This document shows positions 1 to 64,000 of a stretch of 64,000 nucleotides of DNA, piece by piece (the stretch's first letter is position 1; every line of letters starts with the position of its first letter). Position numbers and translations under genes: made by a program. The notes under the pieces were generated by a model, which saw only the letters and a program-made list of their open reading frames with translations, searched no databases and was not told the DNA's origin. Origin of the DNA: Gemmatimonadota bacterium (GTDB lineage: Bacteria; Gemmatimonadota; Gemmatimonadetes; Gemmatimonadales; GWC2-71-9); assembly GCA_003220935.1 (NCBI GenBank), contig QHTT01000087.1, positions 12,869 through 76,868 of the forward strand, given 5' to 3'.

Positions 1-1
1 C

Positions 2-823
2 AAGCCGGTGACGCCGGCGACGCGCTTCCGCTCGGTGTCGGACTTCGGGGACATCACGAAGACCGAACCCGAGCGCTCGCTGCTCGAGCCGCTCAGACGC
101 ACGGGCGGGCGCAACAACAAGGGCCATATCACGAGCCGGTATCAGGGCGGCGGGCACAAGCGGCGGTATCGACGCATCGACTTCCGACGCGACAAGTTCG
201 GCGTGCCTGCGAAGGTCGCGAGCGTCGAGTACGACCCCAACCGCACTGCTCGCATCGCGCTGCTGCACTACGCGGACGGCGAAAAGCGCTACATCCTGGC
301 TCCCAAGGGTCTCGCCGTCGGCGACACGGTGGTCTCGGGACCGGGGGCGGACATCCGGATCGGGAATGCAATGCCCCTGTTCGAGATCCCGCTGGGTACG
401 ACGGTGCACAACGTCGAGCTCAAGATCGGGCGCGGCGGTCAGCTGTGCCGCTCGGCGGGCACCGGGGTGCAGGTCGTGGCGAAAGAGGGGAACCACGTCA
501 CCCTGCGGCTCCGCTCCACCGAGATGCGCATGGTGCGCGGCGAGTGCCTGGCCACGATCGGCGAGGTGTCGAACGCCGAGCACGAGCTCTTGTCGGTCGG
601 CAAGGCCGGCAAGAGCCGCTGGCTCGGGCGCCAGCCGCGGGTGCGCGGGGTGGCCATGAACCCCGTCGACCACCCGCTGGGCGGTGGGGAAGGGAAGACG
701 TCGGGTGGCCGGCCGCCGACCTCACCCTGGGGCAAGGTCGAGGGGAAGAAGACGCGGCACAAGAAGAAGCCGTCGACCAAACTCATTGTGCGCGGACGCA
801 AGCGCGGGAAGGCGACACAGTAA
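2..823 (+). CDS. rplB: 50S ribosomal protein L2 (5' end lies before the window)
   Basis: [22 protein letters not shown] and [18 protein letters not shown] motifs; first gene of the S10 cluster order seen here. Confidence 0.98.
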
Positions 824-1141
824 ATGGGACGCAGCGTCAAGAAAGGTCCGTACGTGGAGCCGTCGCTCCTCGTGAAGATCCAGGCTCTGAACGAAAAGAA
901 CGAGAAAAAGGTGTTCAAGACCTGGTCGCGGCGCTCGACGATCACGCCCGACTTCGTGGGCCACACCCTGGCGGTGCACAACGGGAACAAGTTCATCCCA
1001 GTGTACATCACCGAAAACATGGTGGGCCACAAGCTCGGCGAGTTCGCGGCGACGCGGCTGTTCCGTGGGCACAGCGCGAAGGGTTCGGCGGCAGAGCGCG
1101 AGGCCGCGGAGGCCGAAGCCGCTCAGGCGCCGAAGGAGTAG
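824..1141 (+). CDS. rpsS: 30S ribosomal protein S19 with Ala/Glu-rich C-terminal tail
   Basis: [30 protein letters not shown]; synteny. Confidence 0.98.
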
Positions 1142-1144
1142 GCG

Positions 1145-1672
1145 ATGGAGGCTCGGGCGATTCAGCGAACCGTCCGCCAGTCGGCGCGTAAGATGCGGCT
1201 CGTCATCGACCAGATCCGCGGTCGCGCGGTCCCGGAGGCGTACGCCATCCTCCGCTTCTCGAAGAAGCTGGCCGCGAAGCAGATCCATAAGGTGCTCAAG
1301 TCGGCCGTCGCCAATGCGGAGCAGCAGGCGCAACGCCAGAACGCTGCGTTCGACGCCGACCGGCTGCGGGTCCGGTACGCGGTCGTGAACGAGGGCCCGA
1401 CCCTCAAGCGCTACACCCAAGCGGCGATGGGCCGCGCCACGCCGATCTTGAAGCGTACCAGCCACGTGGAGATCCACGTAGCGGGCGAGGACGCACCCAT
1501 CGCCCCGCCCGTCAGGGCGGGGACCGCGGAGGCCAAGGCCGGCGCGAAGGCGGAAGCCATAGCCCGGCCCGTAAGGGCCGGGTCTGGGGGCAAGACGAGG
1601 ACCAAACGAACCAAGGCCAAGAAGGCCGGCAAGTCCACGAAGAAGAAGATCAAGAAGAAAGAGGAGAGATAA
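1145..1672 (+). CDS. rplV: 50S ribosomal protein L22 with ~60 aa Ala/Lys-rich C-terminal extension
   Basis: SARKMRLVIDQIRG, VLKSAVANA, KRTSHV; synteny. Confidence 0.96.
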   Translation: MEARAIQRTVRQSARKMRLVIDQIRGRAVPEAYAILRFSKKLAAKQIHKVLKSAVANAEQQAQRQNAAFDADRLRVRYAVVNEGPTLKRYTQAAMGRATPILKRTSHVEIHVAGEDAPIAPPVRAGTAEAKAGAKAEAIARPVRAGSGGKTRTKRTKAKKAGKSTKKKIKKKEER

Positions 1673-2254
1673 GTGGGCCAGAAAACGCATCCCTACGGGT
1701 TGCTGATCCGCAAGTACCTGAAGACGAGGCTGAGCCACGCGGCGATCGCCGACGTGCACATCGAGCGGAAGCCCGGCAAGGTGACGGTCACGGTTCACAC
1801 GGGGCGTCCGGGCGTGGTGATCGGGAAGCGCGGCGCCGAGGTCGACAAGCTGCGCGACGAGCTGGCGCAGCTCACGGGCAAGGAGGTCGGGATCAACGTC
1901 GAGGAGATCAAGCGTCCGGAGCTCGACGCCCAGCTCGTGGGGGACAGTGTGGCGCACCAGCTCACCCAGCGCATCTCGTTCCGCCGCGCGATGAAGCGCG
2001 CCGTGCAGAGCGCGATGCGGATGGGGGCGCAAGGGATCAAGATCAAAACGGCGGGCCGTCTGGGCGGTGCCGAAATCGCGCGCACGGAGGGCTACCACGA
2101 GGGGCGCGTGCCGCTACATACGCTGCGCGCCGACGTGGACTACGCGATCTCGACCGCCAAGACGACCTACGGGACGATCGGCGTCAAGGTGTGGATCTTC
2201 AAAGGCGAGCGCACCGAGGATCTGCACGGTCGCACGTATTCGACGGGCGTCTGA
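1673..2254 (+). CDS. rpsC: 30S ribosomal protein S3, with apparent in-frame internal deletion near the N-terminus
   Basis: [43 protein letters not shown]; the usual FRLG...W.S.W segment is missing. Confidence 0.95.
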
Positions 2255-2263
2255 GGGGGAGCC

Positions 2264-2677
2264 ATGCTCGCGCCGAAACGGGTCAAGTTTCGCAAGCGGT
2301 TCAAGGGCCGCACCAAAGGGATGGCAACGCGCGGCAACACCGTCGCGTTCGGCCACTACGGGCTGATGGCGCTCGAGCCGGGGTGGATCAGCAATCGGCA
2401 GATCGAGGCATCGCGCGTGGCGCTGACGCGAGAGATGAAGCGCGGTGGCAAAGTCTGGATCCGGCTGTTTCCGGACAAGCCGATTACCAAGAAGCCGGCC
2501 GAGACGCGGATGGGGAAGGGGAAGGGCAACCCCGAGGGCTGGGTGGCCGTGGTGAAGCCGGGGCGGGTGATGTTCGAGGTGGAGGGGATCGCCGAGCACC
2601 TGGCGCGCGAGGCGCTCGAGCTGGCCGCGGCCAAGCTGCCGGTCAAGTCGAAGTTCGTGAAGCGGGAGGAGCGGTAG
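2264..2677 (+). CDS. rplP: 50S ribosomal protein L16
   Basis: [27 protein letters not shown]. Confidence 0.98.
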
Positions 2678-2678
2678 G

Positions 2679-2879
2679 ATGGCGCGGCAGAAGCCCGATG
2701 CGTTACGGGAGCTCAAGACCGAAGAGCTCGAGCAGAAGCTCGCGGTGCTCGTGGAGGAGCGGTTCCGCCTGACGTTCCGGCGCGGGACGGAGGCGATCGC
2801 CAACCCGCTGCAGTTCCGCGCGATGCGTCGCGACATCGCCCGGATCCAGACCATTCTGCGCGAGAGGAAGCAGGCATGA
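2679..2879 (+). CDS. rpmC: 50S ribosomal protein L29
   Basis: 66 aa, LRELKTEEL and [13 protein letters not shown]; position between rplP and rpsQ. Confidence 0.95.
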
Positions 2880-3124
2880 GGGGGCGTCGCAAGGTCCGCA
2901 CGGGCGTGGTAGTGAGCGACAAGATGCAGCAGACCGTGACGGTCTCGCTGGTCCGCCGCTTCGCGCATGGGTTCTACGGCAAGCAGATAGTTCGGACCAA
3001 ACAGGTCGCGGCCCACAACGACAAGGGTGCGAAGCAGGGCGACACCGTGCGGATCGTGGAGACGCGACCGCTCTCGAAGACGAAGCGGTGGCGCGTGGTC
3101 GAAGTCGTCGAGCGCGCGCGCTAA
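2876..3124 (+). CDS. rpsQ: 30S ribosomal protein S17
   Basis: GVVVSDKM, GDTVRIVETRPLSKTKRW. Confidence 0.97.
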   Translation: MRGRRKVRTGVVVSDKMQQTVTVSLVRRFAHGFYGKQIVRTKQVAAHNDKGAKQGDTVRIVETRPLSKTKRWRVVEVVERAR

Positions 3125-3139
3125 GGGCCGGGGGGGACC

Positions 3140-3508
3140 GTGGTGCAGCAGGAAACGATACTAAAGATCGCCGACAACTCGGGGGCCCGGAGCGCCCTCG
3201 TGATCCGGGTGCTCGGCGGCTCGAAACGCCGCTACGGCGGGCTGGGCGACATCGTCGTCGTCACGATCAAGGACGCCATCCCCACGGGCCAGATCAAGAA
3301 GGGCGAGGTCGCGAAAGCGGTGATCGTGCGCACGGCGAAGGAGACCAGGCGCAAGGACGGCTCGTACATCCGATTCGACGAGAATGCCGCCGTGCTGATC
3401 ACCGATCAGGGCGAGCCCCGCGCCACGCGCATCTTCGGGCCGGTGGGCCGCGAGCTGCGCGAGAAGCGGTTCATGAAGATCGTGTCGCTCGCGCCGGAGG
3501 TGATCTGA
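3140..3508 (+). CDS. rplN: 50S ribosomal protein L14
   Basis: [29 protein letters not shown]. Confidence 0.98.
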
Positions 3509-3509
3509 G

Positions 3510-3896
3510 ATGCGGACGCTGGTCTACCGCAAGAGCCGCCGCGAGCGGGGCCGCGAGCCCGAGCGCCACAAGCTCCACGTCGCCAAGGGCGACACGGTGC
3601 GGGTCATCCGCGGCGAGCATCGGGGTAAGGAAGGCAAGGTGCTACGCGTGCATCCCAAGCAATTCCGGATCGTGGTGGAGGGCGTGAACGTCGTGAAGAA
3701 GCACAAGCGCGCCACCGGCGCCCCCGGGAGCGAGAGCGGCATCATCGAGTTCCCCGCACCCATCGCCGCGTCCAACGTGATGCTCCTCGACCCGAAGTCG
3801 GGCGAGCCCACGCGCGTCCGGCGGCGGCTTGACAAGGACGGGACGGTGGAGCGGATCGCGGTCAAGTCCGGCCAGCCGATCCCGCGGGTGAGGTAG
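3510..3896 (+). CDS. rplX: 50S ribosomal protein L24 with basic N-terminal extension
   Basis: KOW motif [29 protein letters not shown]. Confidence 0.96.
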
Positions 3897-3898
3897 GG

Positions 3899-4750
3899 AT
3901 GCTAGAGAAGAAGGAACGGAGCGAGTCCGAGTCGACCAACCCCGGGGCCGTGCCTCGGGGTGACGAGCCGGCAGCCGCGTCGACCGACCCCGAGGCCAAG
4001 CCCCAGGGCGAAGCGCCCGGCACGGCGGACTCCGCAGCGGCGCCCCAGACCGAGCCGCAGGCTGCGGTGGAGCCCAAGCCCGAGAAGCCGGCGAAGTCGC
4101 AGAAGAAGGACAAGAAGGCCAAACAGGCGGGCGAGGGGAAAGAGCGGCCGGTGACGGAGCCGGCCGGTCCGCCGCCCGAGCCGGCGCCGCGTCCTCGCCT
4201 GCTGGAGCACTACGAGCAGCGGGTGCGCCCCAAGCTCGCGCAGCAGTTCGGCCTCGGAAACACGCACCAGATCCCGAAGCTCATGAAGATCGTGCTCAAC
4301 GTCGGGATGGGGGACGCGCCCAAGAATCCGAAGGGTCTGGAAGCGGCCGCGGCCGAGCTCGCGGCGATTACCGGCCAGCACGCCGTCGTGACGCGGGCCA
4401 AGAGGTCGGTCGCGAACTTCAATCTCCGGCAGGGGATGGCGATCGGCTGCGCGGTGACGCTGCGCGGGGCGCGGATGTACGAGTTCCTGGACCGGTTCAT
4501 CAGCATCGCGGTGCCGCGCATGCGCGACTTCCGTGGGCTGTCGCCGGACAGCTTCGACGGTCGGGGGAACTACACGATCGGGATCAAGGAACAGATGATC
4601 TTCCCCGAGATCGACTACGACAAGGTCGAGAAGATCCACGGGATGGATATCACGCTCGTCACGAGCGCCGGCCGGGACGACACGGCCCGGGCCCTGCTCC
4701 GCGAGCTGGGAATGCCCTTCCGGGGCGAAGCCCCGGTCGCCGTCAACTAG
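3899..4750 (+). CDS. rplE: 50S ribosomal protein L5 with ~95 aa low-complexity N-terminal extension
   Basis: [43 protein letters not shown]. Confidence 0.96.
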
Positions 4751-4761
4751 GGGACCACGGT

Positions 4762-4947
4762 ATGGCGAAGCAATGCTGGATCGAGAGGGTCAAGCGGAAA
4801 CCCAAGTTCAAGGTGCGCGGCTACTACCGGTGCCAGCGGTGCGGCCGCAGTCGCGGCACGCTGCGGAAGTTCAAACTGTGCCGCATCTGCTTCCGCGATC
4901 TGGCGCTGCGCGGGGAGATTCCCGGCGTGCGCAAGGCCAGTTGGTAA
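4762..4947 (+). CDS. rpsN: 30S ribosomal protein S14, zinc-binding type
   Basis: 61 aa; RCQRCGR and LCRICFR (two CxxC); [11 protein letters not shown]. Confidence 0.96.
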
Positions 4948-4963
4948 CAGGACGGAAGGCGAG

Positions 4964-5359
4964 ATGAGCGTGATTGATCCGGTCGCCGACATGCTGACCC
5001 GCGTGCGCAACGCCTGCCAGGCAGGCCACCGCCGTGTCGACATGCCGGTATCGAAGCTGAAGGTCGAGATCGCCCGGCTGCTGCGCGACAACCATTACAT
5101 CCAGGACTTCAAGGTGCTGGACGATGGGCGTCACGGGCTGCTCCGGCTGTACCTCAAGTACCACAACGACGCCCCGGTGATCCGCGAGCTCCAGCGCGTC
5201 TCCGCGCCCGGCCTGCGGCGCTACGTCAAGGCGCGCGAGATCCCGCGCGTAAAGAACGGCCTGGGGATGGCAATCCTCTCCACGCCGCAGGGTTTGATGA
5301 CGGACCGCGAAGCCCGCACCGCCCGCGTCGGCGGCGAGCTGCTCGCGGTGGTCTGGTAG
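4964..5359 (+). CDS. rpsH: 30S ribosomal protein S8
   Basis: [30 protein letters not shown]. Confidence 0.98.
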
Positions 5360-5368
5360 GAGGCCGGC

Positions 5369-5914
5369 ATGTCGCGCATCGGGAGGAAACCCGTAGCACT
5401 GCCCCCGGGGGTCACCGCCCAAGTCGAAGGCCGGACGATCACGGTCAAGGGGCCGAAGGGCGAGATCAGCCGGACGATCCACGCGGAGCTCACCGTGGGG
5501 CTCGAGGACAACGCCGTCGTGGTGCGGCGACCCTCGGACGAAAGCCGGCATAAGGCGCTGCACGGGCTCACCCGTACGCTCGTTGCCAACATGGTGGACG
5601 GCGTGACGAAGGGCTTCGCGAAGTCGCTCGAGATTCAGGGCGTCGGTTACAAGGCGGAGTCCAAGCCGTTCGGGGTGCAGCTAGTGGTGGGCTTCTCCCA
5701 TCCGGTGCCGTATCACGCGCCGCAAGGGATCAAGATCTCGGTGGACAACAACGTCCTGGTGAAGATCGAGGGCGTCGACAAGGAGCTGGTGGGGCAGGTG
5801 GCGGCTGAGCTCCGCGCCATCCGGCCCCCCGAGCCGTACAAGGGCAAGGGGATCCGCTACGTGGGCGAGCAGGTCCGGCGCAAGGCCGGCAAGACCGCCC
5901 AGGCGGCCAAGTAA
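5369..5914 (+). CDS. rplF: 50S ribosomal protein L6
   Basis: [22 protein letters not shown]. Confidence 0.98.
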
Positions 5915-5917
5915 GTC

Positions 5918-6289
5918 ATGCGATCGACCCACAAAGTCAGGACGCGCGAGGACCGCCGCCACCAGCGGCATCTGCGGGTGCGCCACAAGGTGTCGGGCTC
6001 ATCGGGGCGGCCGAGGCTCGTCGTGTTCCGCTCCTCGAAGCACATCTACGCCCAGATCGTGGACGACACGCGCGGCGTCACGCTCGTGGGAGCGGCGGAC
6101 CGCTCGGAGGGGGTCACGGTCGAGGGGAAGGGCAAGACAGCGCGCAGCTTCGCGCTGGGGCAGCTCGTCGCCCGCAAGGCGAAGGAGAAGGGCATCACCA
6201 AGGTCGTGTTCGATCGTGGGGGCTACCAGTACCACGGGCGTGTCAAAGCGGTGGCCGATGGCGCCCGCAAGGGCGGATTGGAGTTCTGA
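5918..6289 (+). CDS. rplR: 50S ribosomal protein L18
   Basis: [32 protein letters not shown]. Confidence 0.98.
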
Positions 6290-6933
6290 TGGCGACAGAT
6301 CAGGAGCGCGTCGTGCCGCCGGCGGCTGCGCCTGCGGGCACGCCGGGGATGGGCGAAGAGGCCGAAACGGCGCATGCGGGCGGCGAGGCGGCGGCGGTGC
6401 AGGAGCGGCCCCCTAGCGGGGGTGGGGGGGGAGGACGCGGGGGTGGGGGAGGCGGCGGACGCGGTCGCGGTCGCGGGCGGGGCGGGGGGCGGCGCTTCGG
6501 GTTCAACGCGCTGGTCGCCGTCGGCGATGGACAGGGACGGGTCGGCGTCGCGACCGGCAAGGCCAACGAAGTGAGCGAGGCGGTGCGCAAAGCCGTGGAA
6601 GCCGCGCGCCGGCGCATGATGGAAGTGCCGCTCACAGGCGGCACGATCCCGCACGAGATCGTGGGGGACCACGGCGCGGGACGCGTGCTCTTGAAACCCG
6701 CCGCGACGGGGACCGGCGTGATCGCAGGCGGCCCGGTGCGGGCCGTTCTCGAGTGCGCGGGCGTGCGCGATATTCTCACGAAGAGCCTCGGCTCGACCAA
6801 CCCCCACAACATGGTGCGCGCGACGATCGACGCGTTGCAGCACCTGACCACGCAGCGGCGGGTGGCCAAAGAGCGCGGCGTCGAGGTCGAGGCGATCCAC
6901 TACCGGCCGCGACAGGGGGCGACCCGTGGCTAG
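6289..6933 (+). CDS. rpsE: 30S ribosomal protein S5 with Gly/Arg-rich N-terminal extension and apparent internal deletion
   Basis: [33 protein letters not shown]; the conserved NRV.KV.K segment before GGRRF is absent. Confidence 0.95.
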
Positions 6934-7192
6934 GAAGCCGCCCACCCGGAAGTACCGCAAGCGCAAGCGCGGCGTGGACCGGCCGCTGCCGCCCGCGGGG
7001 ACGGGCGACCTGTGCATCAGGCAAGTGCACTCCGGCATCGGTCGACCGGCGCTCGAGCGGCGCACGCTCGAAGCGCTGGGGCTCAAGCATCATCAGGACG
7101 CCGTCGTGAAGCACGATCACCCGGCGCTCCGCGGCATGCTCCAGCAGGTGCGCCACCTCGTCATGGTGACGCCCGCGAAGGAAGGGAAGTAG
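6926..7192 (+). CDS. rpmD: 50S ribosomal protein L30 with basic N-terminal extension
   Basis: [26 protein letters not shown]; synteny. Confidence 0.92.
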
Positions 7193-7196
7193 GCGA

Positions 7197-7769
7197 ATGG
7201 CGCCGATCAAGCGGAAGTCGAAGACGATAGGGCGGGGGGGGCGGGGGGGGCAGAGGGGGCTGGGGGGCCGGACGAAAGCGAAGCCGCAGGCGAGGCCGCG
7301 GGCCAAAGCGAAACCGGTCACGGCGCAGCGGGTGGTGCTGCACGGCCTGCGGCCCCCCGTGGGCTCGCACCGTGCCCGCATCCGCAAGGGGCGCGGCCCC
7401 GGCTCGGGGATCGGCAAGACCGCCGGCCGGGGGGGCAAAGGTCAGACCGCGCGCTCGGGCGGCCAGACCCGGCCTGGGTTCGAGGGCGGCCAGATGCCGC
7501 TCATCCGCCGCATCCCGAAGCGCGGCTTCACGAACCCGTTTAAGCAGCCCGCGCAGGTGGTGAACGTCCGTCACTTGGGAGAGCTGGCCGAGGGTGTCGA
7601 GGTCACGCCGGAGACGCTGTTCGGCGCCGGACTGGTGCGCCGGCCGGACCGGCCGATCAAGCTGCTCGGCATGGGCGACGTGGGTCGCAAGTTCACCGTC
7701 AAGGGTGTGACCGTGTCCGCCTCCGCACGGGTGAAGATCGAGCAGGCGGGCGGCACGATCGCGAGCTGA
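7197..7769 (+). CDS. rplO: 50S ribosomal protein L15 with ~45 aa N-terminal extension
   Basis: GRGPGSGIGKTAGRGGKGQ, GFEGGQMPLIRRIPKRGF. Confidence 0.96.
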   Translation: MAPIKRKSKTIGRGGRGGQRGLGGRTKAKPQARPRAKAKPVTAQRVVLHGLRPPVGSHRARIRKGRGPGSGIGKTAGRGGKGQTARSGGQTRPGFEGGQMPLIRRIPKRGFTNPFKQPAQVVNVRHLGELAEGVEVTPETLFGAGLVRRPDRPIKLLGMGDVGRKFTVKGVTVSASARVKIEQAGGTIAS

Positions 7770-7772
7770 CCT

Positions 7773-9092
7773 GTGACGGCACCCCAGATCCCCAACCTGT
7801 TCAAGGTCCCGGAGCTGAAGGAGAAGATCCTCTTCACGCTCCTGTGCCTTTTCATCTACCGGCTGGGCGCGCATATCGCGACCCCGGGCGTCAACGTGCA
7901 GGCGCTGGCCGACTTCCTGAAGAACGCCGGCCAGGGCACCCTGTTCAGCTTGTACGACCTGTTCGCGGGCGGCGGCTTCTCGCGCGCCACGGTGTTCGCG
8001 CTGGGGATCATGCCCTACATCTCGGCGAGCATCGTGTTCCAGCTCGCGGCCCCGGTGTTCCCGGTCGTGGAAAAGATGCAGCGCGACGAGGAGGGGCGGA
8101 AAACCCTCACGCAGTGGACGCGCTACCTCACGGTGCTGCTGTGCCTCTTTCAGTCGTACGGCTACGCGCTGTTCGCCGAGCAGCTCCCCGGCGCGGTCGC
8201 GCACCCCGGGTGGGCCTTCCGCATGACCACGGTGCTCACACTGTCCACCGGCGGCGTGTTCATCATGTGGCTGGGCGAGCAGATCACGGAACGGGGCATC
8301 GGCAACGGCGCGAGCCTCTTGATCTTCTTTTCGATCGTCGAGCGCATCTGGCCCGAGACGCTGCGGACCCTCGAGGCGTTGCGGGCCCGCTCGCTCACGG
8401 TCCCCGTTCTCTTCATCGTGCTCGGCATCATGGTGCTCGTCGTGGCGGGGACGGTCGCGGTGACGGTGGCGGCGCGCCGTATTCCGATCCAGATTCCCCG
8501 CAAGGTCATGGGACGGGGACGGATCCGCGAGGGGCAAAAGACGTTCATCCCGCTGCGCATCAACTCGTCGGGCGTGATGCCCATCATCTTCGCCCAATCG
8601 CTGATCATCGTGCCGGGCACCATCGCCACCTTCTCAGGCAACCCGACCTTGAAGCATCTGGCCGAGTACTTCAACACCACCTCGCCCCTCTACGTCCTCA
8701 CGAACGCGGTGCTGATCATCTTTTTCGCGTATTTCTACACCTCCATCATCTTCAACCCGGTGGATTTGGCGGAGAACTTGAAGAAGCAGGGCGGCTTCAT
8801 TCCGGGCGTGAAACCCGGCGCGGCCACCGCCGATTATATCGACGACGTGCTGTCGCGGATCACGCTCCCGGGCGCGATCTTCCTCACGATCGTCGCGATG
8901 CTGCCCATCGTCGTGTCCAACGTTCTCAACATGCCGTTCGGCTTCGGCGGCACGGCGTTGCTGATCGTGGTGGGCGTGGCCCTCGACACGGTGCAGCAGG
9001 TGCAGCAGCATCTCCTGCTGCGGCATTACGACGGGTTCATGCGGGGCGGGGGACCCGGGAGCGGCACCAGCCGCGTGCGGTTCCGGCGCTGA
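7773..9092 (+). CDS. secY: Preprotein translocase subunit SecY
   Basis: LGIMPYISASI, WLGEQITERGIGNG, GGFIPG, FGGTALLIVVGV; ~10 hydrophobic segments. Confidence 0.98.
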   Translation: MTAPQIPNLFKVPELKEKILFTLLCLFIYRLGAHIATPGVNVQALADFLKNAGQGTLFSLYDLFAGGGFSRATVFALGIMPYISASIVFQLAAPVFPVVEKMQRDEEGRKTLTQWTRYLTVLLCLFQSYGYALFAEQLPGAVAHPGWAFRMTTVLTLSTGGVFIMWLGEQITERGIGNGASLLIFFSIVERIWPETLRTLEALRARSLTVPVLFIVLGIMVLVVAGTVAVTVAARRIPIQIPRKVMGRGRIREGQKTFIPLRINSSGVMPIIFAQSLIIVPGTIATFSGNPTLKHLAEYFNTTSPLYVLTNAVLIIFFAYFYTSIIFNPVDLAENLKKQGGFIPGVKPGAATADYIDDVLSRITLPGAIFLTIVAMLPIVVSNVLNMPFGFGGTALLIVVGVALDTVQQVQQHLLLRHYDGFMRGGGPGSGTSRVRFRR

Positions 9093-9096
9093 GCCC

Positions 9097-9660
9097 TTGT
9101 TCGTCCTCCTGCTCGGCGCGCCGGGGTCCGGTAAGGGCACCCAGGGCAAGATTCTGGCAGAGCGCTTGGGCCTTCGCAAAATCACCACTGGGGACATCCT
9201 CCGCGCCGCCGTGAGGGAAGGCACCCCGCTCGGCCGCCAGGCGAAGAAGTACATGGACGACGGCAAGCTCGTCCCCGACAGCGTGATCCTCGGTCTCATC
9301 AAGGAAGAGCTCGCGAATCCCGACGCGAAGGACGGTGCCATCTTCGACGGCTTCCCGCGCACCGCCGCGCAGGCAGAGCTGGTTGACACCACGCTGGGCG
9401 AGCACGGCCAGCGCCTCAATCGCGTTTTGCTGCTCGACGTGCCGGAGGAAGAGCTGCTGCGCCGCTTGACGGGCCGCGCCGCCCAGGAGGGGCGCTCGGA
9501 CGACACGCCCGCGGCGATCCAGACCCGCCTCCAGGTGTACCAGCGCGATACCGCGCCCCTCGTGGCCCACTACGTCGAGCGTGGCATCGTGCATCGCGTG
9601 CCCGGCAGCGGGCCGGTCGACGCGATCGCGACGGAGATCCAGCGCATCCTCGGGCGATGA
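9097..9660 (+). CDS. adk: Adenylate kinase (short form without LID domain)
   Basis: GAPGSGKGTQ P-loop, DGFPRT, GRSDD; follows secY. Confidence 0.96.
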   Translation: MFVLLLGAPGSGKGTQGKILAERLGLRKITTGDILRAAVREGTPLGRQAKKYMDDGKLVPDSVILGLIKEELANPDAKDGAIFDGFPRTAAQAELVDTTLGEHGQRLNRVLLLDVPEEELLRRLTGRAAQEGRSDDTPAAIQTRLQVYQRDTAPLVAHYVERGIVHRVPGSGPVDAIATEIQRILGR

Positions 9661-10418
9661 TCACCCTTAAGTCGCCACGGGAGATCGAGACGATGGCCGC
9701 GGCCGGCCGCATCGTCGCGGGAACGCTCGCGTTGGTGCAGCGCCACGTCCGTCCCGGCGTCTCCACGGAGGAGCTAGACCGCCTCGCGGAGGACTTCATC
9801 CGCTCCCACCCCGGCGCACGGCCCTCGTTCAAGGGGCTCTACGACTTCCCGGCGACGCTCTGCACCTCGATCAACGCCGAGGTCGTCCACGGGATCCCAT
9901 CGGCGAAGCGGATTCTGCGGGAAGGGGACCTGCTGAGCGTGGATGTGGGCGTGTGGCTCGAGGGGCTGCACGCCGACGCCGCCGCCACGTTTGCCGTCGG
10001 GAAGGTCGCGTCGGGCGTCGAGCGACTGCTGCAGGTCACGCAGGACGCGCTCGCCGCGGGCGTCGCTCAGGCGCGCGCGGGCAACCACGTGGGCGACATC
10101 GGGCATGCCGTGCAACAGGTGGCGGAGGCAGCGGGCTACTCGGTGGTGCGGGAGCTGGTGGGGCACGGGATCGGCTCCTCCTTCCACGAGGAGCCCCAAG
10201 TGCCGAACTACGGCAAGCCGAAGCGCGGCGCGCGCCTGATGCCCGGCATGACGATCGCCATCGAGCCGATGGTGAACGTCGGGGGTCCCGATATCCGGAC
10301 GCTCGACGACAAGTGGACGGTCGTCACGCAGGACGGGTCGCTCTCGGCACACTTCGAGCACACGGTAGCGGTGCTGGCCGACGGAGGGCCGCCCCGCATC
10401 CTCACGACGGCGGACTGA
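9657..10418 (+). CDS. map: Methionine aminopeptidase type I
   Basis: VVHGIPS, GHGIG..FHEEP, IEPM, SAHFEHTV. Confidence 0.97.
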   Translation: MITLKSPREIETMAAAGRIVAGTLALVQRHVRPGVSTEELDRLAEDFIRSHPGARPSFKGLYDFPATLCTSINAEVVHGIPSAKRILREGDLLSVDVGVWLEGLHADAAATFAVGKVASGVERLLQVTQDALAAGVAQARAGNHVGDIGHAVQQVAEAAGYSVVRELVGHGIGSSFHEEPQVPNYGKPKRGARLMPGMTIAIEPMVNVGGPDIRTLDDKWTVVTQDGSLSAHFEHTVAVLADGGPPRILTTAD

Positions 10419-10449
10419 CGTCGCTGCAATGGCGCAGCGTGCCGCACCG

Positions 10450-11913
10450 CTACGATGCCCGGGCGTCCCGCTCCAGCGCCTCGGCCTCCTCCAGCAGCGC
10501 CCGTCCCGCCCCCGGGTCCGAGAGCGCGGCCACGTTCACGCGGACGTTTTCCACTGCTCCCGCCAGCGCGGCGCCGGCGAGGGCCGCCGCCACGTTGGCG
10601 TCCGAGTGCGCGTTCTGGTTGCCGATCGCCCCGATCTCCCGCGCCAGCGCCAACAGCCGGACCGCCCCCCGCGCCATCTGCAGCGGAGTCTGCGCCGCGC
10701 CCACCAACGCCTGATCCACCGCGCGACGCCGGCCGGCGTCGCCCTTGGGCAGCCGGTAGGCCTCGCTCACGCGGGCGTAGGCGGCGGCGTCGTCGTCCAC
10801 CAGGCGACGCAACTGGGCTCGCAGCGCGTCCGCCTCGGCGCGGACCGCCACGACGCGCTGCTGCACGGCCGCATACGCCTGCCGCCCGGTGGTGAGCCGG
10901 GCGACCATCGCCACGAGGGCGGCCGCCAGCGCGCCCGCCAGGGCCGCTGCGCTGCCGCCCCCCGGCACCGGCGTGGCACTCGCGAGCTCCTCGAGCCAGC
11001 CGTCGAGCGTCGGGCCCTCGACGCTGCGGATCTTCGCCTCCAGCAAGTGCTCGGTGGCGTCCGAGAGCTTCAGATAAGTGGCGCCCGCGCCCAGAATCGC
11101 CCGCTCGGGAATGAGCCCGACGACCTCACTCTTCACGATGCCGACGCCGCGCTCCCGCGCCCTGGTCGCGACCGCCGCGAACACCGTGGCAGGAGACGTC
11201 GTGTCGATGTCGAGCAGATTCATGGACACCTGAGCCTTCCCGCCCACCAGGAACCCGGAGGCCTGGACCGCCGGCAGCCCGCCGCTCGACGTGCGAATCT
11301 GCTGTGCGATCTGCTTCGCGACCGCGACATCAGCCGTGTCGAGGTAGATGTTGAACGCGACCAGGAAGGGCCGCGCGCCGATCGCCGTCACCCCAGCCGA
11401 CGGATGGACATGCCGTGGCCCGAGGTCCGGATCTGCGGCCGGATCTGTGCCGATCCGGTCGCGCAAACCCTCGAACTCACCCTTGCGGATGTCGGGTAGC
11501 CGCTCCCGTTCGGGGCGCGTCGCGGCTCGGGCATAGAGATAGATCGGAATCGCGAGCTCGGTCGCCGCCCGCTCGGCGAGCCGGCGAGCGAGCGCCACGC
11601 ACTCGTCCATCGTCATGTCGCGGACCGGCACGAACGGGACGACATCCGTCGCCCCCATGCGCGGATGCTGGCCCGTGTGCTTCGTCAAATCGATGCGCTC
11701 GGTCGCAACCCGCATGCTGCGGAAGGCCGCTTCCGCGGCGGCGTCGGGGGGCGCGACGAGCGTGAACACGGAGCGGTTGTGCGACCCGTCCGCCTGCACG
11801 TCGAGCAGCCTCACGCCGAGCACGCTCGTGATCGCGGCCCGGAGCGCGTCGAGCGTTTCACGGTTTCGTCCCTCGGAGAAGTTGGGGACGCACTCCACCA
11901 GCGGAGCGGCCAT
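10450..11913 (-). CDS. ftcD: Bifunctional glutamate formiminotransferase / formiminotetrahydrofolate cyclodeaminase
   Basis: ECVPNFSEGR, HNRSV, HPRMGATDVVPFVP, followed by cyclodeaminase-type PGGGSAAAL domain; ATG at 11913 overlaps the upstream stop. Confidence 0.9.
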   Translation of the reverse strand: MAAPLVECVPNFSEGRNRETLDALRAAITSVLGVRLLDVQADGSHNRSVFTLVAPPDAAAEAAFRSMRVATERIDLTKHTGQHPRMGATDVVPFVPVRDMTMDECVALARRLAERAATELAIPIYLYARAATRPERERLPDIRKGEFEGLRDRIGTDPAADPDLGPRHVHPSAGVTAIGARPFLVAFNIYLDTADVAVAKQIAQQIRTSSGGLPAVQASGFLVGGKAQVSMNLLDIDTTSPATVFAAVATRARERGVGIVKSEVVGLIPERAILGAGATYLKLSDATEHLLEAKIRSVEGPTLDGWLEELASATPVPGGGSAAALAGALAAALVAMVARLTTGRQAYAAVQQRVVAVRAEADALRAQLRRLVDDDAAAYARVSEAYRLPKGDAGRRRAVDQALVGAAQTPLQMARGAVRLLALAREIGAIGNQNAHSDANVAAALAGAALAGAVENVRVNVAALSDPGAGRALLEEAEALERDARAS

Positions 11914-12701
11914 TACGCGGTCCTCAGCAGGTCGAGCAGCCAGCGATGCAGCGTCGGGTTGCCGGCGACGATGGAGCCGGGACGCAGCACGTCGTCCTCG
12001 CCCTCGAGCGTCGTCGCGACGCCGCCCGCCTCGCGAATCAGGGCGACACCGGCGGCCACGTCCCAGGGCGACAAGCTGAGCTCCCAGAACGCGTCGAGCC
12101 GACCGGCCGCTACGTCCACGAGATCGAGCGCGGCCGAGCCGGCACGCCGGATGCCGCTCGACGCTCCCATCACGCGGGAGAACTGGTCCAGGTAGCGCCG
12201 CAGCGCCGGGAGATCCTTGAACGGGAACCCGGTGCCGACGAGCGCGTGCCGGGGCTCGGTGACCCCAGAGACGTGGAGCCGCCGCTCGCCGAGCCATGCG
12301 CCGTGGCCCGTCGCCGCCCAGTACACGAGATTCCGCGCCACGTCGTGAACCACGCCCGCACCCAGCGCCCCGCCTACCAGCGCGCCGATCGACACGGCGT
12401 ACTGCGGGTAGCCGTGCAGGAAATTTGTCGTGCCGTCGAGCGGATCGACGATCCAGACGACGGCGCCGGTGCGCGCGGCGGCGGGGGACAGCTCCTCGCC
12501 GACCACGCTCGACCCCGGCACCTCGCTCATCAGCGCGCCGGCGATGAGCGCTTCCGCCGTGCGGTCGGCGTCGGTCACGAAATCGTGCCGCCCCTTTTCG
12601 GTCCAGGCGCTCGGCGCTGCGGGCACCACCCCGCGAAGGTAAGTCGCGGCACGGTCGGCGGCGCGCTTCGCCACGTCGACTAAGTCTTTGAGTTCTCGCA
12701 C
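11913..12701 (-). CDS. suhB: Inositol monophosphatase family protein
   Basis: DFVT.AD, WIVDPLDGTTNF, GSAALD, WDVAAG; GTG start at 12701 inferred. Confidence 0.88.
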   Translation of the reverse strand: MRELKDLVDVAKRAADRAATYLRGVVPAAPSAWTEKGRHDFVTDADRTAEALIAGALMSEVPGSSVVGEELSPAAARTGAVVWIVDPLDGTTNFLHGYPQYAVSIGALVGGALGAGVVHDVARNLVYWAATGHGAWLGERRLHVSGVTEPRHALVGTGFPFKDLPALRRYLDQFSRVMGASSGIRRAGSAALDLVDVAAGRLDAFWELSLSPWDVAAGVALIREAGGVATTLEGEDDVLRPGSIVAGNPTLHRWLLDLLRTA

Positions 12702-12740
12702 CTTGCGGCGCCGTACTCTCCGGTCGTAGGTTGTCAGCCC

Positions 12741-13739
12741 ATGGCGCGCGTCTTTTCTGGTATCCAGCCCTCGGGCGAGCTGCACATCGGCAACTACTTG
12801 GGCGCGGTGCAGCACTGGGTCAAGCTGCAGCGCCAGCACGACTGCCTGTTCTGTGTGGTGGACCTGCACGCCATCACGCAGCCCTACGAGGCGTCGAGCC
12901 TCTCCCAGCGGACCATCGACATGGCCGTCGGGCTGTATGCCGTGGGACTAGACCCGCAGCACGCGATCGTGTTCGTGCAGTCGCACGTCCCCGAGCATAC
13001 CGAGCTCAACTGGCTGCTCAACACCGTGACGCCGCTCGGTGAGCTCGAGCGCCAAACGCAATTCAAGGATAAAGCGCAGCGCCAGGCGAGCGTGGCGGCG
13101 GGGCTGCTCAATTACCCCGTGCTCCAGGCCGCTGACGTATTGCTCTACCGGGCCACGCTCGTTCCGGTCGGCGAGGACCAGCTCCAGCACCTCGAGCTGA
13201 TGCGCGAGATTGCGCGCCGCTGGAATGCCCGCTTCACGAACAACGGCGGCTTCGCCTTTCCCGAGCCGCAGGCGCTGCTATCCACGGCGAAGCGTGTCTT
13301 GGGGCTGGACGGCCAGGCGAAGATGTCCAAGAGCTTGGGCAACACCATCGGCTTGCTCGACTCGCCGGAGACCATTTGGGAGAAGCTCAAGCCGGCCGCA
13401 ACCGACCCCGCCCGGGTCACTCGGAAAGACCCCGGCAACCCCGACATCTGCAACATCTTCACCATCCACCAGGGCTTCTCGAGCCCCGAGACCCAGGCGC
13501 GGGTCGCGCACAATTGTCGCACTGCGGGCTGGGGCTGCCTCGACTGCAAACGCGTGCTGGCGGACAATATGATAGCCGCGCTCGCTCCCGTCCGCGAGCG
13601 GGCGCAGGCGCTTCAGGCGGAGCCGAGCGGCGTGCGCGCGACGTTGCGCGCGGGCGCGGCGAAGGCGCGGGTGCTCGCCCGCGAGACCATGACGCAGGTG
13701 CGCCGCTGCATGGGCCTGCTCGACGCGGGGGAGGCCTAA
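12741..13739 (+). CDS. trpS: Tryptophan--tRNA ligase
   Basis: SGIQPSG.LHIGNY, YPVLQAAD, VPVGEDQ, KMSKS. Confidence 0.97.
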   Translation: MARVFSGIQPSGELHIGNYLGAVQHWVKLQRQHDCLFCVVDLHAITQPYEASSLSQRTIDMAVGLYAVGLDPQHAIVFVQSHVPEHTELNWLLNTVTPLGELERQTQFKDKAQRQASVAAGLLNYPVLQAADVLLYRATLVPVGEDQLQHLELMREIARRWNARFTNNGGFAFPEPQALLSTAKRVLGLDGQAKMSKSLGNTIGLLDSPETIWEKLKPAATDPARVTRKDPGNPDICNIFTIHQGFSSPETQARVAHNCRTAGWGCLDCKRVLADNMIAALAPVRERAQALQAEPSGVRATLRAGAAKARVLARETMTQVRRCMGLLDAGEA

Positions 13740-14410
13740 TGCAGCACGTCGCCCAGCAGATCGTCGTCATGCTCCGCTTGGAGCTGTTCCTCCAGCTCTG
13801 TCTCGCGACGCTGTTCGGAGGGGCCATCGGCCTGGAGCGGGAGCTCGGGGGCAAGCCGGCCGGCCTGCGGACGAACATCCTGATCTGCATCGGATCGATG
13901 CTCTACACGAAGTTGTCGATCACGATGGCTACGGGGACCGCCGACCCGACGCGCGTGGCCGCCCAAATCGTCACCGGTGTCGGCTTCATCGGCGCCGGCA
14001 CGATCCTCCACGCGCGCGGTGCGGTCGTCGGCCTGACGAGCGCGGCGACGATCTGGGTAGTGGCGGCGATCGGCGTCGCGCTCGGCGCGACATTCTACTG
14101 GGAAGCGGCCGGCACCACGCTGCTGGTGCTGCTCGTACTCCAGGGACTCGGGCGCGTCGAGTTGCTGGTGGAGCGTCAGTCCACGCAGAGCATGCTCACG
14201 GTTCACACCCGTCCGGACCCGACCGTGCTGGAGGATCTCGAGACGGTAGTGCGCCGCACGGGGCTCGAGATCGAGCGCCAAGCCAGTCGCCGCGAGAACG
14301 TCGATATGGTGATCGACTTCACGCTGCGCGGACCGAAGCGGCTCCACGACCAGGTGATGATCGCGCTGCTCCATCACCCGGGCGTGCGGACCGTCTCCAC
14401 CGGAGAGTGA
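13739..14410 (+). CDS. MgtC/SapB family membrane protein
   Basis: IGLERE, KPAGLRT, RVAAQIVTGVGFIGAGTI, GLTSAATIW; ATG overlaps the trpS stop. Confidence 0.9.
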   Translation: MQHVAQQIVVMLRLELFLQLCLATLFGGAIGLERELGGKPAGLRTNILICIGSMLYTKLSITMATGTADPTRVAAQIVTGVGFIGAGTILHARGAVVGLTSAATIWVVAAIGVALGATFYWEAAGTTLLVLLVLQGLGRVELLVERQSTQSMLTVHTRPDPTVLEDLETVVRRTGLEIERQASRRENVDMVIDFTLRGPKRLHDQVMIALLHHPGVRTVSTGE

Positions 14411-15435
14411 CGCGTCGCCTCGTCGTCGACCTCGCTTCGCCGCGGGCCGCCTGGCGGGTCCCGCCGTCTGCGGTGCAGGCGATTCGGGACGCCTTGGGCG
14501 AGGCGTGGGAGGTGGTCGAGGTCCACGCGCCGGCGGCGTCGGACGGGGACGGCGGCTCCGGGACGCCGGAGGCGAACGCCGCGGCGCGCGGGGCCGAGAT
14601 CTACGTCGGGTATGGCGTCCCAGCCGGCGTCGTGCAGGCGGCCCGCGGCACGCTCAAGTGGGCCCACACCGGCACGGCGGGGGTCGGCGCGAGTCTGCCG
14701 CATCTCAAGGGGACTGGCGTCGTGCTCACGAACTCCGCCGCGGTGCACGCCGATCCGATCGCGGATTGGGCGATCGCCGCGATAGCGTACTTCGCCCGCG
14801 GCCTCGACCGGTTGCGCGAGTTCCAGGTGGCGGAGCGGTGGGCGAGGGTGGAATTCGCTGACCTGGAGATCGCGGTGCGGGAATTCGGCGAGCTGCGCGT
14901 CGGCGTCTTCGGGCTGGGCGGGATCGGCGGGGCAGTGGCTCGCCGGGCGCTGGCGCTTGGGATGCGCGTGGCGGGGGTGCGTCGCCACCCCGAGCGCGGC
15001 GGGCCGCCCGGTGTGCGCTGGGTCGGGGGACCAGGCGACCTCGGGCGCCTGGCCGCCGAGAGCGACTGCCTGGTGATCGCCGCGCCGCACACCCGCGAGA
15101 CGGTGGGCGTGGTGACGCGGGAGGTGCTGGAGCGCCTCCCCACGGGGGCGATCGTCGTCAACGTTTCTCGCGGGACGCTCTTGGACGAGGCGGGCCTGCT
15201 CGATCTGCTTGACGCTGCTCGCATTCGAGGCGCGGCGCTCGATGTGTTCTCGGCGGAGCCCCTCCCGGCGGGGCATCCACTGTGGCGTCACCCCCGGGTG
15301 CTGGTGAGCCCCCACGTGGCGGCTGTGACGACGCGCTTCTGGGAGCGCGAGACGGGGCTGATCGTGGAGAACATCCGACGCTATCTTGCAGGGGCGCCCC
15401 TCGCCAACGTCGTCGACCTGGAGGCTGGCTACTAG
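14407..15435 (+). CDS. D-isomer specific 2-hydroxyacid dehydrogenase
   Basis: GLGGIG Rossmann motif, VNVSRG, LDVF..EPL, SPHVA. Confidence 0.9.
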   Translation: MTRRLVVDLASPRAAWRVPPSAVQAIRDALGEAWEVVEVHAPAASDGDGGSGTPEANAAARGAEIYVGYGVPAGVVQAARGTLKWAHTGTAGVGASLPHLKGTGVVLTNSAAVHADPIADWAIAAIAYFARGLDRLREFQVAERWARVEFADLEIAVREFGELRVGVFGLGGIGGAVARRALALGMRVAGVRRHPERGGPPGVRWVGGPGDLGRLAAESDCLVIAAPHTRETVGVVTREVLERLPTGAIVVNVSRGTLLDEAGLLDLLDAARIRGAALDVFSAEPLPAGHPLWRHPRVLVSPHVAAVTTRFWERETGLIVENIRRYLAGAPLANVVDLEAGY

Positions 15436-16613
15436 TGGAGGAGAAGTCCCGCAGCGCTCGGGCCAGCGCCGAGACGCAACCGCGCGGCGTCGAGCAGATC
15501 ATCAAGGCGGCGATCGATCGCGGGGCTTCCGACCTGCACATCAAGGCCGGCGACGTGTTTCGAGCCCGCATCGACGGCAAGCTGGTGCCTCTCACGAAGC
15601 AGCGGCTCACGCCCGAGCAGACCAGGGCGATCGCGCTGCGCCTGATAGTCAACGAGGACGACCGGGGCCGGCTGGACAAGCTGCACGAGTACGACTGCTC
15701 GTGGGGCGTGCCGGGGGTCGGGCGCTTCCGCATCAACATCCTCCGGCAGCGCTCGTCGTTCATGATCGTGATGCGCGTGATCCCGTTCGACATCCCGACG
15801 TTCGAGTCGCTCAAGCTGCCGTCCATCCTCACGACGATCGCGGCGGCGGAGCGGGGCTTGGTCCTCGTCACCGGGGGCACCGGCTCGGGAAAGAGCTCCA
15901 CGATGGCGGCGATCGTGAACCACATCAACCAGACGCACCAGAAGCACGTCGTCACGCTCGAGAACCCCATCGAGTTTCTGCATCGCGACATCAACTCCTC
16001 CATCACGCAGCGCGAGATCGGGGTAGACACCGAGGACTTCCGGGCCGGCCTGCGGGCCGCGCTGCGGCAGGATCCAGACGTGATTCTCATCGGGGAGCTG
16101 CGGGACGTCGAGACGGTCGATACCGCGCTGAAAGCGGCCGAGACGGGGCGCCTGGTGATCTCGACCCTGCATACCCCCGACGCGGCGACGACCGTGAGCC
16201 GTGTCCTGGCGATGTTCCCGCCCGAGGAGCAGGTGATCGCGCGCTTGCGGCTGGCCGAGGCGCTCCAGGCCGTGGTGTCGCAGCGGCTGTTACCGCGCGC
16301 CGACGGCCACGGGCGCGCGGCGGCCGTGGAGATCCTGATCTGCACTGCGGCCGTGCGCGACATCATCCGGGACGCGAACCGCACGCCCGAGCTGCACAAC
16401 TACATCCGCGACGCCCGCGAGCAGTATGGGATGCAGACCTTGGACCAGCACCTGCTGGACCTGGTCGCGGAAGAGGTCATCACGTACGAGACGGCCCTCG
16501 CCGCCGCGATGCCATCGGTCGACTTCGAGCTCCAGATGCGGACGCTGCGACGCCGCTCGCGCGTGACCGAGCCGGCGGCGGCGGCTCAGTCGAGCGTGCC
16601 CCGCAAGCGGTGA
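15435..16613 (+). CDS. PilT/PilU-family type IV pilus retraction ATPase
   Basis: GASDLH, Walker A GGTGSGKSST, ALRQDPDVILIGELRD, GMQTLDQ; start uncertain. Confidence 0.9.
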   Translation: MEEKSRSARASAETQPRGVEQIIKAAIDRGASDLHIKAGDVFRARIDGKLVPLTKQRLTPEQTRAIALRLIVNEDDRGRLDKLHEYDCSWGVPGVGRFRINILRQRSSFMIVMRVIPFDIPTFESLKLPSILTTIAAAERGLVLVTGGTGSGKSSTMAAIVNHINQTHQKHVVTLENPIEFLHRDINSSITQREIGVDTEDFRAGLRAALRQDPDVILIGELRDVETVDTALKAAETGRLVISTLHTPDAATTVSRVLAMFPPEEQVIARLRLAEALQAVVSQRLLPRADGHGRAAAVEILICTAAVRDIIRDANRTPELHNYIRDAREQYGMQTLDQHLLDLVAEEVITYETALAAAMPSVDFELQMRTLRRRSRVTEPAAAAQSSVPRKR

Positions 16614-17497
16614 GCGGTCGGCCGTTCGCGGGGGTGCTCGCCCCCATCACAACGCCGTTCGACGGCGCCACCGGCGCGGTGGCCCCGGTGCACCTCCGCC
16701 AGAACGTGGTCCGCCTGCTGGATGCGGGCCTGGACGGCGTCGTCGTCGCGGGCTCGACGGGCGAATCCGCCTTGCTCGACCCGGACGAGCAACGCCGGAT
16801 GATCGGCTGGGTGCGCGAGGTGCTGCCCGATGGGCGCTGGCTCGTTGCCGGGACCGGCGCCGAGTCCACACGGCAAGCGGTGGCGCTCACGGGCGCCGCG
16901 GCGGCGGAAGGGGCGCATGCGGTGCTGGTGCGCCCGCCTGCCTACTTCGCGAACGCGACGTCCCCCGCCACGCTCGCCGCCTACTATCGTGCCATCGCGG
17001 ACGCGAGCCCCGTCCCCGTGTGGATTTACAACATTCCCAAGTACACGCACCTCGCGCTCGCGGCGGGACTGCTGCAGCAGCTCGCGGAGCACCCGAACAT
17101 CCGCGGCGTGAAGGATTCCTCGGGGGACGTGAAGAACCTGGCGGCGTATCGCAACGCGCTGCCCCGGTGGAGCGTCCTGGTGGGTTCGGGATCGCTCCTC
17201 TACTCGGCGCTCGAGCTCGGCTGCGACGGGGGCATCCTGGCAGTGGCGTGCTTCGCGGCTCGCCGCTGCGCCGACCTCGTCGCCGCGTTCCGCGCAGGGG
17301 ATCGGGGCCGCGCCGGGGCGCTGCAGGAGTCGCTGGGGCGGCTCGACAAGGAGATCGTCGCGAAGCTCGGCCCCGCAGGGGTGAAGGCCGCGATGGACGC
17401 CGTGGGAGGGGGGCTGTACGGCGGCCCCGTGCGGGCGCCGCTCGCGCCGCTGGCCCCGGCCGAGCGGGAGCGGGTGGCGAGCCTCGTCTGCGCGTGA
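16610..17497 (+). CDS. DHDPS/NAL-family class I aldolase (DapA paralogue)
   Basis: APITTPF, GSTGE, YNIP, Schiff-base Lys in GVKDSSG; GTGA overlap with upstream gene. Confidence 0.85.
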   Translation: MSGRPFAGVLAPITTPFDGATGAVAPVHLRQNVVRLLDAGLDGVVVAGSTGESALLDPDEQRRMIGWVREVLPDGRWLVAGTGAESTRQAVALTGAAAAEGAHAVLVRPPAYFANATSPATLAAYYRAIADASPVPVWIYNIPKYTHLALAAGLLQQLAEHPNIRGVKDSSGDVKNLAAYRNALPRWSVLVGSGSLLYSALELGCDGGILAVACFAARRCADLVAAFRAGDRGRAGALQESLGRLDKEIVAKLGPAGVKAAMDAVGGGLYGGPVRAPLAPLAPAERERVASLVCA

Positions 17498-18426
17498 CGG
17501 ATGCCTGTGCCCTGCTCGAGGAGATTTCCGTCTCGCGACTGGTCGGCACGCGCCGCCACGCCGCCGTCCGCGAGATTCTGAAGCGCGAGCTCGCCGCGCG
17601 AGGGTTTGTCGTCATGGAACAACAATTCCTGGCGCGGCCGCAGCTACCGCTGTGGGGTCGCGCGCCCGCCGACGCCGTCAACCTCATCGCCGTCCGACCG
17701 CGCGCCCGCATCACCACCTGGCTTGCCGCGCACTACGACTCGAAGGGCCAGGCGATCTCGATGGCCACGCGTTTGCTGCTGGCGGCCGCGTGCCTCGTGG
17801 GCTGCCTCGTCGCTGTGGCGGCGCTGCTGGCAGGCGGCCCGGCGCTCGTACTGGCGCTTCCGGTCGCGCTCGCGTCGCTGTTCGTCGGTCTGGGCCGCGT
17901 AGCGGGCGGCTCTCCCGGGGCGGTGGACAACGGCTCGGGCGTGGTGACCGTGCTGGCGACGGTGGACGCGCTCCCGCCCGATGCGGCGGTGGGCATCGTC
18001 TTCACCGACGCCGAAGAGCAGGGACTGCTGGGCGCGAGAACGCTCGTGCGGGAGCGCGCCAACCTCTTGGCGGACACCACCGTCATCAACTTCGACGGCA
18101 TCGACGACCACGGGCGGACAATCGCCTTCGTGCATCGTGGCGGTCCGATCGTGGATGAGATCGTGCGCTCGCTCGGCGCCCGGCGCGCCCGCCTGCTGCC
18201 GGTCCTCGTGGACGGGTTGGCCCTCGCGCCCGCTGCGCGGGAATGCATGACGATCATGCGAGGCGACTGGGGCACGGCGCGGGTCGTGCACACGCCGCGG
18301 GATACGGCGGGGCGGTTGACGTTGAAGGGGGTGCAGCTCGTGGCAGCGGCGGTTGCGGACGTGCTGCGCGATGCTCCCACCCTCAAGGGTGGGCTCGGCC
18401 TGAGGGCGCGGAAAACGGCGCGTTGA
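17494..18426 (+). CDS. M28-family Zn peptidase with internal transmembrane hairpin
   Basis: AHYDS, GAVDNGSG, DAEEQGLLG, INFD, HTP.D; hydrophobic insert. Confidence 0.8.
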   Translation: MTDACALLEEISVSRLVGTRRHAAVREILKRELAARGFVVMEQQFLARPQLPLWGRAPADAVNLIAVRPRARITTWLAAHYDSKGQAISMATRLLLAAACLVGCLVAVAALLAGGPALVLALPVALASLFVGLGRVAGGSPGAVDNGSGVVTVLATVDALPPDAAVGIVFTDAEEQGLLGARTLVRERANLLADTTVINFDGIDDHGRTIAFVHRGGPIVDEIVRSLGARRARLLPVLVDGLALAPAARECMTIMRGDWGTARVVHTPRDTAGRLTLKGVQLVAAAVADVLRDAPTLKGGLGLRARKTAR

Positions 18427-18451
18427 CTCCGACTGGTAGGCGGTCTAGCTT
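18423..18451 (+). promoter_or_regulatory. Putative sigma70 promoter for purA
   Basis: TTGACT-17 bp-TAGCTT. Confidence 0.5.
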
Positions 18452-18469
18452 CTGCCAGAGGATGCTCAC

Positions 18470-18496
18470 ACGCCCCGTCCCGCGCGGGGCGTTTTT
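18470..18496 (+). terminator. Intrinsic terminator-like hairpin immediately upstream of purA
   Basis: ACGCCCCG-7 nt-CGGGGCGT followed by TTTT. Confidence 0.6.
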
Positions 18497-18507
18497 ATTG
18501 GAGCGCT

Positions 18508-19788
18508 ATGTTCGGACCGAAGACGCACTGCGTCGTGGTGGTGGGTGCCCAGTGGGGCGACGAGGGGAAGGGAAAGCTCGTCGACGTCCTCGCCGAGCGG
18601 GCCGATCTGGTCGTGCGCTATCAGGGGGGCGCCAACGCCGGGCACACCGTCGACACCGGCGCCGGCGAGTTCGTGCTGCACCAGATTCCCTCAGGGATCA
18701 TTCAGGGCGCCGTGTGCGTGGTCGGGAACGGCGTGGTGCTCGATCCGGAGACGTTCTTCACCGAGCTCGACGCCCTCACATCACGCGGGATTCGTACCGA
18801 TCACAAGCTCTACGTCTCGGATCGCGCGCACCTGACGCTCCCCTATCACAAGCTGCTCGACCGCGCGCGCGAGCAGCGGGACAAGATCGGCACCACCGGG
18901 CGCGGCATCGGGCCAACCTACGAGGACAAATATGGCCGGCGCGGCATTCGGGTGGGCGACCTGCGCAACCTCGACCGCGCCAAAGAGCTCGTCTGCGCCC
19001 GCGTCGGGGCGGCGAACGAGTTCCTCGAGCTGCTCGGCTCGCCCGAGCGGGCCGACTCCGCCGAGCACGTGGCCCTGCTCGACCGCCTTGCCCCTCGCCT
19101 CCTGCCGATCGCCGTCGACGCCGGCCGAGTCGTGTACGAAGCGCTGCAGCGCGGCGAGTCCGTCCTCCTGGAAGGGGCGCAGGGCGCTTTGCTCGACGTC
19201 GATCACGGCACCTATCCCTACGTGACGTCGTCCAACACCACCGCGGGTGGCGCGGCGGTCGGCGCCGGGATCGGCCCCACCGCCATCGACGCGGTGCTCG
19301 GCGTAGTCAAGGCCTACACGACCCGCGTGGGCAACGGGCCGCTCCCGACGGAAGCGGAAGCGAAGCTCGCCGAACGCATCCGCGAGCTGGGCGGCGAGTT
19401 CGGGGCGACCACCGGCCGGCCGCGTCGCTGCGGCTGGTTTGACGCCGTGGTCGTGCGCTACGCCGTACGGGTGAACGGTCTCACGGGCCTCGCCGTGACG
19501 AAGCTCGACGTGCTCGATTCGTTCTCCCAGATCCCCGTGTGTGTCGGGTACCGTCTCGACGGTGAGCCGTTCGACAGCATGCCCGCCGAGGTGGAACGCC
19601 TCAATCGCGTGGAGCCCGCCTACGAGACGCTTCCCGGCTGGCAGAGGTCGCTCAGCCACGTGCGGCGCCTCGCCGACCTGCCGCCGGCGGCGCGAGCCTA
19701 TCTCGACCGGCTCCAGGACCTGGCCCACGCGCCCATCCACTACGTGAGCGTCGGCACCCGCCGGGACCAGATCATCGAAGTGACGTGA
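18508..19788 (+). CDS. purA: Adenylosuccinate synthetase
   Basis: GAQWGDEGKGK, GGANAGHT, IGTTGRGIGP, EGAQG, TTGRPRRCGWFD. Confidence 0.98.
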   Translation: MFGPKTHCVVVVGAQWGDEGKGKLVDVLAERADLVVRYQGGANAGHTVDTGAGEFVLHQIPSGIIQGAVCVVGNGVVLDPETFFTELDALTSRGIRTDHKLYVSDRAHLTLPYHKLLDRAREQRDKIGTTGRGIGPTYEDKYGRRGIRVGDLRNLDRAKELVCARVGAANEFLELLGSPERADSAEHVALLDRLAPRLLPIAVDAGRVVYEALQRGESVLLEGAQGALLDVDHGTYPYVTSSNTTAGGAAVGAGIGPTAIDAVLGVVKAYTTRVGNGPLPTEAEAKLAERIRELGGEFGATTGRPRRCGWFDAVVVRYAVRVNGLTGLAVTKLDVLDSFSQIPVCVGYRLDGEPFDSMPAEVERLNRVEPAYETLPGWQRSLSHVRRLADLPPAARAYLDRLQDLAHAPIHYVSVGTRRDQIIEVT

Positions 19789-22142
19789 AACGGCTGCTCC
19801 GGGGCGCACTTGGCCTCATCGCCCTGCTGGGCGCGACCGGCGGCGCGACGCGGCTCTGGCTGGGCGCCGAGGTACCGCCGCTCGGCGGACGGGAACCGGT
19901 CGCCGGCTTGCGGGATTCCGTGGTAGTGCTGTGGGATTCTCTCGGCGTGCCGCACATCGCGGCCCGCGACGAGGAAGATCTTTTCACCGCGATCGGTTAC
20001 CTGCACGCCCGCGACCGGATGTGGGAGATGGACCTGCTGCGGCACGCCGCGCTCGGGCGGCTGAGCGAGCTGTTCGGCGCGCGCACCGTCGGCGCGGACC
20101 GAGCGCTGCGCACGCTCGAGCTCGGGCGGATCGCCGCCGCGCAGCTCGAGATCGCCGGCCCCGAGGGACACCGCCTCCTCGAGGCGTACGCGCACGGCGT
20201 GAACGCGTGGATCGCGCAGGGCCGGTACCGGGCGGTGGAATTCCGGATCATCCGGCATGCGGCCGAGCCCTGGCGTCCCGAACACTCGCTGGCAATCGGC
20301 AGGCTCGAGGCGTGGGACCTCCGCACCACCGGGGACGAGCTCGAGCTCGGGGACGTGGCGGCGCGGCTCGGCCCAGCCCGGGCGGCCCAGCTCGCCCCTA
20401 CGTATCCCGACACGGCACCGACGATCGTGCCACCGGGGGAGTGGCGCTCAGGGCGTGGTGTAGGGGCGGAGCATGCTGCGCCCCTAAGTTCCGCGCCAAC
20501 ACTGGCCGTAAGGACAGTGTTTCGCCGAGCCTACGCTTCAGCGTGGGGACCTTACGAGCGTGAATTCGCAGGCTTCGCCCCCGCTTCCAATGCCTGGGTC
20601 CTGGGCCCGTCCCGCACGGCCTCCCACAAGCCCATCCTCGCCAACGACCCCCATCTGACGCTGCGGGCGCCGTCCATCTGGTATCTCGTCGGCGCGCACG
20701 CACCGGGATACGAGGTCGTCGGTGCCACCATCCCGGGAATTCCGATCGTCGTCCTGGGGCACAACGCACGCCTCGGCTGGGGCTTCACTAACGCGATGGT
20801 AGACGACGTCGACTACGTTGCCGAACAGCTGAGCCCGGATTCGACGCGGTATCGAACACCCGACGGCTGGGCCCGGACGGAAGTCGTTGCGGAGACGATT
20901 CTCGTGCATGGCAGCACGCCCCTGGTCTACCGGCGCCTGCGCACCGCCGACGGCCCGGTGATCGAGCGCGCCGGACACGAGGCGGGGCCGCCACTGGCGA
21001 TGCGGTGGGTGGCGCACGATCCCACGGATGAGATCGGCGCACTACGAGCCATGGGGCGCGCGACCGATCTGCCAAGCTTCGAGGCAGCGCTCGCGGGATT
21101 TGGTTCGCCCGAGCAGAACGTCGTGTACGGCGACACCGCCGGCAACATCGCCTACTTCCTCGCGGGGCACGTACCGGTGCGACACGGCGGCGCCGGGTTC
21201 GGCGCTGCGTCTGGGTGGGCGAAGGCGGGGCGGTGGGACGGCTATCTCACGGCGGCTGAGTTGCCACGGATGGTGAACCCGGCGCAGGCCTACGTCGTCA
21301 CGGCGAACAACCGTGTCATCGGTGACGAGTATCCCTTCTACATTTCCCGGGAATGGGAACTGCCCTATCGGGCCCAACGCATCCTGGAGCTGGTCAGGCA
21401 GGATAGCGCGGCTACGACCACCTCGGTGGCGCGGGCGCAACTCGACATCGTGGACGTGTTCTGTCGGGCGATCGCGCCGCTTGCGGCTCGGGCCGCGGCG
21501 GCGACGGGACGCCCCGACCTCGCCGCCGGATTGCGCGCCTGGGATGGTGCCATGAGCCCGGAGCGCGCCGAGCCGACGCTCGTGTGGAGCTGGTACCGTG
21601 AGCTACAGCGTCTGGTCTACGACAGTGTGTCGCCCGGGTATCGGCCCGCTGAGCCGCTGCACCAATGGCTCGCTCGTGGCCGGAGCCCGTGGAACGATCT
21701 CTCGGCACTCGAGCGTCGGGCGATGGCGACGGTGCTGCCGCGGGCGGCGGGGCGGCCTTGGGGGAGCGTGCACGCAACGGTCCAGGAACACCCGCTCAGC
21801 GCGGTCCCGCTGCTGGGGCGACTGCTCAGGTTCAATGTCGGGCCGCTCGTCACTCCCGGGGGTAACTACACCGTCAATGTCGCCTCCACCGATGAGTTCG
21901 CCGCGCCGTTCGCAAGCACGTGGGGTCCATCGATGCGTCACGTGGTCGATTTCGGAGATGTGGACGGTGCCGGGGGCTTCATCCTGCCGACGGGGCAGTC
22001 GGGTTACCCGCTCTCACCGCACTATCGCGACCAGACCACGCGGTGGCTCAAGGGGCAGCTCTGGATCCTGCCGCTGGACTTGCAACGAGTGCGCAGCGTG
22101 AGCCGTCTGGTGCTCGTGCCCGACGGACGGGGAGGCCGCTGA
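19785..22142 (+). CDS. Penicillin acylase family (Ntn-hydrolase, peptidase S45)
   Basis: GVPHI, GYLHARDR, beta-chain N-terminal Ser in SNAW, LANDPHL, PTGQSG; N-terminal signal/anchor. Confidence 0.9.
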   Translation: MKRLLRGALGLIALLGATGGATRLWLGAEVPPLGGREPVAGLRDSVVVLWDSLGVPHIAARDEEDLFTAIGYLHARDRMWEMDLLRHAALGRLSELFGARTVGADRALRTLELGRIAAAQLEIAGPEGHRLLEAYAHGVNAWIAQGRYRAVEFRIIRHAAEPWRPEHSLAIGRLEAWDLRTTGDELELGDVAARLGPARAAQLAPTYPDTAPTIVPPGEWRSGRGVGAEHAAPLSSAPTLAVRTVFRRAYASAWGPYEREFAGFAPASNAWVLGPSRTASHKPILANDPHLTLRAPSIWYLVGAHAPGYEVVGATIPGIPIVVLGHNARLGWGFTNAMVDDVDYVAEQLSPDSTRYRTPDGWARTEVVAETILVHGSTPLVYRRLRTADGPVIERAGHEAGPPLAMRWVAHDPTDEIGALRAMGRATDLPSFEAALAGFGSPEQNVVYGDTAGNIAYFLAGHVPVRHGGAGFGAASGWAKAGRWDGYLTAAELPRMVNPAQAYVVTANNRVIGDEYPFYISREWELPYRAQRILELVRQDSAATTTSVARAQLDIVDVFCRAIAPLAARAAAATGRPDLAAGLRAWDGAMSPERAEPTLVWSWYRELQRLVYDSVSPGYRPAEPLHQWLARGRSPWNDLSALERRAMATVLPRAAGRPWGSVHATVQEHPLSAVPLLGRLLRFNVGPLVTPGGNYTVNVASTDEFAAPFASTWGPSMRHVVDFGDVDGAGGFILPTGQSGYPLSPHYRDQTTRWLKGQLWILPLDLQRVRSVSRLVLVPDGRGGR
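20460..20550 (+). repeat. Composite REP-like palindromic element inside the penicillin acylase CDS
   Basis: GTAGGGGCGGAGCATGCTGCGCCCCTA plus AACACTG..CAGTGTT and CCTACGCTTCAGCGTGGG hairpins; same modules, same order, as intergenic 37668-37773. Confidence 0.75.
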
Positions 22143-23143
22143 TGCTCGACGTCGCGGTGATCGGTGCGGGGCCATGCGGCCTCGCGGTGGGCGTGGCCGC
22201 GAAGCGCGCTCACCTCACGTGCTCGTTGTTCGACAAGGGACCGGTCGTCTCGAGCCTGATGCGTTATCCCCTCTACATGACCTTTTTCTCGACGCCCGAC
22301 AAGCTCGAGGTCGGTGGCGTCCCGTTCGTCACGGCCGCCGAGAAGCCGAGCCGACGGGAGGCCCTCACCTACTACCGTAAGGTGGCGGAGTACTTCGAGC
22401 TGGACGTGAGGCAATACCACGAGGTGCAAGGAGTGCGGCGGTCGCGCGAGGGGTTCGAGTTGGCCGCGCGACACCCCGGGAAGACGGAGCCCGAGACGGT
22501 ATCCGCGCGCAACGTCGTCTACGCCACTGGGTACTTCGAGTCGCCCAACCCGCTCGGTGTGCCTGGCGAGGACCTCCCCCACGTCTCGCATTTCTTCACG
22601 GAGGCCCACCCGTATTGGCAGCAGCGGGTGATCGTGGTGGGTGGGGGCAACAGCGCCGTCGAAGCAGCGCTCGAGCTGCACCGCGTCGGCGCGCGGGTCA
22701 CGCTGGTGCACTTCCTCGGCGAGTTCGACCGCGGCGTGAAGCCCTGGATCCTACCCGACGCGACGAATCGCGTGAAGGACGGAAGCATCGCCGTTCGCTG
22801 GTGTAGCCGGGTCGTGGAAATCCGGCGCTCCGAGGTGGTGATTCGCTCCGAGATGGATGCGCGGCTCGAGGCGCTGCCCGCCGATTTCGTGCTCGCCCTC
22901 ACGGGCTACCGGGCGGACCTGACGCTGCTGCGCATGATCGGCGTGGAGGTCGACGAGACGACTGGCGTCCCGCGTCATGACCGGGCCACGATGGAGACCA
23001 ACGTCGCGGGCGTCTACGTCGCCGGAGTGCTCGCGTCGGGGCTCGACGCGAACAAGATCTTCATCGAGAACGGCCGCGCCCATGGCGGGCTCATATGTGG
23101 GCACATTCAAGCAAAACCCCCCAGGGTTGCCCCTGGGGGGTGA
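22142..23143 (+). CDS. ypdA: YpdA-family FAD/NAD(P)-dependent disulfide reductase
   Basis: GAGPCG, YP.YMTFFSTPDKLE, KP.RREAL.YY, GGGNSA, IFIENGRAHG. Confidence 0.85.
   Translation: MLDVAVIGAGPCGLAVGVAAKRAHLTCSLFDKGPVVSSLMRYPLYMTFFSTPDKLEVGGVPFVTAAEKPSRREALTYYRKVAEYFELDVRQYHEVQGVRRSREGFELAARHPGKTEPETVSARNVVYATGYFESPNPLGVPGEDLPHVSHFFTEAHPYWQQRVIVVGGGNSAVEAALELHRVGARVTLVHFLGEFDRGVKPWILPDATNRVKDGSIAVRWCSRVVEIRRSEVVIRSEMDARLEALPADFVLALTGYRADLTLLRMIGVEVDETTGVPRHDRATMETNVAGVYVAGVLASGLDANKIFIENGRAHGGLICGHIQAKPPRVAPGG
23113..23141 (-). terminator. Intrinsic terminator for a minus-strand transcript
   Basis: On minus strand ACCCCCCAGGG-GCA-ACCCTGGGGGGT followed by a T run. Confidence 0.7.
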
Positions 23144-23210
23144 TCGCCTGCTCGACATCGTGCGCCCTAGAACCCGATGCGAGCGAGACGAAGCTCTTGC
23201 TCGAGGCGCC

Positions 23211-23250
23211 AAACGAAAGGCCCCGCGCTCTGTTGTCAGGACGTGGGGCC
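23211..23250 (-). terminator. Riboswitch expression-platform terminator
   Basis: On minus strand GGCCCCACG...CGCGGGGCC followed by TTTCGTTT, ~10 nt after the aptamer. Confidence 0.7.
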
Positions 23251-23260
23251 GGTGCCAACC

Positions 23261-23340
23261 TCCGGCAGCCGGGCTGTCTCGCCAACTGAGACCCCTTGGC
23301 TTTGCGCCCCGCCGTCGCCGGCGGTTTGCCCTGAACAGAG
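23261..23340 (-). ncRNA. c-di-GMP-I (GEMM) riboswitch aptamer
   Basis: Minus strand CAGGGCAAACCGCCG-GCGA-CGGCGGGGCGCAAAGCC...GGGTCTC...GAGACAGCCCGGCTGCCG: GGCAAAC, GNRA tetraloop, CGCAAAGC and terminal CUGCCG. Confidence 0.85.
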
Positions 23341-23360
23341 ATGTGCTGGCCTTGCAATGG

Positions 23361-23376
23361 GCAAGAACAGTGCCTA
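23361..23376 (-). promoter_or_regulatory. sigma54 (-24/-12) promoter driving the riboswitch
   Basis: Minus strand TAGGCACTGTTCTTGC, GG-N10-GC spacing, ~20 nt upstream of the aptamer. Confidence 0.6.
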
Positions 23377-23461
23377 AGTGTAAGTGGCATCAAGCCGTCA
23401 CTTAGCCAACACCTGCGCTCACGAGATCTTGCAGAACGCATAATTTCATGCAGAAAGCGAC

Positions 23462-24544
23462 ATGTCGCCGGTAGTCCTGGTGGCTCCGGCCGCGTTCAAG
23501 GGTACACACGGCCCGCGGCAGGTGGCTGAAGCGCTCTCGACCGGCATTCGGCGCGCCCTTCCCGAAGCGTCCTTACTCCAGTGCCCGATTTCCGACGGCG
23601 GTGATGGCCTACTCGACGCCGTGCTCGGCCCCGGGTCGCTGCGTGAGAAGGTGGCGGTGACAGGCCCGCTGGGAGCGCCGGTGAGCGCCGTACTCGGCTG
23701 GGTCGACCCGGAGACGGCGATCTTCGAGAGTGCCACGGCATGCGGCATCGCGCTGCTCCGTCCGGACGAGCTCGATCCGCTGCGTGCCACCACGCGCGGC
23801 GTCGGCGAGCTGATCTGGGAGGCGGCAGAGCGCGGCGCCCAGGTGGTGGTTGTGGGGTTGGGTGGGTCGGCCACCGTGGACGGCGGAACCGGCGCGGCGT
23901 GCGGGCTGGGTTGGACCTTCGCGGACGCCCGAGGCGAGGCGCTGCCCGAGGGGGGCGGCTCGTTGGCACAGCTCGCAGACCTGGGAGGCGGCTGGGCGCT
24001 CGCCGCCCAGGTCCTCGCACTCACGGATGTAACCACGCCGCTGGTGGGCACAGCCGGGGCGGCGCCGGTGTTCGCGCCTCAAAAAGGCGCTGGTCCGGAG
24101 AGCGTGAAGCTGCTCTCGCGCGGACTGGAGCGTCTCGCTGAGCTGATGGCGCGCCATGGCCGGCCAGAGCTCGCGACGCTGCCTGGCGGGGGCGCCGCCG
24201 GCGGGCTCGGGGCGGGTCTCGCGTTTTTCGCCAAGGCCCAACTGGTGCCGGGCGCCGAGTGGGTGCTGGGGCGCGTGGGGTTCGACGCCGCCCTCGCCAA
24301 GGCGGACTTCGTCGTGACCGGTGAGGGCGCTTTCGATCGGACGTCGCTCGCCGGCAAGGCATCGGGGGAAGTGGTCCGGCGTGCGCAAGCGGCGCAGAAA
24401 CGCGTCGCCGTTGTGGCGGGGAAGATTGAAGGCCTGATCGGCATCCACGCCCTGGACGGGGAAGGCCGCACGCTCGATGCGGCCGGGATCGCCGCGCTCG
24501 CCGAGCGCGCGACCCGGCAGGCATTTGGGTTGCCTCTGCCCTAG
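23462..24544 (+). CDS. glxK: Glycerate kinase (GlxK/GarK family)
   Basis: AP.AFKG, PISDGG.G, GLGGSATVDGG.G, FAPQKGA, GAAGGLG, VTGEG. Confidence 0.9.
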   Translation: MSPVVLVAPAAFKGTHGPRQVAEALSTGIRRALPEASLLQCPISDGGDGLLDAVLGPGSLREKVAVTGPLGAPVSAVLGWVDPETAIFESATACGIALLRPDELDPLRATTRGVGELIWEAAERGAQVVVVGLGGSATVDGGTGAACGLGWTFADARGEALPEGGGSLAQLADLGGGWALAAQVLALTDVTTPLVGTAGAAPVFAPQKGAGPESVKLLSRGLERLAELMARHGRPELATLPGGGAAGGLGAGLAFFAKAQLVPGAEWVLGRVGFDAALAKADFVVTGEGAFDRTSLAGKASGEVVRRAQAAQKRVAVVAGKIEGLIGIHALDGEGRTLDAAGIAALAERATRQAFGLPLP

Positions 24545-24569
24545 CGGCCGGTCTATCTTCCGGCCCTCT

Positions 24570-25907
24570 ATGCCCTCAAACGACAACGTGATGGAGAAGC
24601 TCGTGTCGCTCGCCAAGCGACGTGGGTTCGTGTTTCAGTCGTCGGAGATCTACGGCGGGCTCGGGTCGGTGTGGGACTACGGACCCCTCGGCGTGGAGCT
24701 GAAGAAAAACATCAAGGAGCGCTGGTGGCGCTCCCTGGTCCACGAGCGGGAAGACATCGAGGGCCTCGACGCGGCCATCCTCATGCACCCGAAGGTGTGG
24801 GAAGCGTCCGGGCATGTCGCGGGATTCACCGATCCCCTGGTCGACTGTAAGCAGTGCAAGAACCGGTTCCGCGCGGACGATCCTCGCATCAAAGGCACGC
24901 CGGGCGAGCCCACGGCGCAGTGCCCGGTGTGTGGGAACAAGGGGACGCTTACGGCGCCCCGAATGTTCAATCTCATGTTCAAGACGTTCATGGGCCCGGT
25001 CGAGGAAGCAGCGGCGGTGGTCTACCTCCGTCCCGAGACGGCGCAAGGGATCTACGTGAACTATCTGAACGTCCTGCAGTCGTCCCGGCAGAAGATCCCG
25101 TTCGGCATCGCCCAGATCGGCAAGGCATTCCGCAACGAGATCACGCCCGGGAACTTCATCTTCCGGACCCGGGAGTTCGAGCAGATGGAGATGCAGTTCT
25201 TCGTGAAGCCGGGGACCGACTCGGAGTGGTTCGAGTTCTGGCGTCAGGAGCGGCTGAAATGGCTCGTGGGGCTCGGGATCCGCCCTGCGAAGCTGCGCTT
25301 TCACCAGCACACCAAGGATGAGCTCGCGCACTACGCCAAAGACGCCTACGATATTCAGTACGAGTTCCCGTTCGGGTGGCAGGAGTTCGAGGGGATTCAC
25401 AATCGCACGAACTTCGATCTGTCGCGCCACCAGGAATTCTCCGGCAAGAAGCTCGAATACCTGGACACCGCCACGAACGAGCGGTTCATCCCGTACGTCG
25501 TCGAGACCTCGGCCGGCGCCGACCGCACCGCCCTCGTGGTGATGGTGGACGCCTACCACGAGGAGGACGTGGAAGGCGAGAAGCGCGTCGTGTTGCGGGT
25601 GCATCCGGCCATCGCGCCGCTCAAAGCGGCCGTGTTTCCCCTCGTCAACAAGGACGGGATGCCCGAGCTGGCGCGCCGCGTCTACGACGACCTCCGCAAG
25701 CACTACAACGTGTTCTACGACGACGGTGGCTCGATCGGCCGCCGCTACCGCCGGCAGGACGAAGCGGGCACGCCGTTTGGCATCACCATAGACGGCCAGT
25801 CCACCGCGGACGGAACGGTGACCGTGCGGGATCGCGACACGCTGAAGCAAGACCGGGTCGCGGCCGATCGTCTCGTGGCGTACCTGGCGGTGCACCTGGC
25901 GGGGTGA
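24570..25907 (+). CDS. glyQS: Glycine--tRNA ligase (homodimeric alpha2 type)
   Basis: DYGPLG, LRPETAQG, GKAFRNEITP, FRTREFEQME, SIGRRYRRQDE. Confidence 0.95.
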   Translation: MPSNDNVMEKLVSLAKRRGFVFQSSEIYGGLGSVWDYGPLGVELKKNIKERWWRSLVHEREDIEGLDAAILMHPKVWEASGHVAGFTDPLVDCKQCKNRFRADDPRIKGTPGEPTAQCPVCGNKGTLTAPRMFNLMFKTFMGPVEEAAAVVYLRPETAQGIYVNYLNVLQSSRQKIPFGIAQIGKAFRNEITPGNFIFRTREFEQMEMQFFVKPGTDSEWFEFWRQERLKWLVGLGIRPAKLRFHQHTKDELAHYAKDAYDIQYEFPFGWQEFEGIHNRTNFDLSRHQEFSGKKLEYLDTATNERFIPYVVETSAGADRTALVVMVDAYHEEDVEGEKRVVLRVHPAIAPLKAAVFPLVNKDGMPELARRVYDDLRKHYNVFYDDGGSIGRRYRRQDEAGTPFGITIDGQSTADGTVTVRDRDTLKQDRVAADRLVAYLAVHLAG

Positions 25908-25928
25908 ACGGCCGGGGAAGGGGAAAGG

Positions 25929-26627
25929 GTGCGGCTCGATGACTTTCGCGTGATGATCGACCGTCTCGCCCGCGAGGTGCCCGCAGAGTTCGCGGACGGC
26001 ATCGTGGCAATCGAAGTGAGTCCCAAGGTCATGCCGCATCCGCGCCGCGGCGACGTCTACACGCTGGGTGAGTGCATCCCGCTCGAATGGAGCGGCAACG
26101 GGGCCGATCTGCAGTCGCGGGTCGTCCTGTATCACGGCTCGTTCGCGGCCCTGGCGCGGCTCGGCGATTTCGACTGGCGCGCCGAGGCTTGGGAGACGCT
26201 CACGCACGAGCTGCGCCACCACCTCGAATGGCGCGCGCACGTATCCCGCCTCGAGGCGTACGACTGGGCGGCGGAGGAGAACTTCAAGCGCCACGAGGGT
26301 CAGCCCTTCGACCCGCTGTTCTACCGGTCGGGGGAAAGCGTGGAGGACGGCGTCTGGAAGGTCGATGACGATTTCTTCGTGGCCTGGAACGACTCCGGTG
26401 CGCGCGGGAAAGACATCGAGATTCCCTGGCACGGTCGTGCCTATCGGGTGGCCGTCCCGCCGGTCGAACCGACCACGGCGTTGTTCCTGATCCTGGACGG
26501 CCTGCGCGCCCCCCCGCCCGGCGACGCCGTGGTGGTCGTGAAGCCGGCGCAAGGGCTCCGGGACCTGTTGCGACGTCATCCGGCCCCGCTCCAGGTGGTG
26601 GCGCGGGTGACGCCGCTCGATGCCTAG
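25929..26627 (+). CDS. Zincin-like metallopeptidase domain protein
   Basis: HExxH in THELRHH; R.VLYHGSF segment typical of minimal zincins. Confidence 0.6.
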   Translation: MRLDDFRVMIDRLAREVPAEFADGIVAIEVSPKVMPHPRRGDVYTLGECIPLEWSGNGADLQSRVVLYHGSFAALARLGDFDWRAEAWETLTHELRHHLEWRAHVSRLEAYDWAAEENFKRHEGQPFDPLFYRSGESVEDGVWKVDDDFFVAWNDSGARGKDIEIPWHGRAYRVAVPPVEPTTALFLILDGLRAPPPGDAVVVVKPAQGLRDLLRRHPAPLQVVARVTPLDA

Positions 26628-26949
26628 ACAGGTGTTCCTCGCGACGCGGGACCTCGTGTTCCGCTCGAAGCTCGCTCGCGTCGTCGACGCCGCCGGGGCT
26701 GAAGTGACGCGGGACGAGGCTGCGTGCGAGCTCGCTGTGCTCGAGATCGAATCCGCGGGTTCGACGGACCGCATCAAGACGCTCGTCGCGCGCGGGACCT
26801 CGGTCCTGGCCTACGGCTCGCACGTACGGCCCGATCTGCTACGGGCCGCCCGGGAGGCGGGAGCGACGGCGGTGCCGAATTCGCAGGTGGAGGAACGGCT
26901 CCGGGAACTGCTCGGCGCGGCTGACCCCGGGCCGGCGGCCCGGGGTTAG
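26620..26949 (+). CDS. Small hypothetical protein, possibly a degenerate receiver-like fold
   Basis: DLVFRSK, LAYGSHV, AAREAGA; overlaps upstream stop; good codon usage. Confidence 0.6.
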   Translation: MPRQVFLATRDLVFRSKLARVVDAAGAEVTRDEAACELAVLEIESAGSTDRIKTLVARGTSVLAYGSHVRPDLLRAAREAGATAVPNSQVEERLRELLGAADPGPAARG

Positions 26950-26973
26950 CCGACTGACCGATTCTTCGATCCC

Positions 26974-27438
26974 TTACTTCGCCGCAAGCTGCACGTCGAT
27001 TTGCCGCGGCTTCGCCTTCTCGACCTTCGGCAGCGTCACCGTCAGCACCCCGTGCTCGTACGTCGCCTTGATGGCGTTGGCGTCCACGGTGGTGGGCAGC
27101 GTGAAGCTCCGCTCAAACGTGCCGTAGGTCCGTTCGTAGCGGTGCACCCGCTCGGTGCGCTCTTCGGCGACCTGCTCTTTGGTCCCGTGAATCGTGAGGA
27201 CGTTGTTCTCGAGCGAGATCTTCACGTTCTCCGGCTTCACACCCGCCACTTCGGTCATGATCCGGATGGCGTCGGCTTCCTCGAGGATGTCCACGGGCGG
27301 TACCCAGGACGCGCCGGCGCTGTCCCCGTACTGCCAGTCGAGGTTGCCGAACGCCTCGCTGAAGAGGCGGCCGATCCGGCGCTCGAGGGCGGTCCCGGCC
27401 AGCGCCGGTTCTCTCGAGTTACGAGTTGTGACGAACAT
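26974..27438 (-). CDS. Hsp20/alpha-crystallin small heat-shock protein
   Basis: WVPPVDILE, ERTYGTFERSFTLP, ATYEHGVLTVTLPK; AAGGAGGT RBS before ATG 27438. Confidence 0.93.
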   Translation of the reverse strand: MFVTTRNSREPALAGTALERRIGRLFSEAFGNLDWQYGDSAGASWVPPVDILEEADAIRIMTEVAGVKPENVKISLENNVLTIHGTKEQVAEERTERVHRYERTYGTFERSFTLPTTVDANAIKATYEHGVLTVTLPKVEKAKPRQIDVQLAAK

Positions 27439-27492
27439 AAGCAGGACCTCCTTATGAGGACGTGATTCGGAACTGTCTTCCCGGGGGCCTCG

Positions 27493-27508
27493 AGCAACCG
27501 GCGTGCCG
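27493..27508 (-). promoter_or_regulatory. sigma54 promoter of hsp20
   Basis: Minus strand CGGCACGCCGGTTGCT, close to the TGGCACG-N4-TTGCW consensus. Confidence 0.7.
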
Positions 27509-27618
27509 CTGGAGGGGGCCCGCACCTTGCCGAGATGGCAAGCCCGCCTGCCGCGTTTGCCGGGTGGTTTGTCAGGATGACGGAGTTATCTTTCTCGCTC
27601 GTCTGCGCGAGGGTGTTC

Positions 27619-28691
27619 GTGAACCGGCGTCATCTCATTTGGCTGGCCTTGGGCGTCTGGCTCGGAGGAGTCGCGGCCGGCGACGCGCCCAGCTACCGCA
27701 TCTTCGTTTCGAGCGAGTCCGGCGACATCGTCTCCCAGCTGACGTGGGACGGCGTCGCGCTCAAGACCGTGAAGGTCGTGCCGGTGGGCATCATGCCGGC
27801 CGACATCGACGGCCCGCACAACGTCACCGTCGCGCCGGACGGCAAGTACTGGTACGTCACCATCGCCCATGGCACGCCCTACGGCACGCTCTGGAAGATG
27901 GCGGTCGACGGGGACACCGTGGTTGGGAAGGCGCCCGTTGAGATGTTCCCGACGACCATCTCGCTCACGCCGGATGGCGAGCTCGCCTTCGTCGCGAACT
28001 CCGACTTTCATGGCGACCATCCGCGCATGAATGTCGTCTCGATCGTCTACACGCCGCAGATGGTCACGTTGACGAACCTCCCGGCGTGCGACATGCCGCA
28101 CGGCGTGAAGGTGAACCACGCCGGAACCAAGGTCTACGTCACCTGCATGAACTCGGATGAGGTGCTGGAGATCGACCGTGCTTCGCTGGCGATCGCACGC
28201 CGCCACAAGACGGGCGAGGGGATGTTGCCACAGGCGATGCCGATGAAGATGGGGCACGGCGGGGCGCAGGGGGGGCAGGGGGGTCGCCGGACGACACGCG
28301 GTTGTACGTCGCCTGCAACCACAGCGACGAGTTGATGGTGCTCGATGCCGGGACGCTCGACCTCGTGAAGGCGATCCCGGCGGGGCACGGCGCTTACAAC
28401 GTGGAGCCTTCGCCGGACGGCAAGTGGGTGATCGTCACGAATAAGAAGGACCAGAGCGTCTCGCTCATCGACGCCGCCACGCTGGCAGAGGTGGCGCGGA
28501 TCCCCACGACCAAGCCGTTCCCCCACGGCGTGGCGTATGCGCCCGACAGCCGGTACGCCTTCATCTCTCAGGAAAGCAAGGGCGTGGATCCCGGCGCCGT
28601 GAACGTGATCGACCTGCAGACGAAGACCAATGTGGCGAGCGTCGCGGTCCCACTCCAGCCGACCGGGATCACGATCCTGCGCCGGTCATGA
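27619..28691 (+). pseudogene. Secreted YncE/YVTN-type beta-propeller, split by a frameshift or deletion near 28283 (possibly assembly error)
   Basis: Signal peptide, repeated PH(G/N)V..SPDG blades in two frames; frame switch directly after a G-rich tract. Confidence 0.75.
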
Positions 28692-28966
28692 CCCACACCA
28701 CCACCGTGGCCCTGCCGCCAGAGCAGGTGCTCGGGGCGGCGCAGCGGTTCTTCGCCGAGCGGGTCCCGAGCGCCGCCGCGTTCGTGGAGCGGCAGGGCCC
28801 AGGGTTCTTGGTGCTGCGCGGGCAGGGGGGGGAAGAGGTGGTTTTCAGCGCGCGCTCTGATGGGGGCGGCAAGACGCAGGTGCGGGCGTCGACCTTGTTC
28901 TTCGATCAGGCGGTCGACCGGTTCCTCTCGACGCTGCCGCTCGAGGCCGCGGTCGAGGTCGTGTGA
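28688..28966 (+). CDS. Hypothetical protein (92 aa)
   Basis: ATGA/GTGA coupling on both sides, typical codon usage; LRGQGGEE, FDQAVDRFLSTL. Confidence 0.7.
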   Translation: MTHTTTVALPPEQVLGAAQRFFAERVPSAAAFVERQGPGFLVLRGQGGEEVVFSARSDGGGKTQVRASTLFFDQAVDRFLSTLPLEAAVEVV

Positions 28967-29238
28967 CGGTCGTCGGGGCGCAGTTTCCCGTTCGGGTCAT
29001 GGTGACCGATGTCTGGGACCAGGTATCGCTCACGGTGGCGCCGACCACGACGATCGCGGACTTGAAGCGCGCCGCCCTCACCCAGGCATTGAAGCGGCGC
29101 AGTATGCCCTTGCAGGACCACGTCGTGAAGTTCAAAGGGGCGCAGGTGCTGGACGAATCGACCACGCTCGCCGCACTGGGCGCCGTGCCTAACTCCCCGT
29201 TCATCGTCCTCCCGGCGCGTCGCCAGCCGGTGCGATGA
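28963..29238 (+). CDS. Putative ubiquitin-like (beta-grasp, YukD/EsaB-like) protein
   Basis: V.PTTTIADLKR, VVKFKGAQVLDESTTLAALG pattern parallels ubiquitin; no C-terminal GG. Confidence 0.6.
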   Translation: MTVVGAQFPVRVMVTDVWDQVSLTVAPTTTIADLKRAALTQALKRRSMPLQDHVVKFKGAQVLDESTTLAALGAVPNSPFIVLPARRQPVR

Positions 29239-29501
29239 GGTCGCTCAGCCGGGCGCTCGCGACGCTCGCCGCCGGCTTTCTGGCGCTCGACGCGCTGCTG
29301 TTCCTCTATTCGGGCCTCAGCCTCGGGCGCCCCGGGCTGATCGTCAGCGGCGTCGCCTGCAGCCTCGCCGCGGTGCTGGTCGTGCTCAGCTGGCGGCGGT
29401 ACCGTCGCGCGATCACCGAGCTCGAGCAGGCGCGGCGCGAGATGCAAGCGGAGGTGCAGTCGATTCGCGACCTGCTGCACAGCAAGCAGCTACATAACTG
29501 A
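29235..29501 (+). CDS. Small membrane protein (2 TM plus C-terminal coiled coil)
   Basis: Two hydrophobic segments, then ELEQARREMQAEVQSIRDLL; ATGA overlap. Confidence 0.7.
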   Translation: MRSLSRALATLAAGFLALDALLFLYSGLSLGRPGLIVSGVACSLAAVLVVLSWRRYRRAITELEQARREMQAEVQSIRDLLHSKQLHN

Positions 29502-29514
29502 GTGCTGAGCGCCT

Positions 29515-29537
29515 GCACTGCACTGTGCTGAAGCACA
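29515..29537 (+). repeat. 23 bp REP-like unit
   Basis: GCACTGCACTGTGCTGAAGCACA, related to 37699-37721 and the reverse complement of 37729-37751. Confidence 0.55.
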
Positions 29538-29552
29538 GACCCGACGAGTGCG

Positions 29553-30497
29553 ATGCCCGTTCCGGTCCTCTTCCACCCCGCTTGCCAACGTCACAACGCC
29601 GGCCCGGGCCATCCCGAGCGCCCCGAGCGCATCGTCGCGGTGCTCGAGGCGCTGCGTGCGGCCGACATGGCGGCCACCGTCGAGTGGTGCGAGGCGCGAC
29701 CGGCATCCCGAGAGGCACTCGAGCGCGTGCATCCGGCCAGCTACCTCGATGGCCTCGAGCGGCTCGCCCTCCAGGGCGGCGGCGTGCTCGACGCCGACAC
29801 GGCGATGAGCGGCGCCAGCTGGGATGCGGCCGTCGCCGCGGCGGGGGTCGCCCTCGGCGCCGTGGAGCGCGGGATCGCGACTGGAACCGCCTTCGGAGCC
29901 ACGCGGCCGCCCGGGCACCACGCTCTCGCGGCGCGCGCGATGGGGTTCTGCCTCATCAACAATGCCGTGGTGGCTGCGCGGCACGCGCAGCAGCTCGGGA
30001 AGGCTCGCGTGTTGATCGTGGACTGGGACGTGCATCACGGGAACGGGACTCAGGCGCTGGTCGAGCGCGATGCGTCCCTCCGCTACGTCTCGATGCATCA
30101 GTATCCGTGGTATCCGGGCACGGGTGCCGAGGACGAGCGCGGCGTGGGCAACGTGTTCAACGTCCCGCGCCCGCCGGGGCTGCCGCGGCAGGTGTACGCG
30201 CGCGATCTCCTCACCGCGGTGGACGCCGCCCTGGAAGGGTGGCCGCCGGACCTGCTGCTGGTGTCCGCCGGGTTTGACTCGCTCAACGGCGACCCACTCG
30301 GCGGCTTCACGCTCGAGCCCGAGGATATCGCCCGCTGGACCGCGCTGTTGCGTGAGCGCGTCGCTCCGGCGCCGGTGGTGGGCGTGCTCGAAGGCGGCTA
30401 TCGGCTCGATCTCCTCGCGGCGGGTGCGCGCGCCCATGTGCGCGCGCTTGCCGGAGACGGGCCGCGTGCGGCAACGCCACCGACGCTGCCGCCCTGA
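29553..30497 (+). CDS. Histone deacetylase-family amidohydrolase
   Basis: GHPERPER, RPPGHHA, MGFC, DWDVHHGNGTQ, SAGFD, LEGGY. Confidence 0.93.
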   Translation: MPVPVLFHPACQRHNAGPGHPERPERIVAVLEALRAADMAATVEWCEARPASREALERVHPASYLDGLERLALQGGGVLDADTAMSGASWDAAVAAAGVALGAVERGIATGTAFGATRPPGHHALAARAMGFCLINNAVVAARHAQQLGKARVLIVDWDVHHGNGTQALVERDASLRYVSMHQYPWYPGTGAEDERGVGNVFNVPRPPGLPRQVYARDLLTAVDAALEGWPPDLLLVSAGFDSLNGDPLGGFTLEPEDIARWTALLRERVAPAPVVGVLEGGYRLDLLAAGARAHVRALAGDGPRAATPPTLPP

Positions 30498-30537
30498 CGC
30501 CGACGCCGGGGTCGCCGAACGACGCTATACTTCAGCT

Positions 30538-31554
30538 GTGACCGAGACCGTCGTCCAACCCCAGATTTCCAAGCATTGGCCCGCCAGCATCTACCGGCGC
30601 CCTGACGGGGTCGTCGAGCAGGCGCTCTCCCCGGCCCGGATGCGGGGGATCGTTCAGTCGGGCGAGGGCGAGCTGTGGGTCGACATCAACAGCATGGACA
30701 TGCACCAGCATGCGCTCCTGGAGAAGGTCTTCGAGTTCCACCCCCTCGCCGTCGAGGATACGCTGTCACCGCGGACCCGCGTCAAGCTGGAGGAATACGA
30801 CCGCTACGTATTCGTGGTCATGGCTGGCATCCGGCTCGAAAGCACCACGCCTGATCCCTACGATCTCGAGACCTTCAACCTCTACTATTTCCTCGGTAAG
30901 AACTTTCTCGTCACGGTGCATGCGGTGACGGCGCTGGGCTGCGAGGCCGTGCGCGAGCGGTTGCAGCGCAGCGCCGACCTCCTCGCCCGGGGCGCCGAAG
31001 CGACGATGCACGCCATCATCGATCAAGCGGTGGACGCGTATTTCCCGCTGGTCGAGCAGATCAACGCGCACGTGGACCGCTTGGAGGAGCGCCTGTTTGA
31101 GGAGTTCGACGAGGGCCTGATCCACGAAATCTTCAAGGCGAAGCGCGCGGCGTTCGCGCTCCGCCGGCACATCGGCCCGCTGCGCGAAGTGCTCAACATC
31201 CTCACCAACCGCCCGTCCAGCTACATCCGCCCCGAGACGCAGCTGTATTACCGGGACGTGTACGACCACACCATCCGGATCATGGAATCGGTGGACACGA
31301 CGCGCGACCTGCTCGCCGGCGTGCTCGAGACGTACCTGTCGCAGACCTCGAACCGAATGAACCGGGTGATGAAGCAGCTGTCCATCGTCGCGACCGTTGC
31401 GCTCCCCCTGATCGTGCTGGGCGGCATCTTCGGCATGAACTTCAGCCGCATGCCCCTGGTCCACGACCCCTTGGGCTTCTGGGCGGCCCTCGCCGCCATG
31501 GTCGTGGTGTCGGCGGGCATCATGTGGTGGCTCCACCACCGCAGATGGCTCTGA
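30538..31554 (+). CDS. corA: CorA Mg2+/Co2+ transporter
   Basis: FHPLAVED, RVKLEEY, YYRDVYDH, GIFGMNF signature, two C-terminal TM. Confidence 0.93.
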   Translation: MTETVVQPQISKHWPASIYRRPDGVVEQALSPARMRGIVQSGEGELWVDINSMDMHQHALLEKVFEFHPLAVEDTLSPRTRVKLEEYDRYVFVVMAGIRLESTTPDPYDLETFNLYYFLGKNFLVTVHAVTALGCEAVRERLQRSADLLARGAEATMHAIIDQAVDAYFPLVEQINAHVDRLEERLFEEFDEGLIHEIFKAKRAAFALRRHIGPLREVLNILTNRPSSYIRPETQLYYRDVYDHTIRIMESVDTTRDLLAGVLETYLSQTSNRMNRVMKQLSIVATVALPLIVLGGIFGMNFSRMPLVHDPLGFWAALAAMVVVSAGIMWWLHHRRWL

Positions 31555-32564
31555 GGCTCGCGGCCGAAGTCGTCTCGCTCAAGACCAAGCATCCGTTCGT
31601 CATCGCCCGGGGCGGCGGCGACGACTACCGCGTCGTCTGGGTCCGTGTCACCGACGCGGACGGCGCTGAGGGGTGGGGCGAAGCCGATCCCTCCAAGTAC
31701 TACGGCGAGACGGCGGACACCGTCCTCGCGATGCTCAAGAAGCTCGAACCGTATCTGCCCAAGGACTCATTCGATCTGGAAGCGGCGGAGGCGCGGTTCG
31801 CGCAGGTCGTGCCGAAGAACGGGGCGGCCCGCGCAGCGGTTTCGGCGGCGCTGCACGACCTCGTCGGCAAACGCCTGGGTCAACCGCTGTGGCGGTTATG
31901 GGGTCTCGATCCCGCGCGGGCACCGCGCTCTTCCTTTACCATCGGGATCGACACGGCGGACCAGATCCGCCGCAAGGTGGCGGAGGCGTCGACCTATCCC
32001 ATCCTCAAGGTCAAGCTCGGAACCGATCGCGACGAGGAGATCCTGAGCGTAATCCGGGATGCGACCGACAAGCCCATCCGGGTGGACGCGAACGCCGGCT
32101 GGACGCGCGAGCGGGCGATCGCGATGCTGCCCGTGCTCCGGGAATACGGGGTCGAATTCGTGGAGCAGCCGCTGCCGCCCGAGGACCTCGAGGGAACAGC
32201 GGCGGTGCGCCGCCGCGGGGTCCTCCCCGTCGTGGTGGATGAGAGCTGCCTCGTGGCCGCCGACATCCCCCGCGTGGCGGATGCGGCGGACGGCATCAAC
32301 ATCAAGCTGGCCAAGTGCGGCTCGCTGCGGGAGGCGCTCCGCATGATTGCGACGGCCCGGGCGCACGGGATGCTCGTGATGGTCGGATGTATGATCGAGT
32401 CCTCGCTGGGCATCACTGCGGCGGCGCACTTCACGCCGCTCGTCGACGCGGCGGATCTGGACGGCGCGGCGCTCACGGCGAACGACCCGTTCGTCGGGGC
32501 CACGATTGACGGAGGAGAGATCCGGCTGCCGACCGGACCCGGGCTCGGCGTCCGGCGGCGGTGA
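31545..32564 (+). CDS. L-Ala-D/L-Glu dipeptide epimerase (enolase superfamily)
   Basis: PFVIARG, KVKLG, VDANAGW, EQP, DES, NIKLAKCG, GCM.ES, DLDG. Confidence 0.88.
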   Translation: MALRLAAEVVSLKTKHPFVIARGGGDDYRVVWVRVTDADGAEGWGEADPSKYYGETADTVLAMLKKLEPYLPKDSFDLEAAEARFAQVVPKNGAARAAVSAALHDLVGKRLGQPLWRLWGLDPARAPRSSFTIGIDTADQIRRKVAEASTYPILKVKLGTDRDEEILSVIRDATDKPIRVDANAGWTRERAIAMLPVLREYGVEFVEQPLPPEDLEGTAAVRRRGVLPVVVDESCLVAADIPRVADAADGINIKLAKCGSLREALRMIATARAHGMLVMVGCMIESSLGITAAAHFTPLVDAADLDGAALTANDPFVGATIDGGEIRLPTGPGLGVRRR

Positions 32565-34813
32565 CGGGCTCGGCACTCGCCCCGCGCTATGCCGAGGTCG
32601 TCCTCCCGGTCCCGGTTCCCCGCACCTACACCTACGAAATGCCGACCGCCCTCGGCGCGCGCGTTGTGCCGGGGTCGCGGGTGGTGGTACCGCTGCAGCG
32701 ACGGCAGGTGGTCGGCCTGGTCGTAGCGGACGACGTCCCCGCGCCCGCCGTAGCGGCACGGCCGATCGCGGCCGCGCCCGACGCCGAGCCCGCGCTCAGT
32801 CCGGCGTTGGTCGAGCTGGGTCGCTGGATCAGCCGTTATTACGGCGCACCGCTCGGCCTGGCGCTGCGGGTGCTGCTTCCCGGAAGTCTGTGGAGCGTGC
32901 GTCGACCCGGCGGACCCGCCGAGCAGGTCGAGCGGGTCGTGGTTCTCACGCATGCCCTCCCTTCGCTGCTCGAGCGCGAGCGGGCGTTCAAGCGCGCGCC
33001 CAAGCGTCGGGTGGTGTACGAGGCGCTCGAGGCGCTGGGTGGATCGGCACCGCTGCGTCACCTGGTGACCCGGCTCGGGCTGTCGCCTACCGTGCTCGAC
33101 GGTCTGGTGAAGCAGCGGCTCGCTCGCTACAGCGACGTGCCGCGGCCGCGTGACCCCTTCACAGGGCTCACGTCGCCGCCGCCGCCCGTGCTCACCGATG
33201 CGCAGCGTCGGGTGGTGGACGGAATCGCCGCGACGTCCCCCGATGTTCCGGTGCTGCTTCACGGCGTGACGGGGTCGGGCAAGACGCTCGTCTATCTCGA
33301 CCTACTGCGCAGCGTCGTCGCGTCGGGTGGCGGCGCCATCCTCCTCGTCCCCGAGATCGCGCTCACGCCGCAGACCGTGGCCCGGGTGCGGGGCGTGTTC
33401 GGGGACCTAGTCGCGGTCCTCCATTCGGGGCTGTCGGACGGCGAGCGCGCCGACGCGTGGCGGGCGCTGCGACGCGGGGAGCGCCGTGTAGCGGTGGGGC
33501 CCCGTTCTGCGGTATTCGCGCCCGTGCAGCGGCTCGCCGCCATTGTGGTCGACGAGGAGCACGAGGCGAGCTACAAACAGGGCACGGCGCCGCGCTACCA
33601 CGCCCGCGACGTGGCGCTGGCACGGGCTCGGCTGGAGGGCGCCCGGCTGATCCTCGGCAGCGCCACGCCGTCGCTCGACACGCTACACCTCGCCCACACG
33701 GGGCGGGTCTGCACCTTTGAGCTGCCGGAGCGCATCGGCGCGCGGCCGCTTCCCCCGGTCGAGGTGATCGATCTGCGGAGCGCGCGCCGCGTGCCGGAGG
33801 CTCGGGGAATCCCCTGGACCGAGCCGCTCGATCAGGCCGTGCGGGGGGCGCTGGCCCGCACCGAGCAGGTCATTCTCCTCTTGAACCGTCGCGGCTTTGC
33901 GACGTACCTCCAGTGTCCCGCGTGCGGTGACGTGCGCCAGTGCCCGCACTGCGCCATCGCCCTCACCGTCCACCAGACGCCGCGCGTGTTGCGCTGTCAC
34001 TACTGCGGGCACGAAGCACCGGTTCCCACGGGTTGCGGGGTGTGCGGCAAGGAACCACAGCGCATGCGCGGGCTCGGCACCCAGCAGCTCGAGCACTTCG
34101 TGGGTCTACGGTTTCCGGAGGCCCGCGTCGCCCGCATGGATCTCGATACCACCAGCACGAAGTGGGCGCATCACCGGATCCTCGAGCGCATGGCACAAGG
34201 GAAGCTCGACATCCTGCTCGGCACGCAAATGATCGCGAAGGGGCTGGACTTCCCGAACGTGACGGTCGTCGGGGTAGTGGACGCGGATACGGGCCTCAAC
34301 CTCCCCGACTTCCGGGCCGCCGAGCGCACGTTTCAGCTCGTGGCGCAGGTGGCGGGCCGGGCAGGCCGCGGCCCCAAGGGGGGCCGCGTCTTGGTGCAGA
34401 CTCGGGCCCCGGACCACCACGCAATTCGGGCAGCCGCGGCTCACTCGGTGGCTGGCTTCGCCGCCGCCGAGCTGCCGCTGCGCGCGCCTCCCAACCCCGC
34501 ATACCCGCCGCACGTGGGGCTGGCGCGCTTCGTGGCGGTGCATGAGGACGAGCGGCTCGCCCAGGAAGCGGCCGAGCGGGTCGCGGCGTGGCTCAGGCGC
34601 GCGAACACGGAGCAGCTCGGCGGCGCGCTCACCGTCTTGGGGCCCGCGCCGTGCCCGATCATGCGGCTGAAAGGGCAGTGGCGCTGGCACGTGCTCATCA
34701 AGTCGCCGGAGGCCCGGCCGATCGGACGGGTGGTGCGGGCCTGGGGGCGCGGGCGCGGTCCGGGCGCGAGAGGCGCGGTCGTCGCGGACCGCGATCCTGT
34801 TTCATTGCTGTGA
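32561..34813 (+). CDS. priA: Primosomal protein N' (replication restart helicase)
   Basis: GVTGSGKT, LVPEIALTPQ, DEEH, Cys-rich zinc region, GTQMIAKGLDFPNV, QVAGRAGR. Confidence 0.97.
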   Translation: MTGSALAPRYAEVVLPVPVPRTYTYEMPTALGARVVPGSRVVVPLQRRQVVGLVVADDVPAPAVAARPIAAAPDAEPALSPALVELGRWISRYYGAPLGLALRVLLPGSLWSVRRPGGPAEQVERVVVLTHALPSLLERERAFKRAPKRRVVYEALEALGGSAPLRHLVTRLGLSPTVLDGLVKQRLARYSDVPRPRDPFTGLTSPPPPVLTDAQRRVVDGIAATSPDVPVLLHGVTGSGKTLVYLDLLRSVVASGGGAILLVPEIALTPQTVARVRGVFGDLVAVLHSGLSDGERADAWRALRRGERRVAVGPRSAVFAPVQRLAAIVVDEEHEASYKQGTAPRYHARDVALARARLEGARLILGSATPSLDTLHLAHTGRVCTFELPERIGARPLPPVEVIDLRSARRVPEARGIPWTEPLDQAVRGALARTEQVILLLNRRGFATYLQCPACGDVRQCPHCAIALTVHQTPRVLRCHYCGHEAPVPTGCGVCGKEPQRMRGLGTQQLEHFVGLRFPEARVARMDLDTTSTKWAHHRILERMAQGKLDILLGTQMIAKGLDFPNVTVVGVVDADTGLNLPDFRAAERTFQLVAQVAGRAGRGPKGGRVLVQTRAPDHHAIRAAAAHSVAGFAAAELPLRAPPNPAYPPHVGLARFVAVHEDERLAQEAAERVAAWLRRANTEQLGGALTVLGPAPCPIMRLKGQWRWHVLIKSPEARPIGRVVRAWGRGRGPGARGAVVADRDPVSLL

Positions 34814-34862
34814 CGCCCGACGGTTGCGTGAGGCGATTCGTGCCGCGTATTATGACCCTCCA

Positions 34863-35990
34863 GTGACCGCTCGCCCCCGCTTCCAGTATCGACCACCCGA
34901 CTTCGCCGCCCCGCCGCTCGCGAGCGCGCCCGATGCGCGCTTCGAGCCCGCCCCGGCCGACGGGGTCCTGCCCGACGGCTTTTTTTCCACTACGAACCTC
35001 CCCACCTACGTGCGCGCCGCGGGCGCGTGGCGCCGGCCCCGGCTGCCGCGCATGGACTGCGTCATCGTGCGCCACCCCCCAGGCGACCTCGTGGTCACCG
35101 AGCCACGCCGCGTGCAGCGGGGCCAGTTGGTGGCGGTGGGCACCGCAGAAGACGGCAGCCAGGGCATCCTGGTTCATTCCGAAGGGTTCCTCGGCGGCAG
35201 CCACAGCGCGAACGAGTTCGGCTTCATGCAGACCGCCGTGTCGCGCGAGCGCCCGGTGGACTACGCCGTGCTGGCCCAGCTGCTGGGCGAGGAGAAGCAG
35301 CGTGGCGGGAAGATCCTTTGGGTCGTGGGGCCGGCGCTGGTGCACGCGCGGGCGCGCGAGGACATGGTCTGGTTCGTGCGCAATGGCTACGTGCAGGCGT
35401 TTCTGGGGGGGAACGCCGTGGCTGTGCACGACCTCGAGGCGGCGATCTTCGGCACCACGCTCGGGATGTCGAGCTCGGGCGAGGGGGTGGAAGGAGGTCA
35501 CGCGCTCCACATGCGCGCGATCAACGCGATCCGGCGCGCGGGCGGGATCACGGCGGCCGTGCGGCAGAGCATCGTCACCGCCGGGATCATGCACGCCCTG
35601 GTGACGCACGGCGTGCCGTTCGTGCTCGCGGGCTCGATCCGCGACGACGGACCGCTCCCCGAGGTCCTGGCCGACACCCTCGCCGCGCAGGACGCTATGC
35701 GGCAGTTCACCGCCCAGGCCACGTTCGCCGTCTTTGTGGCGACCGCCCTCCACGCGATCGCCGTCGGCAACATGCTGCCCGCGTTCGTGGATGCGCTGCC
35801 GCCCGACGAGCTGCGCCCGCTGACGACGATTTGCGTCGACCAGACCGAGTTCGTGGTGAACAAGCTACGCGATCGCGGCACGCACCAGGCGTACGGAGTC
35901 GTGACCAACGCGCAGGACTTCATGCACGTGCTGCGGTTCTACGTGGAACGATGGGAGCAAGCGCAGGCCCCGGCGACCATCCTCCGGTAG
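34863..35990 (+). CDS. TIGR00300-like / LOR-SDH conserved-domain protein (putative ornithine cyclodeaminase of the AgrE/ArgZ C-terminal type)
   Basis: APADGVLPDGFFSTTN, RMD, GNAVAVHDLE, LAGSIRDDGPLP, LHAIAVGN, KLRDRGT. Confidence 0.75.
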   Translation: MTARPRFQYRPPDFAAPPLASAPDARFEPAPADGVLPDGFFSTTNLPTYVRAAGAWRRPRLPRMDCVIVRHPPGDLVVTEPRRVQRGQLVAVGTAEDGSQGILVHSEGFLGGSHSANEFGFMQTAVSRERPVDYAVLAQLLGEEKQRGGKILWVVGPALVHARAREDMVWFVRNGYVQAFLGGNAVAVHDLEAAIFGTTLGMSSSGEGVEGGHALHMRAINAIRRAGGITAAVRQSIVTAGIMHALVTHGVPFVLAGSIRDDGPLPEVLADTLAAQDAMRQFTAQATFAVFVATALHAIAVGNMLPAFVDALPPDELRPLTTICVDQTEFVVNKLRDRGTHQAYGVVTNAQDFMHVLRFYVERWEQAQAPATILR

Positions 35991-36346
35991 TGCCGGGCCG
36001 GGGACCGGGGTGGGCGAAGCTCGCCGAAGCGGTCGCCAGGTACGTGCCGCCCGCCGAGATCGACACGATCTACCTGTTTCGACCGCTCAAGCGGGAAGGG
36101 CGGGAGTGGGGCACGGCGGTCGTCGCGCGCCGGGCCACGGAGGGCGGTGGACGGTTGCGCGTCTACACGGCACGCTACATGCTGGTCGTGCGCGGCAAGG
36201 AGCGCGGGCAGTCGCGGGTGGAGGTGGCGGAGACCGGGCTCTCGCCCGCGGAGGTCATCGCGCAGGTGATGCAGGCGACGGCCGACCGCACGGGCGATCC
36301 GGAACCCCCGGTAGCGGTGGGGGCGGGGGTGTGGTATGAAAGCTGA
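35990..36346 (+). CDS. Hypothetical protein
   Basis: Open frame filling the gap between coupled genes; [23 protein letters not shown]; start uncertain. Confidence 0.6.
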
Positions 36347-36360
36347 AAGGAGGTGACGGG

Positions 36361-36921
36361 TTGATCGAGTCGCGAATGTTCGTGCCTACCAAGGCCTTCC
36401 TCACCAAGGGCGTCGGTCGGCACCGGGAAAAACTGACGAGCTTCGAGATGGCGCTGCGTGACGCCCATCTCGCCAACTTCAACCTCGTGCGGGTGAGCTC
36501 GATCTTCCCGCCCCACTGCGAGCTGGTGGATCGTGAAGAAGGGCTCTCGCTCATGCAGCCCGGCCAGGTCGTGTTTGCCGTCATCGCGGAGTCCTCTACC
36601 AACGAACCGAGCCGGCTTGTCGCCGCCTCCATCGGCGTGGCGATGCCGGCCGACCCGACCCATCACGGCTACATCTCCGAGCACCACAGCTACGGTCAGA
36701 ACGAGGTCACAGCCGGGGAGTATGCGGAAGACCTCGCCGCGTCGATGCTCGCGACCGTGCTGGGCGTGCCGTTCGACTCCGGTTCGGCGTGGGACGAGCG
36801 CCGGGAGCAGTGGCTGCTGTCGGGGGAGATTGTGCGCACGATGAACGTCACCTCCACCGCCGAGTGCGGCGACGACGGCCGTTGGACGACCGTCGTCTCG
36901 GCGGTGTGCTTCTGCGGGTGA
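36361..36921 (+). CDS. pdaD: Pyruvoyl-dependent arginine decarboxylase
   Basis: [20 protein letters not shown] (Ser-Ser self-cleavage site), GYISEHH; AAGGAGGT RBS. Confidence 0.9.
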
Positions 36922-37634
36922 TCCCTTCGTTCACGCTGGCGTTCGTCGCCGGGCTGCTGAGCTTTCTCTCTCCCTGCGTCTTGCCGCTCATCCCGAGCTA
37001 CGTAGGATTTCTCACCGGGCTGTCGCTCGAAGAGGTCGAGGCGCAGCGCGGCACGGCGCTGGCGCACGCGCTGTGGTTCGTGGCCGGCTTCTCCCTCATC
37101 TTCATCGCCCTTGGCGCCACGGCGTCGGCACTCGGCGTGCTGCTGCTGCGCTCCCAGGTGTGGATCGGACGCATCGGCGGGGTCGTGGTCGTGTTGTTCG
37201 GTTTGTACCTGCTCGGGATTCTGCGACCGGCGTTCCTGATGCGGGAGCGGCGGCTCGAGCTGGCCCATAAGCCGCTCGGCTACCTCGGCTCTGCGTTGGT
37301 GGGCGTCACGTTCGGCGCCGCATGGACCCCATGCATCGGGCCGATCCTGGGGGCGATTCTCACGCTCGCCGCCGCCCAGGCCAGCGTAGCGCACGGCACC
37401 GCCCTGCTCGGCATCTACGCCCTAGGGCTCGCCATCCCCTTTGTCATTACGGCGCTAGCGCTGGACCGCTTCCTCGCCTGGTTCCAGCGGTTTCGCCCCT
37501 ACATCGTTTGGGTGGACCGCATCGCCGGGGCGCTGCTCGTCCTGCTGGGTATCCTCCTCGTCACCGATCGCTTCACCCTGCTCGCGGGGTGGCTGCAGGG
37601 GCTGACGCCCGAGTTTCTGAAGAGCCGGCTGTAA
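36918..37634 (+). CDS. ccdA: Cytochrome c biogenesis / thiol-redox membrane protein CcdA
   Basis: [14 protein letters not shown] and [10 protein letters not shown] motifs; six TM. Confidence 0.92.
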
Positions 37635-37667
37635 GACACTTACCCCACCGCTAGTGGTTCCCACCGT

Positions 37668-37773
37668 GTAGGGGCGCAGCATGCTGCGCCCCTACCTGGC
37701 ACTGCGCTGTCCTAAAGGACAATGCGCGTGTGCTTTAGCACAACGCAGTGCCGAGCCCAGGCTTCAGCCTGGG
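37668..37773. repeat. Composite REP/REPIN-like palindromic cluster
   Basis: Perfect 28 bp palindrome GTAGGGGCGCAGCATGCTGCGCCCCTAC, inverted pair of 23-mers (37699-37721, 37729-37751), CCCAGGC-TTCA-GCCTGGG hairpin. Confidence 0.8.
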
Positions 37774-37794
37774 AACTTCGCGGGCCACTTTCCT

Positions 37795-37826
37795 ATATTA
37801 GGGTCCAGCGAATATTAGGGTCCAGC
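37795..37826 (+). repeat. 15 bp direct repeat upstream of a lipoprotein gene
   Basis: ATATTAGGGTCCAGC at 37795-37809 and 37812-37826. Confidence 0.7.
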
Positions 37827-37848
37827 AAAACCACGAGAGAGGGAATAA

Positions 37849-38640
37849 ATGATCACGTTTCAGAAGCACTCGTCGCATCTTGTCGCGGTGCTGACTGCCG
37901 TGGCTTTGGCCGGGTGCGTCAAGAGTGACCAGGCGAACCAGTCGGCCGACTCGACCGCGCGTAACCTGACGCTCGCCCCGACCGAGTCGACGGCCGCGAT
38001 GAAAGACGTGCCCGCGCCGCCGACGGAGGCCGCCAAGCCGGCGCCCGAGAAAAAGACCCCCCCACCGGTGGCCAAGCCCCCGGCTCCCAAACCCGCGGCG
38101 CCGACGACGCTCACTGCTGCTGCGGGAACCCGGATGTCGCTCGCTGCGAGCGACTCGATCTCCACCCGGCAGGCGAAGGCCGGTGACGCTTTCACCGCGA
38201 CTGTGGGCCAGGACGTGAAGGACGCGGCAGGACACGTTGTGATTCCGGCGGGGTCGGCCGTACAGGGAACAATTGTCGCCGCCGAGCCGGCGCCCAATCC
38301 CAATGCGAGCGGGCAACTCAGCCTCGACGTGAAGAGCGTCAGCGTGCGCGGCACCAGTTACGCCGTGGACGCGACCGTCGAGTCGATGGACACCGTGATG
38401 AAGGGACGTGGCGTCACGAAGGCCGACGCCGCGAAGGTGGGTGGTGGGGCGGTCGCAGGGGCCCTCGTCGGCAAGCTGCTCGGCAAGAATGCGAAGGGTG
38501 CGGTGATCGGGGGCGCGGTGGGCGCCGCCGCCGGCGCCGCCGCGGCGCGGGCTTCGCGCGACATCGACATCATCCTCCCCAAGGGGGCGGCGATCACCAT
38601 CAAGCTGAACAAGCCGCTGACGGTGAAGCGGGCAGCCTGA
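37849..38640 (+). CDS. Lipoprotein with Pro-rich linker and glycine-zipper motif
   Basis: Lipobox LAGC, GDAFTATV..DV, VIPAGS, GGGAVAGALVG...GAVIGGAVGAAAG. Confidence 0.8.
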   Translation: MITFQKHSSHLVAVLTAVALAGCVKSDQANQSADSTARNLTLAPTESTAAMKDVPAPPTEAAKPAPEKKTPPPVAKPPAPKPAAPTTLTAAAGTRMSLAASDSISTRQAKAGDAFTATVGQDVKDAAGHVVIPAGSAVQGTIVAAEPAPNPNASGQLSLDVKSVSVRGTSYAVDATVESMDTVMKGRGVTKADAAKVGGGAVAGALVGKLLGKNAKGAVIGGAVGAAAGAAAARASRDIDIILPKGAAITIKLNKPLTVKRAA

Positions 38641-38644
38641 CGCG

Positions 38645-38668
38645 GTAGGGGCACGGTGCCGTGCCCGT
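38645..38668 (+). repeat. GTAG-type REP-like palindrome between convergent genes
   Basis: GTAGGGGCACGG-TG-CCGTGCCC. Confidence 0.6.
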
Positions 38669-40477
38669 TCAAAACCCCACCGCGCCGCCGCCGCGCCGCG
38701 GATCGGCCACCCCGATCCAGCCGGCGGCGGTTCGTTCGATGGCCGCAATGTCCCCCATCCGACCCCGTTCGCGCAGTTGGTAGCCCATAGTGCGCAGACC
38801 GTCGAGCGTGGCCTGGGCCAGGCCACCCCGCTCGTAGAAGACCAGATCCGGTAGCGCCTGCTGGTGGACGCGGGGCGCTGCCACCGCCTCCACGAGCGAC
38901 ATGCCGTGGTCCACCACGTTGACGATCACCTGGTACACGCTGTTGATGATGGTCGGGCCGCCCGGCGTCCCCAGCACCATGAAGAGCCGGCCGCTCCGGT
39001 CGAGCACGATCGACGGCGTCATCGCCGACAGCATGCGCTTCCCCGGCGCGATGGCATTGGCGTCGCCCTGGATCAGCCCGTACATGTTCGGTTTCCCGGG
39101 CGCGGTGGTGAAATCGTCCATCTCGTTGTTCAGGAGGAACCCGGCACCCGTTACCGTGACCGCGCTGCCGAAGCCCCCGTTCAACGTCGTCGTGACCGCG
39201 GCGGCGTTGCCATCGGCGTCGACGATCGAGTAATGCGTCGTCTCGGTGCCTTCGTTCCCCGATGTGGTGACCGGCGGCGTCGGCGTCGCGTGGTCCGGCA
39301 GGATCTGGGCGCGCAGCTCTGCGGCGTACGACTTCGAGAGCAGCCGCTCCAGGGGCATCTCGACGAAGTCCGGGTCGCCGAGCCAGTGGTTGCGGTCCAT
39401 GAAGGCGCGCCGCATCGCCTCGGCCTCGAGGTGGACGTAGCCCGCGCTGCCGAACGGCGGCAGCGTATCGTAGCCCTCCATGATGTTCAAGATCTCGCCC
39501 AGCGTGACGCCGCCCGAGCTCGCGGGCGGCATCGAGTAGATCGTGTACCCGCGGTAGCTGATCTGGACCGGTGTGCGCCACTTCGGCGTGTAGCCCTTGA
39601 GGTCGTCCTTGGAGATGAGCCCGTGGCCGCGCTGCATCTCGGCGACGATCAAGTCCGCGATCTGGCCGGTGTAGAATACGGCTGGTCCGGAGTCCGCGAT
39701 GAGCTGCAGCGTGTGCGCGAGCTCGGGTTGGTGAAACGTCGTGCCGGGCGCGGGCGCATGGCCCTCCACGAGGAACTGCGTCGCGGATGCCGGGAATCGC
39801 GCCAATCGCTCCGCATCTTCCGCGATCGCGCGGCTGCGCGCCACGTCGAGGGTGTGCTCGTGGGCGAGGCGAATCGCTGGGGCGAGCAGCTTCGCCCAGG
39901 GCAGGCGTCCGGCGCTCTTCCAGGCTTCGTACATCCCGGCCACGCTGCCGGGGACGCCCGACGCGAGGTGACCGGTCAGGCTCTGTTCGGTGGGGCTCCC
40001 GGTCGAGTCGACATACATGTCGCGGGTGGCCCGGCCGGGCGCCATTTCTCGGTAATCCAGCGCGCGCACGCGACCGCTGGTGTCGCGGTACACGATGAAC
40101 CCGCCGCCGCCGAGGTTGCCCGCCTCGGGGAGCACGACCGCGAGCGCGAACCCGACCGCCACCGCGGCGTCGACGGCGTTGCCGCCCTGTTGGATGATCT
40201 CGATTCCGACTTGGCTCGCGAGCGGATGGCCCGACACGATCATGGCCTGGGGGCCAGGTACTGCGACGCCCTTGCCGGCGAGTGACCACGTCTCGGGGAT
40301 GATCGGCCGGCCGGTGACGATCGCGTCGGCGCGCGCGCCCGGAGCCGTGGGGTGGGCGGCCGGCGCGGCGGCCACGGCAGGCGGCGGCGCGGGGGTCGTC
40401 TCGGGCGGTCGAGCGCCGCCACCGCAGGCGGCGAGCACGGCGAGGGCAATGGGGGTTGCGAGTGGGATCTGGCGCAT
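38669..40477 (-). CDS. ggt: Gamma-glutamyltransferase (lipoprotein)
   Basis: GGNAVDAAVA, GNLGGGGF, catalytic Thr in ETTHYS, LNNEMDDF, KRMLSAMTP; lipobox LAAC. Confidence 0.95.
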   Translation of the reverse strand: MRQIPLATPIALAVLAACGGGARPPETTPAPPPAVAAAPAAHPTAPGARADAIVTGRPIIPETWSLAGKGVAVPGPQAMIVSGHPLASQVGIEIIQQGGNAVDAAVAVGFALAVVLPEAGNLGGGGFIVYRDTSGRVRALDYREMAPGRATRDMYVDSTGSPTEQSLTGHLASGVPGSVAGMYEAWKSAGRLPWAKLLAPAIRLAHEHTLDVARSRAIAEDAERLARFPASATQFLVEGHAPAPGTTFHQPELAHTLQLIADSGPAVFYTGQIADLIVAEMQRGHGLISKDDLKGYTPKWRTPVQISYRGYTIYSMPPASSGGVTLGEILNIMEGYDTLPPFGSAGYVHLEAEAMRRAFMDRNHWLGDPDFVEMPLERLLSKSYAAELRAQILPDHATPTPPVTTSGNEGTETTHYSIVDADGNAAAVTTTLNGGFGSAVTVTGAGFLLNNEMDDFTTAPGKPNMYGLIQGDANAIAPGKRMLSAMTPSIVLDRSGRLFMVLGTPGGPTIINSVYQVIVNVVDHGMSLVEAVAAPRVHQQALPDLVFYERGGLAQATLDGLRTMGYQLRERGRMGDIAAIERTAAGWIGVADPRRGGGAVGF

Positions 40478-40490
40478 GCTGAATTGTGCA

Positions 40491-40520
40491 CGTTGACCCG
40501 AGTTTGGGTCAACGCCTAAC
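40491..40520 (-). repeat. Palindrome (REP-like or operator) between divergent ggt and murQ
   Basis: CGTTGACCC-6 nt-GGGTCAACG, preceded on the minus strand by GTTAGG. Confidence 0.45.
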
Positions 40521-40542
40521 TTGGGGGCCACCTGACACACTC

Positions 40543-41472
40543 ATGACCGCCCCGGACTTCCTCGACCCGCGTCTCACCGAGCAGCGGAACTCCCGCACCG
40601 CGCGCATCGACGTCGCCGCCACCCTGGAGATCGTCGACCTGATCAACACCGAGGACGCCACGGTTGCGGCGGCGGTGCGCGCCGTGCGGGCCGAGATCGC
40701 GCGGGCGATCGACCTCGTGGTCGAGGCCTTCAAGCAGGGTGGGCGGTTGGTTTACGTGGGGGCGGGCACATCCGGCCGGCTCGGCGTGCTCGACGCGAGC
40801 GAGTGCCCGCCGACCTTCGGCACGCCGCCCGAGATGGTCGTGGGCATCATCGCGGGGGGGCTGCAGGCGCTCGTCAAGGGCTTGGAAGGCGCCGAAGATG
40901 ACGTGAACGCGGGAGCCCGCGCCATGGACGACGCGGCCGTCATGCCCAAGGACTTCGTTCTCGGGATCGCGGCGAGCGGCACCACGCCGTTCGTGCGGGC
41001 GGCGCTCGGCCGCGCGCAAACGCTCGCTGCGGTGACGGGCCTGCTCTCGTGCTCCGATCCGCCGCAGATCCTGGCCGAAACCTGCGACGTGTTGATCCTC
41101 CCCAAGGTCGGCCCCGAGGCGCTCACGGGGTCAACCCGCATGAAGGCGGGGACCGCGACCAAGCTCGTGCTCAACACCATTTCGACCGCCGCGATGATCC
41201 GGCAGGGGCGCGCGTACGGCAACCTGATGGTGGACTTGATGGCCTGGAGCGACAAGCTGCGGGACCGCGGGGAGCGCATTGTCATGGAATGCGCCGGCGT
41301 CGATCGCTCAGCGGCGCGCCGCGCGATCGAAGCCGCCGGGGGCAGCGTCAAGCTCGCCATCGTGATGACGAAACGGCGTCTGGGCAAGGCCGAGGCCGCA
41401 CGGCTGCTCGAGCAGGCGGGTGGGTTCGTGCGCGGGGCGGCCGGCGACCCGCCGCCCGTTCGCCCGCTGTGA
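40543..41472 (+). CDS. murQ: N-acetylmuramic acid 6-phosphate etherase
   Basis: TEQRN, GAGTSGRLGVLDASECPPTFG, GSTRMKAGTATKL, GNLMVD. Confidence 0.96.
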   Translation: MTAPDFLDPRLTEQRNSRTARIDVAATLEIVDLINTEDATVAAAVRAVRAEIARAIDLVVEAFKQGGRLVYVGAGTSGRLGVLDASECPPTFGTPPEMVVGIIAGGLQALVKGLEGAEDDVNAGARAMDDAAVMPKDFVLGIAASGTTPFVRAALGRAQTLAAVTGLLSCSDPPQILAETCDVLILPKVGPEALTGSTRMKAGTATKLVLNTISTAAMIRQGRAYGNLMVDLMAWSDKLRDRGERIVMECAGVDRSAARRAIEAAGGSVKLAIVMTKRRLGKAEAARLLEQAGGFVRGAAGDPPPVRPL

Positions 41473-42596
41473 CCAGCTGCCTCGCCGTCGGGGTGATGTC
41501 GGGCACGTCGCTCGACGGCGTCTCCACGGCGCTGGTCCGGCTCAGCGACGATCCCCTCGAGGCCCAGCTGGTCGCCTTCCGCCAGGAGCCCTACGCCGCG
41601 CCGGAGCGCGGGCAGATCGTCGACGCCATCGCGCGCGGCGGCTCGAAGGATCTCGCGCTGCTCCACGTCGCACTGGGCGAGCGCTTCGCCGGCGCGATCC
41701 TCCAGCTCCTCGCCGAGACCAAGACCACGCCCAAGGACCTGGCGTTCGTCGCCTCGCATGGGCAGACGATCTGGCACGAGCCCGGCCGCGCCACCCTGCA
41801 GCTCGGAGATCCGGCGGTGATCGCCGAGCGCGTGGGTGTACGGGTGGTGAGCGACTTTCGCTCGCGCGACGTGGCCGCGGGCGGGCAGGGTGCGCCGCTC
41901 GTGCCGCTCGCGGACGTCATGCTGTTCGGGCATCCCGAGCGCGGCCGGCTGCTGCTCAACATCGGCGGGATCGCGAACGTCACCTGGGTGCCGCGCCGCG
42001 GCATTGCCGCAGGGGCCCTCGCGTTCGACACCGGGCCAGGAGTGGCGGTGATCGACGCCGTGACCCGCCGCCTCGATCCCGACGCCCCGTTCGACCGGGA
42101 CGGGGCGCGCGCACGCCGCGGCAAGCCCCGCAGCAAGGTGCTGGACGCGTTGCTCGCCGATGCCTACTTCTCTCAGCCGCCGCCCAAGAGCACCGGGCGC
42201 GAGCACTTCGGGATCGAGTTCGCCGCCCGGCTGATCGGTCTCGTGCAGCAGGCGGGCGGCTCCGACAACGACGCCGTGGCCACCGCCACGGCGCTCACCG
42301 CCGAAACGATCGCCCGGGCGCTCGAGCGGTGGACGCCTCTCCCCAACGGTCCGGAGATCGAGCTCGTGATTTCGGGCGGCGGCGCCCGTAACCCCGTCCT
42401 CGTCGAGCTGCTCGCCGCCCGCGTCCGCCCCCGGCCGGTGCTGCCGTTCGATCGGCTCTTCTTCGACGGTGAGGCGAAGGAGGCCCTGGCGTTCGCCTTG
42501 CTCGGGTTCCTGACAATCTGCGGGAAGCCGGGCAACCTCCCGGCCGCCACTGGAGCCCGCGGCCCACGCGTGCTGGGCCACATCACCCCCGCGTGA
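41469..42596 (+). CDS. anmK: Anhydro-N-acetylmuramic acid kinase
   Basis: GVMSGTSLDG, HGQT, GGQGAPL, NIGGIAN, FDTGPG, PPKSTGRE, KEALAFA. Confidence 0.96.
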   Translation: MTSCLAVGVMSGTSLDGVSTALVRLSDDPLEAQLVAFRQEPYAAPERGQIVDAIARGGSKDLALLHVALGERFAGAILQLLAETKTTPKDLAFVASHGQTIWHEPGRATLQLGDPAVIAERVGVRVVSDFRSRDVAAGGQGAPLVPLADVMLFGHPERGRLLLNIGGIANVTWVPRRGIAAGALAFDTGPGVAVIDAVTRRLDPDAPFDRDGARARRGKPRSKVLDALLADAYFSQPPPKSTGREHFGIEFAARLIGLVQQAGGSDNDAVATATALTAETIARALERWTPLPNGPEIELVISGGGARNPVLVELLAARVRPRPVLPFDRLFFDGEAKEALAFALLGFLTICGKPGNLPAATGARGPRVLGHITPA

Positions 42597-44026
42597 GCGG
42601 CTCGCTCGCGCGCCTCGTATTCCCCGCGCTCCGCTGGCGGAGTCACAGCTTTGACCACGAGCAAGCCAAGATCGACGCCGCTCTCGCGGCCGGGGTCGGC
42701 GGCTTCATCATCTTCGGCGGGACCCGCGAGACCGTCACGGCGCTCACGGGCGAGCTGCGGCGCCAGGCGGGGCGGCCGCTGTTGCTCGGCGCCGATCTCG
42801 AGCGGGGGGGCGCCCAGCAGGTGCAGGGGCTTACCGAGCTGCCGCCACCCGCCGCGCTCGGCTACCTGGCTGACCTCGACGCGACGCGCAGCTGCGGCGT
42901 GATCACCGGGTCTGAGGCGCGGTCGATCGGCATCAACTGGGCGTTCGCGCCCGTGTGCGACCTGGATTTGGAGCCCAAGAACCCGATCGTGCAGACCCGC
43001 GCGTTCGGTGCGGATCCGATGCGCGTCGGCGAACACGCGGCTGTCTGGATCCGCGGGCTGCAAGAGCACGGTGTGTTGGGCTGCGCAAAGCACTACCCGG
43101 GCCACGGCCGCACTACGCAGGATTCGCACGAGACGCTACCACTGGTCACGACGCCCGGGGCCGAGCTGCAGCAGGTCGACGTCACGCCCTTCGAGTATGC
43201 GATCCGGGCAGGCGTGGGGAGCGTGATGAGCGCGTTCGTCGCGTTCCCTGCGTGGGACGCGTCAGGTCGGGCGGCGAGCTTCTCGTCCGCGATTCTCGGC
43301 TATCTCCGCGACCCGCTCAACTTCGCCGGGCTGGTCGTTACGGATGCGCTGATCATGGCCGGCGCCAGTGCGACGCAGCCGGTCCCCGCTGCCACAGTCA
43401 CGGCGGTCGCGGCCGGGTGTGACGCGCTGCTGTACGTGGAGGACGTTCGTAACGTGATCGCGGCGCTGGACCGAGCGATCGGGTCCGACATCCCCACGGC
43501 CCGGGCGGACGAGGCGCTGGCGCGCTACGAAGCCGCCGTCGCGACGTGGGACGCGGGCGCCGACCAGGGGCTGCCCGATGTCGCGGCGCATGGCGCGTTC
43601 GCCGACGGGCTCGCGGACCGCGCGAGCCACGTGCTGCGCGGGGACGTGTCCCGCATCCGCACGCCCGTCACCGTGTCGATCGTGGACGACGACGTGGGCG
43701 GTCCCTACGCCGTCGGACCGCGAGAGGTGTTCACGCAGACGCTGCGTGACGCGGGCGTGCCCGTCGGGCAACGTGCGACGGGCAACGCGCAACGCCTCAT
43801 CCTGGTGTACGCCGAGCCACGATCGTGGAAGGGGCGAGCAGATCTCGGCCAGCGCTCGCTGGCCCAACTGCGACGCCTCGCGCCAGGGGCGCAGCTCGTG
43901 GTTCTGTTCGGGCATCCGCGGCTCGCGCGCCAGATCCCCGGCGGGGCGCCCATCGTATGCTGCTGGCACGGGCAGCCGCTTATGCAACGAGCCGCGGCGC
44001 GGCGAGTCATGAGCTGGCTACAGTAG
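42593..44026 (+). CDS. nagZ: GH3 beta-N-acetylhexosaminidase (NagZ-like)
   Basis: D.ERG, APVCD, KHYPGHG...DSH, TDAL.M; coupled to murQ-anmK. Confidence 0.85.
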   Translation: MSGSLARLVFPALRWRSHSFDHEQAKIDAALAAGVGGFIIFGGTRETVTALTGELRRQAGRPLLLGADLERGGAQQVQGLTELPPPAALGYLADLDATRSCGVITGSEARSIGINWAFAPVCDLDLEPKNPIVQTRAFGADPMRVGEHAAVWIRGLQEHGVLGCAKHYPGHGRTTQDSHETLPLVTTPGAELQQVDVTPFEYAIRAGVGSVMSAFVAFPAWDASGRAASFSSAILGYLRDPLNFAGLVVTDALIMAGASATQPVPAATVTAVAAGCDALLYVEDVRNVIAALDRAIGSDIPTARADEALARYEAAVATWDAGADQGLPDVAAHGAFADGLADRASHVLRGDVSRIRTPVTVSIVDDDVGGPYAVGPREVFTQTLRDAGVPVGQRATGNAQRLILVYAEPRSWKGRADLGQRSLAQLRRLAPGAQLVVLFGHPRLARQIPGGAPIVCCWHGQPLMQRAAARRVMSWLQ

Positions 44027-44029
44027 GAA

Positions 44030-44145
44030 AGCGTCTCGCGGAGACGTCGCGCAGTAGCGTCGCGCAGAGGCGTCAAGCAACGGCGTCACGGTTCTGCGCG
44101 ACGCCTTCGCGGGACGTTTTCGCGTGACGTCTGTGCTTGACCCCC
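44030..44145. repeat. Imperfect long hairpin of 12-13 nt tandem units between convergent genes
   Basis: Units like GCGTCGCGCAG repeated about five times, then about four inverted copies (CTGCGCGACGC). Confidence 0.65.
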
Positions 44146-44146
44146 T

Positions 44147-45544
44147 CTATCTTGCGGTGACCTGGCTCAAGTAAGCTATGACCGCGGTCGCAGGAACCCC
44201 ATAAATGATCTTTCCCTGTGATTCGCGATTCCCGCCATACAGCACCGCGACGACGCGGCCCTCACGATCGAAGATCGGGCTCCCCGACGAGCCCGGCGCA
44301 CCGTAGCCGTCCACCTGCACGACGTTCGGCAGCACCTTGCTCACCGTGCCCACGGTGAGCGTGGGGTCCGCCACCACAGCACTCGGGCCTTGCCGTTCCA
44401 TCGGCAGGTCCTCCCCAAGCGGATACCCCATGATCGCAACGGGGTCGCCGCGCTGCAGGCTGCTCGCCTCGCGGGCGAACCCGAGCACGCGCGGCGTGCC
44501 GCCCCGCACGTCGACCTGCAGCACCCCGACGTCCGCCGTATCGGCGACGCCGATGACCCGCCCCGGGAACCACTGCTTCGAGCCCGAGAACTTGACGGCG
44601 ATCGCCAGCGGCCGGCGGTCGCCCGCTTCGCCCACGAGCACGTGCTTGTTGGTGACCAGCGTGCCTTGCGAGTCCACGGCGAACGCGGTCCCGGTGAACA
44701 CCTCGACGTCGGAGTACTTGACGACGAGCAGCGCGACCGCGTCCTGGTTGTTCCGCGAGATGGCGCGGTAATCGACCGCCGCAGCGCCCGCGATCCCGCG
44801 CTGGCGCGCGGCAGCCGTGTCGAGCTGAGCACGCAGCCGCGCGACCGAGTGCACGTCGCCGCCGGAGCTCGCCGCGGCGAGCTCGCCCCGCAACCGCGCC
44901 ACCTCGGCGTGCGACTCGCGCAGCGCGTCCTTGACGCTCTGCAGCTCGGACTGGAAGCGCGAGAGCAGGCGCTGCGCTTCTTGGTTGAGACTGTCGGCCC
45001 GGGCCTGGAGCCCGGCGAGCTCGCGGGCGTCGCGCAGGGCGGTCCACTGACTCCACCCGAACCCCGTCACCGCCAGCGCCAGCAGGCCGATCAGCACCTT
45101 GGTCGTGCGCCGCAGGCGCGCGACCTCCGCCACGATGCGCACGGCAGCGCTCGACCGGCGCCCGGCCCCTGCGGGCGAGACGCCGGCGGAGACCGCGTGG
45201 GCGTCTGTCCCTCCCCCACCCACGCCGGCGGCCACCGCGAGCACCCTGAACTCCACCGCCGGCCCCTGTGGCCCGAAGCCGATCACGTCGCCGTCGTGCA
45301 GGATCACCTCGTCCACGACGCGCGCCCCGTTGACGAAGGTCCCGTTCTTCGAGCCCAGGTCGCGCACGCGGAACGTCGTGTCATGACGCACGATGGCAGC
45401 GTGGCGCGAGGAGACGTCGAGGTCGCGCTCGGCGTCGAAGCGAACGTCCGACAGCGGGTGCCGGCCGAGCCCGATGTAGGCCTTGCGGAAGGTCTCGACC
45501 TGCCCGGCGCGCGCGCCCGAGAGGAACGTGAACTGAGCGGTCAC
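44147..45544 (-). CDS. FHA domain - TM - coiled coil - trypsin-like serine protease
   Basis: FHA (GR, VSSRHA, SKNGTFVNG), TM VLIGLLALAVTGFG, heptad region, triad TNKH / DVGVL / GSSGSP; GTGA overlap. Confidence 0.88.
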   Translation of the reverse strand: MTAQFTFLSGARAGQVETFRKAYIGLGRHPLSDVRFDAERDLDVSSRHAAIVRHDTTFRVRDLGSKNGTFVNGARVVDEVILHDGDVIGFGPQGPAVEFRVLAVAAGVGGGGTDAHAVSAGVSPAGAGRRSSAAVRIVAEVARLRRTTKVLIGLLALAVTGFGWSQWTALRDARELAGLQARADSLNQEAQRLLSRFQSELQSVKDALRESHAEVARLRGELAAASSGGDVHSVARLRAQLDTAAARQRGIAGAAAVDYRAISRNNQDAVALLVVKYSDVEVFTGTAFAVDSQGTLVTNKHVLVGEAGDRRPLAIAVKFSGSKQWFPGRVIGVADTADVGVLQVDVRGGTPRVLGFAREASSLQRGDPVAIMGYPLGEDLPMERQGPSAVVADPTLTVGTVSKVLPNVVQVDGYGAPGSSGSPIFDREGRVVAVLYGGNRESQGKIIYGVPATAVIAYLSQVTAR

Positions 45545-46572
45545 TGGCTCCGCGTGGCGAGATACAGGGCGACGGCCACCGCAGCCGCCGCGAGCACGGC
45601 CGCCGCGACGACGCGCCAGCGATTCTCGCGCGCGGGCAGCGGCGGCCGGCTGCCCCGGTAGACGGGCACGGGCTCGGTGCTCACCTCGGTGTCGATCAGC
45701 GGGTAAACCTGGTGGCCCACCTCCTCGCCGGCCGCCGCCGAGCGCAGTCCGTCGCCGTCGAACCGCGCGAGCACCACCGTGACGTTGTCCGGCCCGCCCC
45801 GCTCGTTGGCGAGCGCGATCAGCCGGTCGCACGCCTCCTGGAGATCCCGTTCCCGGGTCACGATCTCCGCGATCTCCTCTTTCTTGACCTGGCCCGAGAG
45901 ACCGTCCGAGCAGAGCACCAGCACGTCGCCCTTGCGGACTTCCTGATACGTGAGGTCCACCTTCACCTTGGGATCCGGGCCGAGCGCCTGGAGGATGATG
46001 TTGCGTCGCTCGCTGCGCGCGGCCTCTTCTTCGGTGAGCTCACCCGCTTCCACGAGGCGCTGCATCAGCGACTGGTCCCGCGTGAGTTGCACGGCCTGTC
46101 CATCGCGGATCAGGTAGGCCCGGCTGTCGCCCACCTGCGTGAGGTAGACGTGGTCGTTCAGGATGCCGACGGCCGTGGTGGTGGTGCCCATCCCGCGGAC
46201 TTCGGGGTGCGCCTTGGCGTACGAGTGGATGTGGCTGTTGGCCACCTCGACCGCCTCCTTCAGCCGGTAGGCGAACCGCTGCGGCGTGACGTCCTTCTCG
46301 TTTCCCCACATCCGGATCATCTGTTCGTAGATGGTTTCGGTGGCCATTTCGCTGGCGAGCTCGCCCGCAGCGGCGCCGCCCATCCCGTCGGCGACGATGA
46401 ACAGCGAGCCGCGCTCGCCCACCTCGTGCTCCCGCACTGCCGGCTGGAGCGACGCCTCCCCGCGCGTGAGATCCGCGACGAGGAACCGGTCCTCGTTGTG
46501 GTCGCGCGTCTTCCCCAGGTCGGTCTTGGCGAAGACCTCGATCTTGACGGGCTTGGGAGAGCGTCCGAACAC
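45541..46572 (-). CDS. PP2C-family (Stp1-like) Ser/Thr phosphatase with C-terminal membrane anchor
   Basis: R.HNED, VADGMGG, GDSRAY, CSDGL, GGPDNVT; hydrophobic C-terminus; start uncertain. Confidence 0.92.
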   Translation of the reverse strand: MFGRSPKPVKIEVFAKTDLGKTRDHNEDRFLVADLTRGEASLQPAVREHEVGERGSLFIVADGMGGAAAGELASEMATETIYEQMIRMWGNEKDVTPQRFAYRLKEAVEVANSHIHSYAKAHPEVRGMGTTTTAVGILNDHVYLTQVGDSRAYLIRDGQAVQLTRDQSLMQRLVEAGELTEEEAARSERRNIILQALGPDPKVKVDLTYQEVRKGDVLVLCSDGLSGQVKKEEIAEIVTRERDLQEACDRLIALANERGGPDNVTVVLARFDGDGLRSAAAGEEVGHQVYPLIDTEVSTEPVPVYRGSRPPLPARENRWRVVAAAVLAAAAVAVALYLATRSQ

Positions 46573-46574
46573 GG

Positions 46575-48146
46575 TCAGCCTTGGCACTGGGCAAGGACGT
46601 CGCGATACGACCGCGTTGCCGGATCGAGCAGCGCCGCGGTCTTCACCCAATCGCATCCCTTCTCGCGCTCATTCGCCTGGAAGTACGCATTGCCGATGAC
46701 GAACGCGGCGAGCGCCTTGTCCACGAGAGTGACGTCGGGCGCGGTGTAGATGTGTCGCGCGGAGTCCAAGACCATGGCGGCGGTCCGAGGCTCCAGCTTG
46801 AACAAGAGGTCGTCGAGCAGCTCGTGTGCCCGGGCGAGCTCGATCCTAGGCTTTCGACGGATCACCGCCGGGATCCTGGCCGGGGTGCGTCGCGCGGGCT
46901 GCACCGGCGCGCGCGGCACCGCCGTGTCTGGAGGAGGGGCCGCCGGGACATGCGGCACGGTGTCAAGCAAGGCGCCGCCGCCTCGCTGGCCGCCGCCGAA
47001 CACCAGCATCGCGGCCCCCGCCCCAGCCAGGACTACGACCGCGCCCACGATGACGGGTACGAGGGAGCGCTGCTTCGGCAGGGCCGCCGCTACCGGCGGG
47101 GGTCCCTGGAGCGCCGCCGCGGACAGGGAGACGAGGAGTTTGGTGCGTTCCTCGGCGTCCCCCCGAGTCACCGGGAGCGGGATCCCGGAGCTGCCACGGG
47201 TCAGCCCGGTCACGCCCGCCACGTCGGACGCGAACTTGGCGGCCGACCGATACCGATCCACCGGGCTGCGGGTGAGCGCCGCATCGAGCGTCGCCTGCAG
47301 GCCGGGCGGGAAGCGCCGGTCGGGTCGCGCGGCGGCGAGTTTGAGCGGCTCGTCGGTGAGCCGCTGGACCATCGTCTCCTGCACGGTGCTCGCCGCGAAG
47401 GGCAATTTCCCCGTCATCATCTTGAACAGCACGAGAGCGAGCGAGTAGATGTCGCTGCGGGGGTCCAGCGTGTCGCCTGACAGTTGCTCGGGGCTCATGA
47501 ACTCGGGCGTGCCGATGACCAGCCCGGTCTTCGTCACCTTCTGGGTGTCGTCGCCCGTCACGGCCTTCGCGATTCCGAAATCGACGACCTTCACCACGTC
47601 CGAGCCGTCCCGGCCCCGGGCGAGCATGATGTTGTCGGGCTTCAGGTCGCGATGCACGATGCCGATGTCGTGCGCGGCCTGCAGCGCGTCCGCCACCTGG
47701 ACGAAGATGTTCACCGCCCGGGCCACTGGGAGGGCGCCCTCCCGCTCGAGCACGTTGGTGAGCGGCTCTCCCTCGACGAATTCCATCGCGAGGTAGATCA
47801 GGCCCTCGGCCGTCTCGCCGAAGTCGTAGATAGCACAGACGCTCGGGTGGCTGATGCGGCTCGCGTTGGCTGCTTCGCGATTGAAGCGCGCCACGGCGTC
47901 GGGGTCGTAGACCATGGTGGGGTTCAGTACCTTGATGGCGCTCTTCCGCCCCATCTTCACATGCTCGGCAAGATACACCTGCCCCATGCCCCCCTCGCCG
48001 AGCTTCTTGAGGACGTGGTAGCGGTCGGCCACGACCTGCCCGACGAGATCCTGCCCTGGCGACGACGACCGCAGTGTCTGCCCGTCGTTCGGACAGAACC
48101 GCACGTCGTCGGGGTATTCGGTCGAGCAGACGGGACAGGTCTTCAC
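46575..48146 (-). CDS. Hanks-type Ser/Thr kinase with N-terminal Zn-ribbon, TM and extracytoplasmic helical domain
   Basis: CPVC..FCPND, GEGGMGQVY, AIK, HRDLKPDN, DFG, GTPEFMSPEQ, TM segment. Confidence 0.94.
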   Translation of the reverse strand: MKTCPVCSTEYPDDVRFCPNDGQTLRSSSPGQDLVGQVVADRYHVLKKLGEGGMGQVYLAEHVKMGRKSAIKVLNPTMVYDPDAVARFNREAANASRISHPSVCAIYDFGETAEGLIYLAMEFVEGEPLTNVLEREGALPVARAVNIFVQVADALQAAHDIGIVHRDLKPDNIMLARGRDGSDVVKVVDFGIAKAVTGDDTQKVTKTGLVIGTPEFMSPEQLSGDTLDPRSDIYSLALVLFKMMTGKLPFAASTVQETMVQRLTDEPLKLAAARPDRRFPPGLQATLDAALTRSPVDRYRSAAKFASDVAGVTGLTRGSSGIPLPVTRGDAEERTKLLVSLSAAALQGPPPVAAALPKQRSLVPVIVGAVVVLAGAGAAMLVFGGGQRGGGALLDTVPHVPAAPPPDTAVPRAPVQPARRTPARIPAVIRRKPRIELARAHELLDDLLFKLEPRTAAMVLDSARHIYTAPDVTLVDKALAAFVIGNAYFQANEREKGCDWVKTAALLDPATRSYRDVLAQCQG

Positions 48147-49183
48147 GCCGGCATCTCGATGCGCAGCAGCTTGTCGCCGACCAGAACGCGTGAGTTGTGG
48201 CGCAGGGTGATGTCACCCCGGGCGGCGAGTGCGACGCCGTTGCGGCTGTTGGAATCTACCACGACGAAGTCGGCATCTTCCGAGCGGATCGTCGCGTGGC
48301 GTGCGCTCATCGAAGGATCGTAAGGGAAGAGCCAGTCACCCTGTTCGCGACCGATGGCCACGTCCCGCCCGGGAGAGAGTTGAATCACGTCGCGCGCGCT
48401 GCCGTCGGAGCGCAGCTGGGTCAGGCTCGCGATGTCCGCGCTCGGAATCAGGCTCCCCATCCGGCGCGTCGCGTCGGCATCCGGCGGATGCGGCCCCGGA
48501 TACCCGAGTCGTCGGAACCGGATCACCTGCGAGCCGATCAGCAACAGGTCGCCGTCCGCGAGACGATGCGCCGACTCGAGGAACACCCACGTGCCGTTGC
48601 GGCTGCCCAAGTCGCGGACCACGAGCTCGCCCTGCTCCCAGGAGATCTTCGCATGCAGCGGCGAGAGGAACACGTCATCGGGGAAGCGGATGTCGCCGTC
48701 CTGGCGGCCGATCGTGGTGTCGGGGGTGCGGCGCTCGAAGCGCTGGACGGAGGCACCGCTGTCGTCCAGCAGCACGAGCACGATCGTCGCTCCCGGCCGC
48801 GGCTCCCCCCCCGCTGCCGGCAAGCGCGGCGGGGGAGCGGGTCCGACGAGCGGTGCTCCGCACGTGGGGCAGAACTTCGTCCCGGCGGCGACCGGCGACC
48901 CGCAGCGCGCGCAGCTGGGGCCCGACCCCGGAGCGGTGAGGCGGCGCCCGCAGTGCGGACAGAACGGCAGCAAGCCGCTCGCGCGGCTCCCGCAGAAGTG
49001 ACACGTGAGAGCCTCAGGGCGCGTCGGGGCGACGACGGGCGGGGCCACGACCCGCGTCCCCGGCACTGCCGCACCCGCCGCCGCGGCCTTCACACTCGTG
49101 GACGTACCCATAGGCTTGCCGCAGTCCATGCAGAACTGCGCGCCGGCGTCGTTTTCGCGGCCGCAGTAGGCGCAGACAGTCAC
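48143..49183 (-). CDS. Triple Zn-ribbon plus tandem FHA domain adaptor protein
   Basis: Three CxxC...FCxxCG units; two FHA domains (GR..SPLHA..SRNG and GR..SARHA..SRNG); start uncertain (49183 or 49237). Confidence 0.85.
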   Translation of the reverse strand: MTVCAYCGRENDAGAQFCMDCGKPMGTSTSVKAAAAGAAVPGTRVVAPPVVAPTRPEALTCHFCGSRASGLLPFCPHCGRRLTAPGSGPSCARCGSPVAAGTKFCPTCGAPLVGPAPPPRLPAAGGEPRPGATIVLVLLDDSGASVQRFERRTPDTTIGRQDGDIRFPDDVFLSPLHAKISWEQGELVVRDLGSRNGTWVFLESAHRLADGDLLLIGSQVIRFRRLGYPGPHPPDADATRRMGSLIPSADIASLTQLRSDGSARDVIQLSPGRDVAIGREQGDWLFPYDPSMSARHATIRSEDADFVVVDSNSRNGVALAARGDITLRHNSRVLVGDKLLRIEMPA

Positions 49184-49275
49184 CGGAGGAGCTGCTCCAC
49201 ATGGCTCAACCGCACGGCCTGCCAATCTATTGGGCAAATTGACGCGTCGAAAGGGTCAATGCTAGCTTGCGCGCC

Positions 49276-51153
49276 GTGCGATGGCTCGGTGGAGCACTGG
49301 TGCTGTGCATCGCCGGGTGCGCCAGCGCGCGCTCCGGCGTCGCGCCCGCACGCCCGGCTGGCACGCCGGCGCCCGCGAGGGAGTCGCTGCACGTCAGCGT
49401 CGTGTACCCGGGCCCCACGGACATCATTCAGACGCACGACTCCTCATTCCTGTTCGGCGCGGTGCACGGCGGTGCGGGACCGGCGAGCCTGACCGTCGAC
49501 GGGACGCCCGTGCCTGTCCTCGCAACCGGCGCGTGGCTCGCCTGGCTGCCACTCCCTGACGACACGATCGCCGCCTTCCGACTCGTGGCCCGCGCGCGAG
49601 GCGATTCTGCCGTGCAGGATGTGGTCGCGCGGATCGCGCCCCGCTACCGCCCGCCGGCGGGCCGCGCGGCCTGGATCGACACCACGAGCTTTGCGCCCTC
49701 GGGCACGCTCGCGCTGCCGCTGAGCGAGGGGATCCGGCTCGCCGTGCGTGCGACGCCCGGTGCCACGGTGCAGCTGCGGCTGCCGTGGGGCGCTACCATC
49801 CCGTTCCTTCCCGACACCCTTCCCGGGGAGCCAGCGTGGGGTGTGAGGGCTTTCGCCACGACCACGGCGGCGTACCGCCTCCCCCCCGCGGCCGACCGCT
49901 ACGTCGCGTGGCTCCCGGCTGCGGCGCTGTGCTCGGACGGCAAGAGCGCCTGTGCGACGCTGGACGTGGTGGTGGGACGAGACAGCGCGACCGCTCGCTG
50001 GCCGCTCACGATCGGCCTCGTGGACATGACGTTCCCCAGCGTCGTCGTGCTCAACGACGACACGGCGCACACCGGCACGACGGACAGCATGACGCCAGGG
50101 AAGTCGGTGCCAGGGGGGACGTACAACTGGTTTTTCCCCACCGGGACGACGGCCGTGCTTTCGGGGCGCTGGAACGACCAGATGCGCCTCCAACTGTCGA
50201 AGAGTTCGGCCGTGTGGGTGAACGCGGCCGACGTGATAGAGCTGCCGGCGGGCACCCCGCCGCCGGGAGGCGTGGTCGGCTCGGTGCGGCTCCAGCCCGG
50301 CCCGGCGTCGGTGACCCTGCGCGTGCCACTCCCAGGGAAGCTGCCGTTCCAGGTCACGGAGCAGGAGCGGAGCCTGACGCTCCGGCTCTATGGCGTGGCG
50401 TCGGACATCAACTGGATGCAGTACGGCGGAACCGATTCGCTCGTCACTCGTATGAGCTATGCCCAGCCCGCGGCGGACGAGGTGACGATCACCGTTGAGC
50501 TGGCGCGTCGCGTCTGGGGGTACCGGACACGGTTCGATGGGCGGGACCTGCTGCTCGAGGTACGCCGTCCACCGGAGATCGATCCGGACCGACCTCTCAG
50601 GGGGCGCACGATCGTGCTCGATCCGGGCCATCCTCCCGCTGGGGCCAAGGGCCCGACCGGTCTGTGGGAGCCGGTGGCGACCCTCGCGGTCGCGTACAAT
50701 GCGAAGGCGCTGCTGGAGCGGGCGGGCGCGACCGTGCTGCTCACCCGTACCGACTCGACGCCCGTCGAGCTGTTCCCGCGCACCCACTTCGCGGAGGTGC
50801 ACGATGCCGACGTGCTCGTGTCGATTCACGCCAACGCGCTCCCGGATGGCGTCAACCCGTTCGTGAATAACGGCACGAGCGTCTACTACTTCCATCCTCG
50901 CAGCGCCCCGCTGGCTCGTGCGCTCGAGCGCGCCCTGGTCGCGGAGCTCGGGTTGCGGGACCTCGGCATGGGCCGGGGCGACTATGCGCTCGTCCGTCCG
51001 ACGTGGATGCCCGCGGCGCTCACCGAGGGCCTCTTCATCATGGTCCCCGAACAGGAAGCGATGTTGCTGAACGAGGAGGGGCGAGGGCGGTATGCGCGGG
51101 GGCTGGTGCGGGGGATCGAGAACTTCCTGCGCGAGCGGGCGAGGGAGCCGTGA
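49276..51153 (+). CDS. N-acetylmuramoyl-L-alanine amidase (Amidase_3), lipoprotein
   Basis: Lipobox IAGC; LDPGH, LTR, SIHANA, LTE in C-terminal domain; start 49267 or 49276. Confidence 0.88.
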   Translation: MRWLGGALVLCIAGCASARSGVAPARPAGTPAPARESLHVSVVYPGPTDIIQTHDSSFLFGAVHGGAGPASLTVDGTPVPVLATGAWLAWLPLPDDTIAAFRLVARARGDSAVQDVVARIAPRYRPPAGRAAWIDTTSFAPSGTLALPLSEGIRLAVRATPGATVQLRLPWGATIPFLPDTLPGEPAWGVRAFATTTAAYRLPPAADRYVAWLPAAALCSDGKSACATLDVVVGRDSATARWPLTIGLVDMTFPSVVVLNDDTAHTGTTDSMTPGKSVPGGTYNWFFPTGTTAVLSGRWNDQMRLQLSKSSAVWVNAADVIELPAGTPPPGGVVGSVRLQPGPASVTLRVPLPGKLPFQVTEQERSLTLRLYGVASDINWMQYGGTDSLVTRMSYAQPAADEVTITVELARRVWGYRTRFDGRDLLLEVRRPPEIDPDRPLRGRTIVLDPGHPPAGAKGPTGLWEPVATLAVAYNAKALLERAGATVLLTRTDSTPVELFPRTHFAEVHDADVLVSIHANALPDGVNPFVNNGTSVYYFHPRSAPLARALERALVAELGLRDLGMGRGDYALVRPTWMPAALTEGLFIMVPEQEAMLLNEEGRGRYARGLVRGIENFLRERAREP

Positions 51154-54017
51154 AAACGCGGAACGCGGAAGTCGGAACGCGGAACGGCCGGACACGCTCC
51201 TCGCCGCAGCTCGACCTTTCCCTGATGTTCCGCGTTCCACGTTCCGCGTTCCGCGTTCTCCTGGTCCTCCTATTTGCCGTCCGCGCCGCAGCGCAAGACC
51301 CCTCCGGCCCCTGGCGCACCCTCCACACGCCCCATTTCCGCGTTCATTTCCGCCCGGCATACCGGGACGTCGCCGAGGTGGCCGCCCGGGAGGCCGAGCG
51401 TGCGTACCGGCTGCTCGCGTCGGAGCTTCACCCGCCTCGCCAGGTGGTCGACCTGACGCTGGTGGACGACATCGACGCGGCCAACGGCGCCACGCTCGTC
51501 TTCCCGTCCGACCGCATCTATGTCTTCCTCCCGCCTCCGGCCACGGAGCCCGGGTTGCAGCACTACGACAGCTGGCTCCGGCTCGTCACGACGCACGAGC
51601 TCACACACGTTTTTCACCTCGACCGGGTGCGGGGTGTCTGGGGCGGCGTGCAGGCGGTCTTCGGCCGAGTCCCCGGTCTGTTTCCGAACGACTATCAGCC
51701 CAGCTGGGTGACGGAAGGCCTGGCGGTCTACTACGAGTCGAAGTTCACCAACGGCGGGCGCGTGACGGGAAGCCTGCACACGCAGCTGCTCGCGGCCGAC
51801 CGCGCTGCGGGCGCGTCGCGTTCGCCCTGGAACGCGGTGTTCTTCACCCGCTGGGCGGACGGGCTCGTGCCGTACGCGTACGGCAGCCGCTTCTTCCATT
51901 ACCTCGCGGGCCAAACCGGGGATTCCGTCGTGCCGCGGTTCGTGGAGGCGACGTCCGCCCAGCTGATCCCGTATCGGGTGGGGCGGCAGATCGCTCGCGT
52001 TGCGCCCGGTCGCTCGCTGCAGGCGGAATGGCCCAGGGCGACTCGACCTCCGTCTCAGGCGGGGGCGACCGCCACCGCCGCCCGCGTCATCGACTGCGCA
52101 CTCCGTACCGAGCCGGTGCCACAAGCGTCGCCAGACGGCCGGTACATCGCGTACCTGCGCGACGACGGTAAGGGGCCGAGCGAACTGCGTGTACTCGACG
52201 CGACGGGGTTCCACGTCCTGCGCACGCACCGCGTGAACGCCGAGGTGAGCTTCGACTGGCTCGGCGACACGCTGGTCGTGGCGCAGCTCGACTGGACATC
52301 CCGCTGGCAGGTGCACAGCGATCTGTACCGCTGGCTCCCCGGCGGGCAGTGGCACCGCGAAACGCGCGGGGCGAGGCTCGTCTCCCCCCGCGCCGGCGGA
52401 GGCCGCTTGTCCGTGATCGCGCTGCTCCCGGCCGGCAATCGCCCTGCGCTGCCCGTTCCGCCCGGGCCCGCCGGGGGGAGCGCGACGTGGGGCGAGGTCG
52501 TGCCCTCTCCCGATGGGCGCCACGTTGCGGGCACGCGGAACGCGAACGGGCACTGGGCGCTGCTTCGCTGGCCTGCCGATTCACCCGAGGCTGGCACGGT
52601 GTTGCGGGAGTCGGCCGGCGTGATCACCGACCCCACTTGGACGCCGGCGGGCGAGCTGTTGTTCGTCACCGACCCGACCGGCTTCCCGCAGGTGTACCGC
52701 TGGCGCGACTCGACCGGCGCCGAGCCCCTCACCGCCGAGCCGCTGGGCGCCCGGGCGCCTACGGCGCTCGCCGACGGGACGCTGCTCTACGCCACACTCG
52801 CGGCCGACGGCTGGGAGCTGCGGCGCGCGCGGCGAGAGGAGGCTGGACCACCCGTGGCAGCCGACCGGCCCGTCCCGTTCGACTCCGCGCCGCCGGTGGC
52901 AACGCGTGAGACCGGCTACGCCGCGTGGCCTTCGCTGCGGCCGCATTTCTGGGTGCCGCTGTTCCTCGATGCGGGGCCGAGCGGGCGGTTCTGGGGTGGC
53001 GCCACCGCTGGCACCGATGTCGTGGGGCGGTTTACGTACCTCGCCACCGGCCTGGTCGCGCCGCAGCCGTTCCGCGCCCTCGGGTCGTTCGCGGCGGTGT
53101 GGAGCGGCCTGGGAAACCCGACGCTCGATGCGTCGGCGTCGAGCACTTGGGACGACGTGCTCGCCGCGGTCATCCTGTCTGAGCGGACGCAGGAGGCCGC
53201 CCTCGGCATGTCGTTCGTGGCGCGGCGGTGGCGCACCTTCGCAAGCGTGCGCCTGGCCGCGGAGTTCAAGGGCACGCGCTTTGTCACCATCCCCGACACG
53301 TCGCTCAGCGACGTCTGCCCGGGCTGCGCCGGTCACGATTTGGTCGGAGGGTCCGTGACGCTCGCGTTGACGCACGTCGTGTCCGCACCGGTCGCCGTCT
53401 CGCGGCAGGACGGCTTCAGCTGGTTAGCGCTGTATCGCCGGCGCGCGGAGCGGGAGGGCGCTCGCTGGTCGAGCGAGGCCCGCTCGCGGCTCGGCCTGTA
53501 TGCGCATGTCCCGGGCGTCGGGGGGTTCGCGCACCATGTGCTCGCCGTCCGTCTCGCCGCCGGGGCCAGCGGCGGGCCGCTGGGCGAGCGGTTCAAGGCA
53601 GGCGGGGTGTCGTCGGGCGCCCTGGGGCTCACGTTCGGCCAGGCGCTCGGCGCGACGCGCGATTTTCCGGTGCGAGGCTATCGTGCCGGCGAGCTGCTGG
53701 GGCGGCGCGCCGCGACTGCGACCGTGGAGTACCGCTTGCCGCTCGCGCTCGTGGGCGCGCCCTTCGGCCACCTCCCGTTCGGCGCCGACAAACTGTGGCT
53801 CAACATCTTCGGCGACGCTGGGGATGCCTGGGACCCGGGCGCGGCGCCGCGGCTCACGCGGCTCCGCTCGGCGGGCGCCGAGCTCGCCGGCGACCTGACA
53901 TTGAACTACGACTTCTTGGTGCAGCTCCGGCTCGGCGTCGCCGCACCGCTCGCCGATCCCCCCTCCGGCGCGGCGCGGCGCCTGCAGCTGTATGTGGCGT
54001 TTGCATCGGATTTCTGA
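51150..54017 (+). CDS. Omp85/BamA-TamA family outer-membrane protein with N-terminal HExxH domain and beta-propeller
   Basis: THELTH plus WVTEGLA; SPDG propeller repeats; VRGY motif, ATVEYRLPL, terminal Phe; start 51150 or 51225. Confidence 0.75.
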   Translation: MKTRNAEVGTRNGRTRSSPQLDLSLMFRVPRSAFRVLLVLLFAVRAAAQDPSGPWRTLHTPHFRVHFRPAYRDVAEVAAREAERAYRLLASELHPPRQVVDLTLVDDIDAANGATLVFPSDRIYVFLPPPATEPGLQHYDSWLRLVTTHELTHVFHLDRVRGVWGGVQAVFGRVPGLFPNDYQPSWVTEGLAVYYESKFTNGGRVTGSLHTQLLAADRAAGASRSPWNAVFFTRWADGLVPYAYGSRFFHYLAGQTGDSVVPRFVEATSAQLIPYRVGRQIARVAPGRSLQAEWPRATRPPSQAGATATAARVIDCALRTEPVPQASPDGRYIAYLRDDGKGPSELRVLDATGFHVLRTHRVNAEVSFDWLGDTLVVAQLDWTSRWQVHSDLYRWLPGGQWHRETRGARLVSPRAGGGRLSVIALLPAGNRPALPVPPGPAGGSATWGEVVPSPDGRHVAGTRNANGHWALLRWPADSPEAGTVLRESAGVITDPTWTPAGELLFVTDPTGFPQVYRWRDSTGAEPLTAEPLGARAPTALADGTLLYATLAADGWELRRARREEAGPPVAADRPVPFDSAPPVATRETGYAAWPSLRPHFWVPLFLDAGPSGRFWGGATAGTDVVGRFTYLATGLVAPQPFRALGSFAAVWSGLGNPTLDASASSTWDDVLAAVILSERTQEAALGMSFVARRWRTFASVRLAAEFKGTRFVTIPDTSLSDVCPGCAGHDLVGGSVTLALTHVVSAPVAVSRQDGFSWLALYRRRAEREGARWSSEARSRLGLYAHVPGVGGFAHHVLAVRLAAGASGGPLGERFKAGGVSSGALGLTFGQALGATRDFPVRGYRAGELLGRRAATATVEYRLPLALVGAPFGHLPFGADKLWLNIFGDAGDAWDPGAAPRLTRLRSAGAELAGDLTLNYDFLVQLRLGVAAPLADPPSGAARRLQLYVAFASDF
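51155..51257. repeat. Heptamer-based inverted repeat at the 5' end of the Omp85 gene
   Basis: (CGGAACG)~4 at 51155-51185 and (CGTTCCG)~4 at 51227-51257. Confidence 0.8.
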
Positions 54018-54100
54018 GCGTGGAAAGATTCCCGGTTGCGGGCTTTTGCCTGGGAACGGCGCTGGGAGTGGCCCTCCTGAACGTGGTCCCAGCTGCGGGA

Positions 54101-54106
54101 TATAAT
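54101..54106 (+). promoter_or_regulatory. -10 box of a probable leaderless promoter
   Basis: TATAAT 6 nt before ATG 54113; no Shine-Dalgarno. Confidence 0.55.
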
Positions 54107-54112
54107 TGACCC

Positions 54113-56362
54113 ATGCGGCGCTGCTTGATCGTCCTGCTCGCTCTGTCCATCCCCGCTGCCAAGGGTCTGTCCGCCCAATTGCCTGCCGAGCGCGCCGCGA
54201 TCGAGGCGCTGCGGGACTCGCTCGCGCACGTGACCGACTCGCTGTCGTTGAAGCGTCTCGAAGCCGCGACGATCCAGGTGGCGAAGCAACACCGCGACGA
54301 CCCGCTGGTCCACGTCCGGCTCGGGTTCATCGCCCACCGGCTGGGAGAGATCGCTAACACGAAGTCACATTACGACGACGCAGCCGGGGAGTTCGAATGG
54401 GCCGCGGAGCTCCGGCCCGGCTGGCCCTACCCCTGGTATGGGCTGGGGCTCGCCGAGCTCGCTCAGGGCGAGCACGCCGTGATCGCGATCGAAAACCTGC
54501 GCCAGCAGCTTGGCAAGGACTATCTGAGCAAAGCGGCGCGGGCGCTGGCACGCGCCACGCAGGCCGACGCGAGCTTCGCGCAGGCCAGCATCGACCTCGC
54601 CAACGCGGCGCTGGCCCAGCGCATCCAGCCGCGGCTCGAGGTAGCGCTGCAGGCGGTGCGGCTCGCGGCGGCGTCACCCGCGGGGGGGAACGCCCAGATC
54701 CAGCTAGCGCGGGGCCGGGTGGAGCGGGAGGTCGGCGAAGCGGACTCGGCGCTCGTGGCGTTCCAGGCCTACCTCCGCGTCGGTGGCGACTCCGGGCTCG
54801 GTCTGCTCGAGCTGGCGCGGACCTACTACTACGCGCAGCGACCGACCGAGGGGTGGCGGATCTATTTCGCGGGCGCGCGCCTGGCGCGGTCGCCCGAGGC
54901 GCTGGCGCTGTATCGCGCCGACCTGAGCGTCGTGGCGCACCACGACGAGCTGGCTCCGTTCGACGGCTTCACGTCCCCCGCCCCGCGGGCGGCGTGGCTC
55001 GAGCGGTTCTGGTTGCAGCGCGACGTGGCCGAAGCGCGTGACCCGGGCGAGCGGCTGGGCGAGCACTACCGCCGCTGGTTCTACGCCTGGCACAACTTCC
55101 GGCTCGTGAGCCGGCATCGGCACTACGACATCACCGAGCGCTACCGCACCGATCAGCTCGATTTCGACGACCGCGGCGTCATCTATCTGCGCCACGGCCC
55201 TCCCGACAAGCGGGCGACCTACCCCCGCGTGCTGGACCGGCTCGAGCCGAACGAGACGTGGCTCTACCGGCGGCCCGACGGCGATCTGATCTTTCACTTC
55301 GTCGCGCGCGAGGACGTTCAGGACTACAAGCTGGTGGAGAGCCTGGCCGACGCGTTGTATACGGGCTTCCGCGGCGCGCTGGCGCTCACCGGCCGGCGCG
55401 GGCTCGACCCCCTCACCAGCGACTTGTTCGCCTCGCGGGCGGACATCAGTCCGCTGTATGCCCGATTGGGAAACACCGTCGGCTCCGCGAATGCGGCGGG
55501 CGCGCTCGCCGCGGAGCGCAGCCTGGGCCAGCGTAGCATCGCCGTGGGCACGACCACCGACACCTACCGCCGGGCGTTCGCCACGCCGCTCGAGGTGCTG
55601 GCGTCGGACTTCGTCGTCGGCGCGCGCGGTCAAGCGGGACAGGAGCTGCACGTCGTGTTCGCCATTCCGGGCCACCGCCTGACGCCGGCCGCGGACTCGA
55701 CGCGGGTCCTCTATCCCATCGCCTTCCGGCTGGTCGTCTCAGACAGCCTCGACAACATGGTGGCGCGACTCGATACGACCCGGGTGTTCGCGGCGGCGGC
55801 GCCGCTGCGTCAGGGGGCGTATCTCACCGGGCAGCTCGCGCTGGCGGTCCCGCCGGGGGCGTACCGCTATCGGTTGCTGGTGCAAGAGCCGGGCAGCGAC
55901 GCAGGCGACCTGGTGATCCGTGATTCGATCGCCGTCGGCACGCTCGACGGCGTGCGCTTCGCGGCGAGCGACCTCGTGCTCGGTCGCCAGGGCTCGGGGC
56001 TCGCGTGGACGACCGGGTCGGACACAGTACCGCTGAACCCGCTGGGCCGCTTCGCCGAGGGCGGCTCCGCCGAGCTGTATTACGAAGTGTACGGGCTGCC
56101 GACGGGGGCGCCCTACCATACCATCGTCCGGCTCGAGCGCGAAGGGCGTCGCTCGTTGTTGCACCGGCTGTTCGGCGGGGGACAAGCGCCGGTCCTGTTC
56201 GAGTTCGACGCGCCCGCCGACGGGCCCGTCACGCGGGTGCGGCGCGCGCTCGATCTACGCGACGCGTCCAAGGGGAGCTACGTTCTCGCCGTCGAGATCC
56301 GCGACCCCGCGACCGCCACGTCGCTCGTTCGCCGTCGCCAGTTTGTCATCGTGTCGCACTAG
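54113..56362 (+). CDS. Secreted TPR plus GWxTD-like domain protein
   Basis: Signal peptide, TPR-like helices, FW..RD, EHYRR, DDRGVIYLRHGPPD, ETWLY; Ig-like C-terminus. Confidence 0.75.
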   Translation: MRRCLIVLLALSIPAAKGLSAQLPAERAAIEALRDSLAHVTDSLSLKRLEAATIQVAKQHRDDPLVHVRLGFIAHRLGEIANTKSHYDDAAGEFEWAAELRPGWPYPWYGLGLAELAQGEHAVIAIENLRQQLGKDYLSKAARALARATQADASFAQASIDLANAALAQRIQPRLEVALQAVRLAAASPAGGNAQIQLARGRVEREVGEADSALVAFQAYLRVGGDSGLGLLELARTYYYAQRPTEGWRIYFAGARLARSPEALALYRADLSVVAHHDELAPFDGFTSPAPRAAWLERFWLQRDVAEARDPGERLGEHYRRWFYAWHNFRLVSRHRHYDITERYRTDQLDFDDRGVIYLRHGPPDKRATYPRVLDRLEPNETWLYRRPDGDLIFHFVAREDVQDYKLVESLADALYTGFRGALALTGRRGLDPLTSDLFASRADISPLYARLGNTVGSANAAGALAAERSLGQRSIAVGTTTDTYRRAFATPLEVLASDFVVGARGQAGQELHVVFAIPGHRLTPAADSTRVLYPIAFRLVVSDSLDNMVARLDTTRVFAAAAPLRQGAYLTGQLALAVPPGAYRYRLLVQEPGSDAGDLVIRDSIAVGTLDGVRFAASDLVLGRQGSGLAWTTGSDTVPLNPLGRFAEGGSAELYYEVYGLPTGAPYHTIVRLEREGRRSLLHRLFGGGQAPVLFEFDAPADGPVTRVRRALDLRDASKGSYVLAVEIRDPATATSLVRRRQFVIVSH

Positions 56363-56366
56363 TCGG

Positions 56367-56396
56367 TTGACACCCGCTCCGACGCGCCCGTAAGTT
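56367..56396 (+). promoter_or_regulatory. Putative sigma70 promoter for the kinase gene
   Basis: TTGACA-18 bp-TAAGTT. Confidence 0.5.
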
Positions 56397-56420
56397 TCCG
56401 CGAGTCCTCGGACACAATGG

Positions 56421-58192
56421 ATGTATTGCTCCCGCTGCGGCACTCAGAACGACGACGCCAGTAAGTTCTGCCGCTCCTGCGGTCTGGATCTCGCGGCGAC
56501 GCCGATCCAGAATCCGCAGGAGCTGACCGAGCTCGAGCTCGTGCGGGAGCAGCTCAAGGACGAATACGAGATCCTCGACGAGCTCGGTCGGGGCGGTATG
56601 GCCATCGTCTTCAAGGCGCGCGAGAAACAGCTGGAGCGCGAGGTCGCCATCAAGGTGCTGCCGTTCTCGCTCGCGTTCGACAAGGAATTCGTCGAGCGGT
56701 TTCAACGCGAAGCCCGCACCTCGGCGAAGCTCGAGCACCCCAGCATCATCCCGATCTACCGGGTCGGCAAGTCCGGCCGGGTGATCTACTTCGTCATGAA
56801 GTTTCTGCGGGGCAAGCCGCTCGCGTCCGTCCTCGCGGCGCGCGGCTCGCTCCCCCCCGCGGAGATCCGCCAGATTCTCGTGCAGGTCGCGCGCGCGCTC
56901 GCCTACGCGCACAAGAGCGGCATCGTGCATCGCGACATCAAGCCCGACAACATCATGTTCGACGAGCACGGCCAGGCCGTCGTGACGGACTTCGGCATCG
57001 CCAAGGCGGCGACCGGCGGCAAGCTCACCGGCACGGGCATGTCGATCGGCACGCCCCATTACATGAGCCCCGAGCAAGCCCGGGCGCAGCAGCTCGACGG
57101 GCGCAGCGACATCTACTCACTCGGCGTCGTCGCCTACCAATGCCTCACCGGCAGCGTGCCGTTCGACGGCGAGGACTCCTTCTCCATCGGCTACAAGCAC
57201 ATCATGGAGGAGGTGCCGACGCCGCCGCTCGAGACCTACGATCAACGCACTCTGTTCGAGGTCATCCGGAAAATGATGGCCAAGGTCCCGGACGATCGCT
57301 TCCAGACGTCCGACGATCTGGTCCAGGCGCTCGAAGCGGGGGGCGGGTTCGCCGCCGTCGGGCTCGCGACCGCGCCGACCCGGGCGATCCCGTCGCTCGC
57401 GGGCGCCCGCATCGCCGGCGCGCCCACCACGCCGCTGCCGAGCACGCCGATGGGGGCGCGGCTCGCTGCCTCCGTCGAGCACCACCGCTCCGTGGGGGCG
57501 GGGATCGCCCTCTGGGTTGTCGTGGTCGTCGTGGCGCTCGGTGCCCCGGGCCTTTATGCCTACAAGAAGGGCCTGCTCTTCTTCGCGCGCGCCGCGGTGC
57601 CCGACTCGGTAACCGCTACCCTTCGGGACACGCTCGCGCAGCGACTGCTGGGGGACACCGGCGCGTCCGGCGCCGCTCCCGACACCGCCGTCACACGGCC
57701 GGCGGGCGAGGCTACGCACCCGCCCGTCGCGCCGGGGACGCCGGGGCGGCTCACGCTGCAGGGCCTGCCGGCGGGCGCTCGCGTCACGCTCAACGGGCAG
57801 CCGTTCCGTGGTCAGGGTGACGTGCCCCCCGGCACATACGCGCTCGCCGTGCGGGCCGCGGGGTTCGCGCTGTACGAGCGGCCGGTAGTGATCACCCCGG
57901 GCGCGCCGTTGAGCGTCAGATCTGCTTCGACACGCCCCCCGTCCCTCTCTCCGTCACGCGCATCCCGATCCCCGCCGATGCGCCGATGCTGCCACGCCAA
58001 GCCATCCTCCTGATCCATGTCTCGCGCGACGGCGCCACGCTCGAGGCCCGCGTGTTCGGCCCATCCAACCTCGCCACCTTCAACGATCAAGCCATGGACA
58101 TGGCGCGGAACCTGCGTTGGAACCCCGCGCAGAAGAACGGTGAGCCGGTCGACGCGTGGGTGCAGTGGCCGTTCCAGCCGGTGAGGCAGTAA
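56421..58192 (+). CDS. Ser/Thr kinase: Zn-ribbon - kinase - TM - PEGA-like - TonB C-terminal-like; frameshift or deletion near 57919
   Basis: CSRC..FCRSC, GRGGMAIVF, HRDIKPDN, DFG, GTPHYMSPEQ; frame 1 ends at 58013 in junk, while the second frame gives LIHVSRDG...RWNPAQKNGEPVDAWVQWPF (TonB_C pattern). Confidence 0.8.
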
Positions 58193-58698
58193 TCCACATC
58201 CACGCGACTGCATTCATCGCCCCGGGCGCCGTAGTGCTGGGGGACGTGACACTGGACGCGCGCGTCAGCGTCTGGTATGGCGCCGTGCTGCGCGGCGACA
58301 TGGCAACGATCGTGGTGGGTGAGGCGACGAACCTGCAGGACGGCACCATCGTCCATGTGGACGAGGGGAAGCCGGCACGGATCGGTGCCCGGGTCGGGGT
58401 GGGCCACCGGGCCATCCTGCACGGCTGCACCGTGGAGGACGACTGCCTGATCGGCATGGGCAGCGTTCTCCTGAACGACGTGCACGTCGGCACAGGGAGC
58501 GTCGTGGCCGCCGGTGCGGTGGTGCCCGAGGGAACCCGGGTAGCGCCGGGATCGTTGATGGTCGGTGTGCCTGCCCGCCTGGCGCGGCGGGTGGACGACG
58601 CCCTGCGGGAGCGGATCCGGCTCACGTGGGAACACTATGTGGCGGAGGCGGAGCGACATCGTGCGGGCCGGTTCCCAATCGCGCGAACAGGTTTGTGA
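58156..58698 (+). CDS. Gamma-carbonic anhydrase family (hexapeptide repeat) protein
   Basis: IH.TAFIAPGA, VLRGD, NLQDG..VH, VGHRAILHGC, IGMG; start uncertain. Confidence 0.9.
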   Translation: MGAVAVPAGEAVIHIHATAFIAPGAVVLGDVTLDARVSVWYGAVLRGDMATIVVGEATNLQDGTIVHVDEGKPARIGARVGVGHRAILHGCTVEDDCLIGMGSVLLNDVHVGTGSVVAAGAVVPEGTRVAPGSLMVGVPARLARRVDDALRERIRLTWEHYVAEAERHRAGRFPIARTGL

Positions 58699-58828
58699 TG
58701 TGAATTGCTGAAAAGCGTTGTACCGGCAGCGCTCTTCGCCAGTGTTGCTTCGACGTGCTGCCCGGCCTACCTTGCTCCTCCACGTTTTTCGTCTTGCGCG
58801 CTGTTAAATTCACACATAGCACGCGCTT

Positions 58829-58844
58829 TGTGAGCGCGCTCACA
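58829..58844. promoter_or_regulatory. CRP/FNR-family-like operator upstream of nrdJ
   Basis: TGTGA-GCGCGC-TCACA, a perfect TGTGA-N6-TCACA. Confidence 0.5.
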
Positions 58845-58864
58845 CCGCAGAGGGACGAGCCGGC

Positions 58865-61330
58865 ATGACTGCTTCCACCCGCAAGGGGACGCTTGATCTG
58901 AGCGCCAACGCCATCACCGTGCTCGAACGGCGCTATCTGGTGAAGGACGACCAGGGCAGCCCGGCCGAGCAACCCGAAGACCTCTTCTGGCGGGTGGCTC
59001 GCACCGTCGCCGAGCCGGACGGCCGCTACGGCGCCTCCGACAAGGCCGTCGAGGGCCTCGCCGAGACGTTCTTCGAGCTCATGGCGACGCGCGTGTGGAT
59101 GCCGAACTCACCCACTCTCATGAACGCCGGCCGGCCATTAGGACAGCTGTCCGCCTGCTTCGTACTGCCGGTGGACGATTGCCTCTCGAACGGCAACAGC
59201 GGCATTTACGACACGCTGCGCGCCATGGCTCTGGTGCACCAGTCGGGGGGCGGGACCGGCTTTTCGTTCTCGCGCCTGCGCCCCAAGAACGACGTGGTGC
59301 GCTCCACGATGGGAGTTGCCTCGGGCCCGGTGTCGTTCATGAAGCTGTACGACGCGTCCACCGACGTGGTCAAGCAGGGCGGCACCCGTCGCGGCGCGAA
59401 CATGGGCATCCTGCGGGTGGACCATCCCGACATCCTCGAGTTCATCACCTGCAAGGACGACCTCACGCAGGTGACGAACTTCAACATCTCGGTCGCCGTC
59501 ACGGACGCGTTCATGCGGGCGGTCGAGGAGGGCACGAGCTACGACCTGATCCACCCTCGCCGTGGCGCGGTGGTGGGTCAGCTCGACGCCCGTGAGGTGT
59601 TTCGCAAGATCGTCCACGGTGCCTGGAAGACGGGCGAGCCGGGGGTGTACTTCATCGACCGCGCCAACCACTACAACCCGGTTCCGCGGCTCGGCAGCTA
59701 CGAGGCGACGAACCCCTGCGGCGAGCAGCCGCTGCTCCCCTACGACGTGTGCAACCTGGGGTCCATCAACGTCGGCGTGTTCGTGCAGGACGAGGACGTG
59801 GACTGGGACCGCCTGCGCACGGCGGTGCACCTGTGCACGCACTTTCTCGACAACGTGATCGACGCGAACCGCTATCCGCTTGCGGAGATCGACGACCTGG
59901 CGAAGCGCATCCGGCGCATCGGGCTCGGCGTGATGGGGTGGGCGGACCTGCTGGTGCGGCTCGGCCTGCCCTACGACTCGGACGAGGGCGTGGCGCTCGG
60001 CCGCCGGCTCATGGAATTCGTGGACGAAGAGGCGAAGGTCGCGTCGGAGAAGCTGGCCGAACAGCGGGGCGTCTTCGCGGAGTGGGAGCACTCGATCTGG
60101 GGGCCGGACGCGAACTGCGCCCGCGGCCCGCAGGGCGAGCGGGTGCGCCCCATGCGCCGGCTCCGCAACTGCAACCTGACCACCGTGGCGCCCACGGGGA
60201 CGATCTCGATCATCGCGGGGTGCTCTTCGGGGATCGAGCCGCTGTTCGCGGTCGCGTTCATGCGCAACCAGGCCGGCGTGCTGATGCCCGACGTCAACGA
60301 GGCTTTCGTGCGCCTCGCGAAGCAGGAAGGCTGGTACTCGGACGCGCTCATGCAGCGGATCGCCGCGGCGGGCCACATCCACTTCGACGAGGTGCCCGCG
60401 AAGTGGCAGCGCGTGTTCGTGACGGCGCACGACGTGACCCCCGAGTGGCACATCCAGATGCAGGCCGCCTTCCAGGAGTTCACCGACTCGGCGATCTCCA
60501 AGACCTGCAACTTCGCGAACGACGCGACCGAGGAATATGTTGAGAAGATCTACCGCTACGCCTACAAGCTCGGCTGCAAGGGCGTGACGGTGTACCGCGA
60601 CGCATCGCGCGAGATGCAGGTGCTCTCCGCCGGCGCCACCGCCAAGAAGGTCAAGGAGCAGGCGGCGGGTACGGTGGCGGACGACCCCCCACGCCAGCTC
60701 GCCGAGGCCCTGGGTCGGGTCGCCGAGCTCGACGCCGAGCTGGAGCGCACGCGCACGCGGCTGCACGACGCCGAGGCGGAGAACCTCCAGCGCCGCGCCA
60801 AGCGCTCGCGTCCCGACCTGCTCAAGGGGTCCACCCGGCGGGTCGAGACCCCGCTGGGCACGATGTACGTGACCATCACGGAGGACGACAAGGGCCAGCC
60901 GTTCGAGGTGTTCATCTCGCTCGGCAAGGCCGGGGGTGCGCTGATGGCGGACGTGGAGGCGATCGGGCGCCTGATCTCGCTCGCGCTGCGCTCCGGCATC
61001 CCGATGCGGGAGATCTACCGCCAGCTGCGCGGCATTTCGTCCGACCGGGCGGTGGGTCTGGGCCCGAGCAAGGTGCTGTCGGTGCCCGACGCGATCGGCA
61101 TCGCGATCGAGAAGTGGATGCAGGACAAGCAGGGCGTGCAGCAGGATTTGCTCGGCGCGGCAGCCCTGCCCCCGCGTGAGGTGGTTCCGGGACAGGGTGG
61201 CCCGGCCGCGGTGCGCGCGGGGGAGCGCCCGCAGGACTTCATCGGCGCCTGCCCCGACTGCGGCTCACAGCTCGCCTTCGCCGAAGGGTGCGCCAAGTGT
61301 CACGTGTGCGGGTTCAGCGAGTGCGGCTGA
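58865..61330 (+). CDS. nrdJ: Class II (adenosylcobalamin-dependent) ribonucleotide reductase with C-terminal TSCPD-like domain and Zn-ribbon
   Basis: PNSPTLMNAG, LSACFV, QGGTRRGANM, TNPCGEQ, CNLGSIN, APTGTIS, ISKT.N; C-terminal CPDC..CHVC; no R2 gene adjacent. Confidence 0.93.
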   Translation: MTASTRKGTLDLSANAITVLERRYLVKDDQGSPAEQPEDLFWRVARTVAEPDGRYGASDKAVEGLAETFFELMATRVWMPNSPTLMNAGRPLGQLSACFVLPVDDCLSNGNSGIYDTLRAMALVHQSGGGTGFSFSRLRPKNDVVRSTMGVASGPVSFMKLYDASTDVVKQGGTRRGANMGILRVDHPDILEFITCKDDLTQVTNFNISVAVTDAFMRAVEEGTSYDLIHPRRGAVVGQLDAREVFRKIVHGAWKTGEPGVYFIDRANHYNPVPRLGSYEATNPCGEQPLLPYDVCNLGSINVGVFVQDEDVDWDRLRTAVHLCTHFLDNVIDANRYPLAEIDDLAKRIRRIGLGVMGWADLLVRLGLPYDSDEGVALGRRLMEFVDEEAKVASEKLAEQRGVFAEWEHSIWGPDANCARGPQGERVRPMRRLRNCNLTTVAPTGTISIIAGCSSGIEPLFAVAFMRNQAGVLMPDVNEAFVRLAKQEGWYSDALMQRIAAAGHIHFDEVPAKWQRVFVTAHDVTPEWHIQMQAAFQEFTDSAISKTCNFANDATEEYVEKIYRYAYKLGCKGVTVYRDASREMQVLSAGATAKKVKEQAAGTVADDPPRQLAEALGRVAELDAELERTRTRLHDAEAENLQRRAKRSRPDLLKGSTRRVETPLGTMYVTITEDDKGQPFEVFISLGKAGGALMADVEAIGRLISLALRSGIPMREIYRQLRGISSDRAVGLGPSKVLSVPDAIGIAIEKWMQDKQGVQQDLLGAAALPPREVVPGQGGPAAVRAGERPQDFIGACPDCGSQLAFAEGCAKCHVCGFSECG

Positions 61331-61339
61331 GCCGCCGGC

Positions 61340-62152
61340 TCACTTCTCGAACATCAGCTCCTTCGCCCGCTGGGTCGCCTTCACGACGGCCTTGATCAGC
61401 GTCACGCGGAGCTTCCCCTCCTCCAGCTCCAGGATGCCGTCGATGGTGCAGCCCGCCGGCGTGGTGACGGCGTCCTTGAGCAGGGCGGGGTGATCCCCGG
61501 TTTCGAGCGCGACCTTGGCGGCGCCGAGCAGCGTCTGCGCCGCTAACAAGGTCGCCACGTCCCGCGGCAGACCGACCTTCACGCCCGCTTCCGCCAGCGA
61601 CTCGAGAATGATGTAGACGAATGCCGGTCCGCTGGCGGAGAGTCCGGTCACCGCGTCCATGTGCTTCTCGTCCACCACCACGGTGCGCCCCACGGTGTCG
61701 AACAGCTGGCGGGCGGCCTGGAGGTGGGCGTCGGTCGCGTGACTGCCCCGACAGATTCCGGTCATGCCGGCGCCCACCTGGCACGGGGTGTTCGGCATCG
61801 CGCGCACCACCGGCACCCCGCGCTCGAGGCGCCCCTCGATGTAGCTGGTGGGCACCGAGGCCGCCGCCGACACCACCAGCTTCGCCGGTGTGACGTCGGC
61901 GCGGATCTCGTCGAGCAGGTCGCCCACGTTCTGCGGCTTTACCGCGATCAGGATGACGTCCCCCGCCCGCGCCGCGGCGCGGTTGTCCGTGCCGACCGTC
62001 ACGGGCAGGTGCGTGCTCAGCGCGCGGGCCCGCTCGCCGTGGCGCACGGTGGCGCAAGCGTCGCTCGGGGAGACGCCGGCCTTCAACAGTCCCTGCAGCA
62101 AGATGGTTCCGATCTTCCCCAATCCCAGCACCGCCACGCGTTGGTTCGTCAT
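61340..62152 (-). CDS. proC: Pyrroline-5-carboxylate reductase
   Basis: GLGKIG, AVKPQ, RAMPNTP, GLSASGPA, LKDAVTTPAG.TI. Confidence 0.95.
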   Translation of the reverse strand: MTNQRVAVLGLGKIGTILLQGLLKAGVSPSDACATVRHGERARALSTHLPVTVGTDNRAAARAGDVILIAVKPQNVGDLLDEIRADVTPAKLVVSAAASVPTSYIEGRLERGVPVVRAMPNTPCQVGAGMTGICRGSHATDAHLQAARQLFDTVGRTVVVDEKHMDAVTGLSASGPAFVYIILESLAEAGVKVGLPRDVATLLAAQTLLGAAKVALETGDHPALLKDAVTTPAGCTIDGILELEEGKLRVTLIKAVVKATQRAKELMFEK

Positions 62153-62159
62153 AGCCACC

Positions 62160-62993
62160 TCATCGCAGGTCGTCTTCGAGCAGCGTAGCCGCGTCGGTCT
62201 TCTCGTCGCGGTACTTCACGATCACCGGCGTGTAGAGTGAGAGACCCCAGCGAGCGGCTCCCTGGCCCGGCGCGGCTCGTGCGCCGGGCACCACCACGGC
62301 GCCGGCAGGAATCTCGAGCGAGCGGTCCGCGCCGCCCCGATATACCTGCTCCCGCACCAGGTCGTACACGGGCGTCGAGCCGGTGAGGATCGTTCCCGCG
62401 GCGAGGACGGCGCGCTCGCGCACGATCGTGCCCTCGTAGACGCCGCACCCTCCACCGACCAGTACATCGTCCTCGACGATCACGGGCAGCGCGCCGACCG
62501 GCTCCAGCACGCCCCCGATCTGCGCCGCCGCCGACAGATGCACGCGCTTCCCGATCTGCGCGCACGAGCCGACCAGGACGTGACTGTCGATCATGGTGGC
62601 TTCGCCGACGTAGGCTCCCACGTTCACGTACATCGGCGGCATGCACACGACACCGGGCGCCAGGTAGGCCCCGTCGCGAATGCTGGAGCCACCCGGGACG
62701 ATCCGCACCCGGTCGGCGAGCGTGGTGGGCCGCACAGGATACGTGTCCTTGTCAAAGAAGCGCAAGCTGGGGTGCGGCGACATGTCGACCAGCGCCCCCA
62801 TCCGAAAGCCGACGAGGATGCCGCGCTTCACCCAGGCATTGACGCACCACGTCCCGTCTGCGGTCCGTTCGGCCGCGCGAATCTCACCGCGGGCGAGCCC
62901 CGCCCGAAACTCGGCGAACAACGCCCGGTCGGCGTCGCTGTAGCTCTGGGGCGCCGCCGCGGTGAGTGCCTCGATGCGATCACGCAGCGACAT
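62160..62993 (-). CDS. dapD: Tetrahydrodipicolinate N-succinyltransferase
   Basis: W.VNAWVK.GIL, RIVPG, GSCAQIG, IGGVLEP; located in dap operon. Confidence 0.93.
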   Translation of the reverse strand: MSLRDRIEALTAAAPQSYSDADRALFAEFRAGLARGEIRAAERTADGTWCVNAWVKRGILVGFRMGALVDMSPHPSLRFFDKDTYPVRPTTLADRVRIVPGGSSIRDGAYLAPGVVCMPPMYVNVGAYVGEATMIDSHVLVGSCAQIGKRVHLSAAAQIGGVLEPVGALPVIVEDDVLVGGGCGVYEGTIVRERAVLAAGTILTGSTPVYDLVREQVYRGGADRSLEIPAGAVVVPGARAAPGQGAARWGLSLYTPVIVKYRDEKTDAATLLEDDLR

Positions 62994-63903
62994 GCGCCGC
63001 GCCTTGCAGGAGGCCAAGCTCCGCGAGCGCCGCGCGCAGGCGGGCGCGGGTCTGCTCCTGAACCGGCACGAGGGGCAGGCGATAGTGCTCCTGGAGCAGC
63101 CCCAGCGCCGCCAGCGCGGCCTTCGCGGGCCCCGGGTTCGACTCGAGGAAGTTCGCTTCCATCAGAGGCAGCAAGCGGTAGTGGAGTGCTCGCGCGGCCG
63201 CCCACTCGCCTCGGAGCGCGAGCTCGGTGAGGCGCGCCATCAAGTCGGGCGCCTCGTTCGACACGACCGACACCACACCATCGGCGCCCAACGCGATGAG
63301 CGGCAACGTCACGGCGTCGTCGCCCGAAAGCACGCGGAAGTGCGGCGGCCGGTCGCGCAGGATGGCCATGATCTGCTGAAGGTCTCCCGAGGCCTCCTTC
63401 GTGCCGACGATGTTGTCGCGCTCCCGGGCGAGCGTCAGGGTCGTCGCGGCCGAGATGTTCGATGCGGTGCGACCCGGCACGTTGTACAGCACCACCGGCA
63501 GGACGTCTACCGCCTCGGCGACTGCCCGGAAATGCGCCACGAGGCCCGCTTGGGTCGGCTTGTTGTAGTAGGGCGCCACCACCAGGATCGCGTCCGCGCC
63601 GGCGGCGCGGGCGGCCCGCGCCCGCTCGATCGTAACCGCGGTCGCATTACTCCCCACGCCGGCGATCACCCGCGCACGCCCGCGCGCCACCTCGACGGTG
63701 AGCGCGATGAGCCGCCGCTGCTCCTGGGGATCGAGCGTCGCCGCCTCGCCCGTCGTGCCGCACGGCACGAGCAGCGGCACGCCGCTCGCGATCTGCCGCT
63801 CGACGAGGGCACGAAACCGTGGCTCGTCAACGTCACCGGTCGCGGCGAACGGGGTCACGAGCGCGGTCCCGCAGCCGCGTAGCCAATCGATGCGTGTGGT
63901 CAT
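62980..63903 (-). CDS. dapA: 4-hydroxy-tetrahydrodipicolinate synthase
   Basis: TALVTPF, GTTGE, PYYNKP, YNVPGRT, KEASG, SGDD, ESNP. Confidence 0.96.
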   Translation of the reverse strand: MTTRIDWLRGCGTALVTPFAATGDVDEPRFRALVERQIASGVPLLVPCGTTGEAATLDPQEQRRLIALTVEVARGRARVIAGVGSNATAVTIERARAARAAGADAILVVAPYYNKPTQAGLVAHFRAVAEAVDVLPVVLYNVPGRTASNISAATTLTLARERDNIVGTKEASGDLQQIMAILRDRPPHFRVLSGDDAVTLPLIALGADGVVSVVSNEAPDLMARLTELALRGEWAAARALHYRLLPLMEANFLESNPGPAKAALAALGLLQEHYRLPLVPVQEQTRARLRAALAELGLLQGAAHVAA

Positions 63904-64000
63904 AAGACAGTCCTTTCCGACGCCAGGATGTTCTCCAACACGTCCGCGAAGGCGTACATCCCCCGTCGGCCCGCCAGCCAGCGGGCCGCGAGCACGGCGC
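63900..64000 (-). CDS. dapB: C-terminal fragment of 4-hydroxy-tetrahydrodipicolinate reductase
   Basis: Minus strand AVLAARWLAGRRGMYAFADVL...*, ATGA overlap with dapA start. Confidence 0.75.
   Translation of the reverse strand, partial: AVLAARWLAGRRGMYAFADVLENILASERTVL

Follow-up and report, generated by a model that had tools for sequence, protein, structure and literature searches.

Between a ypdA-family disulfide reductase gene and a glycerate kinase gene of this Gemmatimonadota genome, a c-di-GMP-I aptamer is followed by a conserved hairpin RNA and by no conserved ORF, unlike the usual context of RF01051, in which a protein-coding gene lies downstream in cis. As judged from the comparison of homologous sequences, the hairpin unit is a real small-RNA family that is absent from Rfam, and it very probably represents a stand-alone small RNA. 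We give about even chances to the reading as a whole, namely that the unit is a self-contained small-RNA gene in which the aptamer would be an OFF switch and the hairpin loop would serve in trans as a protein decoy; the protein-decoy step is the weakest of this proposal. The features are listed in Table 1, with coordinates of the window, that is, the whole 64,000-nt stretch of DNA that was analysed.

Table 1. Features of the small-RNA unit and its two neighbouring genes
Feature	Position	Strand	Evidence
Sigma54-type –24/–12 promoter motif	23361..23376	-	Sequence; present in 78/78 non-truncated homologous loci
c-di-GMP-I aptamer, G20 type	23261..23340	-	RF01051, 59.8 bits; G at 23330
Aptamer segment with G20, predicted antiterminator	23328..23334	-	Folding; partial covariation in relatives; pairs with 23242-23236 when ligand-free
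Terminator 1, predicted expression platform (OFF switch)	23211..23250	-	Stem probability 0.00 with aptamer free, 1.00 with aptamer withheld
Spacer with degenerate copy of the anti-loop element of terminator-less relatives	23191..23210	-	Alignments; homology inferred
14-bp bulged hairpin, small-RNA core	23145..23190	-	Covariation; covariance models R1 and R2; no Rfam family
Near-invariant 14-nt loop, proposed active site	23161..23174	-	Alignments A2 and A4
Terminator 2, predicted small-RNA 3' end	23109..23141	-	Scanner; compensatory changes
ypdA-family disulfide reductase, convergent neighbour outside the unit	22142..23143	+	TIGR04018, 407.8 bits, above cut-off; gene call
Glycerate kinase, divergent neighbour outside the unit	23462..24544	+	TIGR00045, 294.7 bits

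The aptamer, its promoter and the hairpin RNA

A search with the Rfam covariance models returned a full-length match to RF01051 at 23340-23261 on the minus strand (59.8 bits, E 3.4e-9; the gathering score is 35 bits), which was the sole Rfam match at gathering level in the 64-kb window. The GEMM-I aptamer of the preliminary description, which had proposed this search, was thus confirmed. Alignment to the Rfam consensus revealed that the pocket bases G20, A47 and C92 and the GNRA loop on P2 are all present, the equivalent of G20 (model position 11) being the G at 23330. The role of A47 and the transfer of the Vc2 numbering onto this aptamer are presumed here. A G occupies the G20 position in all 62 aptamer-bearing loci among the 78 loci described below. 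In the passages of PMC6140456 that concern the ligand pocket, roles are assigned to G20 and C92, c-di-GMP is recognised by G20, cGAMP riboswitches have A at that place, and wild-type Vc2 discriminates against cGAMP. The earlier statement that this base favours c-di-GMP agrees with the rule given in those passages, and c-di-GMP is the predicted ligand of the aptamer. Two related types were considered and rejected: a cGAMP riboswitch (GEMM-Ib) requires A at position 20, where G was found at 23330, and the c-di-GMP-I-GGC variant RF03167 scored 58.9 bits against a threshold of 59, with an A where the model has G (the A47 position).

The sigma54-type –24/–12 motif noted earlier was confirmed by inspection of the sequence at 23376-23361 on the minus strand; the motif is kept in the homologs, and an rpoN domain was detected in the genome. 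From the spacing to this motif, we infer that transcription starts near 23349. The motif is uncommon: a strict sigma54 pattern, on which the genome counts depend, matched 56 sites in 4.04 Mb, of which 34 are intergenic, and many strict-pattern sites precede pilin-like, P-II, dnaK or hsp20-like genes (names read from the sequence). Between the promoter and the start of the glycerate kinase gene (23400-23460 of the window), an AT-rich stretch with repeated TGCA-type words, also seen in many homologs, may be the binding place of a sigma54 activator.

Both terminators described earlier (23211-23250 and 23113-23141) are present, the second being called by the terminator scanner and the first not. 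Terminator 1 consists of an imperfect stem (23250-23219) followed by a U-rich tail to 23211, and its z score was only –1.73 when it was folded alone. The stem of terminator 2 (23141-23116, 11 pairs) overlaps the last ypdA codons on the other strand. Since these codons (23114-23143 of the window) are the reverse complement of terminator 2, the tail of the ypdA protein would be shaped by the RNA of the opposite strand. The approximately 70 nt between the terminators had been described as lacking an RBS-led ORF. We likewise found no credible ORF between terminators 1 and 2, but the interval is not empty, and the conserved structured RNA within it had been missed. Indeed, when the interval was aligned across relatives, the sequence on either side proved less well conserved than this seemingly empty stretch.

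An exact 18-nt core was found in 111 stretches of GTDB genomes, comprising 108 labelled as Gemmatimonad, one unlabelled homolog and two chance matches; 109 homologous genome stretches were retained after the chance matches were dropped. The 14-nt loop was kept in all 13 loci that were found by BLAST without a pattern, whereas its invariance is partly built in where loci came from the pattern search. In 58 sequences, 98.8% of the cells of the stem were paired, and five of the 14 pairs had changed on both sides. In 33 more diverse sequences, 96.5% were paired and eight of the 14 pairs had changed on both sides; no shuffle out of 500 reached this level, and the slid controls gave 27-47%. These 33 sequences had been aligned by fitting to the model, and the covariation statistics ignore kinship. 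Many of the stem pairs are G-U, which fixes the structure on the minus strand. Covariance model R1 detected the hairpin in 43 of 151 family genomes, representing 21 of 73 genera, and its two weakest matches sit at the expected place, beside glycerate kinase. Model R2 detected it in 19 of the 74 other family genomes of a phylum sample; outside the family, four weak matches (E 0.02-0.04) that look like terminators only were obtained among 76 genomes. Applied to 38 hand-picked family genomes, in a run that had no positive control, R2 gave nothing beyond the finds of R1 and the pattern.

An Rfam search up to E 10 over the hairpin yielded terminator-like or chance matches only and no family, and no match to the hairpin RNA was obtained in viral contigs. 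In the literature searched, we found no report of a Gemmatimonadota RNA of this kind; supplements and most subscription papers lay outside this search, and motif catalogues could hold one. The portions of PMC5473149, PMC9481103 and PMC11109978 consulted contain nothing on the hairpin RNA. Near-matches of the loop on two other contigs of the genome (C2, approximately 12200-12450; C40, approximately 37800-38050) were rejected as palindromic repeats; they belong to a GC-rich palindromic intergenic repeat family with several modules per site.

Variation among relatives and the predicted switch

We collected 80 loci with flanks and excluded one chance match and one truncated locus, which left 78 (class counts include locus L122 as reassigned). 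All 78 carry the sigma54 motif. In 22 of them the aptamer is followed by terminator 1, in 40 the aptamer is followed by a short linker without terminator 1 (two of intermediate length), and in the remaining 16 there is no aptamer and the promoter runs straight into the hairpin. The downstream neighbour is ypdA in 31, purA in 18 and an acylase gene in three of the 80 loci; in 23 of the 80, where the cassette is inverted, it is glycerate kinase, encoded on the strand of the unit. Almost every locus places the unit close to the 3' end of the purA operon. In distant genera, the aptamer, terminator 1 and the hairpin follow a sigma70-like promoter and are flanked by a putative Wzc-like gene and by purA; other distant genera have the hairpin with a decayed aptamer or with none, the decay being seen in one genus. 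Upstream of the hairpin of L211, L215, L217, L376, L377, L382 and L386, decaying aptamer remnants are visible, with the start of P2 kept and P3 gone; the same set has a separate upstream hairpin, the C-rich loop of which could pair with the G-rich loop. In each of two MAGs the unit occurs twice, in differing contexts (L085/L103 and L079/L153), which may reflect binning contamination or true paralogs.

On a glycerate-kinase tree (quick method, 79 rows, with a long-branched outgroup row), the aptamer-less class corresponds to four changes, at least two of which are forced by well-supported branches; the aptamer appears to be missing in about four lineages. Because the promoter and the hairpin stay where the aptamer is lost, we regard the hairpin as the product and the riboswitch as an optional control layer. 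A riboswitch-gated small RNA, one of the possibilities raised in the preliminary description, is thus supported by a conserved, covarying hairpin with its own promoter and terminators, the gating itself being predicted.

In the proposed mechanism, the segment with G20 would pair with the 5' arm of terminator 1 at low c-di-GMP, and read-through would give an RNA of approximately 240 nt with the hairpin and terminator 2 at its 3' end. When c-di-GMP is high, the aptamer would lock and terminator 1 would form, leaving only an aptamer RNA of approximately 140 nt. We calculated the probability of terminator 1 by folding to its end, with the aptamer withheld from folding as a proxy for bound ligand. 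At this locus, the value of 0.00 with the aptamer free (Table 1) arises because 23334-23328 pairs with 23242-23236. For 39 of the 43 long loci, the mean probability was 0.39 with the aptamer free versus 0.96 with the aptamer withheld. Covariation was weak at the variable positions 5-6 of the antiterminator, where 44 of 78 pairs were Watson-Crick compared with 30.9 after shuffling (p 0.003, kinship ignored; 39 distinct combinations from 44/45 loci), and position 7 gave no covariation signal.

In the relatives without terminator 1, the linker would pair with either the aptamer or the loop, so that a bound aptamer would leave the loop masked. Of the 52 distinct short linkers, 46 contain a complement, in two parts, of the loop and the stem top, and with the aptamer withheld, the pairing of the loop core with the linker was 0.78 in the short loci versus 0.12 for shuffled linkers. 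The short linker can also pair with the 3' strand of aptamer P2, in 26 of 52 cases better than shuffles. The long linkers were no more complementary to the loop than shuffles when simple duplex energies were compared (2 of 45 significant); 26 of 43 long linkers contain a C-run. According to these folding models, OFF logic at high c-di-GMP is likely for both linker designs. However, terminator 1 forms even with the aptamer free in 16 of the 39 long loci, and the loop of the short loci is still 0.53 masked with the aptamer free; the switch therefore rests on equilibrium models. More tentatively, and at somewhat under even chances, the unit may be a natural allosteric small RNA: in at least 40 relatives the aptamer would act on neither transcription nor translation and would instead directly hide or expose the active loop within its own RNA molecule. 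A single bacterial family would then have three wirings (terminator, masking and none) and two sigma factors for this effector RNA, in an RNA-only c-di-GMP output relay of bacteria for which neither Hfq nor CsrA was found.

We also inspected soil sequence data for transcripts of the unit. At 90% likeness, all four metatranscriptome runs (three studies) contained contigs over the unit, some of them from short-linker relatives. At 97% likeness, a contig of RNA run X15 spans 23174-23314 with no differences and a contig of RNA run X16 spans 23153-23322 with four differences, both bridging terminator 1 and both runs belonging to one study; RNA run X20 gave no contig at this level. Because RNA contigs give neither strand, ends nor level, and because DNA may occur in RNA libraries, these contigs are only consistent with read-through past terminator 1 in soil RNA. 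The missing RNA contigs over most of ypdA and glxK carry no evidential weight. Nor does the peak of summed depth over the unit represent an expression level, since the DNA run peaks there too, owing to conserved pieces that are common to many organisms.

The putative partner of the loop and alternative explanations

We propose that the hairpin loop would act in trans as a protein decoy, in the manner of EutX. A protein is slightly favoured over an mRNA as the partner, on the basis of the stem, whose length and bulge position are both conserved, of the unsuccessful search for targets and of the precedent of EutX and Rli55. However, a decoy usually copies an mRNA site, yet the loop core occurs only once in this genome, which counts against a decoy. 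Domain searches of the 85%-complete genome gave no match to Hfq (PF17209), CsrA (PF02599, for which controls matched), Ro60/TROVE (PF05731, also absent among the neighbours examined), RapZ (PF03668) or ANTAR (PF03861, for which the control was unmatched everywhere too). Since CsrA, RapZ, Ro60 and ANTAR proteins were not found, there is no candidate partner among them. Several known types of RNA were rejected: a CsrB/RsmZ-type decoy (loop without GGA; PF02599 not found), a GlmY-type RapZ decoy (PF03668 not found; no GlmY/GlmZ Rfam match up to E 10), a Y RNA (PF05731 not found) and a mimic of the tRNA anticodon arm (no 5-bp stem closing a 7-nt loop). In two tRNA-Arg species of the genome, bases 1-10 are complementary to the loop at 23161-23174 apart from a one-base bulge, at about –20 kcal/mol, an unremarkable value obtained post hoc; the loop variant of L218 complements nine tRNA-Arg bases without a bulge.

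Instead of binding a protein, the G-rich loop of the riboswitch-gated small RNA might base-pair, independently of Hfq, with C-rich sites in one or more mRNAs or in other RNAs, an explanation that we consider possible but rather unlikely. The loop would be exposed and competent for pairing, since the linker of the short class is predicted to pair with it; exact 11-nt complements are commoner in carriers (57 non-self complements in 30 genomes versus 17 in 21 others), and seeds of six to eight bases would escape the tests used. However, the best of 3516 start regions reached –27.8 kcal/mol, compared with –25.1 to –27.9 for shuffled loops (run on a third of the regions). Moreover, among 60 complement sites (54 of the 57 from carriers and six from non-carriers), no gene occurred more than three times and UAG stops were frequent, and the two candidates that were followed (a histidine kinase gene and pilC) are not conserved sites. 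The loop could also be a ribosome-binding site from which an AUG or GUG starts a tiny peptide or traps ribosomes, the short linker then being a translational platform. This idea draws on the AUG or GUG found at one fixed place, about 6 nt after AGGG, in 97 of 97 aptamer-bearing sequences; it is nevertheless very improbable, because in 78 of the 97 the reading frame meets no stop in its first 18 codons, the encoded residues vary, and three distant members have ACG, AUU or AUC at the start site. In addition, the start codon (23158) is buried in the covarying stem.

Under the c-di-GMP sponge suggested earlier, the aptamer RNA would be the main product and would store the ligand, with the hairpin merely stabilising it. 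The absence of a protein gene in cis of the aptamer, the capacity that a terminated RNA of approximately 140 nt would have to hold ligand, the 21 GGDEF matches in the genome and the precedent of the Bdellovibrio merRNA (PMC3627812, where the part concerned presents storage as an untested idea) speak for it. We nonetheless disfavour it as improbable, given that the aptamer is the part that is lost (16 of 78 loci lack it and in one genus it has decayed, with the hairpin kept) and that a stabiliser needs neither an invariant loop nor a conserved antiterminator. The constancy of the hairpin and the optional nature of the riboswitch likewise argue against an antisense regulator of ypdA, a further suggestion of the preliminary description, and a related possibility is a plus-strand 3' element of the purA-acylase-ypdA mRNA. 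Terminator 2 does overlap the end of ypdA, and the unit does lie near the 3' end of the purA operon almost everywhere; however, the overlap covers just about 10 codons, the G-U pairs work only on the minus strand, and ypdA is downstream in only 31 of 80 loci. Because the neighbours change and the cassette inverts (23 of 80), we regard antisense control of ypdA as refuted and hold such roles to be highly unlikely. Finally, the other six GEMM riboswitches of the genome each precede an ORF, which might suggest that a regulated protein gene was lost here or collapsed in assembly, as had also been considered. This is refuted, and its chance is negligible: the interval is colinear and of equal length in five relatives at 79-93% identity (1.2-kb query, full length, no insertion), no gene lies there in the homologs examined, and an independently assembled contig of a soil DNA run, possibly from the study that yielded the genome, spans 23175-23300 without insert or difference. 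The comparison of the ypdA-glxK interval in relatives that had been proposed earlier thus gave the same length and no gene between the terminators.

Relation to known RNAs and other riboswitches of the genome

In logic, the closest known system to the proposed aptamer-gated small RNA is that of EutX (Enterococcus) and Rli55 (Listeria), which the relevant part of PMC7602753 describes as small RNAs gated by a B12 riboswitch and sequestering the ANTAR protein EutV. As in that system, a 5' aptamer and a terminator stand on a non-coding RNA, and the ligand causes early termination so that the effector is not made, which is a prediction in our case. In contrast to what is described there, the ligand would be c-di-GMP rather than B12, the promoter is of the sigma54 type, one long hairpin takes the place of ANTAR elements, and in relatives predicted masking of the loop takes over from the terminator, or the riboswitch is missing altogether.

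In ligand, the closest are the merRNA of Bdellovibrio bacteriovorus and the Vc2-containing small RNAs of Vibrio cholerae. The portion of PMC3627812 concerned presents merRNA as a 445-nt RNA that was not found outside Bdellovibrio and is a proposed ligand store; it resembles our unit in that a c-di-GMP riboswitch lies within a non-coding RNA and no conserved ORF follows, whereas here it is a separate hairpin further downstream that is conserved, the aptamer being dispensable. With the Vc2-containing RNAs, as far as the section of bioRxiv 10.1101/617340 on them goes, our unit would share a small-RNA level set by a c-di-GMP-I aptamer; however, Vc2 is 3'-located there, affects stability and is also found ahead of tfoY. 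In our unit, the aptamer is located 5', a terminator is its predicted platform and no protein gene follows. Our aptamer is a member of the RF01051 riboswitches, although its predicted target of control is a non-coding RNA and not an mRNA.

Riboswitch-driven antisense RNAs that run toward a convergent gene occur in Listeria and Clostridium acetobutylicum. Our unit would likewise be a riboswitch-controlled non-coding transcript directed toward a convergent gene, but it would stop after about 10 overlapping codons, and the convergent gene is not conserved. GlmY is a sigma54-transcribed decoy RNA for RapZ that is not known to have a riboswitch. A sigma54-type promoter, a structured small RNA and a decoy role (proposed here) are common to both, whereas our unit has no Rfam match to its hairpin, no RapZ was found and a riboswitch is present.

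Few riboswitch-gated small RNAs are known, and the present unit adds a c-di-GMP case with a structured RNA outside Rfam that spans about 20 genera of one soil-dwelling Gemmatimonadales family, in more than 100 genomes. Its natural variants, with a terminator, a masking linker or no aptamer, are built-in controls. If the OFF prediction is true, the unit would be a rare instance of direct second-messenger control of a regulatory RNA; if direct masking is true, it would be a natural ligand-gated regulatory RNA, of which no description was found in the literature searched. The identity of the loop partner would expose post-transcriptional control in a phylum for which such control has hardly been studied.

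Of the other six GEMM riboswitches of this genome, five (L001, L003, L004, L006 and L007, on contigs C53, C124 and C136) have an A at the G20 position as aligned by eye, and the ORFs behind them encode secreted proteins of Ig-like or fibronectin-III type or a 53-aa lipoprotein-like product. These A-type, that is, cGAMP-type, riboswitches suggest cGAMP signalling in Gemmatimonadales. The only other G20-type riboswitch (L005:1501-2100, on C124) lies upstream of a gene for a type IV pilin-like protein (N_methyl, weak GspH), and two pilin-like genes elsewhere in the genome carry sigma54 motifs; pili may share both regulators, the G20-type riboswitch and sigma54, with the small RNA.
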